Shown one piece after another: positions 1 to 41,426 of a DNA stretch of 41,426 nucleotides. The first letter of the stretch is position 1. Each line of letters begins with the position of its first letter. The notes below the pieces were generated by a model that searched no databases, was not told where the DNA came from, and saw only the letters and a list, made by a program, of their open reading frames with translations. Both the position numbers and the translations under genes were made by a program. This stretch comes from a bacterium (GTDB lineage Bacteria; Babelota; Babeliae; Babelales; RVW-14), in assembly GCA_043822925.1 (NCBI GenBank), contig JBDRBF010000032.1, positions 1-41,426 of the forward strand. The letters run 5' to 3'.

Positions 1-1
1 A

Positions 2-232
2 GGAACTCATACTCTTATGCTTCCAGGCGGCAGAACAAACGGATTATTTTACCAGTTCTCTAAACCAAAAGCGGGAATAGCTATTGGCGTTGCAGAATCA
101 TATATCGCCGCTGCAGCCAATTATAAACTAAACAAAATCCCAACAGTTTGTGCTTTTAGCACAGAAAATATATCGATAGTTAAAGATATCTTACAGGCCA
201 AATACCCAACGCATCAAATAGTTATTGTTTAA
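2..232 (+). CDS. TOPRIM primase-like protein, C-terminal part (5' partial; paralog of 9358..10347)
   Basis: Frame is open to the window edge. RTNGLFY..IGVAESYIAAA..IPTVCAFS..KYPTHQIVIV aligns with RTKELFY..IGIAESYATAA..IPTICAFS..KYPTSKIIIF of 9358..10347, but stops before the ADND motif. Confidence 0.7.
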   Translation, partial: GTHTLMLPGGRTNGLFYQFSKPKAGIAIGVAESYIAAAANYKLNKIPTVCAFSTENISIVKDILQAKYPTHQIVIV

Positions 233-330
233 ATAAAGAATCAAGCCCATAGACCCTTGATTTTCCCATTCTTTATTTTATAAACTAAGCCCATCTTAAA
301 TAATATTGGTTTGTAGAAAGGGTTATTTTT

Positions 331-876
331 ATGAAAACAGGATTCTTTATTTTTGCATTTAGCACCATTGCGTTACTATCAACTTCTTATTTTTTTTGGA
401 AAAAAAAATCTAACAATATAACGCCTCAATTAGATGAAAATTACAAAAAAGAACTTATCGATAAATTGATTATCGCCTTTGCTGATGAATGGATGGCAAG
501 TTATCAGTACTGGGTTGCCGCAAAACTCGTTCAAGACGCAAAAACCCCAAAAATTGCTGCTGAACTCACAGAACATTCCCAAGATGAAATGCGTCATGCC
601 AATCTTATTGCAAAACACTTAATTGAACTCGGCGGAGACTTCCGCATGTTCCCCCAAGATTGGCATAAAATCGGCAATTGCCATTATGATTCAATTACTG
701 ATGTTCACGCTATTTCAGTACTTAAAGAAAATATTAAAGGCGAACAATGCGCAATAGACTTTTACCAAGATCTTTTAAATATGAGCAAAGAAAAAGATAA
801 AAGAACATATGATATTGTTCTTGAAATTTTTAATGATGAAGTGAAACACAAGCAGGACTTAGAAAAGCTGCTATAA
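331..876 (+). CDS. Ferritin-like DPSL/bacterioferritin-type protein with N-terminal hydrophobic anchor
   Basis: DEW.A.YQYW, EH..DE..HA, E.CAI..Y and DE..H ferroxidase-type motifs; two Cys (GNCHY, EQCAI); hydrophobic residues 5-23. Confidence 0.8.
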   Translation: MKTGFFIFAFSTIALLSTSYFFWKKKSNNITPQLDENYKKELIDKLIIAFADEWMASYQYWVAAKLVQDAKTPKIAAELTEHSQDEMRHANLIAKHLIELGGDFRMFPQDWHKIGNCHYDSITDVHAISVLKENIKGEQCAIDFYQDLLNMSKEKDKRTYDIVLEIFNDEVKHKQDLEKLL

Positions 877-954
877 AAAACTTACGCCAAGCTCACCTGC
901 AAACACGCTTTTTTGATCACAGACGTTATCTGGGATCAAAGGCTAATAAGATCT

Positions 955-1848
955 TTATTTTTCAAAAATAACCGCGCTGCCGCATGCATGTTCTGGCAAA
1001 ACAACAATCCGGCCAGCATGTTCAACATACGGCACTTTTTTACGCCCCAACAATTCACGCACAACATCAAGATCAAGCACAGACACCGTAAAGCCAGCAA
1101 TCCTAAATAACGGTGATGGATAGCATCCCGGAATTATTTCATGAATAAATTTTGGAGCAATAATAATTATTTTAGAATCTCCCAATTTTATCGTATACAA
1201 ATTTCCCGCAAGCTCAAACTTATGCCCGGTATATTGCGCATATTTTTGAGCATGTTTTTCCGGTTCTTCGGTACATATAATAATTTCCGTAATACTTTGC
1301 ACACCATTACGATGGGTCATGTAACGCGGCTGAAGAACTAATTCTGGGGTTATATTCTGTGTGACGTGCATACTTATTTCAGCATTATGTGCTTCTGTAA
1401 GATCTATACTTTTAGTAGACATTAACTGCTGCTTACCATCTGGACTATTTACCATGCGTTCACTCGTTTCAATTGTAGCACACGCGGCATATTGCCTGAC
1501 AAGCCGTTCGCGAACAGCTTCGATATCTTCTGTCCCCAAATAGAGGCCGTGCAAACCGTCATACCGACTTGTAAACACGTCAATATCGTACAGGCCCCTT
1601 TGCTTTTTACTAATTTTATCCCACCGATTTTTATCGACGATACCGGTAAGTTCAAGATAGTTATTCTGAAATATCGCACATCTGGTCCCAACACCCAACA
1701 TCTCAGGCTTTGCGCCCGACTTTAAAACAACTTTGGGCATAAAAACAGGCGTTAGCACAAACCCCAACGCCTCATAACAATTTACCAACGTTTTCATGTC
1801 TGCTGTAACCAGACCAACGTGATGCAATATATTTATATCTTTGTTCAT
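955..1848 (-). CDS. VOC/glyoxalase-like domain protein
   Basis: N-terminal LHHVGLV..D, YEALGF, NYLEL; C-terminal AVIFE; tandem VOC pattern. Confidence 0.75.
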   Translation of the reverse strand: MNKDINILHHVGLVTADMKTLVNCYEALGFVLTPVFMPKVVLKSGAKPEMLGVGTRCAIFQNNYLELTGIVDKNRWDKISKKQRGLYDIDVFTSRYDGLHGLYLGTEDIEAVRERLVRQYAACATIETSERMVNSPDGKQQLMSTKSIDLTEAHNAEISMHVTQNITPELVLQPRYMTHRNGVQSITEIIICTEEPEKHAQKYAQYTGHKFELAGNLYTIKLGDSKIIIIAPKFIHEIIPGCYPSPLFRIAGFTVSVLDLDVVRELLGRKKVPYVEHAGRIVVLPEHACGSAVIFEK

Positions 1849-1856
1849 AGTTTTTT

Positions 1857-2213
1857 TTATTTTTTATTGAATACAAGATGTGGCTCTTGCCCTAATAATG
1901 CAAAAAGGCGCGCAACACTGGCAAGCGTTAGATTGGCAGCTCCCCTTTTGATTTTGGCAATATGCGCAGGACTAACATCCAAACGTTTTACAAGCTCATT
2001 AAAGCCAATATTTTGTTTTTTCATATAATCATTCATGGCATTTGTAATATCATTTTGTAATGATTTAAGAACCCTTACTTCCAACATTGCTTGCTGTTCA
2101 ATTTCTGCAATTTCTAATTTGGTAAGCCGTTTTTCAACTAATTTTTGAAAGCTCTTTGTTGTAAACTTCTTTGTCTCCATTTTCTTTTTCTCTGCTCCCA
2201 ATTTCTTTGCCAT
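1857..2213 (-). CDS. XRE-family HTH protein, HigA-like antitoxin (start could be 2180)
   Basis: C-terminal IGFNELVKRLDVSPAHIAKIKRGAANLTLASVARLF HTH; GGAGG-type RBS before ATG 2213. Confidence 0.75.
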   Translation of the reverse strand: MAKKLGAEKKKMETKKFTTKSFQKLVEKRLTKLEIAEIEQQAMLEVRVLKSLQNDITNAMNDYMKKQNIGFNELVKRLDVSPAHIAKIKRGAANLTLASVARLFALLGQEPHLVFNKK

Positions 2214-2215
2214 AT

Positions 2216-2251
2216 TCACTCCTCCCAATATTCGATGGCCCAATTCTTCAT
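2216..2251 (-). pseudogene. Possible N-terminal remnant of RelE/HigB-type toxin (MKNWAIEYWEE*)
   Basis: 11-codon ORF directly upstream of the HigA-like gene; W.IEYW resembles HigB/Gp49 N-termini. Confidence 0.3.
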
Positions 2252-2441
2252 AAAAAAATTTAACCTTATCTTAAAAGCTAATCTTCACAACTACTACATC
2301 ATAATATAGTACATTTTAATATAGCGATCAACGTTTTCTCGAGTACGCTAATACAAAAGACCCTTTTTTGGTTAAACTATCGATCGTACATGCTAACGTT
2401 ATGCCGAAAAGCATTCAATGAGAAAACATTAGGAAAACATA

Positions 2442-2792
2442 ATGCTCAATTTATCGTTAATACATACATACTTTGAATTCATAAAATCGGGCAGAAAAAC
2501 GATTGAAGGCCGAATCAATACCCCCAAATTTGAGAACCTCAAACCTGGGGACAAAATTATTTTCACGTCACACCAAACCCAGGAAACATTATCGTGTATC
2601 GTTACGCGCATCAATCGCTACGCTGACTTTGAATCTATGCTCAGATACGAAGGCGTAGAAAATTTGCTTCCCGATATCACAAATATCAAAACAGGCGTAC
2701 AGGTCTACGAAGCTCTTCCTGGGTATAAAGAAAAAGTAACAACATTCGGTGCCATCGCAATAACAATCACCTGTTCAAAAGATCAAGCGTAA
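2442..2792 (+). CDS. ASCH domain protein
   Basis: YFEFIKSGRKTIEGR (GxKxxExR), LKPGDKIIF. Confidence 0.88.
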   Translation: MLNLSLIHTYFEFIKSGRKTIEGRINTPKFENLKPGDKIIFTSHQTQETLSCIVTRINRYADFESMLRYEGVENLLPDITNIKTGVQVYEALPGYKEKVTTFGAIAITITCSKDQA

Positions 2793-2825
2793 ACCCAAGC
2801 TTCCCATATGGGTAACTACTTTTTT

Positions 2826-3323
2826 CTAGAGAGGATTTACGAGATTCAAAATTTTATCTACCGTTTGATCAACAGAAAGAAACGTTGTATCAATTTTTTC
2901 AGAATCAAGTTCACCGTATAACGAAATTCTTTCTATGCTTCTTTCTATTACTTCTTTATCCCGATTATCTTTCGATAGCCGTTTTCTTAGTTCCTCTGGA
3001 GTGCAATACAAAGTAATAGTTACCATATCAAAATCGAGATTTTTTAAATTTTTAAAAAGAGCATCAAAAATTGATTGCTCATGCAAAACCCAGCTTAAAA
3101 TAACATACTGTGAGCTAGAATTATTTAAAAAATTATTCAAAATGTACGTAATATTTTGTATTACCATATCTTTGTTTTCATCAGTAAATTTCCATGGATT
3201 CATCATCCAGCACCAGTCACCATCAAGCCAAAAAGAGTTTTGCAACTTTGTTTGCAGCTTTTCGCACACAGTTGTTTTGCCTACGCCCATTGTTCCGTTA
3301 ATGATAATCAAATTTTTCTTCAT
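2826..3323 (-). CDS. P-loop nucleotide kinase-like AAA family protein
   Basis: LIIINGTMGVGKTT Walker A, WLDGDWCW, KIDTT. Confidence 0.8.
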   Translation of the reverse strand: MKKNLIIINGTMGVGKTTVCEKLQTKLQNSFWLDGDWCWMMNPWKFTDENKDMVIQNITYILNNFLNNSSSQYVILSWVLHEQSIFDALFKNLKNLDFDMVTITLYCTPEELRKRLSKDNRDKEVIERSIERISLYGELDSEKIDTTFLSVDQTVDKILNLVNPL

Positions 3324-3336
3324 GTATTTTTCCCAA

Positions 3337-4509
3337 CTAAGATTTTTTGAATAACGTATCAATCGATTGCCAACTTACAACAGCATTATGAGCGCGCATT
3401 TGTTCGGCTGAACCAGCAAAAACAACAGAACCAGGCGTATTTTTTTCATGTGCCAGTTTATCCCAATAATTAAGCCCATCAAGAAAACGTGTATTAAATG
3501 TTCTACTCGATTTGATCTCTATCGGTTTAAGCTTTTGGCCGTCTTCAATAATACAATCAACTTCATGTTCTGTTTTATCACGCCAAAAATATACACGTGG
3601 ATCTGTGCCCTTATTATAATAATGCTTTAAAATGTCAGAAATTATAAACGACTCAAAAATGTTGCCTTTATTGGGGTGGGTTGCCAAATCTTCTTCTTTA
3701 ATCTGAAGCAGTGAACAAATAAGCCCTGGGTCGTAAAAATAAAGCTTAGCTGATTTTACAATGCGTTTGCCCCAATTTTCATGGTATGGGCGCAGGAGAA
3801 AGATAATATAACTTGTTTCCAAAATACTCAACCAACGTTTAACCGTCGCATCGCTCACGTTAGCATCATTACTCAGCGCAGAAAAATTAACCAGTTGACC
3901 AACACGCACCGCACATAACTTAATAAATGTTTGAAATGCAGCTAGATCACCAACATTAGTAAGCTGGCGCACGTCACGTTCAATATATGTTTGTAGATAA
4001 TTTTTATAGAGTTTTTCTGCAGGAATTTTTTCTGAATAAATTGCTGGATAGCAACCCTGATAGAGCATAGGCTCAATTTCAGCCGGCAAATAGTTACTCT
4101 CTTTAAGTTCTGTAATTGATAGTGGCAAAAGCGTATGAAGCGAAATTCTTCCAGCAAGCGATTGCGTAATAGCCTCGTTCATCAAAAAATTTTGCGATCC
4201 GATTAAAATGAAAAAACCACGTTTTTTATCTTGATCAACAATCGTTTGGATGTATGACAACAATTCGGGCACGTACTGAAATTCATCGATAATCATCCCA
4301 TGCTCATTCCGGTTGGCCAGCAAAAACGTTCTTGGGTCGTTTTTTGCCGCCGCCCGTAAATCCAAATCTTCCAGAGATAGATAGACATGATCTTTAAATA
4401 AATCCCGCGCCAACGTTGTTTTCCCTGATTGCCGTGGGCCTAAAATGCCAACGACCGGAAAATAACGCGCACCTTCAATAATATCAGCAGTAATTTCACG
4501 TTTTATCAT
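3337..4509 (-). CDS. AAA_14 ATPase-DUF4143 protein (copy 1)
   Basis: GPRQSGKTT, IIDEFQ, GSQ, SLAGR, YIERDV, KLYFYDPGL, FWRD..EVD..PIEIK (PD-(D/E)xK-like). Confidence 0.9.
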   Translation of the reverse strand: MIKREITADIIEGARYFPVVGILGPRQSGKTTLARDLFKDHVYLSLEDLDLRAAAKNDPRTFLLANRNEHGMIIDEFQYVPELLSYIQTIVDQDKKRGFFILIGSQNFLMNEAITQSLAGRISLHTLLPLSITELKESNYLPAEIEPMLYQGCYPAIYSEKIPAEKLYKNYLQTYIERDVRQLTNVGDLAAFQTFIKLCAVRVGQLVNFSALSNDANVSDATVKRWLSILETSYIIFLLRPYHENWGKRIVKSAKLYFYDPGLICSLLQIKEEDLATHPNKGNIFESFIISDILKHYYNKGTDPRVYFWRDKTEHEVDCIIEDGQKLKPIEIKSSRTFNTRFLDGLNYWDKLAHEKNTPGSVVFAGSAEQMRAHNAVVSWQSIDTLFKKS

Positions 4510-4555
4510 AACTAATCTCCTTGAGTCTCGCTTTAGAAAGGGGCTAAGATAACTA

Positions 4556-4592
4556 TTGGACAAATTCTACATTGAATGTCGAAATTGTCCAA
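4556..4592 (-). promoter_or_regulatory. 37-bp imperfect palindrome containing TTGGAC-N17-TAGAAT promoter of DUF4143 copy 1
   Basis: Arms ttggacaaattctacatt / aatgtcgaaattgtccaa are complementary at 16/18 positions. Confidence 0.6.
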
Positions 4593-4651
4593 TTTGGCAG
4601 AAAAAGTTTAATATCCGATAAAAAGCATAGACTATTCTTTAGACGTTTACT

Positions 4652-4763
4652 TGAATTTCGACCATGGGTTAGTTATGCTAAGTCTGAATTTCGACCAGTA
4701 ACAAGCCAAATTATGTCTGAATTTCGACCATGACGAAGCTATAATATCTCTGAATTTTAACCA
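4652..4763 (+). repeat. Four 13-bp direct repeats (TGAATTTCGACCA) with 20-bp spacers, exact 33-bp period
   Basis: Copies start at 4652, 4685, 4718 (identical) and 4751 (TGAATTTTAACCA); they overlap TTGAAT-N17-TATGCT and CTGAAT-N17-TATAAT. Confidence 0.9.
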
Positions 4764-4797
4764 CCCGCCTTCGCCAGCATGGCTTGGGCGCGGCAAG
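4764..4797. repeat. GC-rich REP-like palindromic element
   Basis: cccgccttcgccagcatggcttgggcgcggcaag: GC-rich imperfect hairpin in an AT-rich intergenic region. Confidence 0.4.
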
Positions 4798-4811
4798 TAG
4801 GAGAATGAAAA

Positions 4812-6173
4812 ATGAAACGTTTTGTAGATTATTTTTTACATAAATGGAAAACAAGCCCCTTACGCAAACCTCTTTTGCTTCGCGGTGCACGGCAAGTAGG
4901 CAAAACATATTCAGTACGCGAATTTGGTAAAACATTTACATCATTTGTTGAATTAAATCTTGAGCTTCACCCAGAAGCGCGGGAAATTTTTGAAAAAAAT
5001 CTTGATCCGCAGATTATTATTCGAAAAATTTTTGTTCTGACAAATAAGCCTATTGTTCCGGGACAGACACTTCTTTTTCTTGATGAAATTCAATTAGTGC
5101 CTAACGCTATTATAGCATTGCGCTATTTTTATGAAATGATGCCAGAATTACATGTTATTGCCGCGGGATCACTTTTAGATTTTGCAATTAAAACAGTAGG
5201 TATGCCGGTTGGAAGAGTTTCTTCTTTAAGTATGTATCCGGTATCGTTTATGGAGTTTTTAAATGCGATTGGATCTCCGGTAATTATTGAAGAAATTTTA
5301 TCACATAACCCAAAAGATGAGATATCTAAAGTTTTTCATGACAAATTTCTTGATTTGCTTGGCCAGTACTTAGCAATAGGGGGCATGCCTCAAACAGTCG
5401 ATTGTTGGTGTAAAATGCAGGATATACATGCTTGCTCAGAAATACCACATGCGCTCATAAGAACTTATAAGCAAGATTTTGAGAAGTATGCCCAGAAATA
5501 TCAAATAAAATATCTTAATGCACTTTTTACCAATATACCGCACCAACTGGGTGGGAAATTTAAGTATAGTGAGATTGAGGGCGAATACAGAAAGCGTGAG
5601 CTTGCGCCATGTCTTGATCTTTTGCTTACAGCTAATATTGCGCACAAAGTAATGCGAACGGGGGCACAGGGCTTACCGGTAGGGGCTCAAGCCGACCTGC
5701 AGACATTTAAAATATTGTTTATTGACGTGGCATTATCGCAATTTATTTTGGGGCTTAAAACAGGAGCATGGATATTGAAGCCACTGGAAGAATTTGTAAA
5801 TAAAGGAGAACTTGTTGAGGCTTTTGTAGGGCAAGAACTTATTGCTTATGAGCACCCTATGAAAGAAGCGCAACTTTATTATTGGCAAAAAGAGACGCGT
5901 GGCGCAGAGGCTGAGATAGACTATGTTATTCAACAAGAAACCGATATTGTGCCCATAGAAGTAAAAAGTGGCAAGGGCACTGCGATGAGAAGTATGAAGA
6001 CGTTTTTAGAAACGCATCCTGAATCGACATATGGCATTCGTTTTTCTACCAATAATTATTCTGTGTATGAGCAGATTCACTCATACCCCTTGTATGCTGT
6101 TGCCAAAATAATTGCTGAGGCTGATCAAGATGTAAAAGCTGCGCTTATATTTTTATCTCAGAATAAAAATTAA
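4812..6173 (+). CDS. AAA_14 ATPase-DUF4143 protein (copy 2)
   Basis: GARQVGKT, LFLDEIQ, AAGSLL, GGMP, YYW..AEIDY..PIEVKSG; AGGAG RBS. Confidence 0.9.
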   Translation: MKRFVDYFLHKWKTSPLRKPLLLRGARQVGKTYSVREFGKTFTSFVELNLELHPEAREIFEKNLDPQIIIRKIFVLTNKPIVPGQTLLFLDEIQLVPNAIIALRYFYEMMPELHVIAAGSLLDFAIKTVGMPVGRVSSLSMYPVSFMEFLNAIGSPVIIEEILSHNPKDEISKVFHDKFLDLLGQYLAIGGMPQTVDCWCKMQDIHACSEIPHALIRTYKQDFEKYAQKYQIKYLNALFTNIPHQLGGKFKYSEIEGEYRKRELAPCLDLLLTANIAHKVMRTGAQGLPVGAQADLQTFKILFIDVALSQFILGLKTGAWILKPLEEFVNKGELVEAFVGQELIAYEHPMKEAQLYYWQKETRGAEAEIDYVIQQETDIVPIEVKSGKGTAMRSMKTFLETHPESTYGIRFSTNNYSVYEQIHSYPLYAVAKIIAEADQDVKAALIFLSQNKN

Positions 6174-6181
6174 GGATATTT

Positions 6182-7045
6182 ATGAGCAAAAACCGGATCT
6201 CAATAAGCTTATTATTAATACTTGCTTGTTACGCTCCCCATATTTTCCCGCAAAAACCAGAACCCATAACGCACCAAGAGATACAAACTATAAATCTAAA
6301 CACGGCAAGCCATCGCCTACAAGCACTAGCCAAACTTCAAGCTGCTTATCCAGATCATATCAAAAGCATATGTGAAGATAATATTACGTGGACCGATGGA
6401 ACATGTATGCAACTTAATACATCAGATGCCCCAAAAACTATTGCAGAAAAACTCAGCAACCCAACACTAACAGACCAACTCGAACAAGTTTTTTACATAC
6501 CAGGCAAGCCTACGGGAAACCCAAACACAGACCCTGGGCGCGTTCGATACGAACCATTTTTTAGAAAAATGTATGGCAATAGCCCCGAAGAAGTAGAAAA
6601 AAATCTCGAATTAATTTTCTGGATGCCCAATCTTTTTGGCCCCACAACATACCCACTGCAAGTGACAAAAATAAATAATATTCATGAACAAATTAAGCAC
6701 ATATCTGAAGAGCTAGAAATATTAGTTTTACTCAAACCTGAATACGTTATTTTTTTACAAAACCCGGGCGGCACGTTTGTTTGGAGAAACATAGCAGGCA
6801 CAAATCGCCTGAGCAATCATAGTTTTGGTATGACAATCGATATTAATGCTGATCTCTCTGAATATTGGCAATGGGACCTAAAAAAAGCACAGCTTCCAGT
6901 CACCGAAGATGCTTTGCTAACCTATCGTAATAGCATCCCGTGGGAAATTGTTGAAATATTTGAAAAGTATGGCTTTATCTGGGGAGGCAAGTGGCTCCAT
7001 TACGATACTATGCACTTTGAATATCGCCCTGAATTAATAGAATAA
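6182..7045 (+). CDS. Secreted M15-family metallopeptidase (peptidoglycan peptidase)
   Basis: Signal peptide; WRNIAGT.RLSNHSFG.TIDIN (SxHxxGxxxD); WGGKW.HYDTMHFEY. Confidence 0.85.
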   Translation: MSKNRISISLLLILACYAPHIFPQKPEPITHQEIQTINLNTASHRLQALAKLQAAYPDHIKSICEDNITWTDGTCMQLNTSDAPKTIAEKLSNPTLTDQLEQVFYIPGKPTGNPNTDPGRVRYEPFFRKMYGNSPEEVEKNLELIFWMPNLFGPTTYPLQVTKINNIHEQIKHISEELEILVLLKPEYVIFLQNPGGTFVWRNIAGTNRLSNHSFGMTIDINADLSEYWQWDLKKAQLPVTEDALLTYRNSIPWEIVEIFEKYGFIWGGKWLHYDTMHFEYRPELIE

Positions 7046-7063
7046 AAAAAGAGAAAGAAGATT

Positions 7064-7918
7064 ATGACGAACAAAACACCAAAAATATTATTAAGCTCGC
7101 TTGTTCTGGTAATAATTTGTTTCTGCGCATGTAATGACATGTATCAAACAGATGATAAATTATTAAAAACAAGTGACGTACAACAAAAAAGCGCGCAAAC
7201 AAACAACACAAAACAAACGTATTTTATCCAGTTCATATGGGATTGTGTTGGAATTACCAAACTACGAGAAGCTCTACCAGAAATCGTTAAAAATATTTTG
7301 CACGAAGAGCTTGAAATAGAAGAAAAAGAAATAGAGCAAAAAAGACTTTTCTTAAAAAAAGAATTCCAACCACTTTCGCTTTATTATCTAAACGAGATGT
7401 ATGAACAAGGCGAAAATATACTTATAACTTCTCTCGAAAAAACACAAAAAACAAACAATATTATAGCACCAAAAAACATAGCAATCGAACCACAAGTACA
7501 TTTTTTTGGAGAATGGAACGATGAACTTGTAATCAGAGTAAACGACCCGCAAAAAGAATTAACACAGCTGCGCATGCTCATGAAAGAAACAGCAGAAGAA
7601 GCTCAAGCAACTTACAAGCATGAATATAACGAAGCGTTATATGATAAAGCAAAAAGTGAAAGCTTTGACTTTGTGCCCCATATTGGGCTTGGGCGCCTAC
7701 GATCACATTCAATTAAACAACTTATAAAAAAACAAGATCAAGCTGATAAAATATTAGAGCTTATTAAAGAACGTATTAGAACAGCAACGCTCAAGCTAAT
7801 TGAAAAAACAGTTACGCCAGAAAACAATAAAATTACCTGCACCAAACTAATTATATTTAATTTATCAAAACGTAAAGCGATCAAAGAGTACGCAATCAAA
7901 GACAAATTAAATTCTTAA
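7064..7918 (+). CDS. Exported protein, possible degenerate 2H phosphoesterase
   Basis: Signal/lipobox-like N-terminus; FVPHIGLGR resembles the second 2H motif FxPHITLGR; first motif lacks His. Confidence 0.45.
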   Translation: MTNKTPKILLSSLVLVIICFCACNDMYQTDDKLLKTSDVQQKSAQTNNTKQTYFIQFIWDCVGITKLREALPEIVKNILHEELEIEEKEIEQKRLFLKKEFQPLSLYYLNEMYEQGENILITSLEKTQKTNNIIAPKNIAIEPQVHFFGEWNDELVIRVNDPQKELTQLRMLMKETAEEAQATYKHEYNEALYDKAKSESFDFVPHIGLGRLRSHSIKQLIKKQDQADKILELIKERIRTATLKLIEKTVTPENNKITCTKLIIFNLSKRKAIKEYAIKDKLNS

Positions 7919-7924
7919 AAACAA

Positions 7925-7956
7925 AGCCGGGCAATATACAAAAATATTGCCCGGCT
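7925..7956. terminator. Hairpin between convergent genes
   Basis: agccgggcaatat-acaaaa-atattgcccggct, perfect 13-bp stem. Confidence 0.75.
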
Positions 7957-7981
7957 AAAAATATAATACTTATATTAATGC

Positions 7982-9055
7982 TTATTTATCGTTTTCGTCT
8001 TCGCCTTCTTCTTCAAAACGAATATTCGATTCTGGAATTTTTGTCTCAACACATTCTTTAAACTTCTCATGTAACTGAATAATAATATTTGTAACAGAAA
8101 ATTCTATGTTTTCAGCCAGCTTTTTATTTGGATACTCATCACTACGCACAAGACAGTCATAAAAAGCTCTTGGTAGCAAAGAATATTCTTGATCAGGATT
8201 CCCATCTATAGCTATGCCCATAAGAGTCATTATACAATCGGTAGCTTGTTCTTTTCTTCGTACAACTATTGCTGAATCATCTGTTGTTGGACTTAGTTGA
8301 GACGAAGTATTAAGCGCTTTTTTAAACTTCGAAACAGAAATATTACCTAAAGAATTTCTTCTATGTAGAGTAAAATCAGCTTTTATCATTTTCGCGAAAC
8401 AACTTACAACATGACCGACTTTTCGCTCTTCTTCCTTTTTTTTCAAAGCATTACGCACACGAACTCGTTCAATTATTGTCTCAAAATCGCAATACAAAAA
8501 TACGCTTAAAAAACGATGGCTAAATTGCTTAAGATCAACGTTAGTATCTCCATCCTTCTTGAATAATTGTATAAGAAATTCTTCTAAATAACCTTCTTCT
8601 TCATCAAATACAACATCAAGAACAACGTTAACACCTTTATCAAGACGTTTTTTTATGCCTTTAATTAACACAAAATACGCAGGAGACAGACGTCTATTTT
8701 TATATTTTTTTTGTAAACCAAACCAATACTTTTTACCTCGACTACTAACTTTTCCCGCTATTTTGGCATTTACTTCATCAAGAGATAAACTTTTCCACTT
8801 ACCGCCATACTCTTTGTCTTCAGGGAGCTTTTTTAAAAGAGCATCTGTAATCAAACTTTTACCGCACGATGATGGACCGGCAACAATAATTAATTTACCG
8901 CGACCTGAAACACCAGTCTCTTCTTTCTCTTCTTCTTGTTGATCTATAAAGCTAAAGTCGAATTTCTCCATTTTCTCCATACTCGAAAGCATGCCTATAG
9001 ACATTAAAGAAATTACCAACGAAGTAAGTATCAACTTTTTAAAATATTTTTTCAT
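7982..9055 (-). CDS. Secreted P-loop kinase (chloramphenicol phosphotransferase/AAA_33-like)
   Basis: Signal peptide; IIVAGPSSCGKS Walker A; GVNVVLD; VFLYC....ERV..R lid. Confidence 0.65.
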   Translation of the reverse strand: MKKYFKKLILTSLVISLMSIGMLSSMEKMEKFDFSFIDQQEEEKEETGVSGRGKLIIVAGPSSCGKSLITDALLKKLPEDKEYGGKWKSLSLDEVNAKIAGKVSSRGKKYWFGLQKKYKNRRLSPAYFVLIKGIKKRLDKGVNVVLDVVFDEEEGYLEEFLIQLFKKDGDTNVDLKQFSHRFLSVFLYCDFETIIERVRVRNALKKKEEERKVGHVVSCFAKMIKADFTLHRRNSLGNISVSKFKKALNTSSQLSPTTDDSAIVVRRKEQATDCIMTLMGIAIDGNPDQEYSLLPRAFYDCLVRSDEYPNKKLAENIEFSVTNIIIQLHEKFKECVETKIPESNIRFEEEGEDENDK

Positions 9056-9357
9056 GATTAAAACCCCTCAAATACAGGACAATTAAAATTACAAAACTCC
9101 ATTCTTAGAACAATAAAAGTACAAAACAAATTGCAGATAGGAACAAGATTAACACAAAAAGAAGTGTTAGGCTAGCGTTTTTGCCAATTTGGCTCTGAAA
9201 AAGAACCTAAATAGCGCTGTATTTTGACATAACTGGTCTTTTTACCAAGACGCAAGTAAACTTATTGTCCGGGCAAGTGGCCCGCGCAACCTAAAAAACT
9301 AGAAAAAAAGCTAAAAACCGTCTGTATCAACTAAAACCAAGCTATAAGGGACAACTC

Positions 9358-10347
9358 GTGAGTAATGCGAAGCACTTTAAGTCATATAAAGAACAAGTCA
9401 AAGCACACATCAACTTTCTTCGCTCAGAAGGCCTTGAAGTAGATGAATTAACTATTGGGACAAACGCCACAGACCCTATCGCGTGCTTCGCCATTGGCGA
9501 CACAGAGAGTGGCGAAAAAAAGTATGAATACAAGACCAAAGAAAAACAACTTGCTCAAGGCCATGTAGGTCTAAATACCTGGGCAAACGGCAAAAACGGC
9601 AAAGTTTGGTTTCTCTCAAACGGTCCCCGACTGGCAAAAAATGTCGGTGTAAATTTGGGCGTTGTACCTAAAAAAACACAACAAGACCAAGAAGCTGCTG
9701 CAAAACTGGCTTTTATAGACTGGATAGAAGCGAAAGAAACTGGTGCTTCTGCTTATTTAAATAATAAAAAAGTACGCGCATATGGGCTAAAATATACTCA
9801 GACAGACGAGTACGGTAACTCAGCAATGGTCCCTATGTACGACCAAAACGGCAAACTCTGGAATATCCAATATTTGAACGAGCGTGCTGACGAATCTGGT
9901 AAAAATAAAATTATGTATCCAGAAAGCAGAACTAAAGAATTATTCTATGCACTTACCGAACCTAAAGATGGTTCTGATATTGGTATTGCAGAATCTTACG
10001 CAACAGCTGCAACATGTTATGAACTAACAAATATCCCAACAATATGTGCTTTTAGCGCAAGAAACTTGCCAGCCATAGCACAAATATTTCGCAAGAAATA
10101 TCCAACAAGCAAGATTATTATTTTCGCAGATAATGACCGCCCAGAATTAGGCTCAAGCAAAGAAAATCTAGGTATAAAATACGCAAAAGAAGCCATAGAA
10201 ACTATTAGTTCAAACGCTATAATAATTGCTCCTGACTTTAAAGACATACCAGCAACAAAAGATGCATGTGACTGGAATGATCTTGTAAGACTTAAAGGCG
10301 CAAGCGTAGCAAAAGAACAAATAGAACAAAAACTGTCTAAAAAGTAA
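9358..10347 (+). CDS. TOPRIM-domain primase-like protein (P4 alpha/TraC type, no helicase domain)
   Basis: SAYL..K, VPMYD..GKLWNIQY, IAESYATA, IIIFADND, DWNDL. Confidence 0.8.
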   Translation: MSNAKHFKSYKEQVKAHINFLRSEGLEVDELTIGTNATDPIACFAIGDTESGEKKYEYKTKEKQLAQGHVGLNTWANGKNGKVWFLSNGPRLAKNVGVNLGVVPKKTQQDQEAAAKLAFIDWIEAKETGASAYLNNKKVRAYGLKYTQTDEYGNSAMVPMYDQNGKLWNIQYLNERADESGKNKIMYPESRTKELFYALTEPKDGSDIGIAESYATAATCYELTNIPTICAFSARNLPAIAQIFRKKYPTSKIIIFADNDRPELGSSKENLGIKYAKEAIETISSNAIIIAPDFKDIPATKDACDWNDLVRLKGASVAKEQIEQKLSKK

Positions 10348-10369
10348 AATTAAAAGATATTCTAACAAA

Positions 10370-10397
10370 AAAAGCCTCGCAAAATTGCGAGGCTTTT
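10370..10397. terminator. Bidirectional intrinsic terminator
   Basis: aaaagcctcgcaa-aa-ttgcgaggctttt between convergent genes. Confidence 0.8.
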
Positions 10398-10965
10398 ACT
10401 CTTTATCACCACCAGTATGTAAATTTAATATCGCCCCGTACACATAGCGTTTCATAGAAGTAAGCGCAGCGGCATATGCTTGATTAGGCGAAGAACTTCC
10501 ACGTTCAAAGTCAGGGCGTATAGCACATATTGACGAACGCCATTGGCCAGAAACATGCGTAACCGTAGTTCTCAAATAATCCTGATTGCCACTCTCAATA
10601 GGCTCATGTATGATATCGACGCCTTGCTCAGCCAAAAAAGATTTTGCATGATGCACCAAATCTGGATACGTAGCAAAATAGCCACGATTTGAGCTTCCGG
10701 TTTTTTCAAAATTAACAGTCATTCCCGCTTTAGCTTTGCACAACGCTTCAAACAACTTATCCTGATGCTCAGAGGACATTGGCTCTTGTTTTATATTCAT
10801 AGAAGAAATCGAATTATTCAAATCAGTCAAAGCAACCTCAAGACGGGCAATCTTTTTAACTAAATCGTCTTGGCTCGCTAATAAATTTTTAATCGCCGAA
10901 CGACATTTAAGATCAATTATTTCCGGCTGTATCTCTTTTGAAACTTCTTTTATGTTCTGTACCAT
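10396..10965 (-). CDS. ERF-family single-strand annealing protein with N-terminal coiled coil
   Basis: KLFEALCKAK, YFATYPDL, LRTTVTHVSGQW, QAYAAALTSMKRY (ERF QxxGSAxTYxxRY variant). Confidence 0.75.
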   Translation of the reverse strand: MVQNIKEVSKEIQPEIIDLKCRSAIKNLLASQDDLVKKIARLEVALTDLNNSISSMNIKQEPMSSEHQDKLFEALCKAKAGMTVNFEKTGSSNRGYFATYPDLVHHAKSFLAEQGVDIIHEPIESGNQDYLRTTVTHVSGQWRSSICAIRPDFERGSSSPNQAYAAALTSMKRYVYGAILNLHTGGDKE

Positions 10966-11040
10966 ATTATTTAATCCTGTTTATCGGGCGCATTGTTACC
11001 TACTCATAAATACAAGTTGGAGCAGAATAGCAGTTTAGAC

Positions 11041-11053
11041 TGGTTTGTAAATG
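11041..11053 (+). repeat. 13-bp direct repeat TGGTTTGTAAATG (left copy)
   Basis: Identical to 12596..12608; the pair brackets DUF4143 copy 3. Confidence 0.6.
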
Positions 11054-11104
11054 GTTTTTGAGCTTTTTCGCGAGCATATTAAGAGCTAGGAAATTAGCAA
11101 AACA

Positions 11105-11173
11105 GCGTAATTTCAACATGAGCTTGACGTTTTTGCCGCGTAATTTTACCATCATGATGTGAATTTTGTCATG
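11105..11173 (+). promoter_or_regulatory. Repeats over the TTGACG-N17-TACCAT promoter of DUF4143 copy 3
   Basis: gcgtaatttcaacat (11105) and gcgtaattttaccat (11138) are 33 bp apart; third degenerate copy gaattttgtcat at 11161. Confidence 0.6.
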
Positions 11174-11210
11174 TAAAAATAGTATTTAAGTGATATTTTG
11201 AGGTAAAATC

Positions 11211-12575
11211 ATGAAAAAATACATTATTCGAGCCAACGAGACTTTTCTTTATGAATCATTTGAGCGTTCTTTTATTAGTGCTCTTTTAGGCCCTCGACGC
11301 GTTGGAAAGACAACGTTGCTTGAATACTACATGAATCTTCACCCAGAAAAAAAATGGGTTCGCCTTAACATGGACGTATTGAGCCAAAGAAACAAAATTG
11401 AGGCCGAAGAACTTGAGCTTATGATTGAACAAATGGCACTTCAAAAAATCGGAGGCCCAAAGAAACTATGGGTTTTTATTGATGAAGCACAAAAGTGCCC
11501 CCAATTATTCGATCAAATAAAAATTATTTATGATACTCACAAGGGGAATAATTCGATCAAATTTCTGCTTACCGGATCAGCCCACCTCAATTTACACAAG
11601 TTAACAACAGAGTCTTTGGCTGGCAGAGTAGAACTTTTAAGCCTACGAGAATTTAATCTCAAAGAAACGACACATTTAATGCATCAAGATATTTTGGATT
11701 CTTCGCAAAATGATTTTGTTCAGAACGTTTTCGACATAATTTTTAACACAAAAGACATATCTGCTATAGATATGCATATGCTCGAAGAAACTCTTAAAAA
11801 AATTATAGATCAAGCTCGTCCCTTTCAAAAAATACTACAAGAATCTTTACACCAGCATCTGGTGTGGGGAGGACTGCCAGAAGTCATAGAAGCCCCATCA
11901 GAACCATTACGTTTAAAATATCTGGGTGATTATCTGCAAACGTATTTAGAAAAAGACATTCGAGCGATTGATTCAATTGGTGATTTGAATATGTATCAGA
12001 ACCTGATGAAAATTTGTGCCGAAGTTACCGGATCAGTTCGCGATGATAAAAAAATTATAGATGCCCTGCATTGCTCCAGAGGTACTCTCTTAAAATATCG
12101 AGATTACCTACTCGCTACGCTGCAATATACTGAGCTTTTCCCTTTTATCAAAAGCTCTATTAAACGTCTGGTTAAATCTCCAAAGGATTATTTAATCAAC
12201 AATGGCTTGATCAGCTACCTAACCGGTATACATGATCTGGCTATTTTAAAAACTACAAGCTTAATAGGTCATAGATTTGAAAATTGGTTTCTCAATGAAA
12301 TCCAAACATGGCTCGACACGCAAACAGAAAATTGCCAAACCTATTTTTGGAGAACCGCTGCTGGAGCTGAGGTTGATTTTGTTGTCACACGTGGCAGACA
12401 AATTATTCCGTTCGAAATAACTTATGCAGCTCAAATTGAAACAAAAAAGCTCAATAACCTCAAAAACTTCATGATCGCTTGCCCCGAGTCTTCTATCGGC
12501 GTTTTTTGTTACATGGGACCACTTGCTTTTGATCAAGAAAATCGTATTCTTTTCTTACCCGCCTGGATAATTTAA
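11211..12575 (+). CDS. AAA_14 ATPase-DUF4143 protein (copy 3)
   Basis: GPRRVGKTT, FIDEAQ, TGSA, ESLAGR, GGLP, TYLEKDI, FWRT..GAEVDF..PFEIT. Confidence 0.9.
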   Translation: MKKYIIRANETFLYESFERSFISALLGPRRVGKTTLLEYYMNLHPEKKWVRLNMDVLSQRNKIEAEELELMIEQMALQKIGGPKKLWVFIDEAQKCPQLFDQIKIIYDTHKGNNSIKFLLTGSAHLNLHKLTTESLAGRVELLSLREFNLKETTHLMHQDILDSSQNDFVQNVFDIIFNTKDISAIDMHMLEETLKKIIDQARPFQKILQESLHQHLVWGGLPEVIEAPSEPLRLKYLGDYLQTYLEKDIRAIDSIGDLNMYQNLMKICAEVTGSVRDDKKIIDALHCSRGTLLKYRDYLLATLQYTELFPFIKSSIKRLVKSPKDYLINNGLISYLTGIHDLAILKTTSLIGHRFENWFLNEIQTWLDTQTENCQTYFWRTAAGAEVDFVVTRGRQIIPFEITYAAQIETKKLNNLKNFMIACPESSIGVFCYMGPLAFDQENRILFLPAWII

Positions 12576-12595
12576 AATAAAAAACAGCGCTGCAA

Positions 12596-12608
12596 TGGTT
12601 TGTAAATG
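12596..12608 (+). repeat. 13-bp direct repeat TGGTTTGTAAATG (right copy)
   Basis: Identical to 11041..11053. Confidence 0.6.
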
Positions 12609-12722
12609 AGTTTCGCATTTTTATTGGCAAAGCAACAAACAATGTGATAGCTTGCAAAAGTAACGTAAAATTAGACTAGAAAAAATATACTGTTTGGACT
12701 CAATAGAAAGAAGGAAAATATC

Positions 12723-12926
12723 ATGGCTCATAGTGTTAAATCCAAAAAAAGTGGAAAAACATACTACCTACATTCAAAAGATGTAAAACTAAAAGGCGAT
12801 CGCATACAGAAAATATTCTATTTCGCTGGTGAAGTTAAAGAAGGTGCCCTTAATGCCCTTCCTGCCGGCTACGATGTCGTTGAAAATGAACGAACAGGCC
12901 TTCCTATGTTAAAAAAGAAAAAATAA
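12723..12926 (+). CDS. Small basic conserved hypothetical protein
   Basis: AAGGA RBS and own terminator; GKTYYLH..V.L.G.R.Q.IFYF..LPAGY.VVEN.RTGLP.LKK resembles a widespread uncharacterised family. Confidence 0.8.
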   Translation: MAHSVKSKKSGKTYYLHSKDVKLKGDRIQKIFYFAGEVKEGALNALPAGYDVVENERTGLPMLKKKK

Positions 12927-12961
12927 GTAAAAATACAATGCGCCCGTCTGGCGCACATACA

Positions 12962-12992
12962 AATAAAGCCCCGACGTCTTCGGGGCTTTATT
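12962..12992 (+). terminator. Intrinsic terminator
   Basis: aataaagccccga-cgtct-tcggggctttatt. Confidence 0.8.
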
Positions 12993-13020
12993 ATTAATCT
13001 AGAACTTTAAAATATTTTTT

Positions 13021-13509
13021 ATGAAAGAGTTTTTTATGCAAGAAAAAGATAAAAATTTCATGCTGGTTGCTATAGAACTTTCACTTAACAGTATTAAAAA
13101 TAATGGCGGCCCCTTTGGTGCAGTGATTGTAAAAGACGGGGAAATTATAGCCAAAGCATCAAACAGCGTAACATTAGATAACGATCCAACGGCACATGCA
13201 GAAATTAATGCAATCAGAGCAGCTTGCTCAGCACTCAAAACGTTTGATTTATCTGGCTGCACAATATACACATCATGCGAACCCTGCCCCATGTGTTTAG
13301 GGGCAATTTATTGGGCAAGAATAGATAAAATTTATTATGCCAATTCTCGAGCTAACGCCCAAAAAATAGATTTTGATGATTCATTTATTTACGATGAAAT
13401 ACATAAGCCAATAGCAGAAAGATCTATAAAAACCGTTCAAATAATGCAAGACGAAGCGATAAAAGCATTTGAAGCTTGGGAACAAAAAAACGATAAGATA
13501 GAATATTAA
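13021..13509 (+). CDS. guaD: Zn-dependent nucleoside/guanine deaminase (start may be 13036)
   Basis: GGPFGAVI, DPTAHAEINAIR, SCEPCPMCLGAIYWA, FDDSFIY, C-terminal Y typical of B. subtilis-type GuaD. Confidence 0.8.
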   Translation: MKEFFMQEKDKNFMLVAIELSLNSIKNNGGPFGAVIVKDGEIIAKASNSVTLDNDPTAHAEINAIRAACSALKTFDLSGCTIYTSCEPCPMCLGAIYWARIDKIYYANSRANAQKIDFDDSFIYDEIHKPIAERSIKTVQIMQDEAIKAFEAWEQKNDKIEY

Positions 13510-13549
13510 GAGACAAGTATTTTTAACTCCAGAAACAGTTATGAGAAGA

Positions 13550-14554
13550 TTACCGTTGCATCGCACGCCGTTCTTTAATAGCTATCTTAAATATTCCAAC
13601 CACAGCCGGAGTTTTTAAGCGATTCACAAACTTTTGCATCGCACGTACTTCGTTTTTTAACTGTTCATATTTAAACTTTAAGCTAAATATCCCATTAAAC
13701 CGATCGTTATAATACCGTCCAAGTGGCGCATATTTAGGATCCTGAAAAAGCGTATCTATAGTAACTTGAAGTGTTTTAACTTGGTCAGCCAAAACAGTAT
13801 TATAAATCTCAAGTTTCTCATTATTCTGTGTTTGCTTTGTACTGGCCGAGTGCTTTAAACATTCTAGCTCGAGATTTAAGAGTTCATATAAATCATTATT
13901 TTTGTAAGCGATTGTAAGCGTTTTCATAAGCTCTTCTTTCACAATCTTTTGCTCACTATTTTGCTCTAAATCAGGGTGCAGCACTCGCGCTAATTGTTTA
14001 TACGTACTATTAATGTTTTGTTTCAGCAACGCTTCAAACTCACTCTTTTTCGATTCTTTTTCACGCTGTTTTTTTGTCTTTTTAGATTCTCGACGAGAAG
14101 ACGCCATCTGATTCTCATCTTCAAAAAGCTCTAATTCAGCGGCAAGAGTCTCGTCGTAATCAACCCCATTAAGATCACTAAAAATTTCTTTTACTTCGAC
14201 TGGGATGTTATACCCATCACCCAGTGAGAAAACAACATTTACCTCGTCCATTACAATTTTTTTTAAATCTTTACGTTCCGCCTTTGAAAAATCTTTTGAA
14301 GTCTTATAAATCTGATAGGCAATCGTTACGCGTTCTATAAAAAGCCCCTGTAAAATAACTTCATCAGGGCGAATTTTTTCATAATAAAACTGCAACGCTA
14401 AATCTAATTCTTGAGTTTTATCTTGTTGCTGCGCTTGAAGAACTTTCATTTTTGCTCTTAATTGATTGAATTTTCTCTGAATAGGCCCTATAGGAGGCTC
14501 TTTTGCTTTTGAGAGAATCAAGTGAAATGTGGGAACCGTCATCGTTTTTTCCAA
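13550..14554 (-). CDS. Coiled-coil protein with internal J-domain-like segment
   Basis: YKQLARVLHPDLEQ..ELMK.L..AY.NNDL (HPD motif). Confidence 0.7.
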   Translation of the reverse strand: MEKTMTVPTFHLILSKAKEPPIGPIQRKFNQLRAKMKVLQAQQQDKTQELDLALQFYYEKIRPDEVILQGLFIERVTIAYQIYKTSKDFSKAERKDLKKIVMDEVNVVFSLGDGYNIPVEVKEIFSDLNGVDYDETLAAELELFEDENQMASSRRESKKTKKQREKESKKSEFEALLKQNINSTYKQLARVLHPDLEQNSEQKIVKEELMKTLTIAYKNNDLYELLNLELECLKHSASTKQTQNNEKLEIYNTVLADQVKTLQVTIDTLFQDPKYAPLGRYYNDRFNGIFSLKFKYEQLKNEVRAMQKFVNRLKTPAVVGIFKIAIKERRAMQR

Positions 14555-14630
14555 AGAATATAATTATTACTATCCCAATTTTCCCAAGACTAGTTACAAT
14601 ACGCTGTAAGATCTAGTTTGTCGATACGAC

Positions 14631-15086
14631 CTAAGGCTCATGTCTTTTTATCGTCTGAATTATCTCTTCCAACACCTGTAAAAAACGAGAGCGATCCCGC
14701 GTAGAAAAAATGGCGTTGTAACTTGAAGCTACTCCTGTTTCACGTAAATGAGCACGTAAATCACGCATCGCTTTTGCTGAACCTATATTATCATCATTAA
14801 AAATTTTGCCGATTGGGCTCATGGCATGTGCACCATTTTTTAGGCACCGATCTGCCAGTAATATATCTGTGGTAACCACAATATCATCAGACTGGATGTG
14901 CTCGCAAATCCAATTATCTGCGGCATCTAGGTCAGAATTAACCTGTACTTTATGCACATTTTCACTAACCATCATAGCAAGGCGACTATTACTTACTAAG
15001 TAAACCTGCAAGTTATGCCGTAGGGCTACCCGAAAAATTTCTTCTTTTACAGGACAAGCATCGGCATCTACGTAGATAGCTAACAT
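14631..15086 (-). CDS. YaiI/YqxD family protein (DUF188)
   Basis: IYVDADACPVK, DAADNWI, DIVVTTDILLA. Confidence 0.9.
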   Translation of the reverse strand: MLAIYVDADACPVKEEIFRVALRHNLQVYLVSNSRLAMMVSENVHKVQVNSDLDAADNWICEHIQSDDIVVTTDILLADRCLKNGAHAMSPIGKIFNDDNIGSAKAMRDLRAHLRETGVASSYNAIFSTRDRSRFLQVLEEIIQTIKRHEP

Positions 15087-15120
15087 TCAGAACCTTTCTA
15101 ATAGAGCCGTTAAATGATAA

Positions 15121-16311
15121 TTATGCTTCTATAAAAGTTAACGCTTGGCCAACCTTGCTTGCGCGCCCCGTTCTGCCAATACGGTGAATATAATCTTCGT
15201 GTGTTTGTGGCAAATCAAAATTAATAACATGTGAGACATCGTCAATATCAATTCCCCTGGCTACGATATCTGTCGCCAACAGAATCTTAATATGATTATC
15301 TTTAAATAATGCCAATGCTTTTTTTCTTTGTGCTTGAGTTTTATCCCCATGAATAGTAGCAACCTGAAATCCACGCTCTTTTAATTCTTTTGATAATCTA
15401 TCAGCAGCGTGTTTTGTTCGAACAAAAACAATAACTTTATTAAAACCTGGCGTAATGAGTAAGTCGTGTAACGTTTCTATTTTATTGCTTGTCTTAACAA
15501 TATTTTGGTTAACATTCTCAGCTGTTTGACGTGTTTTTACGCTCATCGTAACTGGATTTGTCAAAAACTGCTCAGCTATGCTTTTAACTTCAGAGGAGAT
15601 AGTAGCTGAAAAGAATAACGAATGGCGAGTCTTAGGTAATTTGTTAACAATATATCTCATGTCATTAATAAAACCCATATCAAGCATCGTATCAACTTCA
15701 TCAAGGACGATAGCCGTAAAATGCGAAAAATTTAACGACCTATTTTGTTCTAAGTCTTTTAATCTGCCCGGTGTACCAATAACAAATTCAGGTTTTTTTT
15801 TCAGATGATCTATTTGATAATTAATATTTGCACCACCAATACATAAAGCAGCAGAAAATCCTGTTTCTTCTTTAAAAAAGTTAAGCTCGCTTTTAATTTG
15901 AGCAGCTAACTCACGCGTCGGTGCAATAATAAGAACACGCTGTGTTTTTTTTGTAAGCACATTATTAACAAGCGGTATCAAAAATGCAGCCGTCTTTCCC
16001 GTTCCTGTATTAGCAGTACCAATAACATCTTTGCCCTCAAGCAATAATGGAATCACTTGATCTTGTATCGGCGTTGGAGCGGTATACCCACGCTTAATAA
16101 TATTTTGTTTAATTTGGTCCTCAATTAAAAAGTCTGCAAAAGTATGTACCGGTATATAAACAGGAGAAAGAACCTGCTCTTCAACTTTTTTTATAAAATC
16201 TGAGGGATTAAATTTTTTGACCGGTCTACCGCCAAAACGATTATTTGTACGAGTCTTAAAAGACTTTTTGCTATTATTTTTGCTATTACCTGAATTATTA
16301 TATTTTGACAT
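15121..16311 (-). CDS. DEAD/DEAH-box RNA helicase
   Basis: Q motif PTPIQ, ANTGTGKT, PTRELA, TPGRL, DEVD, SAT, ARGID, HRIGRTGR. Confidence 0.93.
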   Translation of the reverse strand: MSKYNNSGNSKNNSKKSFKTRTNNRFGGRPVKKFNPSDFIKKVEEQVLSPVYIPVHTFADFLIEDQIKQNIIKRGYTAPTPIQDQVIPLLLEGKDVIGTANTGTGKTAAFLIPLVNNVLTKKTQRVLIIAPTRELAAQIKSELNFFKEETGFSAALCIGGANINYQIDHLKKKPEFVIGTPGRLKDLEQNRSLNFSHFTAIVLDEVDTMLDMGFINDMRYIVNKLPKTRHSLFFSATISSEVKSIAEQFLTNPVTMSVKTRQTAENVNQNIVKTSNKIETLHDLLITPGFNKVIVFVRTKHAADRLSKELKERGFQVATIHGDKTQAQRKKALALFKDNHIKILLATDIVARGIDIDDVSHVINFDLPQTHEDYIHRIGRTGRASKVGQALTFIEA

Positions 16312-16423
16312 GAGTTCCTAAAGTTAAAACGTTACTAAAAACACTGATTTTACCGGTTTAATTTAACTTTAGCAAACAACACCCCCGCGTCCCCCAAAAA
16401 GGCGTGCGTTTCAGTTAGACAAC

Positions 16424-16455
16424 AAAAAAGCGCCGAATTTTCATTCGACGCTTTT
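16424..16455 (-). terminator. Original terminator of the tRNA-Val/Asn operon, displaced by island integration
   Basis: Minus strand: ..GGGAGCCA tttaatt aaaagcgtcgaat-gaaa-attcggcgctttttt, directly after the duplicated tRNA 3' end. Confidence 0.7.
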
Positions 16456-16462
16456 AATTAAA

Positions 16463-16573
16463 TGGCTCCCCCTGGCGGACTATCTTAGAACTTTTACGTT
16501 TGAAAACTTCAAAACGCTTGAAATACAAATCATGATTAATAGTCTAAGCGTTGGGCATTCTTCGAACTATTAA
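16463..16573 (+). other. Outer att junction plus start-less recombinase tail WLPLADYLRTFTFENFKTLEIQIMINSLSVGHSSNY*
   Basis: TGGCTCCCC-N5-GGACT shared with the tRNA-Asn end; first 35 bp are 32/35 identical to 18626..18660. Confidence 0.8.
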
Positions 16574-16621
16574 TTGGGCGAGGTTGCAAGAAAGGAAAAA
16601 CAGATTGTTTCGAGAGTAGCT

Positions 16622-16807
16622 ACAAATGATGAGTTTTATTGCCAGTACAACGACCAGCCAAACTCGAGTTTTTGCGTTACAGCCTGAAACGTTTCAATCT
16701 GTATTACAACGAAGTCCGTCCCCATCAGGCTTTGCGTTATTTAACCCCGATGTCTTACTATAAACAATGGGAGGCAGAATAGGCTCATATGTATTGAACC
16801 AGCAAAC
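16622..16807 (+). pseudogene. IS481/IS3-type transposase 3' remnant with probable terminal IR
   Basis: ..DEFY..(frameshift)..FNLYYNEVRPHQALRYLTPMSYYKQWEAE* (YNxxRPHxxLxxxTP motif), stop at 16780-16782, then ctcatatgtattgaaccagc. Confidence 0.7.
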
Positions 16808-16811
16808 TGTA

Positions 16812-16839
16812 TTGACAAAGAATCTCCTTGGCGTATAAT
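16812..16839 (+). promoter_or_regulatory. Consensus sigma70 promoter
   Basis: TTGACA-N16-TATAAT upstream of the MYND gene. Confidence 0.7.
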
Positions 16840-16900
16840 TTCAATTAGGGTTATATTTATGACAGCTGTATTGAATATTAAACAAATGGGGGTTATTTTT

Positions 16901-18091
16901 ATGAAAAACATACCAAAACTTGTAGTACTTTTATTATCAACTCTTTGTGCTATATCAGCGCAAGCGGTTGTGTATAAAACTGAAGTGTATCAAAAAACTC
17001 TTTTAAATGGCACAGTGCGCAAAGTTACCTTATTTTATGATTGGCATGCTGATTATCCCGACCAACGATTGGGCAAACAACAGCAAGCGGCGGTATTGCA
17101 ACAAGCAAAATTAAGTAATGCTCATATATTGGCAGAGGATATGTATACTTATGATGGTAATAATACTCAGATTAGGGATTATTTCAAAAAGCGTAAGCTT
17201 GATTTCCAAAAAGTATGTGATGATTGGAAGACGTATTCCTTACGAGAAGTAATTGAAAAATGCCGTAAACGACATATTTGTCCTGTACAACCCTCAGGTT
17301 CTTTTTTACATCAAATAATAAAAAATGGAAAAGAAAAAAATATACGTTGCTCAAATGTTGAATGTCGGCATTCGTATACTTATTCTATTCTTTCTAAAGA
17401 ATTTTTATCACAATTAAACCGTTCTGCACTATCTTGCTCAGTTGTAATTGACGAAACACAAGAAATTATTAAATATTTTGACGATCGACTCTCTTTAATT
17501 AAAGAAGAAAATTTTGTTAACCCTATGAAAGAACTTCTAACGGAACGTATTACTGGGCGATTTGAGAAATTTAGGGAATTAATTGTAGACCCATTAAAGT
17601 CCATCAATGACTTAGGGTATGACATTAATTCACCTATTTTAGCATCATTTGCAGATCATATGGTTAATTTCAATATTTTATTGAAATTATTTGAAAACGA
17701 GGGTGATCAAGATATTTTTATCTGCGCTGGTGCAAGTCATTTTGAAAGCATTGCTCAGAACTTACCGGGTTCTTTTGGCTATAAATTAGTCTATAAAGAA
17801 GAAGCAGCACCAAATTTTAAGCTGACGTATATCCCGCATCTCGAAGAAGAAGGTATGAGAAAAATACAATCATTTTCGTTACAGCCGTTATTTGATTTTT
17901 TGAACGTAGCGATAGCAAAAGAAGAAGGAAAGTTGCTGACTGATACATGTTGTGAGCATAAGTGTCTCTTTTGCCATGAGCTGGCTAGCTTGCAGTGTTC
18001 GCAATGTAAGAGTGTTTATTATTGTTCAAAGAAATGTCAGAAGCAACATTGGAAAACTCATAAGTTGGTCTGTAAAGAGCCTGTTCATTGA
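16901..18091 (+). CDS. Secreted protein with C-terminal MYND zinc finger
   Basis: Signal peptide ending AQA; CLFC..CSQCKSVYYCSKKCQKQHWKTHKLVC. Confidence 0.88.
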   Translation: MKNIPKLVVLLLSTLCAISAQAVVYKTEVYQKTLLNGTVRKVTLFYDWHADYPDQRLGKQQQAAVLQQAKLSNAHILAEDMYTYDGNNTQIRDYFKKRKLDFQKVCDDWKTYSLREVIEKCRKRHICPVQPSGSFLHQIIKNGKEKNIRCSNVECRHSYTYSILSKEFLSQLNRSALSCSVVIDETQEIIKYFDDRLSLIKEENFVNPMKELLTERITGRFEKFRELIVDPLKSINDLGYDINSPILASFADHMVNFNILLKLFENEGDQDIFICAGASHFESIAQNLPGSFGYKLVYKEEAAPNFKLTYIPHLEEEGMRKIQSFSLQPLFDFLNVAIAKEEGKLLTDTCCEHKCLFCHELASLQCSQCKSVYYCSKKCQKQHWKTHKLVCKEPVH

Positions 18092-18359
18092 CGATGATTC
18101 TGAAAACAAAGCTATTTTACAAGAGAATCAATGGGTTTGGATAAAGCTTTAGTGGGTCTTTTGGGATTGTTGAGATAGAAGATCTAGTTTTGTTATAAGC
18201 ATTGTTTTTTGATATCTGACTTATAATTCGTTGCTATTCTTGTTGCAACCATGGTTAAATAAATGCCCAATAGAAGCACGCGAGATATCTCATGGAATGC
18301 CTGTTAATAGTCAAAGTTTACTTTCTAGTTTGAATTACTGATAGGTTGATGGTTTTATT

Positions 18360-18382
18360 AGGCGGCTTAGCCGCCTTTTTTT
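18360..18382 (+). terminator. Intrinsic terminator
   Basis: aggcggc-tta-gccgcct followed by a T-run. Confidence 0.7.
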
Positions 18383-18625
18383 ATTTGTAATAAACATGGA
18401 GGCAATGGGGCGGGCGGATCAATTTGGCCATGTACCAGATCAGCGCGAAGCGCGACGACTTCATCGTGAAGCGATTGTATTCAATCAAGCGGTCAATCAG
18501 GAAATTACCAAAATTCGCCAAACGCCATGGTATGTTTGGATTGAGCATGGCACAGAATTTTGTAGAAGATTTTTGTTGGGTGATTGTGTGGGAAGGATAC
18601 TGCTGATCAGGGTTTTGAAGAATAG

Positions 18626-18727
18626 TGGCTCCCCCTACGGGACTATCTTAGAACTTTTACCTATAATAACTTTATGCCGAAAAGAATCCAAGAAGTTATT
18701 GGATATATCAGCAGTACAGTAGGTTAA
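18626..18727 (+). other. Inner att junction plus start-less recombinase tail WLPLRDYLRTFTYNNFMPKRIQEVIGYISSTVG*
   Basis: TGGCTCCCC-ctacg-GGACT; open in the WLP frame for 33 codons. Confidence 0.82.
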
Positions 18728-18838
18728 CCGATCAAGTTGATAGCCTTTATTCGTGAAGAAACACTGGAAATGATACAATAATTCCTGTTTTACTGAAATT
18801 GTAGCAAACGATTTAAGACGTAAAAAAGGAGTAATATC

Positions 18839-19969
18839 TTGAAACCAGAAGTCCACTTTGCCTTAAATAATTTAGAAGCCATTTATAAACGATTGATCAC
18901 AATTGATGATCCAGACGTTTTTGCAACCGTCTTAAATGAATTTTACATAGAACTGATTACCGTTTCCAGCCTGGAACAAATGACCCTAGAAATCCAACAA
19001 AAACATGAGCTACTTGTATCGACATTACAAAAACCTAAAAAAGACGCACTTGAAGAAATGGAAAAGAGATTTGTAGAGATAAAAGATTTTGTAAAAAAAG
19101 AGAATATAACGAACGTTCTTTTTTTGGAAACTTTGGCTAAATTTCAAGATCCCTCAGAATACGAATCTGGACTTGTCTGGAATAAATTTATTGCCATGAA
19201 TATGATAATGATTACTTTGTATATGATACCCAAAGGGAAAACCTGTATATATGCGATGAAGCCTGCTGAAATGAAAACTGAGGCCGAAAGTGATATTGAA
19301 AGCTTTAAAACAGAATGTTCTTTACCCCAATATTGGACTTGGCATGAAAAAAAATTGGCTCTTTATTCCACCAATGAAATACGTGAGGGTGAAAGCTTAA
19401 AAAAGATTGAAGATTTTTTTAATTGTTATAGTGTAACCCAATACGAAAAGCACAGAAAAGAGAAAATAAAAAAGGGTCAAAATACCAAACTACTGCACAA
19501 ATGTTATCAATCATTCTCGGTAGGGAAATTTTCAGGTATTCCAAAATCTTATTATGATACAGAATTTGAAGCGCCCAGATCTTTTTTGGTGCAGGAATTT
19601 AAGCAACATGCCGGAAGAGTATTTGGGGCTATACAAAAAATCCTACAACCAAAAAATACGATTGAGTTTCACCGTTCTTCTGGGAAATTTAAATATAACA
19701 ACGAAGAAATAAAATTTAAATTAGAAACCCCTTCATGGACTATTTTAGACCTACTGATAACTAGTAGCGGGCCTAAAAAAAATAAAATTTTAAAAAGTGA
19801 AACTGCTCGCTCTGAAATCTTGAAAAAATACGACCAGAGCAAAGATGATCCTGATATATACGAAATTTGTAGAGCAATAAATAAACGAATTGCCAACTCA
19901 TTTGGGTTAACAAATTTTCTCATTTTCGAGAACGAAACAATACGAATCAACCCATCATATCTAGATTAA
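18839..19969 (+). CDS. Hypothetical protein, possible C-terminal winged helix
   Basis: 376-aa ORF, AAGGAG RBS with TTG start; IYEICRAINKRI..FLIFENETIRINP resembles OmpR-like wHTH. Confidence 0.65.
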   Translation: MKPEVHFALNNLEAIYKRLITIDDPDVFATVLNEFYIELITVSSLEQMTLEIQQKHELLVSTLQKPKKDALEEMEKRFVEIKDFVKKENITNVLFLETLAKFQDPSEYESGLVWNKFIAMNMIMITLYMIPKGKTCIYAMKPAEMKTEAESDIESFKTECSLPQYWTWHEKKLALYSTNEIREGESLKKIEDFFNCYSVTQYEKHRKEKIKKGQNTKLLHKCYQSFSVGKFSGIPKSYYDTEFEAPRSFLVQEFKQHAGRVFGAIQKILQPKNTIEFHRSSGKFKYNNEEIKFKLETPSWTILDLLITSSGPKKNKILKSETARSEILKKYDQSKDDPDIYEICRAINKRIANSFGLTNFLIFENETIRINPSYLD

Positions 19970-20067
19970 TTTCGGACCCGCAGGGGCCCGTTCTTGTATT
20001 GGTAACTTTGTATCTGAAATAGAAACAATACGTTTCTATAAGTTATTAACCTTAAAAGGTAACGACT

Positions 20068-20337
20068 ATGCAGAACAAGGTAACCGAAATTCAAATTATA
20101 CCAATCAAGCCAAAAGATGGTTTGATTGGTATCGCAAGTCTTATTTTCGATAACAATTTTTATTTTGGATCGATAGGTATATACACAAGGCCAAACGGCG
20201 GTTTTAGATTAACCTACCCAACCCGTAAAGTTTTTAACCAAAGCCTTCCTGTTTTCCATCCAATTAACAAAGAGATTGCCAGCACAATAGAAAAGGCAGT
20301 AGTGGAAAAGCTTGAACAGGTGATAAATGGCAAATAG
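20068..20337 (+). CDS. SpoVG-family nucleic-acid-binding protein
   Basis: VTEIQI..GLIGIASLIFDN..IGI..LTYPTRK..FHPINKE..IEKAV. Confidence 0.75.
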   Translation: MQNKVTEIQIIPIKPKDGLIGIASLIFDNNFYFGSIGIYTRPNGGFRLTYPTRKVFNQSLPVFHPINKEIASTIEKAVVEKLEQVINGK

Positions 20338-20521
20338 AAAAAATAGTGATCTTCAAAAAAATCATGACGAAGCAACTTGCGCAGACAAAGATTTAAAGGA
20401 TCATTATCAACCCGTTATCAATTTTTTTGCCTTATTGCTGGAATGGGAGAAGGAAGAAGTACATGAAAAAAATAGAAAAAGTAAAAAAGTTTCGACGCCA
20501 TCACAATACGAGAATCATTAA
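20327..20521 (+). CDS. Small hypothetical protein of the integrative element
   Basis: Overlaps both neighbours in operon fashion; amphipathic VINFFALLLEWEK. Confidence 0.5.
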   Translation: MANRKNSDLQKNHDEATCADKDLKDHYQPVINFFALLLEWEKEEVHEKNRKSKKVSTPSQYENH

Positions 20522-20969
20522 ACATAAGCAGACATACTCAACAGAAGAAATATCACTTCTACTTAACGTTCATCCACAAACAGTTGGCACTTGGCATAAA
20601 TCAGGTCTCAAAAAAATCGACAATAACCAGCCCTATTTGGTTTTTGGACAAGATTTAATCAATTTTATTAACTCAAAAAATAATAGCAGAAAACATCCCT
20701 GCGCTCCGAATGAATTATTTTGCTGCAAATGCCAGAGACCGAGTAAGCCACGAGACAATAGTGTTTGTATCAACGTAACCAGAGCCAGAACCAACATTCT
20801 AGGGTCTTGTGAGACATGTGGCACCAAAATTAATAAAACCATACCTCCCCTTAAAATCAATTCGTACAAGAAAATTTTCATTGTACAAACGGTACACGAA
20901 GAAGATTTAATAGAATGTGCCAACACCTCCGCTATCGCTATTAAAAACAAGAAGGAAATACGTGGCTAA
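20463..20969 (+). CDS. Excisionase/MerR-like HTH protein with Cys4 zinc ribbon
   Basis: YSTEEISLLLNVHPQTVGTW..GL; CCKC...CETC; coupled to the tyrosine recombinase. Confidence 0.75.
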   Translation: MKKIEKVKKFRRHHNTRIIKHKQTYSTEEISLLLNVHPQTVGTWHKSGLKKIDNNQPYLVFGQDLINFINSKNNSRKHPCAPNELFCCKCQRPSKPRDNSVCINVTRARTNILGSCETCGTKINKTIPPLKINSYKKIFIVQTVHEEDLIECANTSAIAIKNKKEIRG

Positions 20970-22056
20970 TTGTAACCCTGAGAACGAGCGAATTAAACGA
21001 CAATATTTTGAATGGGAAAAAGAGGCAAATGGAAAGAGCTTATCTACCGTTAATAACATGCGCAATAACATATATTTGTTTGATGAATTTACAAAATTTA
21101 AAAGCTTTAAACATCTTACCAAAGAAGACGTCATTGCATTTAAAAAATATATCACTCAAAAGAAAAACCAACGAACCAATGAACCTGTAAGTAAAACATA
21201 TTTGCTTCATGTCTCAAAAAGTTTAATCGGTCTTTTTAGGTGGCTTTGTTGTCAGAAAGGATATAAACAAAAGATTCGCCCGGACGATATAAACTACTTT
21301 AAGCTATCAGACAAAGATATTCAAATTGCTAAATCAGCCGCTACGAAGCGGGTTCCAACATTAAATCAACTTGAACTTGTGGTCAAAGGCATGCCATCTG
21401 AAACAGAAATTCAGAAAAGAGATAAAGCCGTATTTGCATTACTTATTCTGACTGGTTGTAGAGTGAAAGCTTTATCATCGCTAAAATTAAAGCATATTTC
21501 TATTGAAGATGAACGTATTGAACAACATCCCCAGGAGGTACAAACAAAATTTGGCAAAAAAATAATTACTTTTTTCTTCCCAATTGAAGGTTGTTTTAAA
21601 AAAATAGTTATAGATTGGGTAATTTTTTTAAAAAATGAAAAGCACTTTGATTACAATGCGCCACTATTTCCAAGCACCAGCCTAACACTTGATAAAAATG
21701 ATCAATTTAGTCGAGAAACACTAGATGTTAAATCATGGCAATCTACAACCTCAATAAGAAACATTGTTAAGCGGGCATTTGAGGCTGCCGGATTACCTTA
21801 CTATAATCCACACTCATTCAGAGACACGTTGGTTAGACATATGTCAAAATTATGCAAATCGCCAGAAGAATTTAAAGCTGTAAGCCAAAATATAGGGCAT
21901 AACAATCCATTAACAACATTTACCAGTTATGGACACATTGAAGAATATAATCAGGGTGAAATAATTAAAAAGCTTGGGCAGGACAAAGAGCAGAATTCTT
22001 TTACAACCAAAGAGATTTCTGAGTTAAAAAAAATGTTGGAACAAAAAAACAGCTAA
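20962..22056 (+). CDS. Tyrosine recombinase/integrase
   Basis: GTG start after AAGAAGGA; LTGCR, TKFGK, HSFR, NIGH..TT..SY catalytic set. Confidence 0.9.
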   Translation: MANCNPENERIKRQYFEWEKEANGKSLSTVNNMRNNIYLFDEFTKFKSFKHLTKEDVIAFKKYITQKKNQRTNEPVSKTYLLHVSKSLIGLFRWLCCQKGYKQKIRPDDINYFKLSDKDIQIAKSAATKRVPTLNQLELVVKGMPSETEIQKRDKAVFALLILTGCRVKALSSLKLKHISIEDERIEQHPQEVQTKFGKKIITFFFPIEGCFKKIVIDWVIFLKNEKHFDYNAPLFPSTSLTLDKNDQFSRETLDVKSWQSTTSIRNIVKRAFEAAGLPYYNPHSFRDTLVRHMSKLCKSPEEFKAVSQNIGHNNPLTTFTSYGHIEEYNQGEIIKKLGQDKEQNSFTTKEISELKKMLEQKNS

Positions 22057-22435
22057 CGCTGGTTATTAAACATCTATACCGCTAGATTTACAGATTTTAC
22101 AAATCAAGCCTATTTCAGATTGAGGCATTTAACATTGATTGTTTGACGTCAGTAACATCAAAGTGAGAGTCAGACAGGTAATGTTAACCAATTAAATTTT
22201 AGAAATATGCTTGATTTTTACCAGAATAAACCAATTTTATTTCAAACTTAAAGACGTATTATCTTGAAGCGACTTAATTATTTCATTTGTAATTAATTAC
22301 CACGATTCAACCCCACCCCATTTGTTAAAGGCGGCTATATAGGGCAGACTTTATATATGAGCTTGATCTAAGCGAGATCAGCCTATCAATTTGGGGATAA
22401 TAGTGTTTCAAAATATTAAATGGGGGCAGAAGCAC

Positions 22436-23830
22436 ATGAAAATTGAATTATTGGGTGGCAAGAACGAGATTGGTGGAAATAAAATACTTGTGGAACACAA
22501 GGGAACAAGAATTCTCTTGGACTTTGGAATGAGTTTTGGGCAATCTGCAAATTTCTTTTCAGAATTTCTTCAACCACGAAAATGTGCTGCTCTTAGCGAC
22601 TTCTTTGAATTAGGGCTTTTGCCTGATATCAAAGGAATTTACCGCAATGATTATTTGAAGCACATGGAAAGGCAAGCAGAGCAAAGAGCCATTGATGCCG
22701 TCTTATTAACACACGCTCATGCTGATCATGCGCAATATATTCATTTCCTTAGGTTCGATATCCCTATATTTTGCACTAAAGCTACGAAAATAATTTTGCA
22801 AACATTGGAAGAAACTGGCAGTAATTCTTGTTCAGATCTTATTACCACATGTGAAGCATTTTCTTTTTATGTAAATAAAAAAGGTGAAAATAGTAGGATA
22901 ACTCGCAAACAAACCGAATACGTCTATTCTAGGGATTACAAAATAATGCAATCTAATGAAAAGGTGCAAATAGGTTCTTTAGAGATTGAAATGGTTGCTG
23001 TTGATCATTCTTTACCAGGTGCTTGCGGATTTATCCTTTATAGCGATGAAGGTAACCTAGTTTATACTGGTGATATTCGTTTTCATGGTTCTCATAGCAA
23101 ATTAAGCAAAAACTTTGTAGAAAAAGCTAGGTCTGTTAAACCAACATGGTTGATTGTAGAGGGGACAAGAATAGATCAAGAAGAAGTACATAGTGAACAT
23201 GAAGTAAAACAAGAAATTACATCACTTATAGAAAAAGCCCAAAATATTGTTTTTGTTGAATTTCCAATACGAGATTTAGATAGAACAAATACAATATACC
23301 AAGCTGCCATAGCTAATAATCGAAAATTTGTTGTAAATCTTAAACTTGCGTATCTCATTGATGCTCTTGGTGATTTGTGTCCATTTAGTTTAGATAATGT
23401 ACAAATACTTGTTCCTAAAAAAAGTTGGGGACTTATTTCTAAGCAGGGAATAGAGCGAAAACAAGTAGAACAAGATTACGATACTTGGGAAAGAAATTAC
23501 ATTTTCCGAAATAATTGCATTACTTATGAAGAGCTTTGCAAAAATCCACAAAAATATGTTGTCACAATGGGTATGTGGGAAATTAATCAACTTACGGATA
23601 TTAAACCCAAAGACGCAATCTGGATAAAATCTTCTTGCGAACCTTTTTGTGAAGAAATGGAGCTTGACGAGGCGCGAAAGAAAAATTGGTTAAACCATTT
23701 TAAGATCCAAGAATTTTTTGCACATGCATCAGGACATGCTTCAGGAAATGAAATTCGAAATATGATAAAAGAAATCAATCCACAAGTGATAATCCCTATT
23801 CATACAGAACATTCAGAAATGTTCGAATGA
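22436..23830 (+). CDS. MBL-fold beta-CASP nuclease (RNase J-like)
   Basis: EIGGN, LDFG, THAHADH, VDHS, YTGD, EGT, HASGHA, PIHTEH. Confidence 0.85.
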   Translation: MKIELLGGKNEIGGNKILVEHKGTRILLDFGMSFGQSANFFSEFLQPRKCAALSDFFELGLLPDIKGIYRNDYLKHMERQAEQRAIDAVLLTHAHADHAQYIHFLRFDIPIFCTKATKIILQTLEETGSNSCSDLITTCEAFSFYVNKKGENSRITRKQTEYVYSRDYKIMQSNEKVQIGSLEIEMVAVDHSLPGACGFILYSDEGNLVYTGDIRFHGSHSKLSKNFVEKARSVKPTWLIVEGTRIDQEEVHSEHEVKQEITSLIEKAQNIVFVEFPIRDLDRTNTIYQAAIANNRKFVVNLKLAYLIDALGDLCPFSLDNVQILVPKKSWGLISKQGIERKQVEQDYDTWERNYIFRNNCITYEELCKNPQKYVVTMGMWEINQLTDIKPKDAIWIKSSCEPFCEEMELDEARKKNWLNHFKIQEFFAHASGHASGNEIRNMIKEINPQVIIPIHTEHSEMFE

Positions 23831-23978
23831 GGCGTTGAGCGACCATCTGCATGGGTGGCACGGTAAAAGCGGCGAAATCAGCAAGACGACATGTAGACCA
23901 AGAACTAACGTTGTAAGTGGGTACTGACGTGGTGGAACTTGGGTTAATTCGTACGCAAGAAGTTAAAAAAGATAGGGA

Positions 23979-24617
23979 GTGATTGTCTTGGAAAAACAGA
24001 ACAAATTGTGTGGGCATCTTTCCCGTAGCGATGTCAGGATTTTAATGCTCAGAATAGCAAGTCTTCCAGAAGAGCAATGTTGGCACCTAACAGATGCGCT
24101 TATAATTTATACGTTATTAAACGAGAATAGTGAATGCTACGAGCAGATTCCTGTTGCTTATAATAAATTAACCCGCAAACAAAAATCCGTTTTTATGGTA
24201 ACTTTTGATGAATATAGAGAAGTTGCTCGCGGCAATGGCTTCCTAGTTAAATATGACTCCATCAGAAGAAAAATGGAAACTAACGCCGAAAGAACATGGC
24301 GTTTGATTTTACTCTATGCCGTTTTTGCGTGTGGAAGCTATCTGTTTATTTTTAATGACTATAAGTCGCTTGTTCCAAAACTAGTTGGAATTATATTTTT
24401 TGTTTTTTATTTGAGTAAAGAGCTTGATTTGAAAATTAAATCTTATCTGCAAGAGACCTTGCTGTTGAGTGATTTTATTCGCTCTTGCAACAATAAACAA
24501 CGTGTAGTTAAAAATATAGAATGGGCTACACAAGTTTTAAGAGAAGCTGGCCTTATAGATGACAATGGACGGAGAAAAGAGAAAGAAGGAGACGATACTT
24601 TTAATTTTTACGTGTAA
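23979..24617 (+). CDS. Hypothetical two-TM membrane protein
   Basis: 212-aa ORF with two hydrophobic segments. Confidence 0.55.
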   Translation: MIVLEKQNKLCGHLSRSDVRILMLRIASLPEEQCWHLTDALIIYTLLNENSECYEQIPVAYNKLTRKQKSVFMVTFDEYREVARGNGFLVKYDSIRRKMETNAERTWRLILLYAVFACGSYLFIFNDYKSLVPKLVGIIFFVFYLSKELDLKIKSYLQETLLLSDFIRSCNNKQRVVKNIEWATQVLREAGLIDDNGRRKEKEGDDTFNFYV

Positions 24618-24883
24618 ACAGGTTCATCTCGCCAAATAGTATCTTCAGCTTTCGCCATTCTGTCGGCATTTTCAGCAACGATAAGAAGCTCTTCTTGAGA
24701 AACCAAATCTCTCATATCGATAACTTTTTTCTCAAGCTTTCTTTGAGCAAAAACTATTTTTTTTTGCACCCTCTTCTTCCAATTAAACCACGCATTTTTC
24801 AAGGCGATCTTCTTAAAGCCTTTCACGACTAAAACTCGCGCTGCTTGTTTTCTGTCGCCAGATTTGGCAGAGCCCAAAAGCAT
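24608..24883 (-). CDS. Hypothetical protein
   Basis: 91-aa ORF filling a gap; no motif. Confidence 0.3.
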   Translation of the reverse strand: MLLGSAKSGDRKQAARVLVVKGFKKIALKNAWFNWKKRVQKKIVFAQRKLEKKVIDMRDLVSQEELLIVAENADRMAKAEDTIWRDEPVYT

Positions 24884-24984
24884 GAAACGCAGGATACTTA
24901 ATAATCCTTATTTCCTTATTTCTTTATATATGGTATAGTCAACCAAAATAACGCCCTCAGAATAACATTTCTCAAAGGAGAACG

Positions 24985-25194
24985 ATGAAAAAGAAAACAG
25001 AAATTACGCTCTCACGCATTACTTTGGATGTCCCAGAGGAAACTCATAAAAAACTTAAAATGATGGCGGCTATCCTGGGTAAAAGCATGCGTGACATTAT
25101 TATCGAGGCGATAGAGGAGCACCTTCATGGCGTTAATTCGCCAAATAAAGATGTAATTAGGGCTATTAAAGTTGCAACCAAAGATAAAAGCTAA
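24985..25194 (+). CDS. Ribbon-helix-helix (CopG/ParG/antitoxin-like) protein
   Basis: RITLDVPEETHKKLKMMAAILGKSMRDIIIEAI; AAGGAG RBS. Confidence 0.8.
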   Translation: MKKKTEITLSRITLDVPEETHKKLKMMAAILGKSMRDIIIEAIEEHLHGVNSPNKDVIRAIKVATKDKS

Positions 25195-25206
25195 TAAGAA
25201 ACAAAA

Positions 25207-26703
25207 ATGAACAAAGCAGTCATCTATGCACGTGTATCGTCCAAAGAGCAAGAAGTAGAAGGCTATTCTATTCCAGCCCAAATAAAATTGCTCAAAGAAT
25301 ATGCCGTCAAAAACAATCTTTCAATTGTTGGTGAATTTATTGACACAGAAACCGCAAAAAAGGCTGGCCGAACTCAATTTACCAGCATGCTCAAATTTTT
25401 AGCAGAAAACAAAACAACGAAAAACCTTTTAGTTGAAAAGACAGACCGCCTACTGCGCAATATCACAGATTATGCCACCATAGACAGGTTAATGGAGCAC
25501 TCAGATATTACTGTTCACTTAGTCAAAGAGAATACATCTTTATACAGAGATTCAAAAACAAACGAAAAGATGTTCTTTGGTTTTAAAGCTGTAATGGCAA
25601 AAGGTTACATTGATAATCTGTCTGACGAAACCAAAAAGGGAATGTTGGAAAAAGCTGAGCAAGGCATATATCCATCAGTAGCTCCTTATGGCTACACAAA
25701 TGAAGCAGAAAAAGATCGAAGAGTAATAAAAGTAGACACTAACGCAGCTCACTTCATAAAAAGAGCGTTTGATTTGTACTTAACCGGAAATTATTCTCTT
25801 AAAACATTGCGAACAGCTCTCTTAGCAGAAGGCATGATATACAGAAACGGTAAAAACTTCCATACAAGCACGCTGGAAATAATTCTCAAGAATGAATTTT
25901 ATACGGGCGCCTTTTACTGGAAGGGCAAAAAATATGAAAACGCATCACATGAACCAATTATCAGCAAAGAATTGTTCAAACGAACACAGGATATTCTCAT
26001 GAAGCCAACCAAAAGCAAATCTCGAAAAGGACTCTTCCCTTACACCAATCTAATCAAATGTGGAGATTGTGGGTGTTTTTTCACCGCTGAGATAAAAAAG
26101 GGCAAGTACATTTACTATCATTGCTCTGGAAGCAAAGGAAAATGCAAACAACCATACATCAAGCAAGAAGTCATTGAAGCAGAGATTGAGAAGATGCTCG
26201 ATAGCATTCATATAACAGAAGAGCAACAAAACCTAATAATACAAAGCCTACGTGAAAGTTTTCAGGATAAAATCGAATTTCACAAAGAAACCGTACAATA
26301 TATCGAGAAGCAGATAAAAGTGCTCCAAAATCGCATAGATCAAACATATATAGATAAGGTAGACGGAAAGATCAGCCAGGAATTTTGGTTTCAGTATAAC
26401 GCTAAGTGGTTGTCCGAAAAAGAAGATCTAACCTCAAAACTCTTAAACGCTCAAAAAGCTGACACATCATTCGTGGAGAACGCGAATTTAATCTTAGAAC
26501 TCGCCAGAAAGGCCTATGGGTTGTTTAAAGTACGAAATGCCGATGAAAAACGTAAACTTGTGAACCTGATAACATCGAACTGCGTTTATAAAGATGGGAA
26601 ACTCGATCTGGAGCTGGCTAAGCCATTTGATATGATCATGGAAACGAGGAAAACTGGAAAATGGCTCCCCGAGCTGGACTCGAACCAGCGACCTAACGAT
26701 TAA
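25207..26703 (+). CDS. Large serine recombinase (resolvase, recombinase, Zn ribbon and coiled-coil domains)
   Basis: YARVSS, DRLLRN, APYGY, CGDCG..YYHC..C; the last 13 aa (WLPELDSNQRPND) are tRNA antisense. Confidence 0.95.
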   Translation: MNKAVIYARVSSKEQEVEGYSIPAQIKLLKEYAVKNNLSIVGEFIDTETAKKAGRTQFTSMLKFLAENKTTKNLLVEKTDRLLRNITDYATIDRLMEHSDITVHLVKENTSLYRDSKTNEKMFFGFKAVMAKGYIDNLSDETKKGMLEKAEQGIYPSVAPYGYTNEAEKDRRVIKVDTNAAHFIKRAFDLYLTGNYSLKTLRTALLAEGMIYRNGKNFHTSTLEIILKNEFYTGAFYWKGKKYENASHEPIISKELFKRTQDILMKPTKSKSRKGLFPYTNLIKCGDCGCFFTAEIKKGKYIYYHCSGSKGKCKQPYIKQEVIEAEIEKMLDSIHITEEQQNLIIQSLRESFQDKIEFHKETVQYIEKQIKVLQNRIDQTYIDKVDGKISQEFWFQYNAKWLSEKEDLTSKLLNAQKADTSFVENANLILELARKAYGLFKVRNADEKRKLVNLITSNCVYKDGKLDLELAKPFDMIMETRKTGKWLPELDSNQRPND

Positions 26704-26737
26704 CAGTCGTGTGCTCTACCAACTGAGCTATCGGGGA
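26662..26737 (-). tRNA. tRNA-Asn (GTT)
   Basis: TCCCCGATAGCTCAGTTGGTAGAGC..CTGTTAA..GGTTCGAGTCC..GGGGAGCCA, 76 nt with encoded CCA. Confidence 0.96.
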
Positions 26738-26751
26738 GTGATTTCAAATTA

Positions 26752-26828
26752 TGGTGGGCGAAACAGGATTCGAACCTGTGACCCCCTGCTTGTAAGGCAG
26801 GTGCTCTAACCAGCTGAGCTATTCGCCC
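26752..26828 (-). tRNA. tRNA-Val (TAC)
   Basis: GGGCGAATAGCTCAGCTGGTTAGAGC..CTTACAA..GGTTCGAATCC..TTCGCCCACCA. Confidence 0.96.
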
Positions 26829-26886
26829 CATTCAAGAGGTGCCTAAAAGATTTATTTCTATTCGTATCGGCCTCTAGACCGTCAAA

Positions 26887-26915
26887 AGGTTAAATGATTT
26901 TTTATCTTAAGTCAA
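26887..26915 (-). promoter_or_regulatory. tRNA operon promoter
   Basis: TTGACT-N17-TAACCT on the minus strand. Confidence 0.6.
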
Positions 26916-27031
26916 AAGATTTTTACCCCTTTTTTGGGCTTTTTTTAACAAAATTCAAGAAAAAAACGCATATTTTCACTATTTTCCACACAACACAGTT
27001 TCAGACTAAAACAATTTTCAAACACGAAACC

Positions 27032-27059
27032 TTGACTTAAATTCTATTTGTATTACAAT
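27032..27059 (+). promoter_or_regulatory. sigma70-like promoter with no downstream ORF
   Basis: TTGACT-N16-TACAAT. Confidence 0.55.
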
Positions 27060-27065
27060 TAGTAC

Positions 27066-27184
27066 TCATAAGCAGTAGATCTTAGAGACGATTCAAAAAG
27101 TAATTAAAGCAATCACAACCTCCATCTACTTGTGGTAAGTGTGTTTGGCAAAGGTTTTACCTCTATCAAACACACTATTTTTTT
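27066..27184 (+). ncRNA. Candidate small RNA (~120 nt)
   Basis: Promoter upstream, internal stem agtagat/atctact, terminator agtgtgtttg/caaacacact with a plus-strand T7 run. Confidence 0.4.
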
Positions 27185-27186
27185 GT

Positions 27187-28731
27187 CTATTTCTTGCGAT
27201 TCTCAAGCTCACTAAAACTCATAACATATTCTGTTAATAATCTAATGCCAGCACCCGAAGCTGTTTTGCCCAGATAATTTATATCCGGTACATTATCAGC
27301 TGTACCTGCAATATCAATATGGGCCCAGCGCGCCTTTTTAACAAACTCACTCAAGAAGCATGCACCAATAATCGTGCCTGCTTTATAAGCGCTTGAACCA
27401 CTATTGCTCACGTCAGCAACATCTGACTTATTTGCTGGCTTAAAGTCGTCGTCTAGAGGTAACGGCCATATACGGTCACCAGTTAACTGCCCAAGTTCAG
27501 GCAACTCACGCTGTAAATGCTCATCTTGCGTCATAAGGCCTGAATAAAAAAAACCAAGCGCATAAGAACAAGCGCCAGTTAACGTCGCGACATCAATCAT
27601 CACATCAGGTGAATAAAACTTTTCAGCATAACAAAGTGCGTCAGCCAAAATTAAACGCCCTTCAGCGTCAGTATTTTTAATTTCGATAGTCTTGCCATTC
27701 ATAGCAACAACAACATCGTCTTGACGTGTTGCTTTACCGCTTGGCATATTTTCAACCAATGGCGTAAGCGCTATAACATTTAAATCAAGCGTTTTAATGT
27801 GCCCAAGAATATCCATAACAGCGAGTACACACGCAGCTCCGGACATATCAAATTTCATGCCAGACATACTATTTGATGGCTTTAAGCTTATGCCACCAGT
27901 ATCAAACATTACCCCTTTGCCAACAAGGGCAATAGTAGATGCATCTTTTGATTTTGCTTTATGCTCTAAGACAACAAATTTACCATCTTGATCTGAACCA
28001 GCATCAACTGAACAAAAAGCGCCCATGCCCAACTCTAACGCTTTTTCTCGCCCAAAAACCGTGCACTTAAAACCATGCTTATCTGCAATTTTTTGCGCTT
28101 GCTCGGCCAAAGCTGTCGGCGTCATAATATTTGCCGGAGTATCAGCCCATTCGCGCGCTTTATTAATCGCGTTACCAATAATAGTCCCATGCTCACACGC
28201 GTTACTCATAATACCTGCTTCGTCAGGACGAACTTCAATCAGCAAACTCGTTTGCCACGCTTTTGGCTTTGTCGACGTTTTTAATGCCACAAATTCATAT
28301 GCTGCCATATACGCAGTCATAACCATTTGTTTTAGTAACTGCCCTCTATCTATCTTATAAACAGTTTCTTCAGGCATAGCCAAAATAGCATTTGTTATGT
28401 TTTTCTTTTTCAAAATATGCACGGTTTGGCCAATAGCACGACGCAAAATTTCCAATTCTACGTGCCACACTTTTTCGCCCTTGCCCAAGCCAACAAAAAT
28501 AAATTCTATAAATTTGTCTTTATGCATAGCAGTAAGTGCAAACGACTGCCCCTTTTTCCCCTCAAATTCATGCTTTTTTAATAATGCTTTTACGTGCGGG
28601 TAGAATTCTCGCTCTATTTTTGAAAGATTGGAAAGATCTGAAGAATTACTCAAGCCCTCGTTCATGAAAAAAATATAACCCTCAGCTTGGTTATCCCAAA
28701 AAGCTGTCTCTGTTATTTGTATCGTTATCAT
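27187..28731 (-). CDS. pepA: Leucyl aminopeptidase (M17)
   Basis: VGKGVMFDTGGISLK, MKFDM, NTDAEGRLILAD, ATLTGA, WAHIDIAG. Confidence 0.95.
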   Translation of the reverse strand: MITIQITETAFWDNQAEGYIFFMNEGLSNSSDLSNLSKIEREFYPHVKALLKKHEFEGKKGQSFALTAMHKDKFIEFIFVGLGKGEKVWHVELEILRRAIGQTVHILKKKNITNAILAMPEETVYKIDRGQLLKQMVMTAYMAAYEFVALKTSTKPKAWQTSLLIEVRPDEAGIMSNACEHGTIIGNAINKAREWADTPANIMTPTALAEQAQKIADKHGFKCTVFGREKALELGMGAFCSVDAGSDQDGKFVVLEHKAKSKDASTIALVGKGVMFDTGGISLKPSNSMSGMKFDMSGAACVLAVMDILGHIKTLDLNVIALTPLVENMPSGKATRQDDVVVAMNGKTIEIKNTDAEGRLILADALCYAEKFYSPDVMIDVATLTGACSYALGFFYSGLMTQDEHLQRELPELGQLTGDRIWPLPLDDDFKPANKSDVADVSNSGSSAYKAGTIIGACFLSEFVKKARWAHIDIAGTADNVPDINYLGKTASGAGIRLLTEYVMSFSELENRKK

Positions 28732-28758
28732 CTTAAAATCCCCTTCACATTAATTACG

Positions 28759-29226
28759 TTATTTAATTTCTTTTGATTCCAAAAACGTCCAAGAACCATC
28801 AGGTTGCTCTTTAAAGCGCAAAATTCTTTTTACTGCATACACCGGAATTTTTTGAACCCCATATAAATGGGGATATTTCTCGCCCCCTGGCTTGTTGCTT
28901 TCTACACGCAGTTCTATGCCCTGTTTTTGCAAAAAATCAAGATCAAGCTCAACAACCAATACGAGCCCAGCACTTTTGAAAAATTTTTGCACTACGCCCA
29001 TTACCTGGCGACCAAAAGACACGTGTGTAAATCCTGAAGAAATATCGAGCGGCATAAGCTTTATGCAACTTTCAGTATTATCCATATCCAAATTTGCTTC
29101 CGGAATTATTTTATAAAAAGCATCAGATTTTAGCATCTCCCCCTTTTTATAAAACAAAAACCAGGCTAAACACAAAGCAAGAATAATGGGAATTATGATA
29201 AGACATAGATTCTTAAAATTTAACAT
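28759..29226 (-). CDS. DUF952-family protein with N-terminal TM helix
   Basis: YKI, D..SGFTHVS...Q, E....EKYPHLYG. Confidence 0.7.
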   Translation of the reverse strand: MLNFKNLCLIIIPIILALCLAWFLFYKKGEMLKSDAFYKIIPEANLDMDNTESCIKLMPLDISSGFTHVSFGRQVMGVVQKFFKSAGLVLVVELDLDFLQKQGIELRVESNKPGGEKYPHLYGVQKIPVYAVKRILRFKEQPDGSWTFLESKEIK

Positions 29227-29256
29227 ATCTGCTCACGTATCATATTTAATGCCCTT

Positions 29257-29664
29257 CTAAAAAATCGTAAGATTCTGATCAGAATCTAGCCCTATTTTGG
29301 CTTTTATTAATTTAAATATTTTGAGAGCTATCACGATAGCTTTTTCAACATCGGAACGATCAATCTCAAAATAATCATCCGGATATCTTATATAAGTTGC
29401 ATAGGGAATTAACGTAATAACATCATCAATCAAGGCCTTTAGTGATTGATCAAGAGCTACACACAATTCCAAAAGCTTAGCTAAATCATGTGTCCTGGTA
29501 GGCGATTTATGCTTAAAAACAAGATACGCCTTTAAAGCCTTTTCTGCACATTGTTGCGTATGATAAGCAGCTGTATCAAGGGTATCATCATCATCTTTTA
29601 ATAATTTTTTTGCAGATCTCAAATCACTCAGGGCTTTACGTAACCAATCTTTATGCCCTGGCAT
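29257..29664 (-). CDS. HEPN domain protein
   Basis: WL.KA..DL..A, YHTQQCAEKALKAYL, THDL..L, RYP. Confidence 0.9.
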   Translation of the reverse strand: MPGHKDWLRKALSDLRSAKKLLKDDDDTLDTAAYHTQQCAEKALKAYLVFKHKSPTRTHDLAKLLELCVALDQSLKALIDDVITLIPYATYIRYPDDYFEIDRSDVEKAIVIALKIFKLIKAKIGLDSDQNLTIF

Positions 29665-29971
29665 AAATCACCTTACCTTGTTGTTTAACTCTATAAGAAA
29701 GAGACGTTTCTTTTTGTGCTAACGCTTCAAACTCATCGCTCGTATAAACAATTATCTCTTTAGCTATCTCCAGGCCCCACAATGCTTTATAACCATCAAA
29801 ACTTCGCTTAATCGCCCGTTCCTGTGATGAATCAACGACAATTAACAAATCCAAATCACTATCTTCAGTTGGGGTACCCCAAGCATACGAGCCAAAAAGA
29901 TAAATTGTCACAGGATTGTATGTTTTGACCAGGCGATTCTTTACTTCTTCTATAGTCTCTTTGCTAATCAT
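29651..29971 (-). CDS. Minimal nucleotidyltransferase (MNT)
   Basis: IYLFGSYAWG...DSDLDL; overlaps the HEPN gene. Confidence 0.9.
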   Translation of the reverse strand: MISKETIEEVKNRLVKTYNPVTIYLFGSYAWGTPTEDSDLDLLIVVDSSQERAIKRSFDGYKALWGLEIAKEIIVYTSDEFEALAQKETSLSYRVKQQGKVIYARA

Positions 29972-30003
29972 AAATTCCTCTTTTTAAGCACTATAATTTT
30001 TGA

Positions 30004-31713
30004 TTATACAAATTTAATTCTACCAAGCTTATTTGGTGAAATTGTAGTATTTCTTTTAAGATATGCCCTTAATAATTCTTTTTCTGTGAGCTTCGTATCT
30101 TCCAGGTCTGGCAACTGCGCAAACATAAAGAACGCCCCAAAATGCTGTTTTTGTATCATCATAGCAGTAATAATGACAAAATATTCTTGATCATCGCGCA
30201 ATGGCTCAAGAGAACCATCTACTTTTTGCAGAGCAGCATATATAGTTCGCGCGCCATTTTCTTTTATTCCAACAATCGCATGCATATCATTTTTTTGTAA
30301 CACTTGTGACTGCTTAGTCAAATCAACATGATACACAAGACCTGAAGGGTGCAACAAATTTCTCGATTCACCCGGCAAATCAGCAACCCCTAGCTCCAAA
30401 GCCTGTTTTATCACTTTGCCGCTCGCTTTTACTTTTATCAACGTATTATCTTTAAATGGGAACCAATCATCTAGAGCGCTTTCAGTTACACTGCCTGGAG
30501 GCAAAATGCCGCGTCCCCTAAAGCTTGAACCATTCAAAAGAACAATGTCAGCCTCAAAATGTTCTTTTATAATATCGGCAACAAAATTGGCAAAAGAATT
30601 TTCCTGCGTTCTTAAATTATGCTTACTTGTATCAATAGGTTCTGTTGAGGTTGTAATCGTTAAATTGTTAGGCAACAAATCTTTATAATATTGGAGCTTT
30701 TGCTCACATTGCTGATCTTGCACAATCGATGCATTTACTTCTAACAAGTCCCAATCGTAGGTTAATTTGCCCTGCTGCTTAGGCCAAAGTTTCATGACAC
30801 CTACATAAATACCTCGATCCCCCGGATGAACAATTATAGTTTGAGAACCATCGGGTTTATTCGTAACAATTTCTTGGCCTTTTTTAATCACCGCATGATC
30901 ATGCCCGCCACAAATAACATCTATGCCATCAACTTTTTCAGCCAAAAGCTTATCGCCTTCGACGCCAAGATGTGAAAGCACGATAACAAAATCTACTTTA
31001 TCTTGTTTACTCAGCTCATTTACTGCTGCCTGGGTAACCCCATAAAGATCTTCTTCTAATTTAATCACATCACGCTGGGCAGAAGAAACATCGTGAGAAA
31101 AACCATACCCCTTTGGATCAGTTAACATTAAACCTAAAATTCCAAGCTTAAATCCGTTTTTTTGCACAATCAGCTTTTTACTTATAGCATTCGAAGATAA
31201 AATCTCTGGATTCTTGAGATTGGTTGCGATTAACGGGAACTTACAACAGGCTAACGCTTTATCCGCAGATTCCATACCGAAATCAAATTCATGATTTCCA
31301 ATCGTCGAAGCATCGATTGCCAACATATTTAAAAAATCTGCAATCGCTTGTCCGCCAAATGCAGAAAAATATTTACCTACTCTAAAGTCTTCTACAAAAT
31401 AATCGCCCGAACCAAAAAATAAGACTTTATTTTGATACTCGCTTCGTATCGAATTTAAAAGCGTAAACAAGCGCGATACGCCACCCTGTTCTTGTAATGT
31501 TTTATCCTGCCCCCAAACATATGCAGGTTCAAGCTGACCATGAAAATCTGATATCGTTGTAATAACAACTGCTGGTTCCTGCTGGTTTTTTGCCAAAGGC
31601 CCATTACATGAAGCAAATAAAAATAAAACAATAAGAGAAGAATAAATCACCACGGGGATACACGTTTTTACCAGACGTTTTTTTACTTCTTCTATAATTT
31701 CTTTGCTTATCAT
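30004..31713 (-). CDS. 5'-nucleotidase/UDP-sugar hydrolase, probable lipoprotein
   Basis: SDFHG, GD, GNHEFDFG, LSHLG, GGHDH, NGSSFR; FASC lipobox. Confidence 0.9.
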   Translation of the reverse strand: MISKEIIEEVKKRLVKTCIPVVIYSSLIVLFLFASCNGPLAKNQQEPAVVITTISDFHGQLEPAYVWGQDKTLQEQGGVSRLFTLLNSIRSEYQNKVLFFGSGDYFVEDFRVGKYFSAFGGQAIADFLNMLAIDASTIGNHEFDFGMESADKALACCKFPLIATNLKNPEILSSNAISKKLIVQKNGFKLGILGLMLTDPKGYGFSHDVSSAQRDVIKLEEDLYGVTQAAVNELSKQDKVDFVIVLSHLGVEGDKLLAEKVDGIDVICGGHDHAVIKKGQEIVTNKPDGSQTIIVHPGDRGIYVGVMKLWPKQQGKLTYDWDLLEVNASIVQDQQCEQKLQYYKDLLPNNLTITTSTEPIDTSKHNLRTQENSFANFVADIIKEHFEADIVLLNGSSFRGRGILPPGSVTESALDDWFPFKDNTLIKVKASGKVIKQALELGVADLPGESRNLLHPSGLVYHVDLTKQSQVLQKNDMHAIVGIKENGARTIYAALQKVDGSLEPLRDDQEYFVIITAMMIQKQHFGAFFMFAQLPDLEDTKLTEKELLRAYLKRNTTISPNKLGRIKFV

Positions 31714-31720
31714 AAATCCC

Positions 31721-32095
31721 CTACTTGTTCTTAAATTTTACAATACCCTCTTGCAGCACTTGCAGAGCAAGCAGCGCGCACTTAAGCCGCACCGGCCCCA
31801 ACGGAATGCCAACAAGCTTTAAGATATCATCTTTCGATAAAGACAAAATAGTATCGATATTTTTGCCCAAACACAATTCTGTCAGCATAGATGCTGCAGC
31901 CTGGCTGATCACGCAGCCAGTACCCGAAAAAGCAACGTGCGTTAGTATGCCATCTGTAACTTTCCCCTGCATAACAATCTTGTCACCACATGACAGGTTT
32001 TCTTGGCCGGCTAAAAAATCGGGCGCTACGATCTCACCTTTATTGCGCGGGTGCTTGTAATGGTCCAGAAGTTCTTCTTGATATAAATCTGTCAT
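31721..32095 (-). CDS. sufU: SufU/NifU-like Fe-S assembly protein
   Basis: LYQE.LLDHYKHPRNKG, NLSCGD, GCVISQAAAS, RLKCALL. Confidence 0.9.
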   Translation of the reverse strand: MTDLYQEELLDHYKHPRNKGEIVAPDFLAGQENLSCGDKIVMQGKVTDGILTHVAFSGTGCVISQAAASMLTELCLGKNIDTILSLSKDDILKLVGIPLGPVRLKCALLALQVLQEGIVKFKNK

Positions 32096-32112
32096 ATTTT
32101 TACTTTAATTAT

Positions 32113-32568
32113 TTATTTAATAAGTTTTTCGATTTTATCGATATAAGCCAAACTATCTTTACGATGCAATTTGGTAAATTCAACTTTCATAGTTTCGACC
32201 GCAAGCAATAGAAGCGTTTTATCTTTCTTTTGTTGCATAATGTTGAAAATATCGGCTTCAAGCACAGGAATTTTCTTCGTCGTTATCCAATAAATAAAAT
32301 CATAGTCAATTCCAAAATACTTATGAACTACAACGTTCCTAAAATCAACAATTTTACGCCACTCTGTACTTGATCCTTCCAAAAAAGACGGCGTCTCTAA
32401 AAGATTTTTTGCCGCCTCTCCTATAACAGTAAGATCTTGAAGTGTAGATTTAAATATTTTCTCATCACCAACAAAATGATCAAATGACAAATTTTTCACA
32501 TTACGTTTTATACTATCTATCGACATTAAAATATCGATTAAAAAAAGCTCCGGATGGCGTTTAGACAT
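32113..32568 (-). CDS. HepT-like HEPN ribonuclease (DUF86)
   Basis: VIGEA.K, WRKIVDFRNVVVHKYFGID (Rx4H). Confidence 0.9.
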   Translation of the reverse strand: MSKRHPELFLIDILMSIDSIKRNVKNLSFDHFVGDEKIFKSTLQDLTVIGEAAKNLLETPSFLEGSSTEWRKIVDFRNVVVHKYFGIDYDFIYWITTKKIPVLEADIFNIMQQKKDKTLLLLAVETMKVEFTKLHRKDSLAYIDKIEKLIK

Positions 32569-32863
32569 AGATAAGCTCCTTTTTTATAAAATGCATTATA
32601 AATGGTCTAACCGTATCTATGTATGCAAGGTCAACTTTCTTACTAAATTGCTTTTCTAAGAGTTCTTTCAAATCAAATTGTTTATCAAAGTCTTTTTTCT
32701 TTGCTTCAAGTAGTATGTCAATGTCACTCGCAGGAGTCGCTTCATCTCGAGCATAAGAACCAAAAAGTATGATATTATCTACATCAAAATTTTTTCTAAA
32801 AAAATCTTTGTTTTTTCGTAGAAAATTTAAAATCTCTTCTTTTGTCAATTTACTCTCAGACAT
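32561..32863 (-). CDS. MntA-like nucleotidyltransferase antitoxin
   Basis: LFGSYARD....SDIDIL, KKVDL. Confidence 0.9.
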   Translation of the reverse strand: MSESKLTKEEILNFLRKNKDFFRKNFDVDNIILFGSYARDEATPASDIDILLEAKKKDFDKQFDLKELLEKQFSKKVDLAYIDTVRPFIMHFIKKELIYV

Positions 32864-32923
32864 AAACCCTCCTGACTAAACAAGCACTATTAAAAACCGC
32901 CAACAATTCACATCTCTTTAATT

Positions 32924-34168
32924 TTATAATTTTTTGAAATAATTTATTGCATCTTGCAGTTTAGCCAACAAAAACTGGATATCTTCAGAAGTATTATACG
33001 CGCCAAAGCTCACCCGGATAAGTGCATCAAAGCCGAGTTTATTTACTAACGGTTGTGCGCAATGGTGTCCAACGCGCAGTGCAATATTATGCCTGCCCAA
33101 ATAATCGGCAATATCATGCGCATGAATTCCATTAACAGCAAAACAAACGATATGCCCATGTTTTTTAAGTTTCTCAATATTTCCGGCTATTATAACAGAA
33201 TCTATCTGAGACAGCCCTTCAAGAAGCTGTGAACACAAACTAGTTTCGTGCTGAGCAAGCTCGCTAAAATTTATATTATTTTTAATATAATCGAGCGCAC
33301 TGCCAAGGCCAATAACTTCAACGATAGGTGGCGTACCTGCTTCAAACTTTTGTGGAGATGGCGCCCAAGAAGAAACTTCACACGAAACACTGTGCACCAT
33401 CGAACCACCAACTTTATACGGCTGAACAAAATCGTGCATATTTTTACGAATATACAAAATGCCGATACCGGTCGGCCCCATTAACTTGTGTCCGGAAAAC
33501 GCCAAGAAATCTGGCTGTAATTTTTGGATATCTATAGGCATATGCACGACAGATTGTGCAGCGTCTATAAGCACTTTAGCTCCAAGAGCATGCGCATGAG
33601 TAATAAGCGCATCAAGCGCCCCTGGTTGCCAAATATCTCCAAATATATTTGAAGACTGCATTACGGATACTAATTTTGTTTTTTCGTTTATTAATTTTTT
33701 GGCAACCAAAACGTCGAGATTTTCAAGCTCAAATAATTGCGTATTAATTGGTATAAATTTTAAAATCGCCCCCGTTTGCTGCGCAACGCGCTGCCAGGGT
33801 AACATGTTTGCGTGATGCTCAGCTTCAGAAACCAAAATCTCGTCGCCCGATTTTAGGTTAGTACACGCCCACGCCTGAGCAACAAAATTAATACTCTCAG
33901 TAGTCCCACTCGTAAAAATAATTTCTTCACGATGCTGCGCATTTATAAATACTTGGACAGTATCGCGCACAGACTCATATTTTTCAGTCGCGTCTTCTGC
34001 AAGTTTATATAATGCCCGGTGCACACTTGCATAGGATGTTTTATAAAACACACTCATAGCATCAATTACTTGTTCTGATTTTTGATACGTTGCTGCGCTA
34101 TCTAAATACACCAAATTCTTATGATGCGTAAAAATAGGAAAATCTTTTTTAATATTTTTTACGTTCAT
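32924..34168 (-). CDS. sufS: SufS cysteine desulfurase (start may be 34183)
   Basis: YLDSAAT, GTTESIN, EHHAN..PW, DAAQ, FSGHK, FEAGTP, RVGHHCAQP. Confidence 0.93.
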   Translation of the reverse strand: MNVKNIKKDFPIFTHHKNLVYLDSAATYQKSEQVIDAMSVFYKTSYASVHRALYKLAEDATEKYESVRDTVQVFINAQHREEIIFTSGTTESINFVAQAWACTNLKSGDEILVSEAEHHANMLPWQRVAQQTGAILKFIPINTQLFELENLDVLVAKKLINEKTKLVSVMQSSNIFGDIWQPGALDALITHAHALGAKVLIDAAQSVVHMPIDIQKLQPDFLAFSGHKLMGPTGIGILYIRKNMHDFVQPYKVGGSMVHSVSCEVSSWAPSPQKFEAGTPPIVEVIGLGSALDYIKNNINFSELAQHETSLCSQLLEGLSQIDSVIIAGNIEKLKKHGHIVCFAVNGIHAHDIADYLGRHNIALRVGHHCAQPLVNKLGFDALIRVSFGAYNTSEDIQFLLAKLQDAINYFKKL

Positions 34169-34498
34169 GTATCTATACCCCATAAATAATTACCGAGCGC
34201 CTGAAATACACGCATAAAATGCACGAATCTAAGCTTAGTATATTGCCTAAAAATAACAAAAACCATTATAAGCCCAATTCGTATCAGAGCATAGTATACG
34301 CACTCAACATATTACAAGTAGAAAGATTATTAAATTTTTTGTACTGTTTTTACAAAATCACAGCTCTTATAATAACATTAAACGCTTTCTTGTGGGCTTT
34401 ATCGCACTATTTTATTGAGTATTTCGCAAAATAATTAGATACTTAACAACATTATTCGATCGTAAAATAAAGGCTTATAATTTAAGAGCTGCAACCTT

Positions 34499-34556
34499 CC
34501 CTTCGATGCTTCGACAAGCTCAGCATAAGCGCAGCTCAGGGTGAGCGCAGTTCAGG
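34499..34556 (+). repeat. REP-like element with 16-bp tandem subrepeats
   Basis: tgcttcgacaagctcagcataagcgc (34507-34532); AGYTCAG at 34517, 34533, 34549. Confidence 0.7.
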
Positions 34557-34576
34557 ATAAGAAACAAAATACTTAG

Positions 34577-36142
34577 ATGCAAAACATAAAAAAAATATTA
34601 ATAGCTAACCGGGGCGAAATAGCGCTGCGCATCAACGCAACCTGTCACGCGCTTAATATACAAACCATCGGTGTATATGCGCCAGAAGATATGTATTTGT
34701 CTTACGTCTATAAAGTAGACCAAGCCTACCTACTATCACAAGCTGGTATAAACGCATATCTAAACCAAGAAGAAATAATAGAAATAGCTCTACAAACGCA
34801 CACAGATGCTATACATCCCGGCTATGGTTTTTTATCCGAGAATGCGATATTCGCACAAAAAGTTATAGATGCTGGTTTAATCTGGATCGGGCCAGACCCG
34901 CAAACACTCGCGCTTACCGCACACAAAACTGATGCAAAAAACTTTGTAGAAAAACTGGGCATACCAATTGTTCCCGGCTTTCATATCAACGGTGCCCAAG
35001 ACGAGCAAAAGCCAGAAACAAATAATTTGGCTAGTGCTCACCAAATAGCTCATAAAATAGGCTTTCCAGTAATATTAAAAGACCCACTGAGTGGCGGTGG
35101 CAAAGCCATGAAACTTGTACACAATCAAGAAACTCTCGAAATTGCTTGGGACAGCGTACAAAGAGAATCTAAAAAATTAACAAACTCACAACAAATAATC
35201 ATAGAAAAATACTTGCAAAACCCTCGGCACATCGAAATACAAATTGCCGGCGATGGGCAACATGCTATACACCTGTATGAACGCGAATGCTCGATACAGC
35301 GCAGACACCAAAAAATCATTGAAGAAGCTCCGTGCCAATTTATCCCGCAAGAAACAAAAGAAGCTCTTTACGACACAGCAACTATTATTGCAAATAATTT
35401 AAAATACAAAAATCTTGGCACCATAGAGTTTTTAGTCATGCCGGATCAAAGCTTTTATTTCTTAGAAATAAACCCGCGATTACAGGTAGAACACTCGATC
35501 ACAGAAATTACGACCGGATTAGATCTTGTCGCGCTACAAATCGAAATAGCTCAAACTGGAAAGTTACCCGTACAGCAAGAACAAATAACACAAAAAATGC
35601 ATGCTATCGAATGCCGAATTTACTCAGAAGACCCAGCGAATAATTTCTTCCCATCTACAGGGCTCATAGATTTACTCAGCTTACCCCATGGGCCATTTAT
35701 TAGACACGAACACGATCTATCAGAAAACATGCTTATCACATCTGATTTTGACCCCATGCTCTCAAAATTAATTACGCACGGCCCTGATAGAGCCTGCGCT
35801 ATTGGTCATATGAAAGAAGCTCTTAATAATTTTATTATTGCTGGCGTTACGACTAATATATCTTTTCTTAAAGCGCTCTTAAATTCTCCTGATTATATTT
35901 CTGGAAACTTTTCAACACAGTTTTTACATGATAAAACAAAAATAGACGTTTTATTAAAGACATATGAAGACAAAGTCAGGAACTGCGCTCATGCAGAGCT
36001 TGTCGAAGCATCAACCGCTTTCTCCCAAGAAGAAATAGCAGCAATCGTTACGCTCATCTCAGAAATAAAACAACAAAAACCAGTACAAAAAGCGCCACAA
36101 ATCCAAGACAACAAGCGCTGGAAGCAACAGGTATGGGAATAA
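34577..36142 (+). CDS. accC: Biotin carboxylase (acetyl/propionyl-CoA carboxylase subunit)
   Basis: ILIANRGEIA, HPGYGFLSEN, GGGK, ERECSIQRRHQK, EINPRLQVEH, FDPMLSK. Confidence 0.9.
   Translation: MQNIKKILIANRGEIALRINATCHALNIQTIGVYAPEDMYLSYVYKVDQAYLLSQAGINAYLNQEEIIEIALQTHTDAIHPGYGFLSENAIFAQKVIDAGLIWIGPDPQTLALTAHKTDAKNFVEKLGIPIVPGFHINGAQDEQKPETNNLASAHQIAHKIGFPVILKDPLSGGGKAMKLVHNQETLEIAWDSVQRESKKLTNSQQIIIEKYLQNPRHIEIQIAGDGQHAIHLYERECSIQRRHQKIIEEAPCQFIPQETKEALYDTATIIANNLKYKNLGTIEFLVMPDQSFYFLEINPRLQVEHSITEITTGLDLVALQIEIAQTGKLPVQQEQITQKMHAIECRIYSEDPANNFFPSTGLIDLLSLPHGPFIRHEHDLSENMLITSDFDPMLSKLITHGPDRACAIGHMKEALNNFIIAGVTTNISFLKALLNSPDYISGNFSTQFLHDKTKIDVLLKTYEDKVRNCAHAELVEASTAFSQEEIAAIVTLISEIKQQKPVQKAPQIQDNKRWKQQVWE
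35985..36010 (-). repeat. Inverted REP-like copy inside the biotin carboxylase CDS
   Basis: Reverse complement is 24/26 identical to 34507-34532; encodes AHAELVEA. Confidence 0.75.
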
Positions 36143-36144
36143 GC

Positions 36145-36792
36145 ATGAACACAAAAACTATTAAAAAGCTTTATCGCACACAAGAAAAAAATTACACCGT
36201 TACGCTGGCGCAAATATCAGGCGACATATTTCAAGTCACCGTTCACACCCAAGACCATGAGCCCAAAACCGGCACACTCGTTATAAAAAAACATGACCTA
36301 AATAAAAACGAGCTCTTTTTTGAGCTCAATAAACAATTACTTAAAGCACACGTAGCTGCAAGTAATAATAAAAGTTATGCCATTCAGCTTTGTAATACAA
36401 ATTCACAGTATCTTGTGCAAAGTCTACAAACAGTTATTCCAGCATACGGCTTGCCTAAAATAAACCCCGCTCTCCAAACTCACATACCAAAGACTCAAAC
36501 TCATACCCCAGCTCAAAGCTCAGACCAAAATTCTAATTGCAATTTTAGCCACCAAGACTCCCAATTACTGGGACAAAATACGCTCAAAGCACCACTTGCC
36601 GGAAAAATCATCAAAATATTAGCCAAAAATAACCAAAGCGTGACAATTAACCAACCGATCGTCATCATTGAATCAATGAAGATGGAAAATGAAATTTGTG
36701 CACCTTATGATGCAACTATCAAAACCCTTCCGATTTGTACCGGCGATTTGGTAAAAGTAGGGCAAGTCTTGATGGTTTTTGAAAAGACTTGA
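36145..36792 (+). CDS. Biotin carboxyl carrier protein
   Basis: APLAGKI..IESMKMENEI.AP. Confidence 0.9.
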   Translation: MNTKTIKKLYRTQEKNYTVTLAQISGDIFQVTVHTQDHEPKTGTLVIKKHDLNKNELFFELNKQLLKAHVAASNNKSYAIQLCNTNSQYLVQSLQTVIPAYGLPKINPALQTHIPKTQTHTPAQSSDQNSNCNFSHQDSQLLGQNTLKAPLAGKIIKILAKNNQSVTINQPIVIIESMKMENEICAPYDATIKTLPICTGDLVKVGQVLMVFEKT

Positions 36793-36820
36793 TGTTTTTT
36801 TGAAAAGAAAGGAGATCATA

Positions 36821-37207
36821 ATGCAACAACAAAAGATGAACATGAGCGAAAAGAAGCTACGAATAGGGGATCTTGCTAAGGCTCTCAAAGTTCAACGCTA
36901 TGTCATTCGCTTCTGGGAAAAAGAATTCGCACTCACTTCCGACCGATCACAAGGTGGACAACGCTTTTACACCACAACAGATTTAGAACTATTTAGCAAA
37001 ATTAAAACGCTTTTATATGATCAGGGCTTTACTATTTCTGGAGCAAAAAAACAAATAAAGAGCAAAAATAAAAGCGACAAAACAATTCTAGCTGCAACAA
37101 AAGAGCAGGACACGGGACCCGCTTTTGACGTCCAAAAACAAGACGAATTCATGCTCAAGATCAAGAGTTTCAAAGAAGAACTCTTAAAACTCGAACGTCT
37201 GCTATAA
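36821..37207 (+). CDS. MerR-family regulator
   Basis: RIGDLAK...YVIRFWEKEF..GGQRFY..LLYDQGFTISGA; AAGGAG RBS. Confidence 0.9.
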   Translation: MQQQKMNMSEKKLRIGDLAKALKVQRYVIRFWEKEFALTSDRSQGGQRFYTTTDLELFSKIKTLLYDQGFTISGAKKQIKSKNKSDKTILAATKEQDTGPAFDVQKQDEFMLKIKSFKEELLKLERLL

Positions 37208-37302
37208 CCCACATATAATCCCTAAAAAAACAGAGAACGTTTTTTGTAAGACAAAAGCGTTCTTTTTGTGTAATCTAAAGCATATTTGAGACTTGAAGTC
37301 AT

Positions 37303-37330
37303 TGTCATCCTGGACTTGATCCAGGATCCA
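37303..37330. repeat. REP-like palindrome
   Basis: tgtc-atcctgga-cttga-tccaggat-cca. Confidence 0.55.
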
Positions 37331-37371
37331 AGTCCATAAAATCCCACTAAAACTTGTGAAACAAAAAACCT

Positions 37372-41426: not shown

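Follow-up and report, generated by a model that had tools for sequence, protein, structure and literature searches.

A large serine recombinase gene that ends in a tRNA-Asn gene, with a probable attachment site in its last codons and spare C-terminal tails nearby

Serine integrases are the main tools for large DNA insertion, and the control of their direction is under active structural study. Large serine recombinases (LSRs) integrate without cofactors and excise with a directionality factor; in phiC31, Bxb1, and A118/LI, attP lies outside the integrase ORF and the targets are protein-coding genes. Streptococcal ICEs provide known examples of tandem accretion and of cis-mobilisable elements at their att sites; they use tyrosine integrases, and their attL and attR are reusable.

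The systems that come closest to the locus described here, Mx8 IntP/IntX and phage BPs, both use tyrosine integrases. In Mx8, according to the available portion of the source, attP lies inside the integrase coding sequence and integration creates a new 3' end (PMC6070905, citing Tojo 1996, Magrini 1999); the altered integrase is still active, with changed properties (PMC6070905). In mycobacteriophage BPs, attP lies inside an ORF, and integration deletes the C-terminal 33 residues, altering stability and activity (PMC4557955, available sections). Serine recombinases targeting tRNA genes are represented by phiRSM (tRNA-Ser, 13 bp core; PMC4471427) and by Mycobacterium AICEs (tRNA-Leu; PMC3218068), and a 2011 survey describes such integration as rare (PMC3218068). 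The accessible parts of these two papers contain no report of attP inside a recombinase gene, and the accessible text of a large LSR survey (PMC10083194) does not contain the word "tRNA". No LSR precedent for a tail swap through an attP in the integrase gene was found in the literature, most subscription journals lying outside the search and an earlier description being possible.

Here, these systems are compared with a locus in a window of 41,426 nt (the whole stretch of DNA analysed). The best explanation (probability about 0.8) is an 8036-bp element with its own LSR and an attP in the end of the integrase gene, the tail of which is swapped at tRNA-Asn.

Integrase, tRNA target, and attachment sites

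25207-26703, + strand: LSR, integrated form, 498 aa; Resolvase, Recombinase, and Zn_ribbon_recom domains, with structure matches
26662-26737, - strand: tRNA-Asn(GTT) (tRNA call), intact, target gene (attB B' arm)
26752-26828, - strand: tRNA-Val(TAC) (tRNA call), upstream neighbour in the same tRNA cluster
26640..26661, + strand: likely attP P arm within integrase codons (..AAA ACT GGA AAA before TGG), from third-position information
26662..26670, + strand: attR core, TGGCTCCCC; in tRNA-Asn this corresponds to CCA, the discriminator base, and 5 acceptor-stem nt; translated W-L-P
18626..18634, + strand: inner copy of the attL core, TGGCTCCCC; bounds the 8036-bp element on the left
16463..16471, + strand: outer copy of the attL core, TGGCTCCCC; bounds tier 2 on the left, at the flank that a contig of run X2 links to the tRNA
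16426..16455, - strand: terminator-like hairpin, 13-pair stem followed by a T run

The serine integrase identity proposed from the sequence is borne out by the LSR domains of the protein: a catalytic domain (PF00239, E = 5.5e-26, residues 4-153), followed by a Recombinase domain (PF07508, E = 1.1e-17) and a zinc ribbon (PF13408, E = 6.5e-13). The conserved Arg and Ser nucleophile (R9, S11, S12) and the four zinc-ribbon Cys (C285, C288, C306, C313) are invariant, and helices predicted at 353-385 and 391-442 correspond to the long coiled-coil insertion of the zinc-ribbon domain. The structural model matches LSR cryo-EM chains over its full length (E = 7.6e-18), with 9dxd, 9rah, 9iu2, and 4kis as best matches; the best fold matches are cryo-EM entries released in 2026. 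The C-terminal module (residues 445-513) has no match to any solved sequence, and no second LSR is present in the genome (86 contigs). The two forms of the enzyme are compared by prediction only: AlphaFold gives the free form a helical tail (helices 486-495 and 500-512, pLDDT 68-74), whereas that of the integrated form is predicted to be disordered (coil at 484-498, pLDDT below 50 at 488-498).

The LSR ends in ...RKTGKWLPELDSNQRPND and a stop codon, and its last 13 codons (residues 486-498) are the antisense of tRNA-Asn; the overlap of the ORF with the minus-strand tRNA gene agrees with the earlier claim that this gene encodes the recombinase terminus. Because tRNA-Asn lies on the minus strand and ends at 26662, its CCA end reads there as TGG on the plus strand. 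The Val-Asn tRNA pair also occurs in related loci L006, L007, L008, L011, and L248, and in L248 the site is unoccupied. In an empty site in the window genome, the terminator-like hairpin would directly follow tRNA-Asn, and the insertion would have shifted it 10.2 kb away.

The motif TGGCTCCCC-N5-GGACT has three copies in the window, with 0 expected. Exact plus-strand matches of TGGCTCCCCNNNNNGGACT start at 16463, 18626, and 26662, and 100 shuffles gave 0 matches in each, so that the core recurrence first noticed at 18626 and 16463 is exact. The att identity is 9 bp, or 12 bp counting the flanking AAA at the outer site; when the att site is read as a dyad, its centre falls just outside the core. 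The attP core equals codons 486-488 and hence lies inside the LSR ORF, and exchange would be expected inside AAATGGCTCCCC. For the P arm, counting back from the W codon, the fourth, third, and second codons (nt -12 to -4) carry third-position information of 2.00, 1.58, and 1.79 bits, vs. 0.06-1.44 bits in the 16 codons further upstream (30 unique sequences in the same comparison).

One contig of run X2 joins ~16455 to ~26659, skipping 10203 letters with 5 letters between, and represents the empty site; it is the sole such contig, has a depth of 3, and may stem from a strain that never carried the element. Because this contig, which lacks both tiers, fuses the left flank to the tRNA, the exchange point lies in or beside TGGCTCCCC, where the sequence-only reading had placed it. 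That reading had also pointed to junctions by which it could be checked: the empty site was recovered in this one contig, but the circle junction (26661 to 18626 or 16463) was absent from the contigs of four runs.

Spare tails, tier 2, and the proposed element

In the following two lines, E-values are from a tail HMM built from 13 sequences, among which are both window tails and that of locus L176:
18626..18727, + strand: spare tail 1, 33 start-less codons plus stop, WLPLRDYLRTFTYNNF... (E = 2e-13)
16463..16573, + strand: spare tail 2, 36 start-less codons plus stop, WLPLADYLRTFTFENF... (E = 4.9e-13)

The W frame reads WLPLRDYLRTFTYNNFMPKRIQEVIGYISSTVG from 18626 (33 aa, stop at 18725-18727) and WLPLADYLRTFTFENFKTLEIQIMINSLSVGHSSNY from 16463 (36 aa, stop at 16571-16573); the two core copies are therefore followed, as originally described, by homologous start-less tails of 33 and 36 codons. 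A TAG stop immediately precedes the W at 18626, and the 30 open codons in frame before 16463 have no resemblance to an integrase. The tails end ..STVG and ..HSSNY and differ at most positions past residue 16 as well as in their end points. The initial ~33 nt of spare tail 1 (GAC-TAT-CTT-AGA-ACT-TTT) double as the attP P' arm. In its free form, the integrase gene has spare tail 1 as its native 3' end. The sizes predicted earlier are arithmetically correct: with W as residue 486, the free enzymes would have 485+33 = 518 aa and 485+36 = 521 aa, and the corresponding circles 26662-18626 = 8036 bp and 26662-16463 = 10199 bp. Of the claim of two spare tails, the existence of both stands; the second belongs to a 2.2-kb segment with an IS fragment and a MYND-finger gene but no integrase, and does not denote a second working element.

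16463..18625, unstranded: tier 2, 2163-bp segment without integrase, two att-like bounds
16633-16779: rve_3 C-terminal fragment in tier 2 (E = 4.4e-7)
16859-18091: MYND-finger ORF in tier 2
18839..19969, + strand: cargo ORF, 376 aa, without family match
20068..20337, + strand: SpoVG-like gene, 89 aa (PF04026, E = 1.5e-9)
20427..20969, + strand: 180-aa protein, weak HTH_17 match (E = 0.0085, below the Pfam cutoff)
20917..22056, + strand: tyrosine recombinase, 379 aa, inside the element (PF00589; phrog_1)
22391..23830, + strand: metallo-beta-lactamase-fold hydrolase with RMMBL domain, 479 aa, cargo
23979..24617, + strand: 212-aa ORF, no match in family searches

Tier 2 looks like a decayed or cis-mobilisable accretion. 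The 376-aa ORF has no match in Pfam, PHROGs, or the related loci. The SpoVG-like gene is a recurrent companion of the integrase, with homologues in 11 related loci, the circular L096 among them, and the HTH_17-like protein has homologues in L182, L003, and L123; these conserved genes are candidate accessory factors. Homologues of the tyrosine recombinase are found in eight related loci and are absent from L096.

In the favoured reading, the 8036-bp integrative element (18626-26661) would owe its position at the 3' end of tRNA-Asn to its own LSR. The attP would lie within the last part of the integrase gene, with the ..K-T-G-K codons as P arm, TGGCTCCCC (antisense of the tRNA CCA end plus 6 nt, read W-L-P) as exchange region, and the next ~8 codons (L-x-D-Y-L-R-T-F) as P' arm, such that integration would cut the gene behind W-L-P. 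The enzyme would then be completed at attR by 10 tRNA-antisense residues, reaching 498 aa and gaining a tail for which disorder is predicted. The native 33-codon tail would be stranded without a start 8 kb away, at attL, and excision would bring back the 518-aa enzyme. The 2.2-kb integrase-less segment with its homologous 36-codon tail would be left over from tandem accretion at this site.

Related loci and selection on the tail

In 130 of 192 homologous loci, the gene called at the end of the integrase ORF is an antisense tRNA or tmRNA, the targets spanning 12 tRNA amino-acid specificities as well as tmRNA; the first genome loci, 10 in number, all run into an antisense tRNA, the W aligning with CCA. 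Among 120 database homologues, 92 have short or tRNA-antisense tails and 13 have long free-type tails (W..L.D..RT). It had been suggested that free homologues should carry the DYLRTF-type tail, and this tail is present in these 13 and in L096, a circular 9.7-kb metagenome contig (127-bp terminal overlap) with a 513-aa, 59% identical integrase whose long tail is uninterrupted across the site. In L324, too, the integrase ORF runs unbroken through the att site. L176, found independently via a 10-nt core repeat, has an integrated integrase and its own spare tail in one locus. In L182 and L241 (E = 0.0053 each), L174 (0.026), L188 (0.061), and marginally L160 (3.8), the tail HMM detected start-less W-frame matches upstream of the integrated integrase; in integrated relatives the spare tail lies as far as 10.7 kb away. 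Hundreds of related enzymes from many phyla share the tail-swap arrangement, which thus characterises a large LSR clade using the 3' ends of many tRNA genes and tmRNA.

As a pattern, TGGCTCCCNYTNNNNGACNNNNTTAGAAC occurs 72 times across 70 genome loci; 14 of these sites are near tRNA-Asn without an adjacent LSR, and 70 lack a cognate LSR within the 8 kb fetched, which suggests that many are orphan remnants.

Codons of the P' arm show third-position conservation (AGA 9/11, GAC 10/11, ACT 7/11), indicating that the first ~11 tail residues, which overlap the attP P' arm, are dual-coded; conservation of the tail is probably in part due to this DNA-level constraint rather than to the peptide. Past codon 11, the W frame remains open for a median of 21 codons vs. 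9.5 and 7 in the other frames (68 sites), and is open for at least 10 codons at 57 sites vs. 34 and 31 (Wilcoxon p = 0.0014, 0.0024). For codons 14-24 of a 23-member subgroup, positions 1, 2, and 3 of the codon hold ~0.45, 0.69, and 0.30 bits of information (means taken by hand); this coding-type periodicity beyond the P' arm is accompanied by synonymous Leu and Ile codons, and sub-families retain their own motifs and end points (e.g., ..IKQLLxA in the 512-aa class). The open W frame together with the coding periodicity shows that the tail is under selection as a peptide.

Alternative readings and relation to known systems

The swap might be real and yet functionless, attP overlapping the gene end, the start of the tail being an integrase binding site, and the remainder a dispensable appendage. 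This would account for the conserved third positions in both arms, the divergence and unequal ends of the two window tails, the range of Asn-type tail lengths (12 to 62 aa), and the 2 to about 20 arbitrary residues that integrated enzymes carry instead, given which the enzyme must tolerate tail loss, at least for excision. It fits less well with the open stretch of the W frame, roughly double that of the other frames, with coding periodicity past the P' arm, with the maintained sub-family motifs and end points, or with a helical tail predicted at moderate confidence; on balance, we consider it to have slightly less than an even chance. That the tail change alters activity, direction, or stability of the enzyme is a tentative proposal. 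A more specific version, by which the full-length enzyme with its ~30-residue helical tail would occur solely on the free circle and drive integration, tail loss would shift direction, activity, or lifetime, and a terminator-less tRNA operon would read antisense into the integrase gene, is somewhat more doubtful. The free-form tail as an ssrA-like degradation tag, the removal of which by integration would stabilise the enzyme, is improbable. It has a precedent in the phage BPs repressor (PMC4557955, available sections), and Ala is the last residue of many free tails (LLYA, LVFA, LLFA, LLIA, VMAA), and also of tails from viral contigs (LDLAA, FDFAA, EKAA, KKCA). However, several of the latter are from near-identical contigs, only 9 of 70 complete Asn-type tails are Ala-ending, and the closest free relative of the window, P0080, ends in F. 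With ends in G and Y (..STVG, ..HSSNY), the window's own free form would bear no such tag; AA ends are a feature of some other sub-families.

Two further alternatives concern the origin of the arrangement. An assembly artefact, in which strains with different inserts at one tRNA were merged into a tandem order, is conceivable for a genome fragmented into 86 contigs and a site that is both occupied and empty in run X2, but it is very unlikely: Logan contigs of run X1 span the inner junctions (16422-17723, 18546-19515) without mismatch, even if X1 may be the source sample of the window assembly and so does not provide independent support, and L295 and L301 also have two tandem sites. Insertion by the internal tyrosine recombinase (20917-22056) rather than the LSR, as in classical tRNA islands, is least credible. 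It would agree with tRNA 3' ends being the usual targets of tyrosine integrases and with the rarity ascribed to serine recombinases at tRNA genes in the available text of PMC3218068; yet it is the LSR gene end that coincides with the tRNA end in 130 of 192 loci, whereas a tyrosine recombinase is present in only eight loci and not in the circular L096. In the window, the LSR adjoins the tRNA, and the tyrosine recombinase gene is mid-element, 4.6 kb away; only 9 nt are duplicated, rather than a long copy of the tRNA 3' end.

If the favoured reading and a role for the tail are both correct, LSRs would have a second, gene-encoded layer of directional control, in which the integrase's own gene records the free vs. 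integrated state, and directionality would be partly written in DNA topology in addition to the usual directionality factor. The clade would offer natural serine integrases aimed at tRNA 3' ends, with natural targets readable from the last codons of the enzyme (WLP for Asn, WCA for Arg, WRP for Glu), and the finding alters the view that serine recombinases seldom integrate at tRNA genes. For annotation, it implies that integrase ORFs overrun tRNA genes and vary in their ends for a reason, and that start-less tails mark the far ends of islands.

The window LSR shares its domain order and short att identity with phiC31, Bxb1, and A118/LI, but differs in having attP in the ORF, a tRNA 3' end as target, and an extra C-terminal module (445-513). 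The integrase-less, att-flanked segment beside a complete element resembles streptococcal ICE accretion, albeit with a serine rather than a tyrosine integrase. As far as the available texts describe them, phiRSM and the AICEs are similar in combining a serine recombinase at a tRNA gene with a short core; the phiRSM integrase, unlike the window LSR, is of the small resolvase/invertase type, with attP between two genes. In the portions available on BPs, attP is likewise within an ORF, the C-terminus of which is changed by integration, but it is a repressor that is rewritten, by a tyrosine integrase, and the ssrA-like tag involved has no counterpart in the window's tails. Mx8, from the accessible account, matches the locus in having attP inside the integrase gene and a new 3' end upon integration; Mx8 Int is a tyrosine recombinase, whereas here about 30 residues of a serine recombinase are replaced, as a clade-wide trait.

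An integrase gene split at tRNA-Asn

The gene of the large serine recombinase (LSR, hereafter the integrase) is split by integration: the last residues of the integrated enzyme are set by the tRNA gene, the native tail is retained at the far end of the element, and the full gene occurs on free circles. The window features that bear on this are as follows.

16455-16426 (-), strong terminator-like hairpin, which in the empty site would directly follow tRNA-Asn and close the tRNA-Val/Asn cluster
16463-18625, second tier, 2163 bp
16633-16779 (+), IS transposase fragment from the C-terminal end (rve_3, E = 4.4e-7), with stops upstream
16859-18091 (+), protein of 410 aa, hydrophobic at the N-terminus and with a MYND zinc finger at the C-terminus (PF01753, E = 2.5e-8)
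18626-26661, element of 8036 bp, which also holds a 376-aa ORF without a family, a metallo-beta-lactamase-fold hydrolase, and a 212-aa ORF
20068-20337 (+), SpoVG-like gene
20427-22056 (+), overlapping pair of a 180-aa weak helix-turn-helix protein and a tyrosine recombinase
25207-26703 (+), integrase, 498 residues, C-terminal end ..RKTGKWLPELDSNQRPND
26662-26737 (-), tRNA-Asn(GTT), called by ARAGORN and adjoined by tRNA-Val

As the sequence-only reading had claimed, the window has exactly three copies of the motif TGGCTCCCC-N5-GGACT (16463, 18626, and 26662); 100 shuffles gave no match. Given the position and strand of tRNA-Asn, TGG at 26662 is the reverse complement of the encoded CCA end. 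After the copies at 18626 and 16463, the same frame runs open and start-less for 33 and 36 codons, the two stretches being mutually similar. The full-length enzymes of 518 and 521 aa and circles of 8036 and 10199 bp that had been proposed agree with the repeat and ORF coordinates, and the anatomical reading as a whole is supported and much extended by clade-wide loci and by natural free and integrated forms.

The integrase carries the Pfam domains Resolvase, Recombinase, and Zn_ribbon_recom in the order typical of LSRs. Among homologues, the catalytic Arg/Ser motif does not vary, and neither do the four cysteines of the zinc ribbon. For a relative, the structure predicted by AlphaFold matches cryo-EM structures of full-length serine integrases on att sites. 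There is no second integrase copy in the genome.

Junctions were sought in Logan contigs of four public metagenome runs, X1 to X4. One X2 contig (depth 3, shorter side 41 letters) joins ~16455 to ~26659, skipping 10203 letters with 5 between; allowing one base difference in the flank, this is the left chromosomal flank joined directly to tRNA-Asn, with both tiers absent. This one contig is the empty site that the earlier reading had asked for; the same run holds perfect pieces of the element. In L248, a related locus whose neighboring PepA is 74% identical, the tRNA-Val/Asn pair is likewise unoccupied. No circle junction from ~26661 back to 18626 or 16463 was listed among the X1 to X4 contigs, which drop rare forms, so that this has no bearing on excision. 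From the empty-site join, exchange falls within the shared TGGCTCCCC, or, for the outer site, within AAATGGCTCCCC. The two attP halves, namely the P arm (integrase codons before the conserved W) and the P' arm (first tail codons), have outer AAAA(C/G)T motifs that center at +10/+11; this lies just beyond the shared core, at a place where attB differs. Exchange is placed within 9-12 bp of identity and no more finely; any point inside the shared stretch yields an identical protein.

Free and integrated forms across related loci

The 120 best database homologues (55-76% identity to the integrase) are near-identical in the body up to the conserved W and divergent after it. By a simple classification, 43 have tRNA-antisense-like tails (e.g., WLPEQDSNLRQND, WCARQDSNLRPTD, and WRPQGDLNPCFRRERAMS), 49 stop at most 5 residues after W, 13 carry W..L.D..RT.. 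tails of 22 to 36 residues, and 15 are partial or other. In a first genome scan, the ORF ran into a tRNA gene in antisense at 10 of 10 loci, its W codon coinciding with the CCA end; Asn is read with WLP and Glu with WRP. Of 192 loci drawn from genome, metagenome, and virus collections, 130 have a tRNA or tmRNA gene called in antisense at the ORF end, counts that are slightly redundant because a few of the loci repeat a single contig. The targets are Asn (58), Gln (24), Arg (14), Glu (9), Asp (9), Ala (4), Ser (3), tmRNA (2), Pro (2), His (2), Leu (1), Ile (1), and Trp (1); six further ORFs run off the contig and 56 have no call, many of these still with tRNA-like tails.

Both states occur in nature. 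L096, a metagenome contig of 9811 bp, has a 127-bp terminal direct overlap and is therefore circular (9.7 kb); its integrase (513 aa, 59% identical) is an ORF unbroken through the site into the tail WCALQDFLRNLIIDDGTMFAIKQFVMAA. Together with the 13 long-tailed homologues, it shows that free relatives do carry the tail; a consistent lack of it would, by the sequence-only reading's own terms, have counted against that reading. L096 also encodes a SpoVG-like protein and primase-type genes, and the element may replicate autonomously besides integrating; a primase zinc-ribbon/Toprim ORF spans the contig ends, alongside a 613-aa primase-polymerase-like protein. In L176, the integrase stops at NWCAR in tRNA-Arg, and the start-less WCALSEYLRNFNSDMSTMFAVKSLVASA lies 10.7 kb upstream after the same 10-nt core; this tail was among the sequences used to build a tail HMM, and its own score is therefore no independent evidence. 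New start-less W-frame matches (the frame that reads the core as W-L-P) were found with this HMM upstream of integrated integrases in L182, L241, L174, and L188 (E = 0.005 to 0.06); a further match, in L160, is marginal (E = 3.8). The HMM found more than a search for exact repeats of at least 10 nt, which gave four among 57 loci with enough upstream DNA, one of them a self-match. A region-restricted protein search with the tail of the free-type homologue P0080 returned P0080 itself and nothing else.

Titles of the integrase loci include Dependentiae, Coxiellaceae, Legionella, Mesorhizobium, Rhodopseudomonas, Caulobacter, Sphingomonas, Acidobacteriota, Omnitrophota, Melainabacteria, and others, the closest loci being labeled Dependentiae, Babeliales, Coxiellaceae, or Gammaproteobacteria; the flanking PepA has relatives labeled 'bacterium' or 'uncultured Pseudomonadota' only. 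Matches of some kind occur in 12 of 31 genomes (the window's own and 30 relatives), and close ones in just two relatives, a patchy distribution that fits a mobile element. Viral contigs hold only more distant relatives (at most 46% identity), yet with the same split into free and integrated forms. In one viral sub-family (L018, L020-L024, and L090 vs. L026 and L153; 41-46% identity), the split is one base out of register, at ..N-G-G, with free tails ..KP.LEP.QFIYKLK.ALSQEFI..LKALDLAA and integrated ..NGGTDEARTRDL..; tRNA-Asp is called in L153.

Element contents, the second tier, and tRNA termination

The SpoVG-like gene is a candidate accessory or directionality factor. Such a gene accompanies these integrases in 11 related loci (L182, L181, L174, L176, L186, the circular L096, L183, L009, L112, L120, and L217). 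The pair of weak helix-turn-helix protein and tyrosine recombinase recurs together in L182, L003, and L123, and the recombinase in eight loci overall. Outside the element, a 334-aa ORF at 13550-14554 (-) contains ..RVLHPDL.., which resembles the HPD motif of J-domains.

The second tier is without an integrase, and the sequence left of 18626 has no resemblance to an integrase 3' end. At 2.2 kb and with its own tail, it looks like a decayed or cis-mobilizable neighbor; attL and attR of serine integrases are normally inert. The transposase fragment within it is a dead insertion sequence. MYND domains are mostly eukaryotic and are seen in effectors of amoeba-associated bacteria; the 410-aa MYND-finger protein has no relative among the other related loci. 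Two tandem tail sites also occur in L295 (4372 and 5765; 1.4 kb apart) and L301 (5523 and 7946; 2.4 kb). L301 is from a bin labeled Nanoarchaeia, and L259 and L286 are from archaeal-labeled bins (labels as given).

After insertion, the hairpin at 16455-16426 (-) lies 10.2 kb from the tRNA. The only minus-strand terminator-like site in 24800-26900 is at 25279-25260, near the integrase start. Because there is none between the tRNA and 25279, tRNA transcripts may run antisense into the integrase gene.

Constraint on the tail and comparison with known systems

DNA-site and peptide constraints both operate on the tail. In 11 tails from hosts of differing base composition, third codon positions are kept in GAC-nAT-yTT-AGA-ACT-TwT (GAC 10/11, AGA 9/11, ACT 7/11), and in 30 unique sequences the fourth, third, and second codons before W hold 2.00, 1.58, and 1.79 bits of third-position information vs. 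0.06-1.44 further upstream. These stretches coincide with the expected P' and P arm positions, so that the motif L.DYLRTF is in large part a binding site written in codons.

The motif TGGCTCCCNYTNNNNGACNNNNTTAGAAC, scanned in 185,579 species genomes, gave 72 sites in 70 loci, including Patescibacteria, Legionella, and archaeal-labeled bins, against a roughly estimated chance expectation of about two. Sequence sufficed at 68 of the sites: after codon 11, the W frame is open for a median of 21 codons vs. 9.5 and 7 in the other frames, and 57 sites reach 10 codons vs. 34 and 31 (Wilcoxon p = 0.0014 and 0.0024). In a 23-member subgroup (RT.[DN]W..I[KR].[DE]L), codons 14-24 have a coding pattern, with position 2 most and position 3 least conserved (~0.69 bits at position 2, 0.45 at position 1, and 0.30 at position 3; means by hand) and with Leu and Ile encoded by synonymous codons. 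Tails cluster at total lengths of 26-38 residues, a range that includes the window's 33 and 36. AlphaFold gives the free-form tail two short helices (486-495 and 500-512; pLDDT 68-74) and the window's tRNA-coded tail a coil (pLDDT below 50). No cognate LSR was present in the fetched 8 kb at 70 of the 72 sites; L324 is a free form, and L326 has a downstream, non-cognate LSR ending in tRNA-Gln. Many motif sites are therefore orphan remnants rather than proven island ends, and the open-frame signal reflects selection in the past and, if biased at all, is too low. For 14 sites, a tRNA-Asn without an adjacent integrase or P arm is 0.5-5.5 kb away (L271, L317, L307, L308, L321, L289, L325, L310, and six more); these sites may be left over from lost islands, or they may be miniature elements that lack an integrase.

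We infer that the tail matters to the enzyme; it could favor integration, restrain excision, or set protein lifetime. It is not needed for catalysis as such, since the integrated form must still excise. To the tail swap being a real functional switch we assign a probability of about 0.35, while a neutral overlap of attP with the gene end, having no such function, has close to an even chance. A tail acting in the free form as an ssrA-like degradation tag is attractive, from their terminal residues, for some sub-families, namely those ending in ..LAA or ..LLxA. For the window and the Asn type (tails of integrases targeting tRNA-Asn) it was rejected, because the window's tails do not match and 9 of 70 Asn-type tails end in Ala.

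A 2011 survey describes tRNA targets as rare for serine recombinases, naming phiRSM and a group of Mycobacterium elements (PMC3218068; PMC4471427), and the search listing for a large LSR survey (PMC10083194) has no occurrence of 'tRNA'. In the part of the literature covered, no description was found of an LSR whose own gene contains attP. In a review, attP of myxophage Mx8 is described as lying inside int, integration giving a new 3' end and altered properties (PMC6070905), and attP of phage BPs as lying in the repressor gene, from which integration removes an ssrA-like tag (PMC4557955). Both phages use tyrosine integrases, whereas the window enzyme is a serine recombinase; Mx8 is the closest precedent.
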